From the NCBI GenBank assembly GCA_000004695.1, contig CM000154.2, positions 3,360,001-3,424,000 of the forward strand: DNA of 64,000 nucleotides. Direction: 5' to 3'. The first letter of the stretch is position 1, and each line of letters opens with the position of its first letter. Origin of the DNA: Dictyostelium discoideum. Lineage: Eukaryota. The notes beneath the pieces were generated by a model. That model did not search any database. It had not been told where the DNA came from and was given only the letters and a program-made list of their open reading frames with translations. This document shows positions 1 through 64,000 of the stretch, in pieces. The position numbers were made by a program, and so were the translations under genes.

Positions 1-1664
1 GCATCACCTGCATGTCTATATTCTCTTCTAATCTTACTAGTTGGTGATTGACAACGATATTGATGTGGTACATATCGAAGTTGTATAAAACTAACTACCA
101 TCAATGCCAAGGCATATGATCCAATTCCACCAGTATATGTTTCATTTAAATTATTTTGATGTAAAAAGAATTTTATTATTAAAAGTAATGTTCTCATTGA
201 TTTATATTGCTGAAAAAAAATAAAATAAAATAAAATAAAAAAATATATTAGTATTATATTTTAAAAAAAAAACTAAATAATTTTTAAAATTATAAAAACT
301 TACTTTTAATAAACCTTTAACAACAGCAGTATTTTCAATACCATTTGGAGTATCAAAACAAATATCAATATTGTAGTGGGAATGAGAACTTGTCATTTTA
401 ATGATTGGAACTTTAGCACCGAAAATATTCCGTACATTTATGAAAGAGTCTTGATGATTTCTAATTATTATATCAAAGAGGTCTCTAATTGGATTTTGAT
501 TGTATTTATTTACACTTTCAGCATTGTTAATGCCAGAGATTTGAATATCAATATCACTGGAAGGAATGAATAGATTTGAAGAAAAGGAACCAAATACCAC
601 TACATTTGCTTTTGGCCAATTTGATTTAACTATAGCATCCAAATCTCTTATTATCTTTTGTCGTATTCTTGACTCCAACTCACTTGGTTCCAACCATTGT
701 GAAAACAATTCAATCTCTCTATTAAATGATAAACTTGATAAATCCTTACTGGTATAATGTCCTTCTAACCATAATGGAATATGAATTGGTTTTTCATTTC
801 TCTTATGGTGATTACCATGATTACCATGATATTTATTCTTTGAAAAATTAAATGTTGAATTATTATATGAAAATGGTTGACTATTGTACTGGTTATTGTT
901 ATTATTGTTATTATTATTGTTATTATTATTATTATTATTGTTATTATTATTATTATGGTTATTGGTGTTATTGTTATTATTTGAAAGCGTTTGTTTTTCT
1001 ACTGATGATTTTGAATTATCAAAAAGTGGTAAAAAGTTTTCTTGTGAAATATTATAAATTGGTTGTGGTTGTGGCTGTGGTTGTGTAGTAGTTGATGGTT
1101 GTGATGTTTGAATTGATTGAGGTTGTTGTGTGGTAGTTGGCAATTGGGTTGATGGTAGAGATGGTGATTGTGTTTGTGTTTGTGATGCAGATGATGAAGA
1201 AGATGATGAAGATGATGATGAAGATGATGATGTTTTCTTTGGTGATGGAGGTTGTGTCATTGAAGACTCTTTTTTATCATCTTCACTATCGTGAATCATT
1301 GAAAATTCTTTGTTAGAGTGGTGGTCATCAGTTTGGTTAATCTTTTCTTTTATCTTGTCAGTTGGTATTATATTTGGCTTTTGATATTTCTTTGGATAAG
1401 ATGGTGATTTTGAAAAAGAAGATGGTGAACTATTATTATTATTATTACTATTACTATTGTTATTGTTGTTATTGTTATTATTTTGTGTTATTGCTATGGA
1501 TGGTGATGGTGGAGATGATTTTGGTGATGGGGAATTCTCTGGAGATGAATTGGTTGGTGAAGATCTTTTAGATTTATTCTTTTTCTTTCTTCCATGATCT
1601 TTATCCTTATTTGATTCACGATTACTATCACGATCTTTTTCACGTCTATTATTATTATTATTAC

Positions 1665-1706
<42 letters not shown>

Positions 1707-2460
1707 TAGTGCTACTATTATTATTATTATTAATAGTACTACTATTATTATTATTATTATTATTACTACCAGTGCTACTATTATTACTATTATTATTATT
1801 ATTATTGTTATCACTGATATTATTATTTTCTTTGTTGTCTTTTAATGGTTCTTTACTATCTTTTTGTTGTTGCTGTTGTTGTTGGTGATCTTTATTATCT
1901 TTGTGTTGTTCTTTATCAGAAGATTGTTGTTGTTGTTGTTGTTGTTGGAGAATCTTTTGATTTAGTTCACTTGGGAGAATACCAGATAGACCTTGATTTG
2001 GTGGTGATGAAGATGGTGAAGTAGAAGCACTATTCTGACGAGGTTTCTTTCTTTTGAACATCGTGTTTGTTTGATTTAAGTCTATTGGTGACGATGAAGC
2101 TGGCGACGAAATTTTTGATATTATTGTTTTTACTCCACTATCTTTGTTTTCAAAAGTAGCAGATTTATTCTTATTATTATTATTATTGTTGTTGTTATTG
2201 TTATTATTATTGAGTTTAGTACTATTAATATTGTTATTTTTGTTGCTGTTATTGTTTGAAAGTTTTTTTGGTTGTTGTTTTTGTTGTTGACTATAATCTT
2301 GAGATTGGTTTCTATTATTTCTAGCCTTCTTTTTTATGTCTGTATTGTTATTATTTGTTTTATTTGGTAATCTATTATTTTTATTTACACTATTTTTTAA
2401 TCTATTATTTCGATAACAATAACAGACAACAATAATTGACAAATTGAATGTCGATAACAA
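1..2460 (-). CDS. Non-canonical poly(A) RNA polymerase / terminal nucleotidyltransferase of the Cid1/Trf4/GLD-2 family. Partial: the 3' exon runs off the window start. Exons: <1..209 and 304..2460, with an intron at 210..303 (GTAAGT...CAG). The first in-frame ATG is at 2061 and the ORF stays open upstream to 2460.
   Basis: Pol-beta nucleotidyltransferase motif VVFGSFSSNLFIPSSDIDI (GS...DxD) followed by AKVPIIKM, as in Trf4/Cid1. The spliced second exon encodes LLLIIKFFLHQNNLNETYTGGIGSYALALMVVSFIQL, which is the PAP-associated domain signature TGGLSSY. A long N/Q/S-rich N-terminal region precedes the catalytic domain. Confidence 0.7.
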
Positions 2461-2667
2461 TATGTAAAATGATATAATTAGTATCTCAATTTTTGATTTT
2501 ATTATAAGAAGAGGATTGTAAAACTACACTATTCTATTCGTTTCTATCCCTTTCTAAAAAAAAAAAATAAAAAAAAAAACAAAAGTGGGGGAAGAAGAGT
2601 TTTATTATTTTTTTTTTTTTTTTTTTTTTTTTTTCCTCTTTTTTTTTTTTTTCTTGGGTTAATTATT

Positions 2668-2703
<36 letters not shown>

Positions 2704-3044
2704 TTTTTTTTTTTTTTTTTTAAATTATATTTCCTTTTTATGTTATTGAGCAGATAGACTGGAAAGTTTTCTGTTTCAATTTAAACATATAAAAAAAAGA
2801 AAAAAAATAAAAAATAAAAAGAAAAAATAAATAAAAAAATAAAAAAGTTAAAAAAGATAGAAATTAAAAAAAAAAATAAAAAATAAAATAAAATAATATT
2901 AAAAAAAAAAATATATATTAACACAAAAATAAACAAAAACAAAAACAAAAAAAAAAAAAAAAAAAAAAAAAAACCAAAAGATACTATTAGGTGATTGTTA
3001 CAAAATAAAAGGAATAAAGAAGTATTGTATTTTGCTGATTTGTT

Positions 3045-3078
<34 letters not shown>

Positions 3079-3117
3079 TATATGTGAATGATAATAAAAT
3101 ATTTCTATTTTATTTTA

Positions 3118-3152
<35 letters not shown>

Positions 3153-3290
3153 GGTTTTTATTTTAAAAGTATTATTATGTGTAATTCATATATTCACAAA
3201 ATGTAATAGAATAAAATAAATTTTGCATATGTGTAGTGTCGGTTTGTTCAATTTAATTTATTTTTTTTTTTTTTTATTTTGTAAAAAAGT

Positions 3291-3326
<36 letters not shown>

Positions 3327-3651
3327 CTTTGCGATTGTGAGGTTTTATGAATGATATCTAACTATAAAAGTCACTTTTTTAATAATAAAAAAAATAAAAA
3401 TAAAGTGGATTTTTAAAAAAAAAAAAATATATGTTTAAAAAAAAAAAAATTTTTTTAAGCTTGATTTTTCAATAAAAAAAAAAAAGAAATATATGAAAAA
3501 AAACGATGAAAGTGCAATAAAAGGTAGCGATAGAAATAATAATAAAAATAAAAAATGGGTGAATTGATTATATAATGGTTGTCCATATTATTTTTTTAAT
3601 ATTAAAGGAAAAAAGAAAAAAAAAAACCAATAACACAAAATATGAAACTAA

Positions 3652-3690
3652 GGGTGTGGGTGGGAATGGTGTGGTGGGTGGGGTATATAA
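3652..3690. promoter_or_regulatory. G-rich 'G-box'-like island (GGGTGTGGGTGGGAATGGTGTGGTGGGTGGGG) immediately followed by TATATAA.
   Basis: Strong GC island within a 2.4-kb A/T-homopolymer intergenic region between two minus-strand genes. It resembles the GT/G-box elements of Dictyostelium developmental promoters and a TATA box follows it. Confidence 0.3.
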
Positions 3691-3918
3691 TTAATAATAT
3701 TATTATTATTATGTTTTGTTGTAAATATGTTTCTCCAAATTGGGTGTGATTATATTAAATCTTTGATTTAGGTATACAAGTCAAAAATAAAATAAAAATA
3801 AAATAAAAATAAAAATAAAAATAAAATAAAAATAAAATAAATTATAAAATCAATTACAATAATTATTAATTATTAATTTGGGTGTGGTATTATAATCTAC
3901 TACAAATTATTATAATTA

Positions 3919-3949
<31 letters not shown>

Positions 3950-4056
3950 ATTATTTAATTACTATATTGTTTATTATTATTATTATTATTATTTATCGAT
4001 GAAAAAAAAAAATATTACTCTGGCTATGAAAAATTTTATTTTTTTTTTATTTTTTT

Positions 4057-4097
<41 letters not shown>

Positions 4098-4349
4098 GGG
4101 AACCCACCCCTTTTTTTCATATGAAAAATTTGAAAAAGAATTGTATGACCATTTTAACGAGAGAAAATATTATTTAAATGGAATAGAAAAAGAATCTATT
4201 AAAAAAAAAAAAAAAAAAAAAAAAAGAAAAAAGATAGTAAATAAATAAATAAAAATTTTACTTACTTCTACAAATTGTTCGATTATTAAATGTTTTTTTT
4301 TTTTTTATTTTATTTTATTTAAATTTTTTAATTGCTATTTACTTATTTA

Positions 4350-4380
<31 letters not shown>

Positions 4381-4511
4381 AAAATATTTATTTTTACAAA
4401 ATTTTAATTTAATAGTTTTAAGCTGTTTTGTTTTAAATAAAAAAAAGTTTGAAAATAAAAAAATTTAAAAAAGGTTTTTCCTTTAGTTTGGGATTTTTTA
4501 AATGAAAGGGG

Positions 4512-4548
<37 letters not shown>

Positions 4549-4901
4549 CCCAAAAATTCAAAAATAATCGATTTTTTTTAATTTTTTTTTAATTTTTTTT
4601 TTTATTTTTTATTTTTTTAAATTTTTTATTATTTTTTTTTTTATTTTTTTTTTTTTTTTGATACATTTTGATTTTAAAAAAAAAACAATAGAAACTGGGA
4701 GAATTTCAAATAAAAAGTGTTTAAATTCTTTTTTTTTTTTTTTAATTTGAAAATTGTTTTTTTTTTTTTCCTTTTTTTTTTTAATTAATTAGCAATGTAC
4801 ATATCACAAATTTGGAAATTGGTAATATTAATAAATGTTGGAATTTTTTTTTTTTTTTTTTTTTTTTTTATTTTCTTAAATTAGTGATTTTAAAATTTTT
4901 A

Positions 4902-5005
4902 CTATAATTTACTATTTAATGTTTTTTTTTGATTCATATAAACAATATCAATTAATTGATTGATCACTTTTTGATATTCGCCTGGATTTTGATTAAAATG
5001 GGAGC

Positions 5006-5071
<66 letters not shown>

Positions 5072-5970
5072 GATTAATATCAAATACCTTTTCAATTAAA
5101 TATGTTTCAAAAGGATATTTAGAATAGGTATTTATTTGAGAGATTTGATTTCCATCATTATTATTAATTGCGGTAGTAGTAGTGGTAGAGGTAGTGGTGG
5201 TGGTGGAAATATGCTTAAGATTTGGTAAATTAAATTTCACACTTTTAATAAAAGAATTAATAAAATTTTGATTTTGAGTAGTATCATTTTTTGAGTGAAT
5301 AATTACATGATTCCAAGTATTTAAGGGTGATATTAAATATTTAAAATATGATTTATTTTTAAATCTATAATCACTAATATCTAAAAAAAATGGTTTATCA
5401 AATGATTGAAACATATCAATACCATCATTTAGTAATGGTAATGGATAATGATTATTATTATCAATTAATGAACCTCTAATAATTCTCATTAAATAAGAAT
5501 ATTGTTCATTTACTTGAATATATTTTAATAAAAATCCAAATAAAATTGAACCACTGGAAATTTGATGAAAACATAAAATCCTATGAAATCCATCATCACC
5601 TTGGAAATAATTATCAATAAATTTTACAATTTCTATAATTCCATCTTCACAATTATCACTTAAATTATTACTATAATTATAAATTAATTTTAATATTATT
5701 ATAATTATTTTTATTATTTGAATATTGTTTTTTTTATTTTTTAATTTTTTTTTTTATTATTTTTTTTATTAATTTTTTTTTTTTTTTTTTGTTTAATAAT
5801 AAACTTACTTACATTGGTGAACATTTTAAACAATTAAAACCTCTTTCAATCCAATGACATGAAATTATTTCCAAATTAGGATCATTACTACCAGTTAATA
5901 AAACAACAACTGGTAGTTCTTTTTCATATTTTTTATAACAAAAAGGATTTTTTATATAGTTAATTTCCAT
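4902..5970 (-). CDS. DUF829/TMEM53-like protein, 2 exons (5813..5970 and 4902..5670; intron 5671..5812). Contains an internal poly-Asn tract.
   Basis: ATG at 5970 (MEINYIKNPF...). The donor is aat|GTAAGT (phase 2) and the acceptor TATAG restores the frame of ORF 4902..5489. Motif LPVVVLLTGSNDPNLEIISCHWIERGFNCL resembles the TMEM53 N-terminus PVVILLGWGGCKDKNLAKY...RGC. The C-terminus NPGEYQKVINQLIDIV is shared with the neighbouring gene. Confidence 0.55.
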
Positions 5971-6120
5971 TATACACTTAAATATATTTATATGATAATA
6001 GAAAAAAAAAAAAAAAAAACAAATAAAATAAAATTTTAAAAAAAAAAAATATAAAATAATTAATCATTATTTATTAATAAAAAAAAAAAAAAAAAAAAAT
6101 TATTCATATTTTTAATTTTT

Positions 6121-6250
6121 TAAGATGTTTGGGAGAGTGTGGTGGTGTTAGAATTAGATAAAAACATTTTTTTTTTTTCATTACGAATAAAATATATTAG
6201 ATAATTATTTGGAGTGTTTGAGGAGTGTGAGGAGTGTGGTGGCGATTGTA
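6121..6250. promoter_or_regulatory. GT-box cluster (GTTTGGGAGAGTGTGGTGGTG ... GGAGTGTTTGAGGAGTGTGAGGAGTGTGGTGGCG) 150-280 bp upstream of the DUF829 gene start at 5970.
   Basis: Repeated GAGTGTG/GTGGTG motifs in an otherwise AT-only spacer, positioned as a proximal promoter for the minus-strand gene. Confidence 0.3.
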
Positions 6251-6497
6251 TGATTTACTTTTATATCTTTCCAAACATTTGTTTTTTGTTTTGTTTTTTT
6301 TTTTTTTTAAAAAATTATAATTTTGTTATGTACAATCAATTATTATTTATTTTTTTTATTTATTTTTTTTGACAGATAAAAAATTCAAAAATAGAAAAAA
6401 CAGATAAAGTTTTGTTTAACCACTAGTGGTTACATATCTTTTTTTTTTTTTTTTTTTTTGACGACACTTCATGTTTTCAAATATTAAAAAGGGTTTT

Positions 6498-6542
<45 letters not shown>

Positions 6543-6558
6543 TAATAATATTTTTTAA

Positions 6559-7081
6559 TTATAAATATAAACAATTTCCCAAAGCTATAAAGTCATTTAT
6601 AGTTTTTTTATATTCTTCAGGGTGATTTTTAAAATGAAGAGCATGTTTTGAATCAAAAGTTTTTCTTTGTATTTGTCTATTTGAATTATTAACAGAGTTT
6701 TTAAATAATTCAACAAACAAATCAGAGGTATTTGGAAAGAAATCATCATATTCCCCACTAATTACTAAATAATTCCAACCATAATCATTGCTTAAAAAAT
6801 GTGGGAAATCATATTTACAATAGTATCTCCATTTTGATTTAAAAACTGGGAATATAGAAGCAAGAATATAACCAAATACACCTTTTTCTTTCATTGTTTT
6901 TGCAAGTCCTCTAAAAACTTCGGCTTCATTAATTATCATACCACTATCCAAAACAATAGATTTTATCATTGGTAATATATATTTATATTTCCCATTTTCA
7001 AAACTATTTAAACTTTTAATAAATGACCCAATATAACATGTTCCAACACTAAATAAAAAAATTAGAATATTAGTAGATGAA

Positions 7082-7112
<31 letters not shown>

Positions 7113-7387
7113 ATTTACCTAATTCCATGAAGATAAATAGTTTTTGAAGTATTTTTATTATTATTTAAATACTTATGAATTTCTTTAATTAAATTTTTAA
7201 CTTCCATTCTTAATAAAATTGTTGAAAAATCTAATGGAGGAATATTAACAAACACATCACAACCTTCCCAAATTTTACAAAACTTTTCCATTATTTTTTT
7301 ATTTGAACTTATAAATCCAAATATTACAACAAGTGGTTTTGTTTCATTTTGAAAAGAGTTTGAAGGGCGGAATATTAAGTCAAACAT
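6559..7387 (-). CDS. DUF829/TMEM53-like protein, tandem paralogue of 4902..5970. 2 exons: 7109..7387 and 6559..7048, with an intron at 7049..7108.
   Basis: MFDLIFRPSNSFQNETKPLVVIFGFISSNKKIMEKFCKIWEGCDVFV matches the TMEM53 N-terminus (PVVILLGW...KY...GC.V). The donor is ag|GTAAAT and the acceptor TTTAG gives an in-frame join (...LHGI-S-VGTCYIGSF...). The C-terminal NHPEEYKKTINDFI parallels NPGEYQKVINQLI of the neighbour. Confidence 0.55.
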
Positions 7388-7623
7388 TTTGAATTTCCTA
7401 TTTTATAAAATATAAATAAAAATTTATTCTATTTTTTTTTTCTTGTTTCCTTTTATATATTTTTTTTTTCTTTTTTTTATTATTAATTAATAAATCAATT
7501 TAAGGGGATTAGTATTTGTTTATTATATTAAATAATACGTAAAAACAAATTGTAGTAGTAGATAAAAATTAATAAATTTAGAAATATATTTTTTTTTTTT
7601 TTAAAATTACTCCCGAGATTCGG

Positions 7624-7666
<43 letters not shown>

Positions 7667-7898
7667 AAAAAAAAAAAAGGGATAGGCTTTACTAAAATAT
7701 AAAATAAAAAATAAATCTTTAATGGCAGTAGTTATAAATTTTTTATTTATTTTATTAATTTCATCTTAAGTAGGCGTTATTTTATATGGGTAAAAGCGAC
7801 TAACAACATTAATGGTTCATTATTATTTCCGAAATATTTTTTATATTCCCATTATTTTTTTTATTTTATTTATTTAATTTATTTTTTTTTATTTTTCA

Positions 7899-7943
7899 TT
7901 AATTTATTTTTAATTTGTTTGATGAAGACGAAAAATTTAAGGG

Positions 7944-7998
<55 letters not shown>

Positions 7999-8837
7999 AA
8001 ATTATTATTATTATTAGTATTTGAAATACTAATGTCACCAAATTCAAAAGCTTTAATTAAAACTATTAGGTTTGACATGAATTGTGTATATTGTTCTAGT
8101 GTGAATTCTTGGTCACTGAAACGAGCTTTTTCATAGGTGTCAATATAATGATTTGCATGATGTCTATCCAATTGAGGACACTGTTCCAATAAGAATTCTA
8201 CGTAATCTCTAATACAGGATTTAGGATCTTTCTTTAGGTGGGAACTATAATGAGTTGCAGCACTCTCTAAAACGATCCAACTCTTTGAAATCGATGTTTT
8301 AAAATGTACTTTACTATACTCTGAATTTGGTGGACCCCAACCTAAATGACCGATATTGGATGCGACTGAATTACCACCAATCATAGTGGGTTCAATCTTT
8401 GATTGAATTTGTTTCGATCTAACTATTTCATTTAAAATTATAGTTCTCTGTTTATTCGATAAATCACCTGGTCTTAAAAATGGCATAATCTTTCTTGGAA
8501 TTCTATCAATCATTCTATTCTTTAATCTAATTCTAACTTGTATTAATGAAAATGATAAAAATAACTATATATAGTAATTTATTAGTTAATAATTTATAGT
8601 TTTATTATTATAATAATAATAATTACATACCATTATACCAACAACAAATATAATAATTAGAAAATGTTGAAATGAAAACTTTCCAAATTCATTACTGGTA
8701 CTACTGCTACTACTATTACTACTACTATTATTATTATTTGATGTTACTTGTTCAGTTTTTGCATTAACGAATCCATTGTTTATTATTGTAAAAAATAAAA
8801 TACAACATGTAATAAATACAATTTTAAATTTATTCAT
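7899..8837 (-). CDS. Small type I membrane protein (signal peptide, Ser-rich ectodomain, one TM helix, ~200-aa cytoplasmic domain of unknown function with an Asn-rich tail). 2 exons: 8631..8837 and 7899..8564, intron 8565..8630.
   Basis: N-terminal MNKFKIVFITCCILFFTIINNGFVNA signal peptide. Hydrophobic FQHFLIIIFVVGIM spans the GTATGT donor. The acceptor TATATAG joins in frame to LFLSFSLIQVRIRLKNR-MIDRIPRK... (the listed M at 8513 is internal). Confidence 0.5.
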
Positions 8838-9166
8838 TTATAATTGAAAATTCTATAAATATATTTATATATACTTATAACACTAAATATTTTATTAAAT
8901 TACATATCTTTTAAAAAAATATTTAAATATTTTTTAAAATTATAATATAGTTGTATATATTTATATTTATATATATAAAAAGTTATAAGTTATGCATGGA
9001 GGAGTTTTAAAAATAATAAAAACAAAAAAAAAAATTTCAAATTTTTTTTTTTTTTTTATTTTTTTATTTTTTAATTTTTTTTTAATTTTCCATTTTTTTT
9101 TTTTTTTTTTCAAACAATTAAATACATATAAATATTTATACAAACACATAAAACATATAAAAAAAA

Positions 9167-9910
9167 ATGGGTGGTAAAAAATTTGGTACCAATTCAAAAG
9201 CAGAAGAAGCTCGTTCAAAGAAAGCAGAAGTTAAAAAGAATGAAAATGAAAAGAAACAAAGAGATAAAGAGGATAAAATGTGGGAAGAAACAGATACAAA
9301 AATTTTAGATAAACAAAAAAAACAAAAAGAAAAAGAGGAAAAAGCAAGAGAAGATGCAAAAAAGAAACAAGAAGCAAAAGAATTATTACAACAAGAAGAT
9401 AAAGAAATTAAAGAAAGATATGGTAAACCATCAGATACTAAAGTAACTCGTTTTGAAATTCAACAAAAGAGAGATAAAGAACAAAAACAAAGAGAAAAAG
9501 AACTTGCTTCAAGACCATCCGATCCAAGAGTTGTTGTAGTTCCAACAACAACAACAACAACAACAACTACAACTACAACTACCACTGGATCTGATGATCA
9601 TGAAGAAGAAGATTTTAACCTTGAAGAGAATATGAATCATATTTTACGTGAACAAAGATTGAAAGATGGTAAAGATGTTATTGATGCTAGAGATATTAAT
9701 GAAGCAATTGGTGCTTTATCAGGTAATGATGGAAAAGAACAACACCCAGAACGTAGAATGAAAGCTGCTTTCAATGCATATGAAGAAGAGAATTTACCAG
9801 TACTTAGAAAAGAAAATCCATCACTTCGTTTAACTCAAGTTAAACAATTGCTTTGGAAAAATTGGTTAAAAGCACCAGAGAATCCTTTCAATCAAGTTGG
9901 TTCTCAATAA
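9167..9910 (+). CDS. Coiled-coil domain-containing protein 124 (CCDC124/Lso2 family) homologue, intronless.
   Basis: Lys/Glu-rich coiled-coil N-terminus, then the conserved C-terminal Ccdc124 block HPERRMKAAFNAYEEENLPVLRKENPSLRLTQVKQLLWKNWLKAPENPFNQ. Confidence 0.75.
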   Translation: MGGKKFGTNSKAEEARSKKAEVKKNENEKKQRDKEDKMWEETDTKILDKQKKQKEKEEKAREDAKKKQEAKELLQQEDKEIKERYGKPSDTKVTRFEIQQKRDKEQKQREKELASRPSDPRVVVVPTTTTTTTTTTTTTTGSDDHEEEDFNLEENMNHILREQRLKDGKDVIDARDINEAIGALSGNDGKEQHPERRMKAAFNAYEEENLPVLRKENPSLRLTQVKQLLWKNWLKAPENPFNQVGSQ

Positions 9911-10228
9911 TAGGGGTCAATTTTTTTTTTTTTTTTTTTAAAAAAATTAAAAATAACCCAATCACTCACATATTAATAAATTAACTAGTAGTAGGTATTA
10001 TATTATTGTTGGTCGAAAAGAGAGAAAAAATAAAGAAAAAAAATAACAGAAAAAAAACAGAAAAAAAGAAATACAAATTTTTTCATTTTCCCAACCTCTC
10101 TCTCTCTCTTTTTCTTTAATCACAACTACAACAACAACAACAACCATACATATCACTCCTCCAGGTATAATAAAAAAAAAAAAAAATAAAAAAAAAAAAA
10201 AAAATAAAATAAAATATTAATAATTAGT

Positions 10229-13200
10229 TTATTTAATTTTTATATATTTTAAAATTAAATTATACATTTCATTAAAACCTTGATTTTTAATATCATTAAT
10301 GAGTTCTTGATCAATTATTATACTATTTAATAATACATCTTTATGGTTTTCTAATAAATAATTGGAAATTAATTTACAATTCTTTGCGAATGGATTAATT
10401 TCAAAATTACCGAATAATAAATTACTAATACCTTTAGCATAATTTGAAATAATAAAATTTGTTATATCAATTCTTTCTAAAAGTATTGCCCATTTTAATA
10501 ATTTATCGATTGAAAATTCTTCTAAATCTAATTTCACCAATTCATTAATTACATCTTGAAAAGGAATTTTAAAAATACCACTTTTAAAAAATGATTTTAT
10601 AATTTCAGTTGATTGAAATTTAATTTCATGAGAAATTTTAAAAGAGTCAATATTATCTTTTAATAATGATATTGCCAATTGAGGTTCATTGATTGTTAAT
10701 AAATAACGCACACTTTTTCCATTACAAACTGGTTGAAAATAAATTTTCATTAATTCAATAACCAATAAATTAAATGAAGAATTTTTGATAAAATTAAATG
10801 AATGACCTTTATAAAAAAAGAAATGTTTTCCATAATGTGTCTTTTTTGAGAATATTGCAGATCTTGATAAATCTCTTGATGCTGGATCTTTAAGAAAAAT
10901 ATTTGATAATTTTTTATTCTTTAAATTGTAAAAGTAAAATGTATGATAGTATCCAATTGATAATGTAATGGAATTAATATCACATAATTCAATAATAAAT
11001 TCAATTTGTTGTAATGTAACATTTTTACTTTGAACTAAAAAATCAAATAGAATTTGAATCATTTCAATTGTTGTGAAATTATTAATTTCTCTTTTATCAA
11101 CTTTTTTTAATAATTGTTCAATAATTTCAATAATATCAAAAGAGTTTAAATCATTGGTTTTAATTTCACCAGTTGGAAGATTATAAATTGTAAATTCTTG
11201 ATTAAAAATTATATCTCTATCACTTGACAATGAAAAATAATTAAAAACTGTGAATGTTGTAATTTCATTTAATATATATTTAATTATTTTTAAACGATCA
11301 TTAAAATTAAAAGATTGTTTGAATAGGATTTCACAAATTATAATTGATGATTGGTTTTCAAATAAAGAGAATGCAATCTCTTTAAATGATGGGCAATTTT
11401 CAATTAATTTATCAATATTTGAAAATGAATTGAATAAACCAATAAAAAATGAACTAATACCATTTTCATTAAATAAATTTGTAAAATTAATTTCATTCAA
11501 ATAATTTAAAGTTTCATCTACCTTTTTATACATTTCCTCAGTGCATTTTCCTTGATTATCAAATGTGAAGGTTTTATTATCACCACCAATTTTAGCAAAT
11601 TTAATAATTTTCATTATTTCTTTAATACTTTCTAAATCAAAATTATTTAATAATTTTAAAAGATAATTATTGAATAATTCTTTTGGTGCATTTGGATAAT
11701 TTAATATTGCTTGTTTAACAATATCCACAGAGTTAATTACAAATGATAATGATTTGTAAAAATTTGAATAATTTGGATTATCATTATCATTTGAAGATAA
11801 TTGTGATGGTAAAAATAAATCATCCAATACTTTTAAATGATTAAATTGTGAAACAGAATCAATTTTAAAATTTGATTTTAAACCAATTAAATAATCTGAA
11901 AATTTAAATGATTTGATTGAAAAGAATAATGAGTATTCATCATCATCATCATTACCTGCATTACCATCATTATCTTCCTCTTGTTTAGATTTTAATAAAT
12001 TAATTAATTTTACCATTTGTGAAGGACAATTAAGATCAAAAGAGTATAATAATTTTGAAATTAATTTTAAAGGAAAATCAGGTACACTTTCAATTATTTC
12101 TTTTAATACATTAAATTCGCAAAATTTTAATATTGCAGATATAATGTATAACCAACCATTATATTTCATTGAAAAGTGATTATCATTTTTGAAATAAAGT
12201 TTACTAAATTCTATTACCAAGTTTGGGCTTTCAAGTAAAACTTGTTGGTTTGGGAAAAATACTAAAACTCCATTGAATCTAAAAGATGTTTCAATTAAAT
12301 ACTTTAAACCATTGATTGAAAACATTGAAAATGTATATGATACTACACTTTCACTATCGATTAAATCAAAATCATCATCATATTCACAAAGATATGAAAA
12401 ACTAAAATCTTGATGAGTTAACTCTTGTGTTAATTTTAATTTTAGAAATTTTAATTTCTCTTTTTCACATTTTAAATCTTTTATCATTTCATTAACTATT
12501 TGATCAACTTTTTTTGTATCAACCAATAAATCATTAGATTTGTAGACACATTTATATAAGAATATAAAATCATCTAAACTATAATTATTATAGTTATTTA
12601 CAACAATTGAACTTGGAAAACTCTTTTTAAAATTAATAAAACCATTAAGGAATAGTTTAATTTGTAAATCCCTATGAGCCGAGTCAAGTTTTATTATAGT
12701 TTCCAAAGGGATACTATACATTGTATCACTTATTGAATCCTCTTTTTTTGGATACAGTTCTGGATAATTATTATAAATCACCGATATAAATCCAAAATCT
12801 TCTTCTCCTTTTTCTTTTGAAAGAAATCTATATAATAATTGATTTTTTAATAAATCAATATCACTTTGTTGATTACTTTCTTTTAATGCCAAATATACAA
12901 TTTCAAAAATTTGCATTGAAGTTATATAAAATTCACTATCATATGAATTTATTTGATTAAATTGAATTGGTAATTTCATTCCAGTTTCTTCATCAATATA
13001 ATTAATGAAATATTTTAATGAAATTTCATTTTCACACTCTATTGATTGATTAATCGGATCAATTATTGAATTGATTTCTTCTTTTTTAAATTTATATAAT
13101 AATTTGATTGTATCTAAATCTTCATTACAATATTTAAAAAATTTTGATAATCCTTTTTTATCAATTCTTATATATTGATTACTAATTAATTTATCTTTTA

Positions 13201-13408
13201 ATATTGTCCATAATTTATTTTTTGAAATTAAATTCAATGATATCATATTTGAAAATTTAACTCTATTCCCAACATAATACTTTTTCATATCATCATACTC
13301 TATAACTTGTTCACCCATAACTTTAAATATTAAATTTCTAATTACAACATTTTTAAAAACTTTCCAAAATAATATTTCATTATTATCATTATTATTGTTT
13401 TTGCTCAT
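10229..13408 (-). CDS. Large (1059 aa) hypothetical protein, downstream member of a tandem paralogue pair; apparently single exon.
   Basis: Long ORF with coding-type codon usage. The N-terminal ~140 aa are nearly identical to ORF 13542..16475 (NEILFWKVFKNVVIRNLIFKVM.EQVIEYDDMKKYYVGNRVKFSNM...KNKLWTILKDKLISNQYIRIDKKGLS). No recognisable catalytic domain. Confidence 0.6.
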   Translation of the reverse strand: MSKNNNNDNNEILFWKVFKNVVIRNLIFKVMGEQVIEYDDMKKYYVGNRVKFSNMISLNLISKNKLWTILKDKLISNQYIRIDKKGLSKFFKYCNEDLDTIKLLYKFKKEEINSIIDPINQSIECENEISLKYFINYIDEETGMKLPIQFNQINSYDSEFYITSMQIFEIVYLALKESNQQSDIDLLKNQLLYRFLSKEKGEEDFGFISVIYNNYPELYPKKEDSISDTMYSIPLETIIKLDSAHRDLQIKLFLNGFINFKKSFPSSIVVNNYNNYSLDDFIFLYKCVYKSNDLLVDTKKVDQIVNEMIKDLKCEKEKLKFLKLKLTQELTHQDFSFSYLCEYDDDFDLIDSESVVSYTFSMFSINGLKYLIETSFRFNGVLVFFPNQQVLLESPNLVIEFSKLYFKNDNHFSMKYNGWLYIISAILKFCEFNVLKEIIESVPDFPLKLISKLLYSFDLNCPSQMVKLINLLKSKQEEDNDGNAGNDDDDEYSLFFSIKSFKFSDYLIGLKSNFKIDSVSQFNHLKVLDDLFLPSQLSSNDNDNPNYSNFYKSLSFVINSVDIVKQAILNYPNAPKELFNNYLLKLLNNFDLESIKEIMKIIKFAKIGGDNKTFTFDNQGKCTEEMYKKVDETLNYLNEINFTNLFNENGISSFFIGLFNSFSNIDKLIENCPSFKEIAFSLFENQSSIIICEILFKQSFNFNDRLKIIKYILNEITTFTVFNYFSLSSDRDIIFNQEFTIYNLPTGEIKTNDLNSFDIIEIIEQLLKKVDKREINNFTTIEMIQILFDFLVQSKNVTLQQIEFIIELCDINSITLSIGYYHTFYFYNLKNKKLSNIFLKDPASRDLSRSAIFSKKTHYGKHFFFYKGHSFNFIKNSSFNLLVIELMKIYFQPVCNGKSVRYLLTINEPQLAISLLKDNIDSFKISHEIKFQSTEIIKSFFKSGIFKIPFQDVINELVKLDLEEFSIDKLLKWAILLERIDITNFIISNYAKGISNLLFGNFEINPFAKNCKLISNYLLENHKDVLLNSIIIDQELINDIKNQGFNEMYNLILKYIKIK

Positions 13409-13430
13409 TGTTTGTTGAATTATTCTTGTT

Positions 13431-13467
<37 letters not shown>

Positions 13468-13541
13468 AAACCAGAAAAAAAAAAGAAAAAAAAAAAAAAA
13501 AATTCTTTAAAAAAAAAAAAAACTATTTTTTTTGTTTAATT

Positions 13542-16475
13542 TTATTTTATTTTTGTTTCTTTTGTGTCATATAAAGTTAAAATAAGATTCATAATATCAA
13601 GTCTTTTTTTAAGTGTTGCCCTTTCTAAAATTGAATTCTTGTGTAAAAATTTTATATTTTCTAATACATAAATTACATTTGAAATATTTGAAAACCAATG
13701 TGATTTGAACAACAATTTTATAAAATGTGAGGGTACAGAATCTTTGTTTGTTGTATTTTTTAAATATCTTTCCATTGATATTAAAGCTAATTTATCTTCA
13801 TTAATTTTAAATAAATAATCTATATTATTTTTGAAAAAATCACGAGGTTTTGATAAAATTACCAATTTTTTTAATAATTGAGATGTTGATAATTTTTCAA
13901 TTACATCAAGTGGAAATTGTCCAAAATCAAAATTTATACCACAATTATATTTATTAACCATTGAAAAAGAGGTTGTTTTTTTTGGTAAATAAAGTGAAGT
14001 TAAATAATTTGATAATTTAAAATTTTTTATGTTGAAATAATAAATGATATGATAAAATCCAATTATCAATTGTATTTTATTTGATTTACATATTTCCAAG
14101 AATAAATTAATTTGATCAAAATTTATATTTTTACATTTTACTAATTCATTAAATAAAATTTGAAAAACAATAAAGTTTGAAGATTCTTGAATGTTTATTT
14201 TTTTAATTATTTCATTTAAAACTTGAATTATTAAATTTGGATTTTCAAAATTAAAATTTATATTTATTTCACCACTTTTAAATTCAAAAAGATAGTTTGG
14301 TTCAGTTTCATATTTAATGCATAATCTTGAATTTGATGAGAGTTGATTTAAAATGAATAAAATTGATTCATATTGTTTTGATTTAATTAAATTAGTTATA
14401 ACCAATTCTAATGATTCATTTGGAAATGAATTGAAATCAATTAATTTAAAAGATGGACAATTTTCAATTAATTCTTTAAAAGAAAATGAATCGAATAATG
14501 ATTCGAAAAAAATACAAGTTAATTTTGGATTAATTTTAATGGTTGGAAATTGTAATTGATTTAAATTATTTAAAATATTTTCAACTTGAGTAATGTTGGT
14601 TAATTTTTTAAAATTAAAATTTGTATGAAATTGACAAAAAATAGGTGAATTAATATCTTGAATACCAATTATTTCTATAAATTGTTTAATTTTTTCAATA
14701 TCTAAATTATTTAATGAACCAATATATAATTTTTTACATATTACTGCTTTTTCTGCATTTGGGTAATTTATTAAACATCTTTTAATTGCTTCCATTGATT
14801 CTAATGAAAGTGATAAAACTGAATAATAATTATTTATTGCTTTTAATGTTGAAGTTGATATTGATTCTTGATCACTTGAAACATTAATAAAAAATTTTTT
14901 TTCAAAGAATTTTAAATCATCAACTTGTTGTTCTGTGTAAATTTCAAAATAAAATTCTAATGCTTTAAAGTAATTTTCTCTTTTTAAATACATTACACCT
15001 GGAATTCTTTCACTGACTTTTTGAATGATTTTAACAGTTGTTGATGGACATTTCACAGTGAAATCGTTTAATTTTTCAATTATAAATGGTAAATGAGAAT
15101 CTGGGAAAACATCTAATAATTCATTAATGATTTCAAATGGGTATTGATATGAAAAAATTAATTCACTAACTGGTTTCCAACTTGAAAACCCAATGTTTAA
15201 ATGATTATCATTTTCAAAGTAAATCTTAAAAAACTGTACTATTCTACCCTTTATTTCTTCAATTTTTGAAAGATTGCACATTACATAATGGTGTTTAGGA
15301 AATTTAAAAGAATTTTCAATTAAACAATTTAAACCATTGATTGAAAATGATGAAAATGTATATTCTGCAATAGTTGATAAATCTGTAGTTGTTTCCTTAC
15401 TAATTCTATCATCAAATTCATCAAAATAAGCTTTATAAAATATATTTTTATCATATTCTTTTGCAATTTTATATTTAATAAATTTAATTTTTTCAAATTC
15501 TATATTCTCTTTATATTTTAAACCTTCTTTTTCAACCATCTCTTCAATTAAATCATTCACTTGTTTTGTTGAAATTTTTTTATTATTATTATTATAATAA
15601 TGATTTATTTTTAAAAGGAATAAACAATCTTGATATGAAAATTGAGTGTAATTATTCAATATATAATAAATTGGTATTGTGCTTTTAACTTCTATAAATC
15701 CACTTTTAAAACATTTAGTTCTAAATTCATCACTTCCTTTATAGGTTAAAGTGAATAAACCATAACCAAGCTTTTCTTTATAATTTAATTCATTTGGTTT
15801 AATGAAAACATCTAAACAATTATCAAAAATATATGATAATAATTCCCATTCATTTTTAACAATTAATCTATTAAATACTTTAATAATATCAATTTTATTA
15901 TTATTTTTATTATTTTTATTATTATTTAATTTATTTCTTAATTCTTTATATAGTACATCAAGCATGGATATGGTGTTTATATGCTTATAGAATCCATTTT
16001 GAATTGAATCCAATGTTATTGGTAATTTCATTCCAGTTTCTTCATCAATATAATTAATGAAATATTTTAATGCAAGTTCATTTTCATTCTCTATTGATTG
16101 ATTTATTGGGTCAATGATTGAATTGATTTCTTCTTTTTTAAATTTATATAATAATTTAATTGTATCTAAATCTTCATTACAATTTTCAAAGAAACTTGAT
16201 AATCCTTTTTTATCAATTCTTATATATTGATTACTAATTAATTTATCTTTTAATATTGTCCATAATTTATTTTTTGAAATTAAGGCTAATGTCATATTTG
16301 AAAATTTAACTCTATTCCCAACATAATACTTTTTCATATCATCATACTCTATAACTTGTTCACTCATAACTTTAAATATTAAATTTCTAATTACAACATT
16401 TTTAAAAACTTTCCAAAATAATATTTCATTATTATCATTATTATTATCATTATCATTATTATTATTATTATTCAT
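13542..16475 (-). CDS. Large (977 aa) hypothetical protein, upstream member of the tandem paralogue pair; its stop lies only 133 bp from the start of 10229..13408.
   Basis: Same conserved N-terminus and shared internal blocks (ENCPSFK, YPNA.K). The middle of the protein has diverged. Confidence 0.6.
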   Translation of the reverse strand: MNNNNNNDNDNNNDNNEILFWKVFKNVVIRNLIFKVMSEQVIEYDDMKKYYVGNRVKFSNMTLALISKNKLWTILKDKLISNQYIRIDKKGLSSFFENCNEDLDTIKLLYKFKKEEINSIIDPINQSIENENELALKYFINYIDEETGMKLPITLDSIQNGFYKHINTISMLDVLYKELRNKLNNNKNNKNNNKIDIIKVFNRLIVKNEWELLSYIFDNCLDVFIKPNELNYKEKLGYGLFTLTYKGSDEFRTKCFKSGFIEVKSTIPIYYILNNYTQFSYQDCLFLLKINHYYNNNNKKISTKQVNDLIEEMVEKEGLKYKENIEFEKIKFIKYKIAKEYDKNIFYKAYFDEFDDRISKETTTDLSTIAEYTFSSFSINGLNCLIENSFKFPKHHYVMCNLSKIEEIKGRIVQFFKIYFENDNHLNIGFSSWKPVSELIFSYQYPFEIINELLDVFPDSHLPFIIEKLNDFTVKCPSTTVKIIQKVSERIPGVMYLKRENYFKALEFYFEIYTEQQVDDLKFFEKKFFINVSSDQESISTSTLKAINNYYSVLSLSLESMEAIKRCLINYPNAEKAVICKKLYIGSLNNLDIEKIKQFIEIIGIQDINSPIFCQFHTNFNFKKLTNITQVENILNNLNQLQFPTIKINPKLTCIFFESLFDSFSFKELIENCPSFKLIDFNSFPNESLELVITNLIKSKQYESILFILNQLSSNSRLCIKYETEPNYLFEFKSGEININFNFENPNLIIQVLNEIIKKINIQESSNFIVFQILFNELVKCKNINFDQINLFLEICKSNKIQLIIGFYHIIYYFNIKNFKLSNYLTSLYLPKKTTSFSMVNKYNCGINFDFGQFPLDVIEKLSTSQLLKKLVILSKPRDFFKNNIDYLFKINEDKLALISMERYLKNTTNKDSVPSHFIKLLFKSHWFSNISNVIYVLENIKFLHKNSILERATLKKRLDIMNLILTLYDTKETKIK

Positions 16476-16773
16476 TGTGAATTTGATTTTATTTTGTTTG
16501 GGAAATAAAAAATAAACCGCAAAACAAAAGAGTTATTTTTTATTTTTTTAAAAAAAAAGAAAAAAGAAAAAATAAAGAAAAAGATATTTTTTTTTGAAAA
16601 TATTATCAAAAAAAAATGAAAAAATAATCAATTTTAGATTTTTTTTTTTTTTTTCAAGATATTATTGTAGTTTTATTTTCAAATAAAATAAAAACAATAA
16701 TTTAATCAAACAAGAATTTAATTTAATTATTTAAAATCAATACACATTTTATTTTATTTATTTATTTTTTTTT

Positions 16774-16775
<2 letters not shown>

Positions 16776-16821
<46 letters not shown>

Positions 16822-16822
16822 A
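16776..16822. repeat. (TTTA)n microsatellite of about 11 units.
   Basis: Direct reading. Confidence 0.85.
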
Positions 16823-17249
16823 AGGAAGAGTAGAAAATACATGGGAAAATCAATACAATTGAAATAAATATTAAACTATAGTTAATTGGTGGTAATGATG
16901 ATGGTGATGATGATGAACTAATAATACTATTTGTTGTATTCCTGAAACTACAAGTACATGATGCACTATTATATTCATTACATTTATCACCTGTTAACGT
17001 CAAAATGTCTTGTGGACAACTGGATAGTGAACTTTGTAAAAAACATACACCCGCAACTTTTGTAATTGTTGTATTTTTTGGTGATCCACACCAAATACAA
17101 CATGAACCACTTGTAAAACATGTTTCCATTGTTTCTCCATAGCATTTTGAATCATCATCAATTTCCACTGATGATGATGTTTGTTCTCCATTCGATTTTA
17201 TTATAAATATTAAAAATATAATTAGAATTATAAATTTACTTAATTTCAT
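16818..17249 (-). CDS. Small secreted Cys-rich protein, probably GPI-anchored (ponticulin-like family member).
   Basis: 143 aa. Signal peptide MKLSKFIILIIFLIFIIKSNG, a Cys-rich core with a C.WC motif (CFTSGSCCIWCGSP), a Ser-rich stalk and a hydrophobic C-terminal tail (IFISIVLIFPCIFYSSF) typical of a GPI signal. Same size class as Dictyostelium ponticulin. Confidence 0.45.
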
Positions 17250-17418
17250 TTTTTTAATATTTGTTTTATTATGTGTTAAATTTTTATTTTTTATTATAAA
17301 AATATAAAATAAAAAAAAAAATAATAAAAAAAAAAAATAAAAAATAAAAAAAGGGTTGGTGGTGTGTTTAAAAAATTAATTTTATTTAATTTAAATAAAA
17401 GTTTTTTTTGATAGTTTA

Positions 17419-17572
<154 letters not shown>

Positions 17573-17582
17573 GATCAAAAAT

Positions 17583-18551
<969 letters not shown>

Positions 18552-18931
18552 TTTTTGATATTAAAATATATTAAATTTATAAAAATATAATTTTTAAAAA
18601 TTAAATGAATGTAATATTGATGAAAAAAAAAATAAAAAAAAAACTTCCCCCACAAGTGGGGAAAAAAAAAAAAAAAAAAAAAAAATCGTCCCCATCTTTA
18701 GTGGTGGGAAAAAAAAAAAAATTAAAAAAAAATAAATTTATTTTTTTCACAAAAAGAAATCAGTTAAAAATATCTCATTTTCTTTTTTTTTTTTAAAAAC
18801 AATTATAAATAACAAAATATAAATAAATAATAAAAAGTTCTAAATATTTAAATTTTAATTCTAATTTTTAAAAAATGGGTTTTAATAAATAAATTTAGTT
18901 ATTAATCCTGGTTTACCCAATTTCTCTTATT

Positions 18932-18989
<58 letters not shown>

Positions 18990-19594
18990 TTTATATGTTG
19001 TTTTGAAGCGTGGGTGTGTTACAAATAATTTTTTCAATAAATATTCAATTTAACACTACACTACCACAGTTGAAAAAAAATTCATTTCATATATATAAAA
19101 ACACTATTACCCCACTACCCCAAAACATTTTAATTGAAGCAAAATGTGTTCATATAGAACAAATAAATAGCCTTATTCAATGATAACCTAAATGTATTTC
19201 ATATTTATAAATAATAATGGAAATTTTTTTAATTTACAAAAAATTCAAAAAAAATCATATTTAATAAATAAAAAAATCATTGTTGGGGTTGGAATATACT
19301 ATTTAAATTGTTTTTTTTTTGTTATTTTTTTTTTCTCTACTTTACAAATTTATTTATATATATATTTATTAAATGAATCTTTTTTTTTTTTTAATATATT
19401 AATAAAAAATTGTACAACTAAAAATTAGTAATAATATTGGAAAAAAAAAAAATAATAATTGTAATAATATAATTTTTAAAACTACCAAACAATAATAATA
19501 TTGGGAAAAAAAAAAAACCAAAAAAAAAAAAACAAAAAAGGAAATAAAATCAAACAAAGATTTTTTATTAAATCAATAATTAAAAAAAAAAAAA

Positions 19595-22500
19595 ATGAAA
19601 TTATTATTATTGGCGCTTATTTTAGTGCTCAGTAATATTAATTTAATAAGTGGTAATGGTTTAGTTTGGCCACATCCAAGATTACCATGTAGCCCATATG
19701 ACGAAAGGGGTTGTATAAATACACAAAAATGTAGTAGTACTGATTGTGATTCATTTAAACGTAGAATGTAAATATTAAATTTATTTTTTTATTTTAATTT
19801 TTTATATTTCCTAAAAAAAAAAACAATTTGTTTATTAATTTTTTTAAAAAATAATTATTTTTAGATATTTTGATGTTGCTTATAATACAGCATTTACAAT
19901 TTATCAACATACAATTTTTAAATACTATTCTGCAAATTATTATAAAGTTGAGTTAATAGTTGGAGGTAAAGTTTATTTTATTCATAAATTTGGTCAATTT
20001 AGAGGTGATGATTGTGAATTTGATGAAATTATTCCAGCTTTTTATAAGAAAGTTCAATTTTTAGATTTATCAACACCAATTAAAGCAACAATTCAATTTT
20101 CATTTGATTTTTCATCACATCCAAAACATGCAAACATTTATTATTCCTGTATAGATGTTTGGTTATTCGACTCTGCATATTACAATTATTGCCCAACTAA
20201 TAGTGGTGGTGGAAGTGGTAATAGTGGTGGTAGTTGGTCAAGTGGTGGAAGTGGTAATAGTGGTGGTGGTTGGTCAAGTGGTGGAAGTGGTAATAGTGGT
20301 GGTAGTTGGTCAAGTGGTAATAGTGGTGGTCATTCTACAGGTGATTGCCCAACAAGTAGCGGAGGTTGGACATCTGGTAGTCACTCAAGTGGATCATGGT
20401 CATCAGGTGGTGGTAGTGGTTCATCATCAGGAGGTCAATCAAGTGGATCTTGGTCTTCAGGAGGTGGTTCATCTTCAGGAGGTCATTCAAGTGGATCTTG
20501 GTCTTCAGGAGGTGGTTCATCTGCAGGAGGTGGTTCATCTTCAGGAAGTCATTCAAGTGGATCTTGGTCAAGTGGTGGCTCATCTTCAGGAGGTCAATCA
20601 AGTGGATCTTGGTCTTCAGGAGGTGGTTCATCTTCGGGAGGTCAATCAAGTGGATCTTGGTCTTCAGGAGGTGGTTCATCTTCAGGAAGTCATTCAAGTG
20701 GATCTTGGTCAAGTGGTGGCTCATCTTCAGGAAGTCATTCAAGTGGATCTTGGTCATCAGGTGGTAGCTCATCATCAAGTGGAAACAGCGGATGGATGAC
20801 TGCTTCTGGGGGTAATACTGGTGGAAATACTGGTGGAAATACTGGTGGAAATACCGGTGGCCAATCAAGTGGAAACAGCGGATGGATGACTGCTTCTGGT
20901 GGTAATACTGGTGGTAATACTGGTGGAAATACCGGTGGTCAATCAAGTGGAAACAGCGGATGGATGACTGCTTCTGGTGGTAATACTGGTGGAAATACTG
21001 GTGGAAATACCGGTGGCCAATCAAGTGGAAGCTCTTCATCAGGTGGCAATAGTGGTTGGTTAACATCTTCTGGCAGTAATAGTGGAAGTTCTTCGTCAGG
21101 TAGTAATAGTGGTTGGTTAACATCTTCTGGTAATAGTGTAAGTTCTTCATCAGGTGGTAATAGTGGCTGGTTAACATCTTCTGGTGGTAATAGCGGAGGC
21201 AATAGTGGAAGTTCTTCATCAGGTGGCAATAGTGGTTGGTTAACATCTTCAGGTGGTAACAGTGGTGGTTCCTCATCTTCAGGCAGCAATAGTGGTGCCT
21301 CATCTTCAGGTGACAATACTGGAGGTAATAGCGGTTGGTTGACATCATCTGGTGGTAATACTGGAGGTAATAGTGGTGCTGCAACCGGAGGAAATAGTGG
21401 AGGTAACAGTGGTGCCTCATCTTCAGGAGGTAATAGTGGCGGTGCTTCATCATCTGGTGGCAATACTGGAGGTAATAGCGGTTGGTTGACATCATCTGGT
21501 GGTAATACTGGAGGTAATAGTGGTGCTGCAACCGGAGGAAATAGTGGAGGTAACAGTGGTGCCTCATCTTCAGGAGGTAATAGTGGTTGGTTGACCGGCG
21601 GTGTTACTGGTGGCAATAGTGGAGGTGCTACTGGAGGTAATAGCGGTGGTGCTACTGGAGGTAATAGTGGAGGTGCTACTGGAGGAAATAGCGGTGGTGC
21701 TACTGGAGGCAATAGCGGCGGTGCTTCATCATCTGGTGGCAATAGTGGAGGTGCTACAGGAGGTAATAGCGGTGGTGCTACTGGAGGCAATAGCGGTGGT
21801 GCTACTGGAGGTAATAGCGGTGGTGCTACTGGAGGCAATAGTGGAGGTGCTACAGGTGGTAACAGTGGAGGTGCTACTGGAGGAAATAGCGGCGGTGCTT
21901 CATCATCTGGTGGCAATACTGGAGGTAATAGCGGCGGTGCTACTGGAGGTAATAGCGGCGGTGCTACTGGAGGCAATAGTGGAGGTGCTACAGGTGGTAA
22001 CAGTGGAGGTGCTACTGGAGGAAATAGTGGAGGTAACAGTGGTGCCTCATCTTCAGGAGGTAATAGCGGTTGGTTAACAGGTGGTGCTACTGGTGGTAAT
22101 AGTGGAGGTGCTACTGGAGGAAATAGTGGCGCTGCAACCGGAGGAAATAGTGGTGCTACTGGTGGTAATAGTGGAGGAAATAGTGGCGCTGCAACCGGAG
22201 GAAATATTGGAGGTGCTTCAAGTGGTTCCAGTTCTTCAGGAGGTAATAGCGGTTGGTTAACAGGAGGCGCTACTGGAGGTAATAGTGGCGGTGCTACTGG
22301 AGGTAATAGTGGCGGTGCTACTGGAGGTAATAGTGGCGGTGCTACTGGAGGTAATAGTGGAGGTGCTACTGGAGGTAATAGTGGAGGTGCTACTGGTGGT
22401 AATAGTGGTGCTGCAACTGGAGCAAATAGTGGTGCTGCAACTGGAGCAAATAGTGGCGCTGCAACTGGAGCAAATAGTGGTGCTGCAACTGGTGCAAATA

Positions 22501-23123
22501 GTGGAAACAATGCCGCTGTAACTGGTGCTGCAAATGGAAATAATGGCGCTGCAGCTGGAGCAAATAGTGGTGCCGCAACTGCTGCAAATAGTGGTGCCGC
22601 AACTGCTGCAAATAGTGGTGCCGCAACTGCTGCAAATAGAGGAAACAATGCCGCTGCAACTGGTGCTGCAAATGGAAATAATGGCGCTGCAGCTGGAGCA
22701 AATAGTGGTGCCGCAACTGCTGCAAATAGTGGTGCTGCAAATAGTGGTGCTGCAACTGCTGCAAATAGTGGTGCTGCAGCTGGAGCAAATAGTGGTGCTG
22801 CAACTGCTGCAAATAGTGGCGCTGCAACTGCTGCAAGTGGTGGAAATGGTGCAAGTGGTGCTGCAAACCCTGGTTCAATAGTAACTCCAAATGATCAAAA
22901 TGTTTCTCCATTATCGAACTCTGATGCTGCAGCAACCGCAGCATCAACTACAGGCAGAAACCCAAGAAATCCAACAAGTAGAGCTCCAACGGTCACACCA
23001 ACGCCAACCTCTTCAGCTGAAGAACCAGCTGCTGGTGGCGAAGATTCAAGTGCAATCTCCAAATATAGTATTCAATCATTTGGTATCTTTGTTTTATCAA
23101 TGATAATATATTTAGTAATTTAA
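19595..23123 (+). CDS. Secreted, probably GPI-anchored mucin-like glycoprotein. It has an N-terminal Cys-containing globular domain of about 190 aa followed by ~900 aa of Gly/Ser/Asn/Thr/Ala low-complexity repeats. 2 exons: 19595..19767 and 19865..23123, intron 19768..19864.
   Basis: Signal peptide MKLLLLALILVLSNINLISG. The donor is at|GTAAAT (phase 2) and the TTTTAG acceptor joins to frame 0, which stays open through ORF 20796..23123 (the listed M is internal). The C-terminus GEDSSAISKYSIQSFGIFVLSMIIYLVI is a hydrophobic GPI-type tail. The body consists of 24-nt GGNSGGAT units punctuated by GGNSGWLT. Confidence 0.65.
20200..22860 (+). repeat. Coding minisatellite: degenerate tandem 24-nt (8-aa GGNSGGAT / SSGGHSSGSW) units inside the mucin-like gene.
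   Basis: Visible periodicity of ggtggtaatagtggaggtgctact and related units. It generates spurious ORFs in the other five frames (20155..20799, 20335..21567, 20939..22648, 21601..22077, 22390..22947 and others). Confidence 0.85.
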
Positions 23124-23268
23124 AATAACTAATATTCTTTATATATATATGAAAATAAAATAATAATAATAAAAAAAATTATAAAAATAAAAAAATAAAT
23201 ACAAATCTAAAATTTTAAAATAATATATTTGTATTATTAATATTATTAATATTATTATTTTATTTTTA

Positions 23269-25061
23269 TCACCATTTAACTTTATTTAATAAATCTTGAA
23301 CAAATTGATCGCAATCACCTAAATAAACATAATCAAATTCGTGAGGTTGAGCAACCAACTCACGATTAATTAATATTTGAGGTATTTGTTTATCAACTAT
23401 ATCGGGTAATAAAGACACAGGTTGGACTTGTAATGATGAACCCATAACAATTAGTAAATCAATATCTTTTACATCTTTGAGTACACATTGATCGAATCGG
23501 TCAGGTAGATTTTCACCAAAGAAAACAATATCGGGTTTCATGAATGATTGACCATCATTACATTGTTGACACAAGGGTATTTCCATTTTCATGATGGTAT
23601 CACGAATGGTGGTACCATCGACAGTTAATTTACAAGTGATACAAGTTGCAGTTGAGAAACTACCATGACAATTGACCAATTTCTCTCTATCAATACCTGC
23701 AACATGTTCCAATGTATCGATGTTTTGAGTGTAATTTCTAAGTAGTTTACCTTTTTCATCCAAAAGTTTTATAAAGGAATGAGTTGGTGATGGTTTATGA
23801 TTACCAGGGAAGATCTCTTTTGCAAATTCAAAGAAAGGTAAAGGATTTGCACGTAAGTAATGAATATCAAACAATGATTCTGGTCTTGGTAAATTATATT
23901 TCTTTTCAATAGTTTCGTAAACGCCACCTTTTGATCTAAAATCTGGAATACCACATGAAACTGATACACCAGCACCAGTTATAATTACAATGTTTTTACT
24001 CGATTCAAATAATTGACAAACCTTTTCAAATGTTGATAAATCCAATGTTGCTATCTTTTTTCTATAGGGTCTTGCCAATGTATTATACTTTAAATAATTT
24101 AAAAATAAATTTACTGCCACTTTTTTCCTTGTTAAAAATGCCGTTATAATTTCCCATGCATCATCATCTTTCTCTAATTCCAATTTAAATCCAATATCTT
24201 TGGTAAACTCAATTGGATCAATCCCCAATGATTTCTTTTCTTGAATATGTTTATATATAAAACTACGTGCAACCAATTCAATATTTTCTTCTTCTTCTTC
24301 TCCTTCTTCTTCTTTTGAATTTCCAACATTATTTCCAATTCTTTGAATTTCATCATCAACTTCATCTTTATTATTATTTAAAATATCCAATAATATTGTT
24401 TCATTTATTTGTGTTTTTGTTGTTGTTGTTGTTGTTGTTGATGTTGATGTTGTTGTGGTTGATGAAGTGTTTGTTATTGAAGTGCTGGTTTCTGTATTTA
24501 CTAATTTTTTTTGAATTTTCTTAATTTCATTAATATTATCTAAATGATCTTCATCATCTAATAATTCATCTTCATTTTCATACCCATACTCATATTCACT
24601 ACTTTCATCATCTTCATAGTCATCACTTATTTGTTCTTCATCGGAATATCCTTCACCAACAAATTCATACTTTCTTCCTTTTTTATCCAATTTATTAATT
24701 AATTTAGTATCAATTTCAACATCTAAATCTTCATCTTCATCTACTTCTTGTAATTGTTCTAAACTATTTATAGATTTTCTAAAAATAAAAAAAATAAAAA
24801 AAAGTGGAAATAAAAAAAAATAAAAAAAAAAGGTTAGATTATTTTTTTTATTTTTTTATTTTTTTATTTTTTTTATTTTTTCATTTTCACTTTTTTTTTT
24901 TTTATTTTATTTTTTTTTTTTTTCACGAGGGATGATTTTTACAATTTTTTTAAGGGTGTATTATCAGAAGGGATTTCTTTATTTATTTTATTATTATTAT
25001 TTTTATTTTGATTATTTTGAATTTCGTTTAGTTCATTATTTTCTAAAGATCTCTTATTCAT
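23269..25061 (-). CDS. NAD-dependent protein deacetylase of the sirtuin (Sir2) family, class I/SIRT1-like, with an acidic and Thr-rich N-terminal extension. 2 exons: 24943..25061 and 23269..24778, intron 24779..24942. Predicted 542 aa.
   Basis: Catalytic core GAGVSVSCGIPDFRS...YTQNIDTLE...CHGSF...C.TC...CQQC (Zn-ribbon) ...VFFGE...LIVMGSSLQV. The listed M at 24690 is a TTG. The true ATG is at 25061 (MNKRSLENNELNEIQ...). The donor is tt|GTAAAA (phase 2) and the TTTTTAG acceptor restores the frame. The 542-aa size matches the Dictyostelium Sir2 paralogue of that length (possibly sir2D, unverified). Confidence 0.8.
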
Positions 25062-25128
25062 ATCTTATTCTTTTTCTTTTTTTATATCTGTTTATTTTTT
25101 TATTTTTATTTTGAAACCGAAAATTTTG

Positions 25129-25159
<31 letters not shown>

Positions 25160-25364
25160 AAAAATAAAAAAAAAAAAAAAAAAAAATAAAATAAAAAAAA
25201 AAAAACAATATTTGGGAAATTTATAATTTTTTTAAATGTTTATATTTAATCAAAATAATAATAAAATAAACAAATAAATTAAAAAGAAAAGAAAAAAAAA
25301 AAAAGAAAATAATTTTTAAAATTAATATTTTTCTTTTTTATTATTTTTTTTAATTAATTAATTA

Positions 25365-25366
25365 AT

Positions 25367-25441
<75 letters not shown>

Positions 25442-25465
25442 CTTATTTATTTATTTATTTATTTT
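25365..25465. repeat. (TTTA)n microsatellite of about 25 units in the sirtuin upstream region.
   Basis: Direct reading of the atttatttattt... run. Confidence 0.9.
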
Positions 25466-25551
25466 ATTTTATATTTTTAAATATAAATTAACATTGAAAT
25501 AAATTATAATTTTACAAACTGATTTCCAAATTTTTTTTTTTTTTTATTTAT

Positions 25552-28611
<3,060 letters not shown>

Positions 28612-29152
28612 AATTTTTTTTTTTTATTTTTAGAAAAAAAAAAAGTGATTAAAATTATTAAAAAAAAAAAAATTAAAAAAAATAATTAATATTTTTTTTT
28701 TTTTTTTTTTTTTAAAAATCAGAAATAATTGGGAACCTTGGAAAAAAAAATTCCTTAACACCTTTTAATAGATTTTATTTTGATTTCAAGACCAAATCAA
28801 AATAAAATAAATTAATTTATCTATTGACTTTTTTGGAAGTTGAAAAAGTGTTTTTTTTTTTTTTTTTTTAAATCAAAAATAGGAAATTTATGAAACCCTT
28901 TGTAAAAAAAAAATTTAAAAATAAAATTTATTCCTATAAAAAGATTTTGAGATTCCCTTTTTTTTTTTTATAACTATATATTTTTAAGAGTTTTTATAAT
29001 AATTATAATTATTATTAAATTTTTTATTAAAACTTTTTTTATTTTTTAAATTTAAATTTTTTTATTTTAAATTTAAATTAAATTTTTTTTAATTATTAAA
29101 TTTAAAATTTTTTTTTTTTTTTTTTTTATTTTTTCACTGAAAGATCATTAAA

Positions 29153-30022
29153 ATGAATCCATTAATTAAAACTGGACTTGAGTCCTTATTAAAAATTAAA
29201 ATTGACGAAAATCAAAATTCAAATTTAATTTCTTATAAAGATTATTCATCAATTATTCATGGTGTTAATCATGAACACAATCAAATAAATTTAAAAAATG
29301 AAGATAATCTCAATTCAAAAATGCTCATTGGTCCAGATAATATTACATTTTTCATAAGACATCTATCAGGAAGAACATATGAAATGAAATCAAATTTTAA
29401 ATGTTTAATTTCAGAAATTAAAAATTTATTTTTTAAAAATTTTGAAAATTCAATAAAACCAAGTGAAATGGTGTTAAATTATAACGGTCATAAATTAGAA
29501 AATAATAAACAACTTTGTGATTATAATATTAGAGATCATTCAACTTTAACTTTATATTTTGAAAATTCAACATATTCAATTGATAAAAATACTTTTGATC
29601 CCAGCTTCGATTATGATTTCACTTCAGTGGTCGATAAAGCAAACGCATTTGTTAGAGGTGGTCATTATTATCAAAGACCATGTGGATCATTTAGATTTGC
29701 ACTAAAAGTTTTGGGAAGATTTAATGAACCAATGGAAGAATGGTTAGGTCAAACAGGGAAGGAAGGAGGTTCGGAATGGGCAGTGTCATATCATAGTTCA
29801 TTAAATGAAGAAAATTGTCTTACAACACCAAGCTTTGAAGTGGCTAAAAAAAATGCCTTTACCTTCACATACAATGGTTTAAATTATTATCTACTATTCC
29901 AAAACAGAATTAATCCATCAACTTTTAAAAGAGAAGTAATTAAAAATGATGAGTATTGGAAATCACCAAACTCATCATCACAACATATAAGACCATACTC
30001 AATTTGTATTGGTAGAGTCTAA
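29153..30022 (+). CDS. Ubiquitin-like domain-containing protein (289 aa) with a C-terminal domain of unknown function.
   Basis: Residues ~60-140 (ITFFIRHLSGRTYEMKSNFKCLISEIKNLFFKNF...LNYNGHKLENNKQLCDYNIRDHSTLTLYF) have a ubiquitin beta-grasp pattern. The downstream block FVRGGHYYQRPCGSFRFALKV...EWAVSYHSS is uncharacterised. Confidence 0.45.
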   Translation: MNPLIKTGLESLLKIKIDENQNSNLISYKDYSSIIHGVNHEHNQINLKNEDNLNSKMLIGPDNITFFIRHLSGRTYEMKSNFKCLISEIKNLFFKNFENSIKPSEMVLNYNGHKLENNKQLCDYNIRDHSTLTLYFENSTYSIDKNTFDPSFDYDFTSVVDKANAFVRGGHYYQRPCGSFRFALKVLGRFNEPMEEWLGQTGKEGGSEWAVSYHSSLNEENCLTTPSFEVAKKNAFTFTYNGLNYYLLFQNRINPSTFKREVIKNDEYWKSPNSSSQHIRPYSICIGRV

Positions 30023-30165
30023 AAATGAATTATTATTATTCTTTTAAATTAAAATAATTAGTAAAAAAAAAAAAAATATATAAATAAATAAATAAAAAAG
30101 TATATTATCATTTTAGAAAATAATTATTATCAATCACAATTATATACATATTTATATATTTATTT

Positions 30166-33100
30166 TTAATCTTTCATTGAATTCATTGAAATTGACATTC
30201 TTTTCATTGATTTCTTCTCTTTTAATTTTCTATAATAAAAAATTGAAGATGCTGCTACTAATGTTGAACCTCCAACTACTGATACTACAACTATTACAGG
30301 TAATTTCCATTTATTTGAATCACAATTTGTATCTTCATCATCATCTTCTGGTCTTAATAATTGACCAAATGAAGGATCAATTATAGTTTTGCTTTTAAAA
30401 TGAGGTGATATAACACCTGTTCTTAATGTGAATTTTGAATTATCAATATCATCTGTTGAAGCACCAATGAAATTATAAATTTTACTATTATTCTGTTTAT
30501 CAATTTGTATTAATTCAGTTTGAGTAATTCTATCATCAATGATTGCACGTGATGCAAATTTACCAGTGAGAGAAGTTGAAAATGTTTGAATTTGATATTG
30601 ATTTTTTAAATATTTTGATTCTGTATCTATTGATTCACAATTATAAAATTCGGATGAATCAGTTTTTGATTTAAAAATTGTAACTAAATAATTTAATTCA
30701 CTTGAAAATTTCCAACCTAAAATAGTAGCTTGATATTTAATTGAATTTTCTGGCATGTATAATGTTTCACCAGCAAATTCGATTTCACCTTGATCAGAGA
30801 AATAATGAATTATCAATTCAAAAATTGTAGAATTATCACCTTGTTTATTAAAACTACCACTATAGAAATTTGATGAGTTTGATAAACCTGTTCTATTTGT
30901 CCATTCAATTTCTGATAATGATAAAAATCTAACTGGATTATCAGTAATATCCATTTCAACTAAATGAGTGATTGCAATTGTATAATTAATTTTTGAACCT
31001 GGGAATGTAGTTGAACCATTTTCATCAATAATTGGTGGTTCAGGTTGTGGTGGGTATTTTTCACTATCGATTGAACAATCTTGACCTCTCCAACCTTGAT
31101 AACATATACATTTTGGTAATTTCTTATTACAATCACCATTTCCTGAACAATTGTTTAATAGCTCACAATCATATAATGTTGAATAAACTAAACAATCATT
31201 CTCTCCACTGAGATCTGCGGAAATAACTTTTACATTTAAACCTTTTCTTTCGCTTGGTAATGGTATTGTTGATTGGTATTTACATTTTATAGTTGTTTGA
31301 TCGACGATTGAAACATTTTCACATTCTTGATCTTCAATGAAAACACTAGTATAATCAATTTTGAAATTTAAAACTGAAATTAAAAGATCAATTGGTTCAT
31401 TTAAATAAACTTGTGATAATACTTTTAATACAATTGGAGATTCATACTCTGATTGTAAAGAGTTTGATATGAGAGATGATTTTGAAATTGCAATAATTTC
31501 AAATTTTCCATAACCTGGTTGAATATCACATTCATATTCTGTACCCACAATCAAGGCTAAACAATTCAATAAGAATCCAATTGGAGAATTAATTGATGGA
31601 GTTTTAAAAGTATATTGAAATTGTAATGCTACAGCGTTATTGTTTGAATCTTCTTCAAATAAATAATTACCACTAATTGTTATTTTACTTGTACTATTAA
31701 ATGAAGATGCTATTGGTTTAATACTGAATAGAATTGGATAAATATCTAATAATAAAGAATTTGATTTCTGTGAATCAACAATAACATAGATATCACCATT
31801 TCTTGATTTACTTGTTAATAAATTAAATTCAATTCTATTACTATCGATTGATTTTATAGTTGGTTCATAACTTCCAAAAATTAGAGTTGTCAAAGTTTTA
31901 CTTAAATTTCTTCCAATGATTACAACTAAATCTTCAACTTGTGTAACTGATAATAACTCTGGTTTAAAGAATGAATAGATTACTTTATTTGATTTTAATT
32001 TATTTTGATTTTCAATTGCAATTGTATGATTTAACCCAAATCCACCGAAAATATGTAAAACAATTTCTTCTGGACTATTGATTGTATAATCTTGATCTTC
32101 TATCAATTCTATATTATTATCCCTTGATACTATTATTGGTTGTTCAAAATAACGACCGGTAATTGTCACATCACTAGTTTGTACTGTATCTAATAATTGA
32201 TTTGAAATTGATGAAATCCAAGGTTTTAATGCAACAGGAATACTTGGATAAATTTTATCACCTTGAGTAATTGTTAGAGTACCACTAATAACATTCAATG
32301 GTAAATTTGAACATCTAATTAATTCTTTACTACCTAAACAATAGGATGATATATTAACACTATCTAAAATAATTGATAAGGTTGTTGCATCTGGTAAATC
32401 TTTACCATTAATTAAAAGATCAGCTTTATCTTGATTAGTGTATAGGTCAGAATTAAAGTATTCTATTTGATATTGTGGTGTAATTGATGAAATACCGTCA
32501 ACAATAATCTCTAAATTATAAGTGTCTGGTGATAATGGTGGTGATAAACAACTAATTTTTTCATGATCTTCAATTATAGCTACATTTTTACAACTGACAT
32601 TAACATTATCTGATCCTCCAGTAATTAAAACTTGAATTAAGCTACTATCAATTCCAAAGTTTATACCAGAGATTGATAAAACTCCACCCACCTGAGCGAT
32701 ATTATTCGAATAAATTATTGATGGCTCTGCATATTTATAAATAGCGGTTGTACTTTGATTTGAAACTTTTAATGCAACAGGTATTGTACCTGAACCAACT
32801 GGTAATGTACAAGTATAACTCTTGTATGGAACTAAAACAGTGAGCAAACTACATGACTCGAATGTCAATAATGTATTTGAAAGTGTATTTGAAAAACTAC
32901 TACCTGTTATTGTGACAATTCCACCAGTAGTTGGTACTCTATTCATAGTAATTATTGTTGGTTCATTATATTTTACAAATTGAGAATTTGCAGTTGTATT
33001 TAATGTATCCACTCTAACAACAATTTCATATGGACCATCAAAACCAGCAGCAATTTGAACATCCAATTCACCATTGATATAATCTCTTTCAAAATCCACT

Positions 33101-34872
33101 GATTTTCCATTGAAAAATACTGTAATTTTACTAAAAATCGTACCATAGTTATCTATACCAATATCAACTTTACCACCAATTGTATCAACTGTGTTTACTT
33201 TATTTGGAGTTGTAAAAGATGGAGGTGTACCACCATATTCTGTCAATACACCAGTATAAGAAGATAGTGTCATATTTGTTAACTCTAATGTATCTAAATA
33301 AATTACAAATCTTGTATTCTCAGTCCAAGTTGCTTTTACAGCATCACCTCCAATAATTGATTTATACTTTAAAATACATGGTTTACCTTGATTAGGACCT
33401 GTGATATAAACAAAATTTCCATTACCCACATATTTTGCATTTTGCCATAATATCCATCTTGCATTACCATTTTGAACTGGTAATGTATTATTTGCAAACT
33501 GTATCAATGTATCATCATAAAGTGATCCCATATGACCAATTTGACCATCAATTCTTAAATTTGATGCATAATCAATCATTGAAGTTTCAAATGTTGCCCA
33601 AGCTAAAAAACCACTATAATAATAACCATTATAAACTATTTTTAAAAAATAATTAATTATTAATAAATAATATAAAAAAAAACTTTTTTTTTTTTTTTTT
33701 TTACTTACAAATTGCAGCTTTAAATGAAATAAAAGTATTTGTTGAAACTGTAATTGTAATTGGTAAAAATTTATTACCAGTTAAACTTTCTGATAAAACA
33801 CAAGTAAAAACTTCATGTGCTTGTGTGATAATAATATTATTACATGAAACTCCTGGTGCACCTAATGTTACTGTGATTTCTGAAGCAATAGTTCCAAAAT
33901 TTGCACCTGTAATACTTGCAGTACTACCTTTTGAAAATACTGGATAAACACCACCAATCATTGGTAGTTCATAATTCCAATAAATTGGAAAATTATTCTT
34001 TTTATTTTTACTATCTTTAATTGCAACTGTGAATTTGCCTTGACCTGGTGGAATTGCACATTCAACACTACCAGTATCGATTTGTTTTATAGTTGTACAT
34101 GAAAAAGTTTTTGAAGAATCTGCTCTATTTGTGAAAATTATTGATAATTGACTATCGATTGTGAATGAATTTAAATGTTTGATAATTACAGTTGAACCAG
34201 TGGTTGGTGATGGAGGAATATGTGGTTCTTCATAACCACCAAATTCACAAACATATTTATCTAATAATGCCAATGGACCATTGTTATTAATGTAAGGAAC
34301 TGTCACAGAACCAGAGGTATGCAACCAATGTTCATCTTTAATTAAATTTGGTTCTAAACTTCCAAATATACAAAAACTATAACATTTATCAAAATAAAGA
34401 TTATACATAAAATCATCTTCTTCTGGTGAACCTTTTGAATATTTCCAAACACCTGTTTTTTCTGCATCACTGCCTGATATCCACATACCAGATGTTGTAA
34501 AATTATTTGTTTTACCCCAATTCCATTCTTCTTCACTTGTATATGTTACTAAATAGCTAATTATTTAAAATTAAATTTTAATAATTTTATTAATTTTTTA
34601 AAATAATAAAAAAAAAAATACATGGAAAAAAAAAAAAAAAAAAGAAATAAATTAATTATTTACCCTTTAGTTCCATTATAAGAAAAACTGTTACAATAAT
34701 CGGTAGCATTTGGTCCAGTTATTTGTACGCCATAGGCAAGTTTATTATCAAAAACTTGGTAATAATGTTGGTTTTGAGGGTTTTTGGTGGGGTTTATTGG
34801 TTGTGGTGGTGTCAAACAAAATACACAACCAATAAAAATAAAAAAAAAAATTAAATGAAAAATATTTTTCAT
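30166..34872 (-). CDS. Large type I transmembrane receptor of the Dictyostelium Tgr/Tiger-like architecture: signal peptide, C-type lectin-like domain, multiple IPT/TIG (Ig-like) domains, EGF-like module, TM helix and a short cytoplasmic tail. 3 exons: 34664..34872, 33709..34556 and 30166..33635 (introns 34557..34663 and 33636..33708).
   Basis: Exon 1 signal peptide MKNIFHLIFFFIFIGCVFC, ending at gg|GTAAAT. Exon 2 carries lectin-like WNWGKTNNFTTSGMWISGSDAEKTGVWKYSKGSPEEDDF...C.F and ends at t|GTAAGT. Exon 3 carries repeated IPT/TIG-type blocks (ITG.NFG, SC.NV...EDHEKISC, TGRYF), EGF-like CSGNGDCNKKLPKCICYQGWRGQDCS, a TM segment LPVIVVVSVVGGSTLVAASSIFYY and a basic tail RKLKEKKSMKR. All splice phases are consistent. 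Exon 1 coordinates follow the ORF track; my own base indexing there is 1 nt off, see noticed_but_rejected. Confidence 0.7.
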
Positions 34873-36461
34873 TATTTATTTATATTTTTTTTTTTTATTT
34901 TTATTTCTTTATTTCTTTATTTTTATTTTAATTTTTTTTTTTTATTTTTTTATGAAATGAATAAAAAAAAATCATTTGGTTTCGAGAACCTAGATGAAAA
35001 AAAAAAAAAAAATAAAAAAATAAAAAATAAATAAAATTTAAACAAAATAAAAATCTGGTATTTTATTTTTAGTAGTTGGCAAGTCAGGTCGGAAGCAGTA
35101 AAAAAGATTTTTTTTTTTGATTTTTTTTTTTTTAAAAAATTGATTTTTTTTTTTTTTTTAAACCAAATCTACTTTTTATCTCATTGCAATCTATTTTAAA
35201 AAAAAAAATGAAAATTCAAATATTAAGATGCCACAGAATAATTAATAAATGTCTACACCAAAATTTAATGGAAAAAAAAAAAAAAAAAAAAAAAAATTAA
35301 ATAAATTAATTATTTGACATGTCTCTTAAAATTACCTGACCAATACTAATTTAGATTAAAAAAAAAAAAAATAAAAAAAAAAATAAATACCTATTTTTTA
35401 CGGTTTTGTAAAAAAATTTTTTTTTTTTATTCAAATTCCAAAACCCATAAAAAAAATAAAAAAAAAAAAAATAAAAAAAAAAAAAAATTATAAAAGATAT
35501 TTTTAATTTATAATATTTTAGAAGTTCCAATACCGCCTGGTGCTTGATATGCATTTTATTTTTTTTTTTTTTTTTTTTTATTTTTTTTTATTTTTTTTTT
35601 TAATGATCTTTTAATTTTGAGAAAAAAAAAAAAAATTTTTTTTTAAAATCTTTTTTTAAATATCTGTATCATATTCCATGAAATTTAAAAAGGGAAATTA
35701 AAAAAAACCACCAATATGTAAATCAAGGAAATATTCCATTTCTTCACTTTTATTTTTTTTATTTTTTTTATTTTTTTTTTTTTTTTTTAATCATTTTTTC
35801 ACTAACTTTTCTTTAAAAAAAAAATGGTAAATTATTCAATTATGGTTCAACTTTAGCAACTGAAAACAAAAAACCTATAAAATAACCTAAAAATCATAAA
35901 AGAAAATGATATAATCATCAAAATAATTAAATTTAATTTAATTAAATTTATTAAAATAAAATCACAACATACAATAAAATTCAATTTTTTATAATATTAT
36001 TTTAATTACCATCCACAATCAATTATCAATCTAATATCTCTAAAAACGAGTTTTTTTTTTTTTTTTTTTTTTTATTTTGATTTTTTTTTTTAGGATCTTG
36101 TGTGTGAGACAGTAAGTATTTTTTTACATGAGAGGTTGTTTTATTTCATTATTTTTTCTATTATTTGTTCTTATACAATTTTGTACACACACCCACTTTA
36201 TAATATTAACTTTTTACAATGTGTTCTTTTTTAGTCTTTTACTTGTATTTCTGTAATTAACCAAAGGTTTTTTTTTTTTTTTTTATTACATTTTTTTTTT
36301 TTTTTTTAAACATTTTTTTTTTTTTACTATAAATAATTTTTTTTTTTTTTTATTATTCATTCAACAAAATTTAATTTAATCAATTAAAGCAAAAAAAAAA
36401 AAAAAATTATTTAATTTTATTTATTTATTTATTTTAAAAAAAAAAAAGAAAAAAAAAGAAA

Positions 36462-36677
36462 ATGTTATTTGAAACTTTAAAAAGTCTTTCTCAACAAAAT
36501 GGTGGCCAATTCTCTGATGAACAATCATTTGAAAGTCCAATTTCATCATCATTTAATGGTCATTCAATGCCATTCGGTAGTCCATCATCAACAATGAGTT
36601 CATCCTATAAGGGTAATACCAATTCCTCAACCAAATCAAGCAGTGCCTTCTTTTCAAGACCATTTTATTCTGAATAA
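36462..36677 (+). CDS. Small Ser-rich ORF (71 aa), possibly a short protein-coding gene.
   Basis: ATG-initiated. Its codon usage (tcc, ggc, agc) is less AT-biased than the surrounding intergenic DNA. No similarity recognised. Confidence 0.25.
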   Translation: MLFETLKSLSQQNGGQFSDEQSFESPISSSFNGHSMPFGSPSSTMSSSYKGNTNSSTKSSSAFFSRPFYSE

Positions 36678-36877
36678 TTAATTTACTTAATTATTTTTAT
36701 TATTTTTTTAGAAAAAAAAAAAAATAATAATATACATGTACTACTACAATTTCTTCCTTTTTTATTTATTAAAAAACAAAAAAACAATTTAAAATAAAAG
36801 ATTTATTTTAATCACACACAAACAAATAATAATATCTATTTTTTTTTTTTTTTTTTCTCCAATATTAATATTTTATT

Positions 36878-39854
36878 TTATTTTTTACTTAATTGTTTTG
36901 CCATTTGAGAGAATGCTCTTGAACTCATCTCCATTTCAGATGTTTTTAATTCCAACTCTTTTAATTGATCACCTCTTTTCTCTAAAGCTTCTTTAGCTTT
37001 ATTTAATAAATCTGAAATTCCTGCTATTTGTTGTGAATGTGATGGTGTTGGAATTTTATTTCCATCCTCTGAGAAAATTCTATCCAAATTTGATTCAGTA
37101 GTTTGTTGAGATGGTTTTGATGAAAAGAAACTTGTAAATTTACTCTTACCTTTTGGTAATGGTGGCATTGGAATATTATCAACAAATAATGTTGGATATT
37201 GATTTAATTGATGACCACCATTATTCGAAATACAATATAATAAACTACTATTATTATTATCAATATATAAATAACCATTACTATATGATGGTGTAATTAT
37301 AAATTTAATTATATTATTATTTAATGAAGAAGAGGAAGAAGAGGAAGAAGAACATAATGTTGGTAATCTAATTATTGGTAATAAACTATTTGATTTTAAT
37401 TTATCTAAATTTATAGTATTATATAATTCAATTGATGAAGTTGAAGCATCTAATGAAATTAATACAGGTTTACCATCTGATTGAGTTGATAAATGTACTA
37501 AACCATCAATAAAATATTTATTTGAACCGTCATGTTTATTTAATCTCTTGTGTTGAATTATTTTATTACTACCAAATGAAACACTATAAATTGAGATCTC
37601 TTTGATTGTTGATACTATTAATGATATTTCTTCAATCATTGATTTAAATTCTTCACCACCACCACCACCACCACCACTGCCATTGCCACTACCGTTAATT
37701 CCTGTTGAATTTAATAAATCATTATTAAATATTTTTGAAAGTGTTGATATATCATTTAAATTTTCAATTGATTCAGCATCATCATGATTAATTGAACCAA
37801 AGAATAAGAATTGAATTGGATCACCTCTTTTATTTGTAAATAATAATGAACCAACTTGAACACCACTACCACTATTTGATAATTTAAATGATGATATGAT
37901 TTTCATAGTTTGTAAATCTAATACCATAATATTTGCATCACTTGTTCCTAAATAAACTATACTACTATCAATATCACTATTACGAATTGGATAAAAACAT
38001 AATGATATTGATGTTATTGCTGCTGATATTGTTGAATCTCCTATTACTGTTGAAGGTGTAGTTGTTGATACATTATTTGATGAAGGTGTTGTTGATATTG
38101 ATGTTGTTGTTGTTGTTGTTGTTGTTGTTGAACAATTACCAAAACTAAAAACTGCTAATGTATAAACTACTTGACTTGAAGGTATAGTTGGAACTCCATC
38201 AACCCCAACTTCTTTATTATTTACAATTGATACTATATAATGATAAACATTACCTAAATCCGTACCAATTAATATCCTAGTTGAATAACTACTTTTATAT
38301 GGATTCAAAGTAATAGATGTTATATTCTCGCCATTTCCCATTATGATTTTACCCATTAATTTAAAAACATCAAAAACTGCATTCGGTAATTGTTTATCTT
38401 CTTTAATCCCATCTTCTTCTTGTTGTTGATTTTGTTCTGTATTATTATTATTACTATTATTATTATTATTATTACTATTATTATTATAAATTAATGTATC
38501 AATTCTTTTTGAAAAATCAGAAATATGATAAATTAATAATTCTGAACTACTTGTGGAGATTGTTAATAATAAATTTGATACTGAGAATGAAATTGTAATT
38601 ATTTCAATTGTTTTTGTTGTTGTTGTTACTGAATTATTATTATTATTATTATTTATATTTAAAGTTCCAAGGTATAAAATATTCTTTGGATCACTTGAAT
38701 TCCAAAATTCTATAGTATTATCATAATGAACAGTTATCATTAATTGTTGAAATGGTAATGATGATACACCTGGTAATTTATTTAATGTTAAAGTTTCTGG
38801 ACCACCATTAATTGAACTTTTCATATTATTATTTGATTCAAATAATTGATAAATTAAATCAATGGTTTTTGAATCACATTGATAACTTTTCATTAATTTA
38901 ACTTTATTATTACTACTATTACAACTGAATGATTTTAAATTAATTTCATCACATGATATTGGATTTGAAAAGAATAATGTTTTTTGATCAATTTTTAATT
39001 CAAGTAATCTATTTGAACCATTTGATTCAATTAATAATAAAGATTCAACAAAACCATTATTATTATAGTAAGGTAATGTGGTAATTGGACAGTATGATAG
39101 TAAATTTGAAAATACTTGAACTGATGATAAATGATTTACATTCTTAAAATTATCACCTTTAATAAGTATTAATGATTTTATATTATCAATATTATTTACA
39201 CCTTTAAATAATATTAATTTCTTATTATTGGTATATAATATTTCTAATTGATCAATTGGATAATATTGTTGTTGTTGTGATTGTTGAGATTGTTGAGATT
39301 GTTGTTGTTGTTGTGATTTATAAATTAAAATTGAAGTTGAATTTTGAGTTGAATATTTTATTAAATGAATTTCACCATTTAAAAAGCCTGCTACAAATTT
39401 TGAACCATTTCTAGACCAACAAATCGATGTACAATAACCACATTTAATGAATGATTCAATTCGTTTTTCAATTTTTTTAGATTCTAAATTAAATATTAAT
39501 ATTAAACCATTGTTATAACCAACTAATAATTGATTTGCATTGATTGGATTAACTTTTAAACATGATGGTAATGCTATTGATTCATTACATTTAACGTCAA
39601 ATTCAGGTTGTTGCTGCTGTGAAGTTTGACCATTATGTTCATAATCATAAAGTTGGTATGATGATAAAAAGTTATTATGTATATTATAAGTTTGAATCAT
39701 TGAATCCTCAGTTGAAAAGAATAAATGCTTTAATCCATTGGATTGACATATTGATGTAATTCTAGTCTTATATAATAATATATTATTTAATTTCATTCTA
39801 TCATAATCCCATTTTTCAATTGATGAATCCGTAACAATTATAATGAATGGCTAA

Positions 39855-39945
<91 letters not shown>

Positions 39946-40525
39946 GAATATTTTTTTTTTTTTTTTTTTGTATTTATAACAATAAAAAAATATACTTACT
40001 GAATTTATTATAAAGTAAATCTTTTTAATCATTGATTTTGTATGAGCTTTTAAAGGAATTTCATAACCATTTTTACCAAATCTAAAATGGAATAATAATA
40101 ATATAATAAAATTAGTATAGGTTTTTTTTTTTTTTTTATTAAATTAAAGTGTGAATTGTTGTTGATAATATTTACATTTTAAAAGAACCATCATTAAACC
40201 CAATTGCACATAAATTCAAAACATTATCAAAGGCTAATGCACTTTTTGTCCCATTAATACCATTTATAAAAATCTATAAAAGAAGAAAAGTTGAAAAAAG
40301 TAAAAATGAAAAAAAATAAAGGAAAAAGTGTGAATAATTTTTTGTAAGTTTCCTTTTTTTTATTTTTTTTTTTTTTATTTTTTAATAATGACAAACATTT
40401 TTTCCAAATTCGTTGATGTCTTGTTTGTTTGGGGTTTTATTTGGAGTTGCTGGTTTTTTGAAAATATCTTCTTCGTCTTCATCTTCATCTTTAATAAATT
40501 TTTTAATTTTATTAAAAATTGACAT
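36878..40525 (-). CDS. Tomosyn/Lgl (lethal giant larvae, Sro7) family protein: WD40 beta-propeller body with a C-terminal R-SNARE-like motif. 4 exons: 40397..40525, 40176..40273, 40000..40081 and 36878..39850 (introns 40274..40396, 40082..40175 and 39851..39999).
   Basis: C-terminus DQLKELELKTSEMEMSSRAFSQMAKQL is a VAMP-type coiled-coil motif as in tomosyn. The spliced N-terminus ...INGTKSALAFDNVLNLCAIGFNDGSFKIFGKNGYEI matches the Lgl/tomosyn N-terminus (SALAFDPV..L.AIGT..G..K..G.PGVE). Donors are GTTTGT (exon 1, non-canonical), GTAAAT and GTAAGT. The last intron contains an (ATT)33 array. The exon-1 assignment (MSIFNKIKKFIKDEDEDEED...) is the least certain part. Confidence 0.7.
39851..39952. 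repeat. (ATT)n microsatellite of about 33 units inside tomosyn-like intron 3.
   Basis: Direct reading. Confidence 0.9.
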
Positions 40526-40779
40526 TTTTGTTTTTTATTAAAAATAGTTGTATTTCCAAAAAAATAAAAATAAAAAATAAAAAAAAAAACTATAAAAAAA
40601 AAAAAAAAAAATAAAAAATAAAAAAAAATGAAAAAAAAAAAATAAAAATAAAAAATGGGAACAGTTGTCAATTTCAAATAAAAAAAAAAATAAAAAAAAT
40701 AAAAAAAATTATAATTTTAGCTCTACCAAATAAAAATAAAAAAAAAATAAAATAAAAAAAGTTTTAAAATGACCCTCTA

Positions 40780-40925
40780 GTTCGATACTTGCTATGAATA
40801 ATCGATAGATAACATAAATCTATGATTATTATCAATAGTAACACACTTTCAATTCATTCATTTTAGTCGATAAAATAGTGAGAATCATTTTGCGCTGACG
40901 TATATAATTTTACTTTGAATTTTAA
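40780..40925. promoter_or_regulatory. Bidirectional promoter region between the divergent tomosyn-like (-) and med24 (+) genes. It contains a CRE-like TGACGTA and an adjacent TATATAA.
   Basis: A 150-bp segment of mixed base composition (GACCCTCTAGTTCGATACTTGC...GCGCTGACGTATATAATTTTAC) within a 780-bp A/T-rich spacer. TGACGT followed by TATA is a classic core promoter arrangement. Confidence 0.3.
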
Positions 40926-41081
40926 AAAAAAAAAAATAAAAAAAAAAAAAAAAAAATGAAAATAAAAATAAAAATAAAATAAAATAAAATTTTTTTATAA
41001 TTTTATGGATTAAATAATAAAAAAAATTTTATGTATGTGTTCCTCATAATATTTAAATAATATATCACCTTTACAAAAATT

Positions 41082-41116
<35 letters not shown>

Positions 41117-41304
41117 AGTTAATTTTTTTTTAAATTTTTTTTTTTTTTTTTGTTTTTTAAATTTTTTTTTTTTTAATTTTTTTATTTTTTTTATTTTTTT
41201 TTTTAAATTTTTTATTTTTTTTTTTTTTTCATATTTTGTTGAACCTCTTTAGAGAAAAAAAAAAAAAAAAATTAAAAAAATAAAAATCAACTCCATCTCA
41301 TCCG

Positions 41305-48014
<6,710 letters not shown>

Positions 48015-48397
48015 GTAATAGTTTCAAAAATAAATAAAAGAGAATAAATTTTAAATAAAAAAAAAATAAAAAAAAAAATTAACAAATCACTTTTGGAAAA
48101 TGTGATAATAATTATAATTATTATTATTTCTCTCTATCTTTTTTTTTTTTAAAAAAAAAAATAAAGTAATAATATTTATTAAGATTAATTTTGATTAAAT
48201 AATAATAATTTAATTATCTTCATTCTTAATTTTATCCCAAAAAAAAAAAAAAAAAAAAAAAAAAAATTATTGATTAATATATGTCGATATATTTTTAATA
48301 TTAAAAATAAAATATAAATTTATTAATATAAACTTTTTTAATTAGTGGTTGTTTTTTTAAACCAAATTGCTTGAAAATGTTAAAAATTCTTGTTTTA

Positions 48398-48727
48398 TTA
48401 ACTTTGCCTTGAAAGATCAGAATTAATTGAAATTGAAATCTGTCTTAAAGAAAGGTTAGGTTGATTTTTGTGAATATCAATAACTTTGGAAACTAAGATT
48501 GAATATTCCTCAGGAGTAAACTTTGGTTTTGTTCTTAATCTTCCATGAGATTGTCTGATTTTTCCATTTCTATAGTCTCGAAGATAATAATTAAGTTGAT
48601 CTTTGGTAAAGCCATTCTGTCTTGCTGCTTTAGAATAATTTCCCATCATTAAACCTTGTCCTATAGCATCATATATTCTCTCTGTCTTTTCAATTAATTG
48701 GTCTACTGATCTCTTTGGTTTTACCAT
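48398..48727 (-). CDS. Isolated 109-aa helix-turn-helix ORF resembling the N-terminal DNA-binding domain of a DNA-transposon transposase (pogo/Tc1-mariner/CENP-B type). Likely a transposon relic or a domesticated fragment.
   Basis: MVKPKRSVDQLIEKTERIYDAIGQGLMMGNYSKAARQNGFTKDQLNYYLRDYRNGKI...KPKFTPEEYSILVSKVIDIHKNQPNLSLRQIS has the pattern 'basic N-terminus, two short HTH units, then LSLRQI' seen in transposase N-termini. No DDE catalytic domain and no terminal inverted repeats are present nearby. Confidence 0.4.
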   Translation of the reverse strand: MVKPKRSVDQLIEKTERIYDAIGQGLMMGNYSKAARQNGFTKDQLNYYLRDYRNGKIRQSHGRLRTKPKFTPEEYSILVSKVIDIHKNQPNLSLRQISISINSDLSRQS

Positions 48728-49129
48728 TTTGTTAATATTATTATTGATTTTTGGTAAATAAAAAAAAAAAAAAATTACAATTTGTTTTTGGAAGTTAATT
48801 GCAATAATTATAATAGATTTTTTATTTTATTTAGAAAATTATATATTTTATTTTTTGAATTAAAAAAACTGATTACCACATTTTTTTAAATCGACAACCA
48901 CCAATAAAATAAAAAAAATTATTTATATAACCCCAGCAGTTAAAAATAGTTTTTATACAATCATTTTAATATTATAATTTACAACACAAAAAAACCTCAA
49001 TAAAATTAATAATAGTTATATTTTTGGAATTTTAAAATGAAAACTTTACAAATAATTAAATTTAATTTTAAAGCTATTAATTTATTTACAATATATTTTT
49101 TAATTTATTTGATTAAAAAAATACTATTA

Positions 49130-50881
49130 TTATTTGATATTTATTTGATAAATTGTAAATACCTTTTCACCCAATTCAATATTTGAATATTTTGAAAATA
49201 ATTGTGATAAATCTTTTTTAGCTTGATTAAAAAATAGAGTATTTAATTCTATGATAGATTTATGTAATTTCATTTGCCAACACCAATCAAATCTTTTTTC
49301 TAAATCTATTGATTTTTGATATAAATTTCTAATTTTAATTTGATTATTATCATCTTTTTCATAGTTCATTTTATTATTACTATTATTACTATCAATACCA
49401 TAATGATAAATTAAAGCTAACCAAAAATATGGCATTGATAAATTTGGATGTTTTGTTATTTCATTAATCAATGAATTTTTAATTAATGTGTGGCCATATT
49501 TACCAATATATCTATGAGATAATAATAATTCTTCGATTGAATATTCTAAAGGATGTAATGTTTGAAACATTGAGAAACATAATTTAAAATTTTCTTTACA
49601 AAATGAATGTAAACCTTCTTGATTTAATCTATAATAAAACAATTCCTCTTCGATTACCAATGGATTTAAACCACTTTTAAAATTATCTTGATTATTAAAT
49701 TCAATTGGTGATGTTGATTTTTTAATTTCAAACTGTTTATGTTGATAATGATCTTCATCATCATCATCATCTTGATCATCTTTATTCTCTTTGCTTTTAT
49801 TTATATTATTTTTATTAATTATATTATTACTATTATTTAAATGCTTATGATGCTTATGATTAAAAAAGTATCTATCAGCTCGTAACCAAAAATCCCAATC
49901 TTCCCAACCAAACCAACAAGATTCATCATATCCACCAACATTTTTCCACATTGATTTTTTGAATAATGCTGAACAATGTAATAAATTTGAATTTCTTAAA
50001 AGGTTTCTATTCCATTTTGGTATTTTCCAATCACCAACTTTATTAACATAACCCTTCTTATCATCAATATTACTATTTTTAAATCTTAATAAATTTGAAA
50101 TAACTACTATATTATCAATATTATCTTGGGATTGTTGTAGTCTCTTTTTTTCAATTTTTAAAATTGCTTTCTCAAAAAATGATTTATCGATTAAATCATC
50201 TGAATCTAAAGGTAGTATCCAAGTACCAGTTGAGAATTCAATACCAACATTCCTTGAATATGATAACCCTTTATTTCTATTAAAAATTATTGTAATATTC
50301 TATTTAGAAATAAAAAATAATAATTTTAATATTTTAATAATAATAATAAAAATAATTATTAAGTTTTTAAATAAAAAGATAAAATAAAAAAATCTTACCA
50401 TTTCATCAATAAATTTATTAAATAATGATATTAAATGTTTCTTTGAATTCCATTCTGTTGAACCATCATCAACAACTATAACTTCAAAATTCTTAAATGT
50501 TGATTCTTTCAATGAATTTAGTGTATACTCAATATATTTTAATTGATTATAAATTGGAATAATAACTGATATTAAAACATTATTGTTATTATTGTTATCA
50601 TTATTATTATTATTTTTTTTATTATAAAATTCTATGTTTATTTTACTGATTGAATATTTGTTTGATATTATCTTGTTGTATTTTGAAAGTGAATAATTAT
50701 GATTATTTTTATTATCATTATTATTTTCAATGTCTTCTTCAACATCAAAATTTTTATTATTATTATTATTATTATAAATTAAAATAAAAATAATAAATAA
50801 TATTAAAAAACTTAATAAAATTAAAAAATTTCTTAATGTTGATCCTTTAGTTTTTTTATTACTCTTTTTATTATAAAACAT
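49130..50881 (-). CDS. Family 2 glycosyltransferase (GT-A fold), type II membrane topology. 2 exons: 50399..50881 and 49130..50299, intron 50300..50398.
   Basis: N-terminal TM helix LRNFLILLSFLILFIIFILIY. GT2 motifs VLISVIIPIYNQLKYIEYTLNSL...FEVIVVDDGST (DxD) and, after the atg|GTAAGA...AATAG splice, NRNKGLSYSRNVGIEFSTGTWILPLDSDD plus WFGWEDWDFW. Confidence 0.75.
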
Positions 50882-50994
50882 TTTAATTAAAATATTTATT
50901 AAAACATATGAAAATTTTTGTTATTTTTTTTATAAATAACTATTAATATTATTATTAAGGTGTGTGAATATATTAAAAAAATGGGGTAAAAAAA

Positions 50995-51060
50995 ACAGTG
51001 AGAGATTGTGTATGAATTAAAAAAAAAAAGTGAGAGATTGTGTGTTGGGGTGATTTGTTT
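50995..51060. promoter_or_regulatory. GT-rich promoter island with a direct repeat AGTGAGAGATTGTGT(x2) and a GTTGGGGTGATTTG G-box-like element, 115-180 bp upstream of the GT2 gene start.
   Basis: A GC-containing island in otherwise A/T-homopolymer DNA. The 15-mer occurs twice, 33 bp apart. Confidence 0.35.
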
Positions 51061-52057
51061 TTTTTTTTTTTTTTTTTTTTGTTTTTTTTTATTGAAAAGA
51101 ATAAAATAGTTTTTGAAAAAAAAATGAAATAAATAAAAAAATATATACAAGTGAAAAAAAAAGATAAAGAAAATAAAAAAAAAATAAAAAAATAAAAAAA
51201 ATAAAAAGGATATAAATTAAGTTTCTACAACATGTCTAAAAATAAAAAATATATATAAAAATATAAAAATGTTATAAGCAACACAAGTTAAAAAAACAAA
51301 TAAAAAAAATATATTACTTTCATTGTTCATTTATATTAAGAATAAAAAATAAAAAAAAAAAAAAAATTTTAATTTATTTTTTTCTTTTTATTTTATTTTA
51401 TTTATTTTATTTTATTTTATTGTATTTTATTTTATTTTATTTTAAATGATGTGAAGCAAAATGAATAGAAAAAAAAAAACAATAAAAAAAAAATAATAAT
51501 TAAAAAAAAAAAAAAAAAAAGAAACAGAAAAAAAAAAAATAATAATAATAATAATAAAAATAATAAAAAAAAAAATCTTTTTTATTTAAATGAAATATTT
51601 GAGTTTTTAAATGCGAACCACAAATAAAAAATGTGTTTACTGCTGGTGTTAATGCAATTATCTCATTAATTATTATGAAAATACAAAAAAACAAAAAAAA
51701 AAAAAATATAAAAAAAAAAAAAAAAAAAAACAATAAACAAACGTTTTTGGTTATTCAATATGATTTAAATATTTTGAAAATAATAATAAAATTAAAAAAA
51801 AAATTAAAAAAAAATTAAAAAAATTAAAAAAAATTAAAAAATCATATATCTTTAAAAAAAAAATAAAAATAAAAATAAAAATAAAAAAAAAAAAATAAAA
51901 AAATCAAAAGATTTAAAAAAAAAAAAAAAAAATCATATATCTCTTAAAAAAAAAAAACACAAACTAAAATTTCTTCAATGATATTTAAAAAAAAAAAGTT
52001 ATATTTTAATTTAATTTAAAAAATAAAAAAAAAATAAAAAATAAAAAATAAAAAAAA

Positions 52058-52951
52058 ATGAAAGTAATAATTTTATTTTATTTTTTAATTTTAATTTTAA
52101 TTTTTTCAAAAATTGTAAAGTCATCAAATAATAATAATAATAATAATAATAATAAAGATAATCTTAATTGCCACAATATAATTAATGATGTTAATAACAA
52201 TAAAAAAATTAATGATGAAAATGTATATTTTGATTATCAAAATGATGAAATTTTAAAAGAAACAATTCATTATAATAATAGACTTTTAAAAAATAATAAA
52301 CAAATTAATCAAATTAATGATAATAACCCACCAACACAAACACCACCACCATTATCACCTTTTCAAGAAGGTATTTATAAAATTAGACCATCATTTCCAA
52401 ATGTGACATTAGGTGGTAAGAATGGTGGTCACTCATTTTTAACGAATTTAAAAGGGTCATGGGAACTTGGTGGTTATGATAGTTGGGTATTTTATAAGGA
52501 TAATGGGATATTACAAGTATTAAATAATGGTGATATTATTATAAGTGGTCCAATTGTACCAACAAATCAACAATCAAGTTGTCATAGTTGGTTTGTTAAT
52601 ATGATGTTTACACCATTACCAAAGGAAATTAAAAAAACACCAAGAAAAGATTTATACAAGCATTCTTATCAACCTTTAGGTTCGATTAATCCTGAAAATT
52701 GGAAATTCTATCAACCTATTCAACTATTAAATAATTCTTGGATTGCAATTGGTTGTAATCATATCAAAATCATTCAATTCGATGGTACAACTTTTCAAAA
52801 TAAACCACTTCAATTTGGTATTGGTGCAAATGGTAAAAATGAAAATAATGGTATATTATTCTCAATTCCAATACCATTTAATTCAAAAAATAATTTAAAA
52901 AATAAAAGAGATTATATTGATATAAATGTTGATATTGTTTTAATTTCTTAA
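52058..52951 (+). CDS. Secreted hypothetical protein (297 aa) with an N-terminal signal peptide.
   Basis: MKVIILFYFLILILIFSKIVKSS signal sequence, a poly-Asn tract, then a globular region containing conserved Cys/Trp residues. No family recognised. Confidence 0.5.
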   Translation: MKVIILFYFLILILIFSKIVKSSNNNNNNNNNKDNLNCHNIINDVNNNKKINDENVYFDYQNDEILKETIHYNNRLLKNNKQINQINDNNPPTQTPPPLSPFQEGIYKIRPSFPNVTLGGKNGGHSFLTNLKGSWELGGYDSWVFYKDNGILQVLNNGDIIISGPIVPTNQQSSCHSWFVNMMFTPLPKEIKKTPRKDLYKHSYQPLGSINPENWKFYQPIQLLNNSWIAIGCNHIKIIQFDGTTFQNKPLQFGIGANGKNENNGILFSIPIPFNSKNNLKNKRDYIDINVDIVLIS

Positions 52952-52975
52952 TAAATAAATAAATAAATAAAAAAA

Positions 52976-53001
52976 TTATTTATTTAATTCAATATTATTT
53001 A

Positions 53002-53065
<64 letters not shown>

Positions 53066-54159
53066 ATTTTCATCAATTGTATTTGATTCTAAACCGAAAT
53101 ATAATGAATTAATTAAAAATAAAGCACCTAATAAAATTGATTTTTGGTGAATTGTTGATTTTGGTGGGAAATCAATATAGATGTTATCTTTATCATTGAA
53201 AAGAGATTGTTGTAATCCTGAATATAATTTTGAGATTTCTCCAATTTCATCACCATCTGAAATTATATTTGAAAGTGTATTTAAAATTGATTGATCATTA
53301 TTTAAGAATGATTGTTGTTGTTGTTGGTGTTTTTGTTGATGATGATGTGGATTTTGTTGTTGATAAATTTTCATTTGATAATATGATGAAAGGGATTGAG
53401 ATGTTATCATTTTATTATTAGTTATATTTGAATTATTTTTAATTTTATGACCAACGATTTTAAATTGTTCATTATTATCATCATCATAAATTTTGAAAAC
53501 TGGTTGAAACCAACTAAACTCTTCTTTAACTCTACCTAAATAAACTCTTGGCGTTGCTGTGTTATCACCACAGAAAATTAGTAAATCTTGATGACAACTT
53601 TCAATTGCACAACAACATAGTATACCACAGAAGCAACCTTGTCTACCACATTGTTTATCTCTTTTAAATTTTAATATTTCACTTCCATCCAATGTTTGAA
53701 TACTAATTTTATATGGTCTATATTTTTGAAAACTTAAAAAATCTGAATAATTATCTCTATAATATTCTTTACCAATTAAAATTACTTTAATAAAAAAATA
53801 AATAAAAAAAAATAATAAATAAAAATTTTAGTAATTAAAAAAAAAAGAAATAAAAAAAAAAATAAAAAAAAAGATTGTTCACTGAAATTTTATTATTTTA
53901 AGTTGCTTTTACAATTATTTAAAAAAAAGAAAAAATGAGCCCAAAAAAGATATTTTCATTTTCGGTGAAAAAAAAAAAAAAAGCAATAAAAAAAAAAATG
54001 ATAGAAGATATATTTACAATCATTGTTGACGCCATAAATATTAAATTGGCCTTCTTTTTTTCTTGATTTAAAAATATTTTTAAAAAAATTATTTTCTTCA
54101 ATTGATTCCTTCACAATAAATGTATCAAAGTGTAAAAAAAATTCCAATGATTCATCCAT
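52976..54159 (-). CDS. Phospholipid scramblase family protein. 2 exons: 54018..54159 and 52976..53784, intron 53785..54017. About 316 aa.
   Basis: Scramblase hallmarks RPYKISIQTLDGSEILKFKRDKQCGRQGCFCGILCCC (compare human PLSCR1 [32 protein letters not shown]) and the Ca-binding/C-terminal helix DNIYIDFPPKSTIHQKSILLGALFLINSLYFG (compare [32 protein letters not shown]). The true ATG is at 54159 (MDESLEFFLHFDTFIVKESIEE... compare LEYLSQIDQILIHQQIELLE). The donor is t|GTAAAT (phase 1). The listed M at 53692 is a TTG inside exon 2. Confidence 0.75.
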
Positions 54160-55228
54160 TATTATTTTTATTGACGAAATTTGATTAAGTAAAATTTTAA
54201 TATAAAAATTCTATCTACAATTATACTATTTATAATTTACCACTAATAAAAAAAATATTAATTTGATAAAAAAAAAAAAAAATAAAAAAAAAAATAAAAA
54301 AAAATATAAAAAAATAAATAAAAAAAAATAAAAAAAAATAAAAATAATAATTGGCACCACACAAAAAAATTTTTGGTTTTGTTTTTAATTTTTTTTTTAT
54401 TAATTGAAATTTCATTTAATAAATTCTATTTTTATCAATTATTATTACTTTTTTTTTTTTTTTTTTTTTTTCATAATATAGATTTATAAAAAATAAATCA
54501 AAGTATTGAAATTAAATTAATTATTTCTTTGATGATTTTATTTTTATTTTATTTTATTTATTTTTTTATTTTTTTTTTTTTTAATTTTCCATTGTGATAC
54601 TCAAATAATAAAAAAAAAATATTGGTGATTGATGAATTAAAAATATAATTTTAATCATTGGTAATGGTATTATAAACTTCTTTTGCACATAGAAATTAAA
54701 TTTTTTTTTTTTTTTTTTTATGCAGTTAAATTTTATTATTTCCAAAAAAAAAATAAAATCACTGCCTTCCTAAAAAAAAAAAAAAAATATAAAAAAAAAT
54801 TAAAAAATAATAAAATTCGATGAATCTTTTTTTATGAGATTTACAGGGCATGCAAAGATATCCCAAAATATACACTCAAAAATTCGAAAAAAAAAAAATT
54901 ATTTATTTTTATTTTTTTTTATTTTTTTTTTATTTTTGATACACACAACTTAATTTTTATATGGTAGCATAAAAATTTATTTTTTTTTATTTTTAATTTT
55001 TGTTTTTTTTTTTTTAATAATTTTTTTTTTTTAAAATTTTTATTTCCCAATTAAATTTTTTTTTTTCTTTATTATTTTTAAGTCTTTCATCACATTATTA
55101 TTATCTCTCATTATTTTCTAAAATTATTTTTTGTTTTCCTAAAATTTTAAAAAAAAAAAAAAGAAAAAAACCAATGGGTATGTTATTATCATCACTCTTT
55201 TACTTTACACACACAACAAAACCTATAT

Positions 55229-55265
<37 letters not shown>

Positions 55266-55377
55266 CCACACGGAGCCTTTTTATAAATTTTTTTAAATAA
55301 ATTTATTTCAATAAAAATAAAAATTTAATAAAAATAAATTTTTTCCTTTTTTTTAAAAAAAAAAAAAAATTAAAAAA

Positions 55378-55425
<48 letters not shown>

Positions 55426-55489
55426 TAATATTAAAAAAAAAAAAAAAATTATTTTATTAAATAAAGAATTTTTATCAACATCCCAGTCA

Positions 55490-56665
55490 TTGCAAATTAA
55501 CTTTGATTCTCAGCAATCAGAACAAATCCAAGTCCCAATTGGATTTGATTCAAGCCAACCTCCACAAGAGTTTGAATTTGAAACAACTCCATTGAACCAA
55601 TTACCTTTTTTGAAACAAATTGATATTGCAGCTTCTCTTTCCTTTATTCCAGCCTCAATTGAAAACCTCACAACAGAAAATACCATTACTGTTTTTCCAG
55701 TTCTTGTTGGCCAAGGTGCTTTTTCTCAACAAGATTCACTTCTTCAATTCCCAGTAAGTCTTCAAAACATCAACATCAACAATAACAACAACAGCAACTT
55801 CCAACTTGGTTTAGTACCATCTTCACCACAATCTTCTATCTCATCACCATCAACCATTGAAAGTAATTATTTATCCAATCCATCATCTCCATGTCAAAGC
55901 ACACCAATTTTGGAATCATCCACTCCCTTTTCTCAAAAATTGATGTCAAACGAACAACAACAACAACAACAACCACAAAATTTCTCTTTCCCACAAAAAC
56001 AACAGCAAGCTGTTGACCTCAATGAATTCTTTGGTTTAAATTCAGTTGGGGGTGGTGGTCATTTCAAAGCATGCTTTTCACCAGATAACAGTTTCAATTT
56101 GTACAATGATCTTTCACCAGAGGCTAAATCTTGTTTCAAAATTTTCGCTAAAAAGTGTAAACCAACCACCGAACATGAAGTCTTTAACAAGGTTATGAAT
56201 TTGTTGAACAATTTAACTCTTGAAGAAATTGATTTGATTATCAAGTCCGTTTCACGTATTGAAAAGTATGATACGCTCATTGCAAAGGTCTTTGCCACCG
56301 AACTTGATGTAGCTAACTTCCCAAGTATCAATGCCAAGCTTTTGCTCCAAAATTTATTGGTCGAAATTATTGACCAAGACAGAAAATTGGTCTACCACCT
56401 CTTCCAACTAGATACTGATCATATTCACTCACTCAAAAATAAATGTTCAATCTTATCAATCTCTACCCCAGCCAGTGATTCCCTTAATTTCTCTGCTTTA
56501 CTTCAAGAAGATAGTAATAACAATAACAATAACAATAACAATAACAATAACAATAACAATAACAATAACAATAACAATAACAATAACAATAACAATAACA
56601 ATAACAATAACAATAATAATAATAATAATAACAATAATAATAACAATAATAATTATAATAATAAT

Positions 56666-56746
<81 letters not shown>

Positions 56747-57197
56747 TGTAACAACAGCTTGGTTAATGATAGCAACACTAATATTATCAACCACACACAT
56801 AACCTAAATTATAACCAAAATCAAAACCAAAACCTCAACAACAACTATAATTACGACTACAACTTCACCAATGATACCAATAATAACGTCTACCACCAAA
56901 ATAATACTTCTCCTGCTAATAATTCTCCTTATGTCACACCAGTTTTAAAAGATAATGAATTACATTCTCAACTTTTACCTCAAATTGCTCACCAACAACC
57001 AGTTGCAGTTCTTGCTAACTATCAACATAACCAACAACAACAATCACCACAACAAATACAACAACAATTATATAATCCACATTTACAAATACTATCACAA
57101 CAAACAAATTCAAACCCACATAATACTGAAAACATTGAAGTTCCAAAGATTAAACTTCAACCAAATTTCCAATCAACAACCACCACCACAATTACTC

Positions 57198-57241
<44 letters not shown>

Positions 57242-58369
57242 AATACTCCATTAATCTCCCAACTTATTCCAGAAAGTATTAAACCAAAGGCTTCAAATAA
57301 ATTGGCAAATAATTCAAATGGAAAGAAAGTTGGATCAAGTAAAAAGGTCTCTAAATCTGTTTTTCCAAAAGGTATCATTACACCACAATACTTTTCAATA
57401 CTTAAAGATAGATTTGGTTTCACTATGGAGTCATTGGAAAAAGCATCAAATCCAAATGGTGCAAACTATATCCACAGTTTAAATGGTTCGCTTGCTCTTG
57501 TAAACACTTGTCTCGTGCCAATCTCTAGTGAAGTTAGTACCGGTAGAGATAGTAAAAATGGTGTTGTCATCACCGTAAAAAACTATGGTGACTATACCAC
57601 CAAACTCACATTGGAATATGAATTGGTGACCTCCAACAATGAAGTCAATGATGATAAATTCTCTTTCAAAAAGAAAAATCTTTTAATGGTTGAACCAGGT
57701 ATCTTTTATTTCCAATACTCTATGAATAGAATTGACAAGAATGAAAAAGAGGTCTATATTAGATTCAATCTCATCTGCGAAGGTAAAGTCATTGATAGCA
57801 TTCAATCACCTCAAATCCGTTTCAGAAATACTCCAAGTGAATTTGATCAACCAAATAACGTTCAATTAGAGACTCTCATCGCTGATCAATTTAAAACCTA
57901 TAGTGATGACCACAGTGTTCACGTTAAATTCGTTGCTATTGCTAATCTCTTTAAGAAAGGTATCATTCCAAAAGCATCAAAAGATTCATCCTCCTCTCCA
58001 ACTGCTTCTTCTGCCGCTCCTGGTGATAGTAGTAGTGATGGTGAAGGTGATGAACAATCATCAACTTCAACTAAAAAGATGAAGAAAGGTAAACCACTCG
58101 AAGTCACTTTAAAACATAGCAGTGGTTTCACATTGGTCATCCCACAACACATTTCCAAAGCTAAACCAGAAGATATTTGGAGATTCCCAAAGAATTTAAT
58201 CTCTCAAACTAATATTCCAATTAAAAAATCTGAAGGTGATATCATTCATTTCCCTTACTCTTATGTTGTTGAATTCTCTGCTTTAGTTCCAAGAGGAAAT
58301 TATACCATTACTTTTGGTTATGAATTTGTCAATAAAAAAGCAAATCCAATCCATAATTTTGTTATTTAA
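55490..58369 (+). CDS. Q/N-rich putative nuclear regulatory protein, paralogue of 60675..63368 (possibly the CudA-like family of STAT-like DNA-binding proteins). The 5' end is incomplete and probably includes an upstream exon near 55174.
   Basis: The listed start at 55490 is a TTG. The frame is open upstream to a poly-A tract and there is no in-frame ATG for ~150 codons. An ATG at 55174 encodes MGMLLSS..., matching the MGMISS... start of the paralogue. The C-terminal ~330 aa (PKGIITPQYFSILKDRFGF...NGANYIHS...PEDIWRFPKNLI...PRGNYTITFGYEFVN) are conserved between the two genes. Naming as CudA-like is from memory of that family and unverified. Confidence 0.5.
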
Positions 58370-59880
58370 GATAATAAAAAAAAAAAAAAAAAAAATAGAA
58401 AAAAAGAGAATAATAAAAAAAAAAAAAAAAATAGAAAAAGAGAATAATAATAAAAAAAAAAAAAAAAATACCATCATTTTAATAAGATATATAAAAAAAA
58501 AAAACCAATAAAAATAAATAAAACCAGTTTAATAAGATAAATAAAAAAAAAAAAAACAATAAAAAAAAACAATTAAAAAATTAACTGTTTTTTTTTTTTT
58601 TAAGATTTTTTTTTTTTCGAAAATTAAAGTGAAAAAATGGATTTCAATAAACTAATAAAAAATGTGTTTATTGCGCGAACTAAATTTTTAAAAAGAATTT
58701 TTTTTTTAATACTCATTGGAACTTTTCGAGACCTTACTTAATTTTATATGTAGGCAACTATGAATAAAATATCGGTTTTGGTTCTAATAATAAACTTTTT
58801 TCAAAAAAAATATTAACTTGAACTTAATTCAATAATAAGTTTTTCATTTCAAATCTTTCCAAAATCAAAAAAAAAGATAATTGTTTCAGGTTTTGAATAT
58901 ATTTTATTATTTTTATTTTTTCATTTATTGTTTTCCATTTAAATAAAATATTTGTTTAATAATTTTTTTATTTTTAATAATTCAATTCTCTAAAAAAAAA
59001 AAAAGTTAAATAAAAACGGGAAAAAAAAACACTTTATAACCAAAACCAAATTTTTTGTTTTTTTTTTTTTCTTAAAAAGTAAATGGATCGTGCCAAATTA
59101 ATTTCAGGATAAAAATAAAAAAAAAAAATAAAATAAAAATAAAAAAAAAATAAAAATAAAAAAAAAAAAATAAAAAAAGTTAAAATTTTCCATGTTTTCA
59201 TATTTTATATAAAATAAAAATAAAAAAAATGGAAAGTGATCAATACCGCCTTTACACCTCCATGATGATTTTGTTTTTTCAAAAACCAAAAGGCAAAACA
59301 AAATTTTTAATTGGATTTGAATAAATTTTATTTCAAAAAAAAATTTGTTAATGTTGCATAAAGTGAAAAAAAGGGGTTTGAGTGAATTGTAAAAAAGTGA
59401 AATCCATGACGAAATTTTTTTTTTTTTAAATTTTATTTTTTTTTTAATTCAAAAAAATTGAATTACACATTTTTTTTTTTTGATATTTTTCGGTGTGTCT
59501 ATCCAAAAATGAACAAGTGGTCATATTAAAATAAGTTAAATCAAAATAATACCCCTCCTCCATATAAATGGTCCCAATATTTTTAAAAATTTTTTTTTGT
59601 AATTCACAAAAATAAATTTAATTAGGCCAGGCAGCCTTTGTTTAAATGTTAAAATAAAATTATGCCGCAATTTTAAAATTTTTTTTAAAAAAAATAGCCA
59701 CACAAAAATTTTAATTACAGACATCATACATATAGTACTTTTTTTTTTTTTTTTATTTTTTTTTATTTTATGTAGTTTTTTTTTTCAGGGCACTTTTTTT
59801 TTTTATTTTTTTTTTATTCCATTATTTTTTTTTTATTCCACCGTTTCATTTTATGTTTGTTTCTTTACATTTTTTAGAAA

Positions 59881-59919
<39 letters not shown>

Positions 59920-60419
59920 ATTTCCATAGTTTTTTAATAAACCTTAAAAAAAATATTTATAATATATATTTTTTTAGTTATTAATAAAAGGACCGGAAAT
60001 TATAATTTTAAATTTTCTTTTTTATTTAAATTTTTTCTTTTAAAAAAATTTTTTTTTTATCCTAATCAATTATTTTTTTTTTTTTTTTTTTTTTTTATAA
60101 AAAAATAGATGGATTTTCCACAAATAAATCAAAACTTAGTGAAGGTTTCCAAAGTGAACAAAGGTTTGTCATTTTATATTATTTTATTTTCACCAACTTA
60201 CATATATATATATTGGTGATGGTTTGAAAAAAAAATTAAAAAAAAAAAAAATTAAAAAATAAAAAAAATAAAACGACACAAAAAAAAAAAAGCCACATAA
60301 CTAATTCTTATCCAATTTTTTTTTTTCCTAAATAAATTGTTTTAAATTAAAACAGTAATAATATCATTGAAAATAATTTCCACAATTTATTTCATGGAAA
60401 TTTCAATACAAATTTCTTA

Positions 60420-60420
<1 letters not shown>

Positions 60421-60516
<96 letters not shown>
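60421..60516. repeat. (AAT)n microsatellite of about 32 units in the open frame immediately upstream of the 60675 gene.
   Basis: Direct reading. In frame with the downstream ORF it would encode poly-Asn. Confidence 0.9.
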
Positions 60517-60674
60517 TTATAATTAGTTCACCAATTCTTTCTGCTTCTCCATCATTATCTCCAAGATTCCAGGATATTTTAGAAAATAATTCTGTTTCAA
60601 TTAATATACAATCATCAATTTCAGAAAGTCCACCAAATTCTACAGATTGGCAATTAGAAAAATTTGACGACTCA

Positions 60675-63368
<2,694 letters not shown>

Positions 63369-63376
63369 GAAAATAT

Positions 63377-63421
<45 letters not shown>

Positions 63422-63654
63422 AGAGATTGGAAATATCTGTATCTTTATCTAAAAATTATTTTCAAATATCCTTTGGTTATTATCTCTTTTTAAAGAAGTT
63501 ATTATTTTCAATTTAATTATTAATAATAAAATAAAAAAAATGTTTTTTTAGTCTCACCAGGAAAAAAAAAAAAAAAATTAAAATTATATCTCAATAATAA
63601 AAATAATAAAATAATATGTTTAAATTAATCTCCTAAGAGATGCAAAAGATATAT

Positions 63655-63945
63655 TTTATTATTCTTTTTGTTGTTGTCCTTTGCACCATTTTTTCCTTTA
63701 TTGTAACGAAATATAATTTACTGCAATTTGTAAATTGTGATTTAAGTTTTTAAAGATAGGGCCCAAGAGAGACAACTTTGAAAGTATTGTTGATTTTATC
63801 TTTTTTTTTTGTTGTTGTTTTGTTTTTGTTCTTTTGAATATTTTGCACCATTTTTTTCCTTTATTGTAACGAAATGTAGTTTGCAAACTGTGATTTAAGT
63901 TTTTAAAGAAAGACAAGGCCCAAGAGAGACGAGTTTGGATTTTTT
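63655..63945. repeat. Two tandem copies (period ~180 bp, ~85% identity) of a ~110-bp unit TTTGCACCATTTTTTCCTTTATTGTAACGAAAT...GTGATTTAAGTTTTTAAAGA.AG...GGCCCAAGAGAGAC.
   Basis: Copy 1 is at ~63668-63775 and copy 2 at ~63843-63945. They share long identical stretches (ttgcaccatttttt(t)cctttattgtaacgaaat, tgtgatttaagtttttaaaga, ggcccaagagagac). They lie 3' of the 60675 gene. Confidence 0.8.
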
Positions 63946-64000
63946 TTTTTTATAATTTATTAAATAATATAGTTTACTGAATTTAATAAACAATGATTTA

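Follow-up and report, generated by a model that had tools for sequence, protein, structure and literature searches.

A Dictyostelium discoideum gene encoding a probable GPI-anchored, head-on-stalk surface protein with a coding-minisatellite body

The locus at positions 19595-23123 of the analyzed window (the whole 64-kb stretch of D. discoideum DNA) is a real protein-coding gene. We consider it probable that its 1143-aa product is a secreted-pathway, most likely GPI-anchored, cell-surface glycoprotein, in which a conserved head is carried on a long, repetitive stalk. The gene is already annotated but unstudied, and a literature search retrieved nothing specific to it. It constitutes an unusually clear example of a familiar kind of protein and not a new kind. 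The gene may correspond to the Swiss-Prot entry "Uncharacterized transmembrane protein DDB_G0289901"; in our searches this name was met only as a "-like" label on insect and crustacean genes. No paralog of the gene was found within the 64-kb window.

Gene structure and reading frames

The predicted features of the locus, including their position, strand and content, are presented in Table 1. The ATG (19595) and the stop codon (23121-23123), which delimit a span of 3529 nt, agree with those proposed in a previous sequence-only reading; the continuous ORF postulated there was not found, a 97-nt intron having been overlooked. An in-frame TAA (19769-19771) lies inside this intron, and the frame is restored by this single AT-rich GT-AG candidate only. 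Five other genomes have the intron donor at the same position, in introns of 70-343 nt, and exon 1 is kept in all orthologs. An independent long-read assembly (L001) contains an identical 3529-nt gene with differing flanks, and its annotation carries the same intron/exon model and the same 1143-aa product.

Table 1. Features of the locus (positions are those of the window; zone boundaries and signals as described in the text)
Feature	Position	Strand	Content
Exon 1	19595..19767	+	signal peptide (aa 1-20, MKLLLLALILVLSNINLISG) and Cys-rich start of the head
Intron	19768..19864	+	97 nt, GTAAAT...TTTTTAG, GT-AG, phase 2, after codon 57
Exon 2	19865..23123	+	rest of head, repeat body, linker, GPI signal, stop codon
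Exon-2 part of head	19865..20201	+	aa 58-170, beta-rich, C108, C154, C167
Repeat zone 1	20202..20792	+	aa 171-367, Ser/Gly units of 36 and 48 nt ending SGSW/GGSW
Repeat zone 2	20793..22256	+	aa 368-855, GNSGW(M/L)T units
Repeat zone 3	22257..22898	+	aa 856-1069, Trp-free, 138-nt higher-order unit
Pro/Thr/Ser linker	22899..23045	+	aa 1070-1118, unique, NVSPLSNSD...TSRAPTVTPTPTSSAEEPAAGGED
Predicted GPI-attachment signal	23046..23120	+	aa 1119-1143, by inspection
Spurious antisense ORFs	20335-21567, 20939-22648, 22390-22947	-	frames carry stops in other genomes
Spurious off-frame sense ORFs	20155-20799, 20450-20767, 21601-22077, 22525-22881	+	frames carry stops in other genomes

The protein-coding status of the locus follows from the codon composition (GC3 of 0.14 versus GC2 of 0.85 in the coding frame), from a frame that is open in seven genomes, and from the low dN/dS of the head (0.02-0.16). 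The gene forms a GC island (44-50%) within a window of 12-30% GC. The repeats had been thought to leave all six reading frames open, which proved incorrect: over the region 20200-22900 only the coding frame is stop-free, with 11-119 stops in each of the other five. No stop interrupts the coding frame in any of the seven genomes of the D. discoideum clade, and this frame is the sole stop-free one in the six in which this was checked, with 5-152 stops in the non-coding frames of every genome examined. The non-coding frames do contain spurious ORFs of 214-569 aa (Table 1). Antisense genes were rejected, as the annotated frame alone is open in all genomes examined, and the antisense ORFs were thus rightly dismissed earlier as artefacts. 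The locus provides a caution for annotators: a GC-rich repeat yields spurious ORFs of 200-570 aa on both strands, and its composition can draw false "homologs" elsewhere.

The head and the predicted signals at both termini

The head is comprised of 170 aa with the signal peptide, or 150 aa in its mature form, and contains Cys residues, as expected from the sequence-only reading, in which its length had been overestimated at about 190 aa. Its exon-1 part carries C32, C40, C46 and C51. The signal peptide (MK, a 10-residue Leu/Ile/Val core and the putative cleavage region SNINLISG|NG) coincides with the strongest hydropathy peak of the protein and is kept in all orthologs. This signal, and the C-terminal one considered below, were recognized by inspection and not with a trained predictor. 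Across the D. discoideum clade the head shows 91-99% identity, and its dN/dS indicates that it is under purifying selection.

No significant match to the head was found in Pfam, among PDB sequences, or among 1.84 billion representative proteins. The negatives of the protein searches are weak, as the collection lacks the orthologs annotated in the assemblies themselves and a library-wide match requires more than approximately 35 bits. The sole match in the HMMER scan of the exon-2 head against this collection was a bacterial repeat protein, judged to be spurious. Searches of the PDB by sequence and by profile returned nothing beyond chance matches to botulinum toxin (E ≥ 0.02). Nothing was retrieved by a word-indexed protein search with the head or by scanning metagenomes with its profile; when all of exon 2 served as the query, the word-indexed search returned two matches only, each covering 1-2% of the query. 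The CfaA_B_C family (PF11912, Dictyostelium counting-factor-associated) was also rejected: its score (E 0.087, 13.3 bits versus a cut-off of 28.6) stems from a match that spans the signal peptide and is gone when the mature head is scanned alone. An AlphaFold model of the head, run without an alignment, has a pLDDT of 50.

A possible relationship is suggested by the ortholog of Tieghemostelium lacteum, residues 19-166 of which match profile positions 2-127 of 140 of the BIM1/X325 family (PF20238, DUF6595) with an E value of 1.8e-4, at a score (22.4 bits) below the threshold of 27; the Pfam scan gave no PF20238 match for the heads of the D. discoideum clade. This family of LPMO-like copper proteins is defined by a histidine brace, in which His is the first mature residue and is joined by a second His and an Asp (PMC10952591). 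The predicted mature N-termini (NGLVWPHPR and (N)AGIQSPLPR) have no N-terminal His, and T. lacteum and D. discoideum have no His column in common; the family-defining brace is therefore absent. The head may thus represent a relative of the fungal GPI-anchored BIM1/X325 beta-sandwich without a histidine brace.

At the opposite end of the protein, the Pro/Thr/Ser linker contains the only N-x-S/T sequon (N1070) and is homologous to a linker in the T. lacteum ortholog that reads TPTPTPTP. It is followed by (i) a candidate omega site, S1119 (S1119-S1120-A1121), (ii) a spacer, ISKYSIQS, and (iii) a 14-residue hydrophobic end, FGIFVLSMIIYLVI, with a mean Kyte-Doolittle hydropathy of 2.8, at which the protein terminates. 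A triad of small residues, a short polar spacer and a terminal hydrophobic run without basic residues after it constitute a textbook GPI signal. A signal of this type is conserved in the seven clade genomes, and SSAIS with a hydrophobic end is also present in T. lacteum. The GPI-type tail noted earlier is thus borne out by inspection, and the protein is most likely GPI-anchored.

The repeat body and its variation

The body is comprised of 899 aa (about 900 codons had been estimated). It is uncharged and built of Gly, Ser, Ala, Asn and Thr, with 3% Trp and almost no Pro. The counts for residues 196-1060 are G 307, S 224, A 109, N 98, T 71 and W 22, and the composition of the body amounts to G 36%, S 26%, A 12%, N 11%, T 8% and P about 0%. 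The AlphaFold model of the whole of exon 2 (mean pLDDT 25.8) shows a body without secondary structure.

Analysis with TRF resolved the coding sequence of the body into at least five nested tandem arrays, which together occupy approximately 2.7 kb (2.3 kb in the sequence-only reading), with periods of 36, 48, 78, 54-57, 147, 24/48/72 and 138 nt and scores of up to 679; the best arrays show 82-97% matches. The 24-nt period, previously ascribed to the whole array, is confined to about 21596-22843, and the array as a whole is composite. The motif counts are 20 for GGNSGGAT, 8 for SGSW, 10 for ANSGAAT and 11 for GNSGW[LM]T, and the spacing of the Trp motifs was revised from 50-100 aa to mostly 10-61 aa, with one gap of 161 aa. 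Three zones can be distinguished. In zone 1, Trp occurs every 10-22 aa, and a conserved motif, HSTGDCPTSSGGWTSG, carries C219 (nt 20331-20378). Zone 2 contains units of 78 nt (3 copies), 54-57 nt and 147 nt, as well as 24-nt GGNSGGAT runs. Zone 3 begins with GGNSGGAT units, followed by the Ala-rich 24-nt unit ANSGAAT(G/A). The in-frame, head-to-tail arrangement of units of 24, 36, 48, 78, 138 and 147 nt is that of a coding minisatellite, and the longest perfect internal repeats measure 83-188 nt.

Syntenic orthologs adjoining sir2D were identified in seven genomes of the D. discoideum clade (1143, 989, 1020, 1193, 1088, 1094 and 933 aa; our reconstructions equal the lengths of the annotated products). 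The predicted length polymorphism of the minisatellite is therefore real, both among isolates of D. discoideum, which have three alleles (1143, 1020 and 989 aa), and among sister species (933-1193 aa). The three alleles contain 3, 2 and 1 copies of the GWMTAS unit, respectively, and their heads are identical at no fewer than 169 of 170 positions; the AX4-type window and the L001 assembly carry the same allele. The body comprises 690-950 aa in all seven genomes, and the order of its parts (SGSW zone, GWLT zone, W-free zone, linker) is constant. The dominant unit differs per lineage (GGNSGGAT, GGNSGGAS, GGNSGAGS or GNGASGAAT), 42-58% of the 21-mers of a body recur within its own array, and only 0-8% of them are common with species outside the discoideum complex (8-29% for the head). 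These sequence comparisons indicate that the repeat units are homogenized within each species (concerted evolution).

The T. lacteum ortholog (254 aa), found in the same convergent position adjoining sir2D, has a head with 34% identity to that of D. discoideum (E 2e-21), a Pro/Thr linker and a GPI tail, and no repeat body. The body is thus absent from the sole outgroup ortholog found; no syntenic homolog was detected beside sir2D in D. purpureum, P. violaceum, H. album or C. fasciculata. In this locus, nature provides a clear case of how a coding minisatellite can enlarge a surface protein by a big module: the T. lacteum protein, with only head, linker and anchor, has 254 aa and corresponds to one of 930-1190 aa in the other lineage, and the stalk differs by at least 154 residues among isolates of one species, with a nearly unchanged head. 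Since long-read assemblies make such arrays reliably comparable, the locus could be used to test how tether length affects function, and could provide Dictyostelium research with a hypervariable marker.

Possible role, alternative explanations and known systems

In the explanation we favor, the C-terminus of the protein would be exchanged for a GPI anchor, and the Pro/Thr linker, perhaps together with the Ser-rich units, would be O-glycosylated. The body would form a long flexible tether holding the head, as the putative ligand-binding part, tens of nanometers or more above the membrane. The length of this tether could change by unequal recombination or replication slippage between the 83-188-nt perfect repeats, and the regularly spaced, conserved Trp motifs might provide weak contacts with carbohydrate or with each other. 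Adhesive, spacer or spore-coat roles, as proposed earlier, are conceivable.

The anchoring could be of another kind. A type I single-pass membrane protein with a C-terminal transmembrane helix, no cytoplasmic tail and no GPI is suggested by the hydrophobic segments, which are limited to the N-terminal signal and the last 14-19 residues, and an automatic annotator would call the protein transmembrane. However, strict hydrophobicity extends over only 14 residues, these close the protein and are followed by no basic residues, and the S-S-A triad is placed 9-10 residues upstream of them, in an arrangement with the tail that is conserved out to T. lacteum; we regard this topology as unlikely. It is similarly improbable that the product is shed or built into a matrix as a structural component of slime sheath, stalk tube or spore coat, with a transient anchor and Trp motifs that bind cellulose. 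Spaced aromatics in a flexible, uncharged chain would be compatible with polysaccharide stacking, and a matrix or spore-coat role had been proposed from the sequence alone, but Pfam shows no resemblance to the cellulose-binding or spore-coat modules known from Dictyostelium. The high repetitiveness of the array, the long ORFs in several frames and the interrupted ORF that starts at 19595 might lead one to take it for a minisatellite without coding function, an artefact of assembly or a pseudogene. This supposition is refuted for practical purposes by the identical sequence of the independent assembly, the frame that stays open in seven genomes despite their differing lengths, the low GC3, the conserved intron position and the purifying selection on the head.

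A more serious, though still doubtful, alternative concerns the body itself: the head and anchor might be the functional unit, and the giant body a tolerated linker produced by near-neutral, runaway expansion. Runaway repeat expansions are common in the repeat-prone Dictyostelium genome. The fast turnover of unit sequence and number and the 154-aa length range within D. discoideum are consistent with such an origin, as is the T. lacteum ortholog, which dispenses with the body; we count the latter against the explanation we favor, as a tolerated expansion, and not an adaptive tether, is possible. On the other hand, a body of this size has been retained in all seven genomes of a clade whose divergence is said to be comparable to that of human and mouse (PMC12745789), without stops, frameshifts or charged residues, and with the same zone order and Trp motifs in every genome. 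A bolder extension, which we consider very unlikely, would join a GPI-anchored X325/BIM1 head without a copper site to a Trp-punctuated, uncharged sticker-and-spacer tether, gained by the clade and self-associating or stacking on cellulose or glycans. If this were true, tether length would be a fast-evolving, isolate-specific parameter of cell-cell or cell-matrix contact in multicellular development.

The head-on-stalk protein postulated here resembles several known systems. It shares with protist mucins and mucin-like GPI proteins a long repetitive extracellular region, a polymorphic coding minisatellite and predicted glycosylation. The earlier label "mucin-like" suits only the linker of about 40 aa, which is PTS-rich; the body, with 36% Gly, 34% Ser+Thr and almost no Pro, is not dominated by PTS. 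A classical mucin was therefore rejected, the Pro/Thr/Ser richness being limited to aa 1070-1118. Gly/Ser stretches with regular aromatics (here Trp), of a sticker-and-spacer type, also occur in plant GRPs and in the "glycine loops" of loricrin and keratin, but these proteins are wall-associated or intracellular, have no GPI and are unrelated in sequence, which makes the resemblance an analogy only. The fungal BIM1/X325 proteins, in which a signal peptide and a beta-sandwich of approximately 140 aa precede a Ser/Thr/Pro linker and a GPI anchor, would have a comparable order of parts if the head is a counterpart of their sandwich; they differ in the histidine brace, and the profile score is sub-threshold in T. 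lacteum, with the D. discoideum head unmatched.

Fungal GPI adhesins (Als, Flo, Epa) likewise carry an N-terminal domain on a tandem-repeat stalk that ends in a GPI signal, and their repeat number varies between strains through recombination, comparable to the alleles of 989, 1020 and 1143 aa described here. Their stalk is rich in Ser/Thr/Pro, whereas the one described here is Gly-dominated, uncharged and nearly Pro-free, and no adhesin domain was detected in the protein with Pfam. Amoebae are not known to possess a cell wall to which such a stalk could be cross-linked. PsA (prespore antigen SP29, pspA) and similar small Dictyostelium GPI glycoproteins have a small globular head and a PTVT-type Pro/Thr spacer for O-glycosylation. 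In general plan, PsA and the protein described here appear to share a signal peptide, a small head, a Pro/Thr spacer (here APTVTPTPT) and a GPI signal. The PsA plan is matched exactly by the 254-aa ortholog of T. lacteum, whereas the protein of the D. discoideum clade has an extra body of 690-950 aa between the head and the spacer.

Gene model and product of the repeat gene

The length of the repeat gene, 3529 nt, is not divisible by three, and there is an in-frame TAA after codon 58. Screening of all GT..AG pairs revealed a single AT-rich intron with a canonical donor that yields one open frame, and the spliced product comprises 1143 aa. The annotation of an independent long-read assembly of the lab strain (GCA_054883475.1) gives an identical span and product length. 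Over 21.8 kb (window 13237-35078) there are 7 mismatches and 11 gaps between the two assemblies, all located outside the 3529-nt gene; the array is therefore correctly assembled in the window. The gene is already annotated, as encoding a hypothetical protein, and the protein class is a familiar one.

The window has a single long GC-rich stretch (44-50% GC, GC skew +0.28 to +0.41; window GC 12-30%), and the gene lies within it. The GC1/GC2/GC3 values of the repeat body in the annotated frame are 0.50/0.85/0.14, reflecting the Dictyostelium bias towards codons that end in A or T. The sequence-only reading had considered all six frames to be open, which is wrong: over 20200-22900 the annotated frame contains no stops and each of the other five contains 11-119. 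Because of these stops, the long off-frame ORFs (up to 569 aa) are by-products of the repeat.

Features of the repeat gene, its product and neighbouring genes (arrays identified with Tandem Repeats Finder)
Feature	Window position	Protein position (aa)	Details
Poly(A)-polymerase-like gene	202-2460
Repeat gene	19595-23123 (+)	1-1143	ATG at 19595, stop at 23121-23123
Intron	19768-19864		97 nt, GTAAAT...TTTTTAG
Signal peptide		1-20
Head		21-170	7 Cys
Repeat body		171-1069
Array	20206-20777		36-nt and 48-nt Ser/Gly units with terminal Trp
Motif HSTGDCPTSSGGWTSG	20331-20378		contains C219
Array	20818-21030		78-nt unit, 2.7 copies, 96% identity
Array	21024-21586		54-57-nt and 147-nt units
Array	21596-22505		24/48/72-nt GGNSGGAT
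Array	22281-22843		24-nt ANSGAAT, 138-nt higher-order unit
Linker		1070-1118	unique, Pro/Thr/Ser-rich (…TSRAPTVTPTPTSSAEEPAAGGED)
C-terminus		1119-1143	SSA, then ISKYSIQS, then FGIFVLSMIIYLVI
sir2D (PF02146)	23269-25061 (-)		ORF 23269-24690 (-)
Ubiquitin-like gene	29153-30022
TIG/IPT and EGF-like gene	30166-34486 (-)
Med24-like gene	41653-45081
Long ORF	55490-58369		no Pfam match

The repeat body has a disorder-like composition (G 36%, S 26%, A 12%, N 11%, T 8%, W 3%), with charged residues essentially absent, Pro almost absent and no N-glycosylation sequons. The earlier label "mucin-like" does not suit a sequence so rich in Gly and so poor in Pro. The body consists of many overlapping arrays; tandem repetition had been recognized correctly, but instead of the supposed single 24-nt array of 2.3 kb there are at least five arrays, which form a mosaic of approximately 2.7 kb. 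Trp is the sole recurring bulky residue and is placed in two motifs: SGSW, present eight times in the N-proximal zone, and GNSGW(L/M)T, of which the middle zone has 11 copies and one further variant. The final 214 aa of the body are devoid of Trp. An eighth Cys (C219) is situated about 50 aa into the repeat region and, together with the following PTSSGGWTSG, is retained in 7/7 genomes of the clade. This residue could form a disulfide bond back to the head, e.g. with C167, closing a loop of the first SW units. By inspection, the C-terminus displays all three parts of a GPI-attachment signal, the strictly hydrophobic part being only 14 residues long, at the very end of the protein.

The convergent neighbour contains an ORF whose product matches an NCBI D. 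discoideum Sir2-family deacetylase (542 aa) at 100% identity; this length falls in the class published for Sir2D, DDB_G0289967 (PMC6475656). The neighbour is placed tail-to-tail with the repeat gene, with a spacer of only 145 nt. A large gene resembling the Tgr ("tiger") surface-protein family (TIG/IPT and EGF-like) lies some 7 kb away from the repeat gene, next to a ubiquitin-like gene, and is annotated in the lab-strain assembly with a single 1508-aa product. Further locally GC-rich, strongly GC-skewed stretches occur inside long ORFs at about 1000-2000, 42000-43000 and 55000-58400; these are probably additional low-complexity coding repeats. One of these, at 44197-44811, matched the repeat body weakly in tblastn, the match being driven by composition.

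Orthologues and turnover of the repeat body

When the head was used as a protein query, no orthologue was found. Looked up by exact sequence, neither this protein nor two of its orthologues (933 and 989 aa) occur in the collection of 15 billion proteins, though products of those lengths are listed in the gene tables of the same assemblies. Negative protein searches are therefore uninformative for close relatives. The conserved convergent arrangement with sir2D made retrieval by synteny possible, and flanking DNA was fetched via the Sir2D orthologues. A gene convergent on sir2D, with a matching exon-intron plan, was present at seven loci: the lab-strain long-read assembly (1143 aa), two D. discoideum isolates (989 and 1020 aa), D. 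cf. discoideum (1193 aa), D. dimigraforme (1088 aa), D. citrinum (1094 aa) and D. firmibasis (933 aa), our translations agreeing with the annotated product length in every case. The orthologue assemblies are Nanopore-plus-Illumina (PRJNA1300491), and the tropical isolates labelled D. discoideum are mating-compatible with AX2 (PMC12745789). The intron is fixed in position and 70-343 nt long; the longest, in D. citrinum (locus L005, about 15000-15330), owes its 343 nt, compared with 70-135 nt elsewhere, to an (AAT)n run of ~75 units.

The orthologue heads are 91-99% identical to that of AX4, the strain type of the window DNA (dN/dS 0.02-0.16), and are more conserved than the neighbouring Sir2D (83-96% identical). 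The body frame is open in every genome examined, and its composition and zone order (SGSW zone, GWLT zone, W-free zone, linker) are constant. The dominant unit varies with lineage: GGNSGGAT in the discoideum complex, GGNSGGAS in D. dimigraforme, GGNSGAGS in D. citrinum and GNGASGAAT in D. firmibasis. Within each array 42-58% of the body 21-mers are repeated, whereas only 0-8% are in common with species outside the discoideum complex (8-29% for the head). These patterns show concerted evolution of the body through unequal exchange or slippage, for which perfect internal repeats 83-188 nt long offer a substrate. The predicted length polymorphism between strains was borne out: D. discoideum alleles carry three, two or one copies of the GWMTAS unit, and one contains a block of ~10 GGNSGGNSGASSS units, although divergence from AX4 is fairly high in the 989-aa isolate (head dS 0.087).

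The T. lacteum orthologue and the nature of the head

The T. lacteum gene convergent on sir2D (spacer 146 nt) is a single-exon ORF encoding 254 aa (locus L010, 11761-12525). Its product has a signal peptide, and its head shares 34% identity with that of D. discoideum over 170 aa (E 2e-21); four Cys are conserved, as are the motifs PRLPC, FTIYQ and YYSC-DV-L. The head is followed by a Pro/Thr/Ser/Lys linker of ~55 aa (including TPTPTPTP), the sequence ENPESSAIS and a hydrophobic end. The Gly/Ser/Asn body is absent. On the simplest reading, the ancestral protein would have been a small head-linker-anchor molecule, and the lineage that gave rise to D. discoideum, D. citrinum, D. dimigraforme and D. 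firmibasis would have gained the body at a point between YCPTN and the linker. A less simple but conceivable alternative, given a single outgroup orthologue, is that T. lacteum lost the body; the sir2D flanks of D. purpureum, P. violaceum, H. album and C. fasciculata contain no counterpart.

For the D. discoideum head, Pfam yields no significant match and PDB sequences no meaningful one. Its sole Pfam match, to the counting-factor-associated family CfaA_B_C (PF11912), has an E value of 0.087 and depends on the signal peptide; membership is not demonstrable. The T. lacteum protein matches PF20238 (BIM1-like_dom) over nearly its full length with 22.4 bits (E 1.8e-4), below the cut-off of 27 bits. 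The corresponding X325/DUF6595 proteins are GPI-anchored, LPMO-like copper proteins of fungi, for which an N-terminal histidine brace is the defining feature (PMC10952591). They have a matching overall plan of signal peptide, ~140-aa sandwich, Ser/Thr/Pro linker and GPI anchor, of which the sandwich and the anchor are putative in the amoebal proteins, but a mature N-terminal His occurs in neither the T. lacteum nor the D. discoideum protein, and no His is conserved between the two heads. The BIM1-like link is therefore a lead, and membership of BIM1/X325 is not demonstrable.

Proposed role and comparison with known surface proteins

The product is probably GPI-anchored at its C-terminus. Its PTVTPT-type linker, and possibly the Ser-rich units, would be O-glycosylated, both being known Dictyostelium modifications. 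The body may constitute a long flexible tether for display of the head, with the Trp motifs in a putative contact role. What makes this protein of interest is the clear contrast with its orthologue in T. lacteum, along with the conserved architecture punctuated by Trp and the series of alleles documented. In its plan it resembles other head-on-stalk GPI surface proteins, e.g. PsA of Dictyostelium and the Als/Flo/Epa adhesins of fungi, the latter also containing strain-variable intragenic repeats.

Follow-up and report, generated by a model that had tools for sequence, protein, structure and literature searches.

Which kind of surface receptor is encoded by the three-exon gene of this region, and is the gene part of a cell-cell recognition locus? 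A sequence-only reading of the window (the whole stretch of 64,000 nucleotides of Dictyostelium discoideum DNA that was analysed) had described the product as a Tgr/Tiger-like receptor with an additional lectin domain and had grouped the gene with a mucin-like gene into a candidate recognition locus. The positions of all features are given in Table 1.

Gene structure and identity

The three open reading frames on the minus strand join in frame to a single coding sequence of 4527 nt with zero internal stops, and the two introns (107 nt and 73 nt, each with about 94% A+T) both start with GT and end with AG. The resulting protein of 1508 amino acids is identical at every residue to the AX4 protein XP_635965.1 (EAL62466.1, UniProt Q54GV4), which bears out the claim of one three-exon gene. 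The gene is already annotated in D. discoideum AX4, as a member of a conserved family previously on record. Splicing is independently supported, since the profile of the family's C-type lectin-like domain (CTLD) is contiguous over intron 1 (exon 1 covers profile positions 1-35, exon 2 positions 36-151) and since homologues of four genera can be aligned with it over both splice junctions. The joining of the exons was judged from DNA and protein comparison. That the three reading frames are separate genes, or that the gene model is an annotation artefact, is extremely improbable: the joined coding sequence is in frame with canonical introns, domain profiles run unbroken over both junctions, the annotations of AX4 and of several further Dictyostelium assemblies contain the same full-length protein, and the arms of the published DDB_G0289907 knockout extend to +2424.

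The gene is probably DDB_G0289907, an assignment made from the match of descriptions and from the neighbourhood of identifiers close to sir2D (DDB_G0289967), not from sequence. The reverse primer of sir2D matches the window exactly, while the forward primer was not found in it. A literature search with Q54GV4 as search term found no paper; the prefix DDB_G028997 also gave none and the prefix DDB_G028996 gave the Sir2D paper alone. DDB_G0289907 is not mentioned in the supplements of PMC4931340 and appears in those of PMC7190356 solely as a knockout strain entry.

Table 1. Features of the receptor gene and two genes in its vicinity, with positions in the window
Feature	Residues	Position	Strand	Basis
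Whole gene (three exons, 4527-nt CDS)	1508 aa	30166..34872	(-)	
Exons		34872..34664, 34556..33709, 33635..30166	(-)	three minus-strand ORFs
Signal peptide (MKNIFHLIFFFIFIGCVFC)	1-19	34816..34872	(-)	strongest hydropathy peak; cleavage site putative
CTLD1, spans intron 1	30-177	34235..34785	(-)	family profiles; Pfam Lectin_C sub-threshold
EPN motif of CTLD1	138-140	34354..34346	(-)	sequence and alignment
TIG1 and TIG2, Ig-like modules	181-351	33713..34225	(-)	confident beta-sandwiches in AF2 model
CTLD2, spans intron 2	352-490	33223..33712	(-)	profile comparison and structure
Stalk, eight Ig-like/TIG-size modules	491-1175	31168..33222	(-)	Pfam TIG scan
EGF-like module, six cysteines	1176-1208	31069..31167	(-)	EGF_Teneurin match, cysteine conservation
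ComC supersandwich domain (Pfam PF22933)	~1223-1443	30364..31026	(-)	fragment Pfam scan
TM helix and basic, Ser-rich cytoplasmic tail of 21 aa (RKLKEKKSMKRMSISMNSMKD)	1464-1487 (TM helix)	30169..30303	(-)	second hydropathy peak
Ubiquitin-like gene		29153..30022		
Mucin-like gene		19595..23123		

Domain architecture and the two lectin-like domains

From the N-terminus to the C-terminus, the protein consists of a signal peptide, a first CTLD (CTLD1), two Ig-like modules, a second CTLD (CTLD2), eight Ig-like/TIG modules, an EGF module, a ComC supersandwich domain (ComC_SSD), a transmembrane (TM) helix and a tail. Several of these parts had been proposed before and hold up here. Hydropathy is highest at residues 2-4 and 1464-1467, two peaks that correspond to the signal peptide and the single TM helix, the tail is short and basic as described, and all 20 N-glycosylation sequons (N-x-S/T) are located N-terminal to the TM helix. 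The multiple IPT/TIG repeats are significant, with a Pfam TIG match to the whole protein at E = 1.2e-20 in six stretches; when scanned singly, three of the eight stalk modules pass the cut-off, three stay below it and two have no match. Of the two modules behind CTLD1, the second passes the Pfam TIG cut-off when scanned singly, and a Foldseek search with the AF2 model returned Ig/IPT pairs, including plexin IPT domains. The EGF module is confirmed as well: the AX4 sequence scores slightly below the EGF_Teneurin cut-off (22.9 vs 24.3 bits), but its six cysteines do not vary within the family, and in D. purpureum the orthologue passes both EGF_Teneurin and EGF_2. ComC_SSD reaches 34 bits against a cut-off of 24 if the C-terminal fragment is scanned alone, and 30-46 bits in the orthologues. 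The Pfam scan of the whole protein reported neither this domain nor Lectin_C; both surfaced once fragments were scanned.

The lectin module at the N-terminus, postulated from the sequence, is real, although the single sequence does not reach the threshold of the Pfam domain: the N-terminal fragment scores 16.3 bits with Lectin_C (cut-off 22.6 bits, E = 0.017). In a sample of ten CTLD1 relatives from an exhaustive search, eight pass this cut-off. With a nine-sequence CTLD1 profile, 36 of the 37 matches in the PDB were CTLDs, and a 32-sequence profile gave 197 matches at E <= 0.001, of which the 60 listed were all CTLD proteins; DC-SIGN and DC-SIGNR were matched over almost the full length at about 4e-17. 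Comparison with non-dictyostelid CTLDs by hhalign yielded a probability of 100% (E = 1e-49). At the level of sequence, the homology of CTLD1 to true CTLDs is firmly established by these family profiles.

In animal C-type lectins, the equivalents of Glu138-Pro139-Asn140, Glu145 and Asn160-Asn161 hold the sugar-binding Ca2+, and the EPN form is linked to mannose/glucose/GlcNAc-type ligands. CTLD1 keeps this Ca2+ site 2 and predicted sugar motif (EPN, the Glu and an equivalent of WND), with the Asp of WND replaced by Asn (Y158-x-N160-N161). None of the columns of EPN, E145, N160/N161, C60 and C173 varies among 11 homologues from four genera, and these columns align with the gEPNn, E, WNd and CE columns of CTLDs from outside the group. 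Across the alignment of 32 sequences, P139 does not vary, and conservation reaches at least 90% at E138, E145 and E174. The equivalents of the cysteines C1 and C4 are the invariant C60 and C173, whereas the C2 and C3 positions are not cysteines and an invariant C128-x3-C132 is present instead. An AF2 model of residues 22-520, built from a ten-sequence alignment, is of mediocre quality (pLDDT 65); the core of CTLD1 is confident, and the long-loop region, which would carry the site, has a pLDDT of 27-56. The Foldseek search with this model was uninformative on CTLD1 because it returned Ig/TIG pairs only.

CTLD2 is a cryptic, cysteine-poor C-type lectin-like fold that is detectable only by profile comparison and structure. 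Its profile had no match among the PDB sequences, and hhalign gave 22% with a shallow alignment, so that deeper alignments were required. NK receptors and snake-venom CTLDs are among its best matches by structure. Neither EPN/QPD nor WND is found in CTLD2, and its sole cysteine, C439, is not conserved. A structural or protein-binding role is more likely for this domain, since the fold is present and the Ca2+/sugar site is absent.

Selection, neighbourhood and comparison with Tgr proteins

The layout of signal peptide, IPT/TIG Ig-like repeats, one TM helix and short tail is shared with TgrB1/TgrC1 and would fit a Tgr/Tiger-like polymorphic allorecognition receptor that forms a recognition locus together with the mucin-like gene. 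The first Ig-like module also has a weak match to Pfam Ig_TgrO1 (18.1 bits, below the cut-off of 27.9), and the Gly/Ser-rich gene in the vicinity is highly variable between strains. However, signal peptide, IPT/TIG repeats and a single TM helix are also found in many non-Tgr proteins, and D. discoideum has 55 IPT/TIG proteins (PMC4931340). According to the paper on the tgr family, which never mentions EGF or lectin domains, a Tgr protein consists of a signal peptide, IPT/Ig E-set repeats and a TM helix, whereas the receptor contains two CTLDs, an EGF module and ComC_SSD. [quoted passage not shown] The lectin domain is also not a new addition. Many dictyostelid proteins have a CTLD1 near residues 30-180 and a CTLD2 near residues 340-490.

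The selection pattern argues against a Tgr-like gene, too. Hyperpolymorphism, birth-and-death evolution and a frequent head-to-head arrangement characterise the Tgr genes, whereas the receptor gene is conserved, occurs singly and is under purifying selection, with a dN/dS of 0.10-0.18 for the whole gene and no domain above 0.7. The two CTLDs are the most constrained parts (0.04-0.10 for CTLD1, 0-0.13 for CTLD2). The comparison with D. purpureum was left out of this analysis, as it covered 43% of the coding sequence and was near saturation. Among the D. discoideum assemblies, amino-acid polymorphism amounts to 2.3-2.6%, and against three other assemblies pN is 0.010-0.011 and pS 0.07-0.11; the published mean nucleotide diversity is 0.003. 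Measured against this mean, the polymorphism looked elevated, but it was rejected as a signal: in these assemblies, all flanking genes and a paralogue on a different contig have diverged as much or more, and the receptor gene has no excess over its neighbours. Orthologues or co-orthologues are present in D. citrinum, D. dimigraforme, D. firmibasis, D. purpureum, Cavenderia and Tieghemostelium. Thus, the gene is conserved across Dictyostelia and the pattern is not one of birth and death.

The neighbourhood likewise does not resemble a recognition locus. The upstream neighbour, a tomosyn-like gene with WD40 and synaptobrevin domains, is located on the same strand, thus there is no head-to-head TIG partner. 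The receptor gene is the sole member of its family within the 64-kb window and the neighbours are of intracellular type. Both neighbours named by the sequence-only reading were found, the ubiquitin-like gene and the mucin-like gene, which is a repetitive Gly/Ser-rich gene with a hydrophobic C-terminus. The proposed recognition locus itself fails, since three genes (the ubiquitin-like gene, a gene for 1023 amino acids and sir2D) lie between the receptor gene and the mucin-like gene and since this linkage is absent in D. purpureum. Taken together with the additional domains, the Tgr/allorecognition reading is largely refuted, and we regard it as very unlikely. The gene is not a strong allorecognition lead, since its candidacy for kin recognition fails.

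Candidate functions and relatives

The evidence tips slightly towards a calcium-dependent glycan-binding surface receptor or adhesin, with the sugar binding predicted from the motif in CTLD1. CTLD1 is located at the membrane-distal end of a long stalk of Ig-like modules, with the predicted Ca2+/sugar residues kept. The output would be adhesion or particle capture, or signalling via a partner protein, because the 21-residue tail contains no recognisable signalling module. Provided that the gene is DDB_G0289907, its origin from a screen aimed at genes that are switched on when cells return to feeding and hardly expressed in development would point to a feeding-stage role, for instance the binding of bacteria or substratum, and not to developmental self-recognition. 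The screen selected for early induction during dedifferentiation and for minimal expression in development, a criterion stated for the gene set, and the knockout of DDB_G0289907 had no phenotype in one assay, PCNA induction during dedifferentiation (PMC7190356).

Several observations count against glycan binding. The fifth Ca2+ ligand is Asn and not the canonical Asp. In addition, the canonical C2-C3 disulfide is absent and the long loop of CTLD1 is modelled with low confidence. The knockout without a phenotype in the PCNA assay is a further point against this function.

It also counts against glycan binding that many CTLDs bind proteins, not sugars, and those of NK receptors and of snake-venom C-type lectin-like proteins are protein-interaction modules. 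The product might also be a ComC-like communication or adhesion receptor, in which the CTLDs bind proteins and which would act in cell-cell or cell-matrix signalling at multicellular stages; Kibler and colleagues reportedly described in 2003 a defect of comC mutants in intercellular communication in the course of development. ComC and the receptor, compared by domains and not by sequence, have ComC_SSD, EGF, the layout of signal and TM helix and the short tail in common. The missing Ca2+/sugar motif of CTLD2, its structural matches and the two departures of CTLD1 from the canon would also fit such a receptor. On the other hand, the strict conservation of EPN, E145 and N160/N161 across Dictyostelia, with the same residues in EPN...WND CTLDs from outside, is hard to account for without a metal/sugar site. 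Furthermore, the probable gene was selected for minimal developmental expression, and the reported restriction of comC to group 4 contrasts with the receptor family, which spans all groups. We therefore consider the ComC-like alternative possible but rather unlikely.

To our knowledge, none of the glycan-recognising receptors for phagocytosis or adhesion that are assumed to exist in Dictyostelium has been identified. It is conceivable, though doubtful, that the gene and its paralogue Q55F41 form a family of such receptors of social amoebae. If true, they would be an amoebozoan counterpart of lectins of the mannose-receptor/DC-SIGN type, with an EPN calcium/sugar site, predicted to be functional, on a stalk of TIG domains. 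According to a passage in a 2018 paper, bacterial recognition by Dictyostelium remains unclear because typical phagocytic receptors were not found (PMC5969738), and a 2024 review counts three C-type lectin receptor orthologues in D. discoideum that still need functional study (PMC11552500). What our analysis adds is the invariance of the EPN-type site of the tip CTLD across Dictyostelia, the second CTLD in the stalk and the constraint on both CTLDs, which exceeds that on the rest of the protein. The remaining value of the gene is modest, but the conserved tip site, the hidden stalk CTLD and the constraint on both CTLDs justify a binding study.

The receptor has relatives within and outside the dictyostelids. 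An IPT/TIG-EGF-CTLD family with the same domain vocabulary, the orthogroup OG5_153020, is listed in PMC4334915 with nine members in D. discoideum and 35-50 in other groups; the receptor is a putative member by its description. A homologue of 1830 amino acids is 45% identical over 80% of the query and has the same order of CTLD1, two Ig modules, CTLD2, TIG stalk, EGF, membrane-proximal region, TM helix and tail. It differs by a long array of about 11 EGF/teneurin-type repeats, compared to one in the receptor, and its whole-protein Pfam scan did not report ComC_SSD.

Among animal receptors, CTLD1 is homologous to single CRDs of DC-SIGN/DC-SIGNR, the mannose receptor, DEC-205 and PLA2R (E down to the value given above for DC-SIGN). 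EPN, the loop Glu, the C1-C4 cysteines, the membrane anchor and the presence of more than one CTLD are shared with animal C-type lectin receptors. In contrast, CTLD1 has Y-x-N-N for WND and C-x3-C for the C2-C3 disulfide, and the stalk consists of TIG domains and not of a coiled coil or CTLD arrays. In the tail, no endocytic motif was noticed. The closest non-dictyostelid relatives of CTLD1 are of the GYLATITS...EPN...WND...EYGG type and come from Diplonema, Gefionella, cyanobacteria and PEP-CTERM proteins. This non-animal subfamily has other architectures, for example tandem CTLD arrays or PEP-CTERM anchors, and none of its members has a body of TIG, EGF, ComC_SSD and TM helix. The C-x3-C element is also present in the Diplonema CTLD sequence.

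Gene structure and domain order

The three-exon gene on the reverse strand at 30166 to 34872 encodes a protein of 1508 amino acids that is identical, residue for residue, to XP_635965.1 / EAL62466.1 / UniProt Q54GV4 of D. discoideum AX4, which NCBI names 'EGF-like domain-containing protein'. The window is thus AX4 sequence, and the three-exon model proposed by the sequence-only reading coincides with the reference annotation. The joined coding sequence comprises 4527 nt without internal stop. Both introns have an A+T content of about 94%, and the window contains about 20% G+C, in keeping with Dictyostelium. The splicing appears to be independently supported by the family alignments: the profile of the first C-type lectin-like domain (CTLD1) runs over intron 1, with positions 1-35 in exon 1 and 36-151 in exon 2, and at both exon junctions the surrounding residues align across homologues of four genera.

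Positions of the gene, its elements and its neighbours in the window
Feature	Position	Strand	Basis or remark
ORFs of the receptor gene before joining	34872..34660, 34486..33701, 33579..30166	-	ORF search
Exons of the receptor gene	34872..34664, 34556..33709, 33635..30166	-	joined CDS
Intron 1 (107 nt)		-	GTAAAT...TTAG, canonical
Intron 2 (73 nt)		-	GTAAGT...ATAG, canonical
Invariant C128-x3-C132 (DKCYSFC), directly ahead of the CTLD1 EPN loop	34384..34370	-	alignment
Upstream neighbour	36881..39850	-	N-terminal WD40/beta-propeller matches; sub-threshold C-terminal synaptobrevin (R-SNARE-like)
Ubiquitin-like gene, 289 aa	29153..30022	+	ubiquitin fold in the centre (Pfam ubiquitin, 36.8 bits); C-terminal half unassigned
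1023-codon ORF	25555..28623	-	sub-threshold ankyrin-repeat match only
sir2D (DDB_G0289967)	23272..24855	-	SIR2-domain ORF
Published Sir2D reverse cloning primer (PMC6475656)	23269..23290		exact match, at the stop codon of the SIR2 ORF
'Mucin-like' gene	19595..23123	+	short signal-peptide exon, then 1091-codon ORF

Hydropathy revealed two peaks, the signal peptide and a single transmembrane helix (aa 1464-1487), which is followed by a basic, Ser-rich cytoplasmic tail of 21 aa; all 20 N-glycosylation sequons lie N-terminal to the helix. Pfam TIG was found in six stretches of the whole protein (E = 1.2e-20). When ten Ig-size modules were delimited at the conserved P-x-I linkers and scanned individually against Pfam, four passed the TIG cut-off, three were sub-threshold, one gave a weak Ig_TgrO1 match alone (18.1 versus 27.9 bits), and two had no TIG or Ig-type match in these single-module scans. 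The EGF module (aa 1176-1208) is slightly under every Pfam EGF cut-off in AX4 (22.9 versus 24.3 bits); none of its six cysteines varies among the homologues, and the D. purpureum orthologue is above the cut-off. Between EGF module and helix lies a ComC supersandwich domain (ComC_SSD, PF22933), scoring 34 bits (cut-off 24) for the fragment scanned alone and 30-46 bits in the orthologues. The product is shown to be a membrane protein of type I, arranged as signal peptide, CTLD1, two Ig modules, second lectin-like domain (CTLD2), TIG stalk, EGF, ComC_SSD, transmembrane helix and tail. The earlier domain calls were largely right, with CTLD2 and ComC_SSD to be added.

Word-index homology searches with aa 1171-1508 (EGF/ComC_SSD/TM) returned zero matches, missing even the source protein and the 88-97% orthologues that the full-length query did recover; on a low-complexity, AT-biased proteome such negatives do not equal absence.

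Two C-type lectin-like domains and a putative function

On the single sequence Pfam Lectin_C remained sub-threshold on CTLD1 (aa 30-177; E = 0.017, 16.3 versus 22.6 bits), which, read to the letter, is near the outcome that the sequence-only reading had named as refuting it; it was the family profiles that established the domain. A 9-sequence dictyostelid profile searched against the PDB gave 37 matches, 36 of them CTLDs (best E = 5.5e-5), and a mixed 32-sequence profile matched PLA2R, DEC-205, the mannose receptor and DC-SIGN/DC-SIGNR, with E of about 4e-17 against single CRDs, covering positions 7-139 of the 152 in the profile. Searched exhaustively, 1.8 billion representative proteins yielded 2291 matches at E <= 0.001. 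Of ten of these that were sampled, eight score above the Lectin_C cut-off (best E = 8e-90), and hhalign aligned CTLD1 with non-dictyostelid relatives over its full length (probability 100%, E = 1e-49). Since the family profiles match established CTLDs, CTLD1 is a genuine CTLD despite the Pfam shortfall.

In the alignments, Glu138-Pro139-Asn140, Glu145, Tyr158-x-Asn160-Asn161 and Cys173-Glu174 match the 'EPN', loop Glu, 'WND' and 'CE' columns of CTLDs, respectively, and all these residues are invariant in 11 homologues from Dictyostelium, Cavenderia and Tieghemostelium. CTLD1 differs from canonical CTLDs in that the Asp of WND is replaced by Asn and the C2-C3 disulfide is missing, its place being taken by the invariant C128-x3-C132. 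The C-x3-C element ahead of the EPN loop is shared with the aligned Diplonema sequence (GCLQAYCGW) and could define a separate non-animal subfamily of CTLDs.

CTLD2 (aa 352-490), located after the first two Ig modules, had no sequence match in Pfam or PDB. With deeper alignments, hhalign placed its first 84 columns on CTLD1 (95%, E = 3e-8) and on outside CTLDs (97.9%, E = 6e-13). It contains no conserved cysteine and lacks EPN/WND; the CTLD fold is present and the sugar site is probably absent. An arrangement with CTLD1 at about 30-180 and CTLD2 at about 340-490 is common to dozens of proteins of the CTLD match set, which, where looked up by name, are mostly from Tieghemostelium, Cavenderia, Polysphondylium and Synstelium.

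With some reserve, we lean towards a putative Ca2+-dependent glycan receptor. CTLD1 would sit on the distal tip of a stalk built from about ten Ig-like domains and bind mannose/glucose/GlcNAc-type glycans via Ca2+ held by EPN, Glu and Asn-Asn. CTLD2 might have a structural or protein-binding role, and the short tail would suit adhesion or capture, or signalling mediated by a partner. A protein-binding, ComC-like communication receptor is possible but doubtful. If the gene is DDB_G0289907, its expression pattern would suggest a feeding-stage role for the glycan receptor. We consider this identity quite likely, because a focused screen aimed at genes with strong induction early in dedifferentiation and minimal expression during development (PMC7190356) carries two gene descriptions that closely resemble the names given by NCBI to Q54GV4 and to the paralogue Q55F41, and because the identifier is numerically near that of sir2D.

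Five D. discoideum proteins combining IPT/TIG and EGF-like domains have been reported (PMC4931340), and a 2024 review mentions three unstudied C-type lectin receptor orthologues in this species (PMC11552500). Since published records already list such proteins, the domain combination is not new; the gene is already annotated and belongs to a dictyostelid family on record.

Selection, polymorphism and comparison with Tgr proteins

Relatives of the protein show 84-88% identity in D. citrinum, D. dimigraforme and D. firmibasis, 44-47% in two D. purpureum genes and about 33-34% in Cavenderia and Tieghemostelium. Nei-Gojobori statistics, comparing AX4 with three other assemblies and D. firmibasis, gave a dN/dS of 0.10-0.18 for the whole gene, 0.04-0.10 for CTLD1, 0-0.13 for CTLD2, 0.10-0.18 for modules 3-10 of the TIG stalk and, on few substitutions, 0.29-0.69 for the first two Ig modules. 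The gene is under purifying selection, which is strongest on the two CTLDs.

AX4 and two other assemblies labelled D. discoideum differ in 2.3-2.6% of the amino acids of the protein; in the same comparison every flanking gene has a pS of 0.04-0.28, and Q55F41, encoded on another contig, differs by 4.8% at the protein level. We therefore rejected special polymorphism of this locus. Since the paralogue, too, shows such a difference, the two assemblies appear to have diverged from AX4 beyond the locus. Across about 20000..45000, all genes differ from these two assemblies, with a pS of about 0.04-0.2, which exceeds the published mean nucleotide diversity (0.003) more than tenfold; one further assembly (locus-tag prefix ACTFIT) is near-identical to AX4.

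Tgr proteins consist of a signal peptide, IPT/Ig E-set repeats and a transmembrane segment; their family of about 63 genes, frequently in head-to-head pairs, undergoes birth-and-death evolution, and tgrB1/C1/B2 are extremely polymorphic (bioRxiv 10.1101/2025.10.22.684067). Measured against this published description, the gene studied here has the generic signal peptide-TIG-TM layout alone in common. With its purifying selection, unremarkable polymorphism and relatives from D. citrinum to Cavenderia and Tieghemostelium, the Tgr-like reading is unsupported, and an allorecognition receptor is highly improbable.

Neighbouring genes

The proposed cell-cell recognition locus also finds no support in the neighbours, which encode a WD40 and synaptobrevin protein, whose predicted domain layout is of the tomosyn/Lgl type, a ubiquitin-like protein, sir2D and a Med24-like protein; the CTLD profile detected no second family member in the 64-kb window. 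Gene order is retained in D. firmibasis, save for the 1023-codon ORF, whose counterpart was missing among the genes called at the syntenic locus, and is not retained in D. purpureum. This ORF is fast-evolving (pN/pS 0.46-0.75). Among the neighbouring genes, synonymous divergence is greatest in the ubiquitin-like gene (pS 0.18-0.28; pN/pS 0.14-0.21).

The exact match of the reverse primer identifies the SIR2 gene as sir2D. The forward primer has no match in the window within one mismatch, so the annotated start probably lies in an exon of its own further upstream or does not agree with the primer.

The mucin-like gene is composed of 30% Gly, 23% Ser, 11.5% Ala, 10% Asn and 8% Thr, contains many nested tandem repeats and ends in a hydrophobic C-terminus resembling a GPI signal. 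With 74-78% nucleotide identity to the other assemblies and about 380 gap positions, compared with 92-97% identity for its neighbours, its variability far exceeds that of every other gene in the region.

Follow-up and report, generated by a model that had tools for sequence, protein, structure and literature searches.

A stand-alone gene derived from the DNA-binding domain of a Tc1-like transposase in Dictyostelium discoideum

Introduction

New transcription factors and repressors of transposons have repeatedly arisen from transposase derivatives that consist of the DNA-binding domain (DBD) only. A candidate for such a derivative is situated in a 64-kb stretch of D. discoideum AX4 DNA (the window, to which all positions given without a contig refer), where an ORF of 109 aa extends from ATG to TAA on the minus strand at 48398..48727. 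A preliminary description of this DNA had read the ORF as the orphan N-terminal helix-turn-helix (HTH) domain of a pogo/Tc1/mariner transposase, either a transposon fossil or an exapted DNA-binding protein of the CENP-B/Jerky type. The locus thus raises the questions from which transposase family the ORF is derived, whether it belongs to a mobile element, and whether it represents a retained gene or a dead relic.

The orphan ORF and its neighbourhood

The ORF is clean from ATG to stop, as described before, and is 100% identical to DDB_G0289911 (XP_635970.1, UniProt Q54GU9), a hypothetical protein of AX4. It is homologous to residues 1-103 of the transposases DDB_G0286157 and DDB_G0272288 and shares its start codon with them. 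On the same strand and 402 bp upstream, a gene with a Glycos_transf_2 domain (Pfam E 3e-12) is located. The intergenic region between the stop of this gene and the ATG of the ORF (48728..49129, minus strand, GC 0.13) is the presumed promoter and contains neither a terminal inverted repeat (TIR) nor a second element ORF. On the other side, an A/T-rich spacer (48015..48397, GC 0.11) without any remnant of a DDE_3 catalytic exon extends to the stop of a large convergent gene, whose first exon matches Med24_N with 23.2 bits, just below the cutoff of 25. The placement between a glycosyltransferase gene and med24 was therefore described correctly, with the Med24 match just under the threshold. Due to the distance of only 383 bp between the stop of the ORF and that of the Med24-like gene, there is no room for catalytic exons.

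With a GC content of 0.30, the ORF exceeds the neighbouring exons (0.22-0.27) and the flanking spacers (0.11-0.13), in agreement with the composition that had been called untypical of Dictyostelium, but its GC3 of 0.18 equals that of host genes. Due to this host-like GC3, the “foreign” look of the ORF stems from its amino-acid content and not from its nucleotide composition.

Homology to Tc1-like transposases

Residues 2-104 of the ORF align with residues 1-103 of DDB_G0286157 at 52% identity (BLASTP, E 7e-37), and the tblastn comparison of DDB_G0286157 with the window likewise gives 52% identity (E 5e-31). In case of the longer, 133-aa allele of a wild strain (see below), 52% identity to DDB_G0286157 is found over 124 residues (E 8e-44). 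The homology begins at the start codon of the transposase (MVKPKRS versus MKPKRS) and, for the wild allele, ends only a few codons before exon 1 does (GLKKQPPIKK/V-C versus GWNYHSPIYKQ/V-C). DDB_G0286157 on chromosome 4 carries the UniRef name “Tc1-like transposase DDE domain-containing protein”; its paralogue DDB_G0272288 on chromosome 2 is more than 90% identical and belongs to a common cluster. Both are DDE_3 proteins of 352 aa, and their N-terminal 124 residues are homologous to the orphan with 52-57% identity. The start codon, two three-helix bundles, the RQSHGG-R linker, and the end of exon 1 are common to both transposases and the orphan. In contrast to them, the orphan lacks residues ~136-352 with the D..D38E catalytic domain, introns, and TIRs, and resides at a fixed syntenic locus.

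In a HMMER search of 1.8 billion representative proteins, relatives were found only in the D. discoideum species complex. A profile search resulted in 16 family members, including DDB_G0286157. Several relatives extend beyond the region shared with the ORF into a DDE_3 domain, e.g., P0005 (Pfam E 1e-19), and an AX4 transposase (P0011) matches DDE_3 in Pfam with 1.6e-16. The transposases contain the motifs F-L-D-E-C, M-D-N-A-P-I-H, and N-P-I-E in our own assignment, with 38 residues from the second D to the E, and the catalytic domain of Sleeping Beauty is weakly matched by the family profile (E 0.065). Identity between the orphan and any of four transposase lineages amounts to 42-57%, compared to 47-56% among these lineages themselves. 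Due to this similar distance to all lineages, the orphan constitutes a separate lineage of considerable age instead of a fragment of recent origin.

Compared to Pfam on its own, the ORF reaches sub-threshold scores for HTH_29 (PF13551, 15.4-18.1 bits, cutoff 28.1) and HTH_28 (PF13518, 17.4 bits, cutoff 25), and these matches map to the first HTH bundle. DDE_3 is not matched in the ORF, and CENP-B_N, HTH_Tnp_Tc5, and DDE_1 give no Pfam match even at E <= 10. Matches to SCF and to a collagen adhesin, obtained with the ORF alone in Pfam and PDB sequence searches, were spurious or sub-threshold and were discarded; a 794-aa repeat protein (P0008, E 4e-4) was rejected as a low-complexity false positive.

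Derivation of the ORF from a Tc1-like transposase is almost certain. The end-to-end alignment with the N-terminal part of DDE_3 transposases from AX4 itself (E 7e-37) bears out the assignment as an orphan transposase N-terminal HTH domain, while the proposed pogo/Tc1/mariner parentage can be narrowed: DDE_3 and the D..D38E spacing support the Tc1-like part, but not pogo, which is characterized by DDE_1. A pogo-derived domesticated protein of the CENP-B/Jerky type is very improbable, since CENP-B, Jerky, and TIGD are, like the orphan, transposase-derived host genes retaining HTH DNA binding, with HTH domains that derive from the wider Tc1/mariner/pogo group just as the Tc1-like ones do, but belong to a different family (DDE_1, CENP-B_N, HTH_Tnp_Tc5) of which no domain was detected in the ORF, keep a degenerate catalytic domain where the orphan has none, and are set apart by the DDE_3 domain, instead of DDE_1, in all sequence relatives of the orphan.

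The parent transposon family

The Tc1-like DNA transposon family of the D. discoideum complex comprises at least five lineages. An identical 348-aa transposase (P0009) occurs at four places in D. cf. discoideum (L003-L006). The DNA shared by these copies amounts to ~3.46 kb (6092-9554 in case of L003), is 99% identical between copies, and ends in each of them in inverted repeats of ~80-100 bp with the exact 22-nt core GTGCGTTTTGGACAAATCACCC. At all 8 element ends the sequence TA-TTGTGCG is found, beyond which the sequences are unrelated, in keeping with a duplicated TA target site. Since two of the four copies share their flanks, these two go back to a segmental duplication and not to separate insertions. 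In addition to the transposase gene, the element contains a second, divergent ORF of ~385 aa without a Pfam match. As a whole, the 3.46-kb element looks recently active. L004 and L005 are located on the same contig, ~30 kb apart and in opposite orientation, with identical flanks and the same Ig_TgrO1-domain neighbour genes, as would be explained by the inverted segmental duplication of a tgr-like gene region together with the transposon inside it.

The transposase gene possesses introns (donor GTAAGT/GTATGT), and its exon 1, encoding residues 1-135, corresponds to the DNA-binding region. In case of P0009, exon 1 alone would give a DBD-only ORF of 138 aa, nearly the size of the wild orphan. The P0009 element belongs to the same family as the orphan (47.6-50% identity in the DBD), but unlike the orphan it is complete, with TIRs, TA flanks, the second ORF, and 99%-identical copies.

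Further DBD-only ORFs were observed in this family. A Logan contig (L010:195-635, SRR24091727), aligned to L007:8832-10088, represents an intron-less, cDNA-like contig of the AX4-type transposase, in which exon 1 is spliced to exon 2 at an alternative acceptor located 94 nt into the exon (TTTTTTAG/ATGAATGC). Due to the skipped 94 nt the frame is shifted, resulting in a DBD-only product of 146 aa. Other Logan ORFs, such as P0021 (143 aa), continue from exon 1 into intron 1. D. cf. discoideum also contains another stand-alone DBD-only gene model, P0004 (ACTFIY_001390, 150 aa), on the same 5.06-Mb contig as the orphan's orthologue P0003. P0004 shares 80-85% identity with the N-terminal part of the DDE_3 protein P0005, and thus solo DBD fragments arose more than once in the family.

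In strain ACTFIR (L007:2500-11500), the DDB_G0286157 orthologue is flanked by long inverted repeats (3197-3478 versus 10249-10537) with 92% identity over ~290 nt and more beyond, and a further inverted duplication is present (3478-4389 versus 5965-6849); the locus is situated 2 kb from the contig end, and its nested repeats are complex. P0019 (ACTFIT_002521, 596 aa) is a gene model with a full transposase fused to an actin-like sequence, as judged by eye, and probably reflects an annotation or assembly artefact or an insertion beside such a gene. In the searchable literature, neither a Tc1-like Dictyostelium element nor a link of such an element to DDT-A/B/S, Tdd, or thug was found.

Predicted fold

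The AlphaFold2 model of the 133-aa allele, built from a 13-sequence alignment with a mean pLDDT of 82, contains helices 8-28, 31-37, and 42-53, which are separated by a basic linker from three more at 72-88, 94-102, and 115-125. The first three helices constitute the first HTH bundle, a PAI-like subdomain (residues 8-53; 48569..48706, minus strand). It is followed by the basic linker NGKIRQSHGRLRTKPKFT (residues 54-71; 48515..48568, minus strand), a coil of low pLDDT whose motif R-Q-S-H-G-G-x-R is conserved across the transposase family in the alignment. Helices 1 and 2 of the second, RED-like bundle (residues 72-102; 48422..48514, minus strand) are delimited by the model and the alignment, and this bundle is incomplete in the AX4 allele. 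In the model of the 109-aa AX4 protein, the first bundle is kept with block-mean pLDDT values of 83-89 over residues 11-50, and the second bundle consists of two helices (72-88, 94-102) of lower confidence. Both of the HTH-like units noticed earlier were therefore modelled, but the second one possesses only two of its three helices in AX4.

In Foldseek, the best PDB folds for the 133-aa model were the paired domains of Pax6 (probability 0.97) and Pax5, followed by Mos1 transposase and the DBD of SETMAR bound to a TIR. The predicted fold of the orphan is hence a bipartite paired-like domain, with two three-helix bundles in the wild allele. Identities to the DBDs of Pax, Mos1, SETMAR, and Tc3 range from 7 to 21% and TM-scores from 0.3 to 0.37, the latter being low due to the free orientation between the two subdomains. 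Tc3, Mos1, Sleeping Beauty, and Pax paired domains bind DNA via two HTH bundles and a basic linker. SETMAR retains the whole transposase, fused to a SET domain, and Pax proteins, in which further domains are attached, are essential and of ancient origin, in contrast to the orphan, which is a young stand-alone gene.

Absence of a mobile element at the locus

Comparison of the full-length relatives with the whole 64-kb window in any frame (tblastn, tblastx) matched the ORF region alone. Even with up to 3 mismatches allowed, the window does not contain the TIR core of the related element, blastn with the L003 and L007 elements gave nothing specific in the window, and the repeats around the ORF are restricted to A/T low-complexity direct and inverted ones. 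All of these searches agree with the previous statement that no DDE domain, TIRs, or target-site duplication (TSD) are present nearby. Due to the absence of these three features, the orphan is no member of a transposase or transposon family in a functional sense. The TIRs of an ancestor diverged by 50% could have decayed beyond recognition. A similarity of ACAAATCAC / TTTTGGA at 48083-48100 and 48770-48793 was judged to be a chance occurrence. An origin as a retrocopy was rejected, since the long downstream homopolymer is poly-T on the sense strand, not poly-A.

It is hardly credible that the ORF represents the first exon of an intact or recently active element with its other exons and TIRs in the vicinity. 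Relatives that share its N-terminus are indeed full, intron-containing transposases, with multiple copies in D. cf. discoideum and two or more in AX4. Against this stand the lack of any DDE_3-like sequence in the window and of a detectable TIR, the 383 bp left before the convergent Med24 stop, the occurrence of a single, syntenic locus in each of the three genomes inspected at this site, and an identity of 42-57% to any element. In line with the preliminary description, the orphan is not part of an intact multi-copy element at this locus, and its intact relatives elsewhere are 47-57% identical.

Orthologues and the AX4 allele

The order of glycosyltransferase gene, orphan, and Med24-like gene is the same in AX4, in the wild D. 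discoideum assembly ACTFIW (L001), and in D. cf. discoideum (L002), with colinear DNA throughout. Orthologous placement in related genomes, a point raised in the preliminary description, is thereby observed within the D. discoideum complex. The orthologous proteins comprise 133 aa in ACTFIW (P0002) and 139 aa in D. cf. discoideum (P0003), and a near-identical 133-aa protein is encoded by strain ACTFIR. Within the complex, the orphan shows the genomic arrangement expected of a domesticated gene, with a single copy at an orthologous, syntenic locus without element termini. In more distant species, the glycosyltransferase query was recovered in P. violaceum and C. fasciculata only. At the P. violaceum locus synteny is broken, and hence it is uninformative on the age of the insertion.

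Judged from the alignments, the AX4 allele is a truncated version of this 133-139-aa gene. Compared to the orthologues of ACTFIW and D. cf. discoideum, 11 bp are missing in the DNA alignment at 48416..48418, with the junction placed as AGAAGGCAGCA or AAGAAGGCAGC. Due to this deletion the frame is shifted, a stop follows five codons later, and the last helix of the second HTH is lost. In another frame, the lost helix can still be read at 48304-48417 (IFQGKVNKTRIFNIFKQFGLKK). This remainder of the ancestral coding region (48304..48417, minus strand; alignment and tblastn) encodes IFQGKVNKTRIFNIFKQFGLKKQPLIKK..., which comprises the third helix of the second HTH, its recognition helix, together with the end of the former transposase exon 1, and residues 107-124 of the AX4 transposase P0011 match 48417-48364 in tblastn. 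Since a second chromosome-level assembly and a Logan contig assembled from reads carry the 11-bp deletion as well, an assembly error is not the cause. Both are 99.8% identical to the window and thus belong to the same lineage as AX4.

The 3′ end of the gene differs in all three genomes, with the 11-bp deletion in AX4, a 1-bp insertion in an A-run in L001, and a predicted intron in L002. To judge from these sequences, the variability looks like relaxed constraint on the C-terminus. Across positions 42000-55000 of the window, L001 and L002 show ~4-5% mismatches to AX4, with a dS of 0.05-0.13 in the flanking genes. Such a level is high for strains of a single species, which suggests that the D. 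discoideum complex contains deep lineages.

Selection and expression

For the orphan, dN/dS is 0.32-0.42 and thus below 1 in all three pairwise comparisons of AX4, L001, and L002. Its dS of 0.066-0.127 is accompanied by values of 0.05-0.13 in the neighbouring exons, which have a dN/dS of 0.05-0.40 (Med24 exons: 0.05-0.19). With ~23 substitutions only, the binomial p versus neutrality is 0.09 for AX4 and L001 and 0.014 for AX4 and L002. Nonsense substitutions are absent from 126 codons across the tree, for which P is ~0.02-0.05 under neutrality, given 72-76 possible stop-adjacent changes and a neutral tree length of ~0.13-0.16.

With respect to transcription, DDB_G0289911 is listed four times among the up-regulated genes of cAMP-pulsed, starving AX4 suspension cultures in the suspension_UP part of a published RNA-seq supplement (Rosengarten et al. 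2015, PMC4403905, Additional file 7). Two of the four entries are Hr05_rapid and Hr06_rapid according to our column count in this file. The listing may also be compatible with read-through from the glycosyltransferase gene upstream on the same strand. Searchable main texts do not mention DDB_G0289911, and the other supplements examined have no entry for it.

Retained gene or fossil

The orphan originated from a Tc1-like transposon (IS630/Tc1/mariner superfamily, DDE_3) that inserted between the glycosyltransferase and Med24 genes in the ancestor of the D. discoideum species complex. Everything except exon 1 of the transposase, which is predicted to encode a complete bipartite paired-like HTH domain, was then lost, with the original start codon kept, and the ORF now ends a few codons into the former exon 1 end or intron 1. 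Since the 133-139-aa protein lacks a catalytic domain, it could only bind DNA, presumably through the two HTH bundles and the basic linker, and transposon-end-like sequences would be the most likely target. It may act as a non-catalytic competitor or repressor of related mobile elements, or as a co-opted small host DNA-binding factor. Moderate purifying selection seems to maintain the gene, which also appears to be transcribed during starvation. In the AX4/NC4 lineage, the 109-aa product, with the first HTH and the basic linker intact, would have partial function at best.

A transposase-derived DNA-binding gene that is retained in wild strains and damaged in AX4 is the best explanation and, in our view, probably the correct one. 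Taken by itself, the claim that the wild strains carry a functional gene and not a neutral relic is one towards which we lean with slightly more reserve. The most serious competitor, clearly less probable and by no means negligible, is a neutral fossil, i.e., a decaying fragment of a dead insertion that stayed open by chance, is transcribed incidentally, and is functionless in all strains. Three different C-termini in three genomes, together with a frameshifting deletion in the laboratory lineage, are in good agreement with decay, and so are the restriction to one species complex and a dN/dS that exceeds that of the Med24 exons and deviates from neutrality with marginal significance. Moreover, although an ORF evolving neutrally would rarely have stayed open, the probability of this is not negligible. 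A fossil is more difficult to reconcile with dN/dS values below 1 in each of the comparisons at a dS equal to that of the neighbours, with the lack of nonsense codons in 126 codons of a genome with 78% A+T, and with the preservation of the start codon and the full domain despite ~50% protein divergence from every extant transposase lineage. The listing as a regulated gene in Additional file 7 of PMC4403905 also argues against it. Considering that the AX4 lineage tolerates the loss of the last helix and that the gene is confined to one species complex, both of which speak against retention, the evidence modestly favours a retained DNA-binding gene over a dead relic.

What such a retained gene might do is suggested by truncated-transposase repressors, such as the KP and 66-kDa proteins of the P-element and N-terminal fragments of Tc1/mariner transposases that compete for TIRs. 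They have the same architecture as the orphan, a DNA-binding part without a catalytic part, but are encoded by the elements themselves via internal deletion or intron retention, whereas the orphan is fixed in the host chromosome, is ~50% diverged from the elements, and has only a putative TIR-binding activity. By analogy to these repressors, and given the 146-aa DBD-only spliced transcript, it is tempting to speculate that the wild 133-139-aa protein binds the ends of still-active Tc1-like transposons and damps their transposition as a chromosomal counterpart of the DBD-only splice isoform. We consider this proposal in its full form improbable, and a specific role as a repressor of transposition, more broadly taken, scarcely less so. 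The proposal is weakened by D. cf. discoideum, where an intact orphan coexists with 99%-identical, apparently recently active copies, and any repression would thus be incomplete.

Implications

The orphan is a stand-alone, transposase-derived DNA-binding gene that is young and lineage-restricted, and hence a known kind of gene. For the uncharacterised DDB_G0289911/Q54GU9, the analysis provides an origin and predicts a likely activity, namely sequence-specific DNA binding without catalysis. Furthermore, a small Tc1-like DNA transposon family was uncovered in the D. discoideum complex. Conceptually not new, the orphan offers a young example in a genetically manipulable organism, of which the reference laboratory strain AX4 carries a truncated allele. 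If the repressor role were true, AX4 would be a natural partial knockout via the 11-bp deletion.
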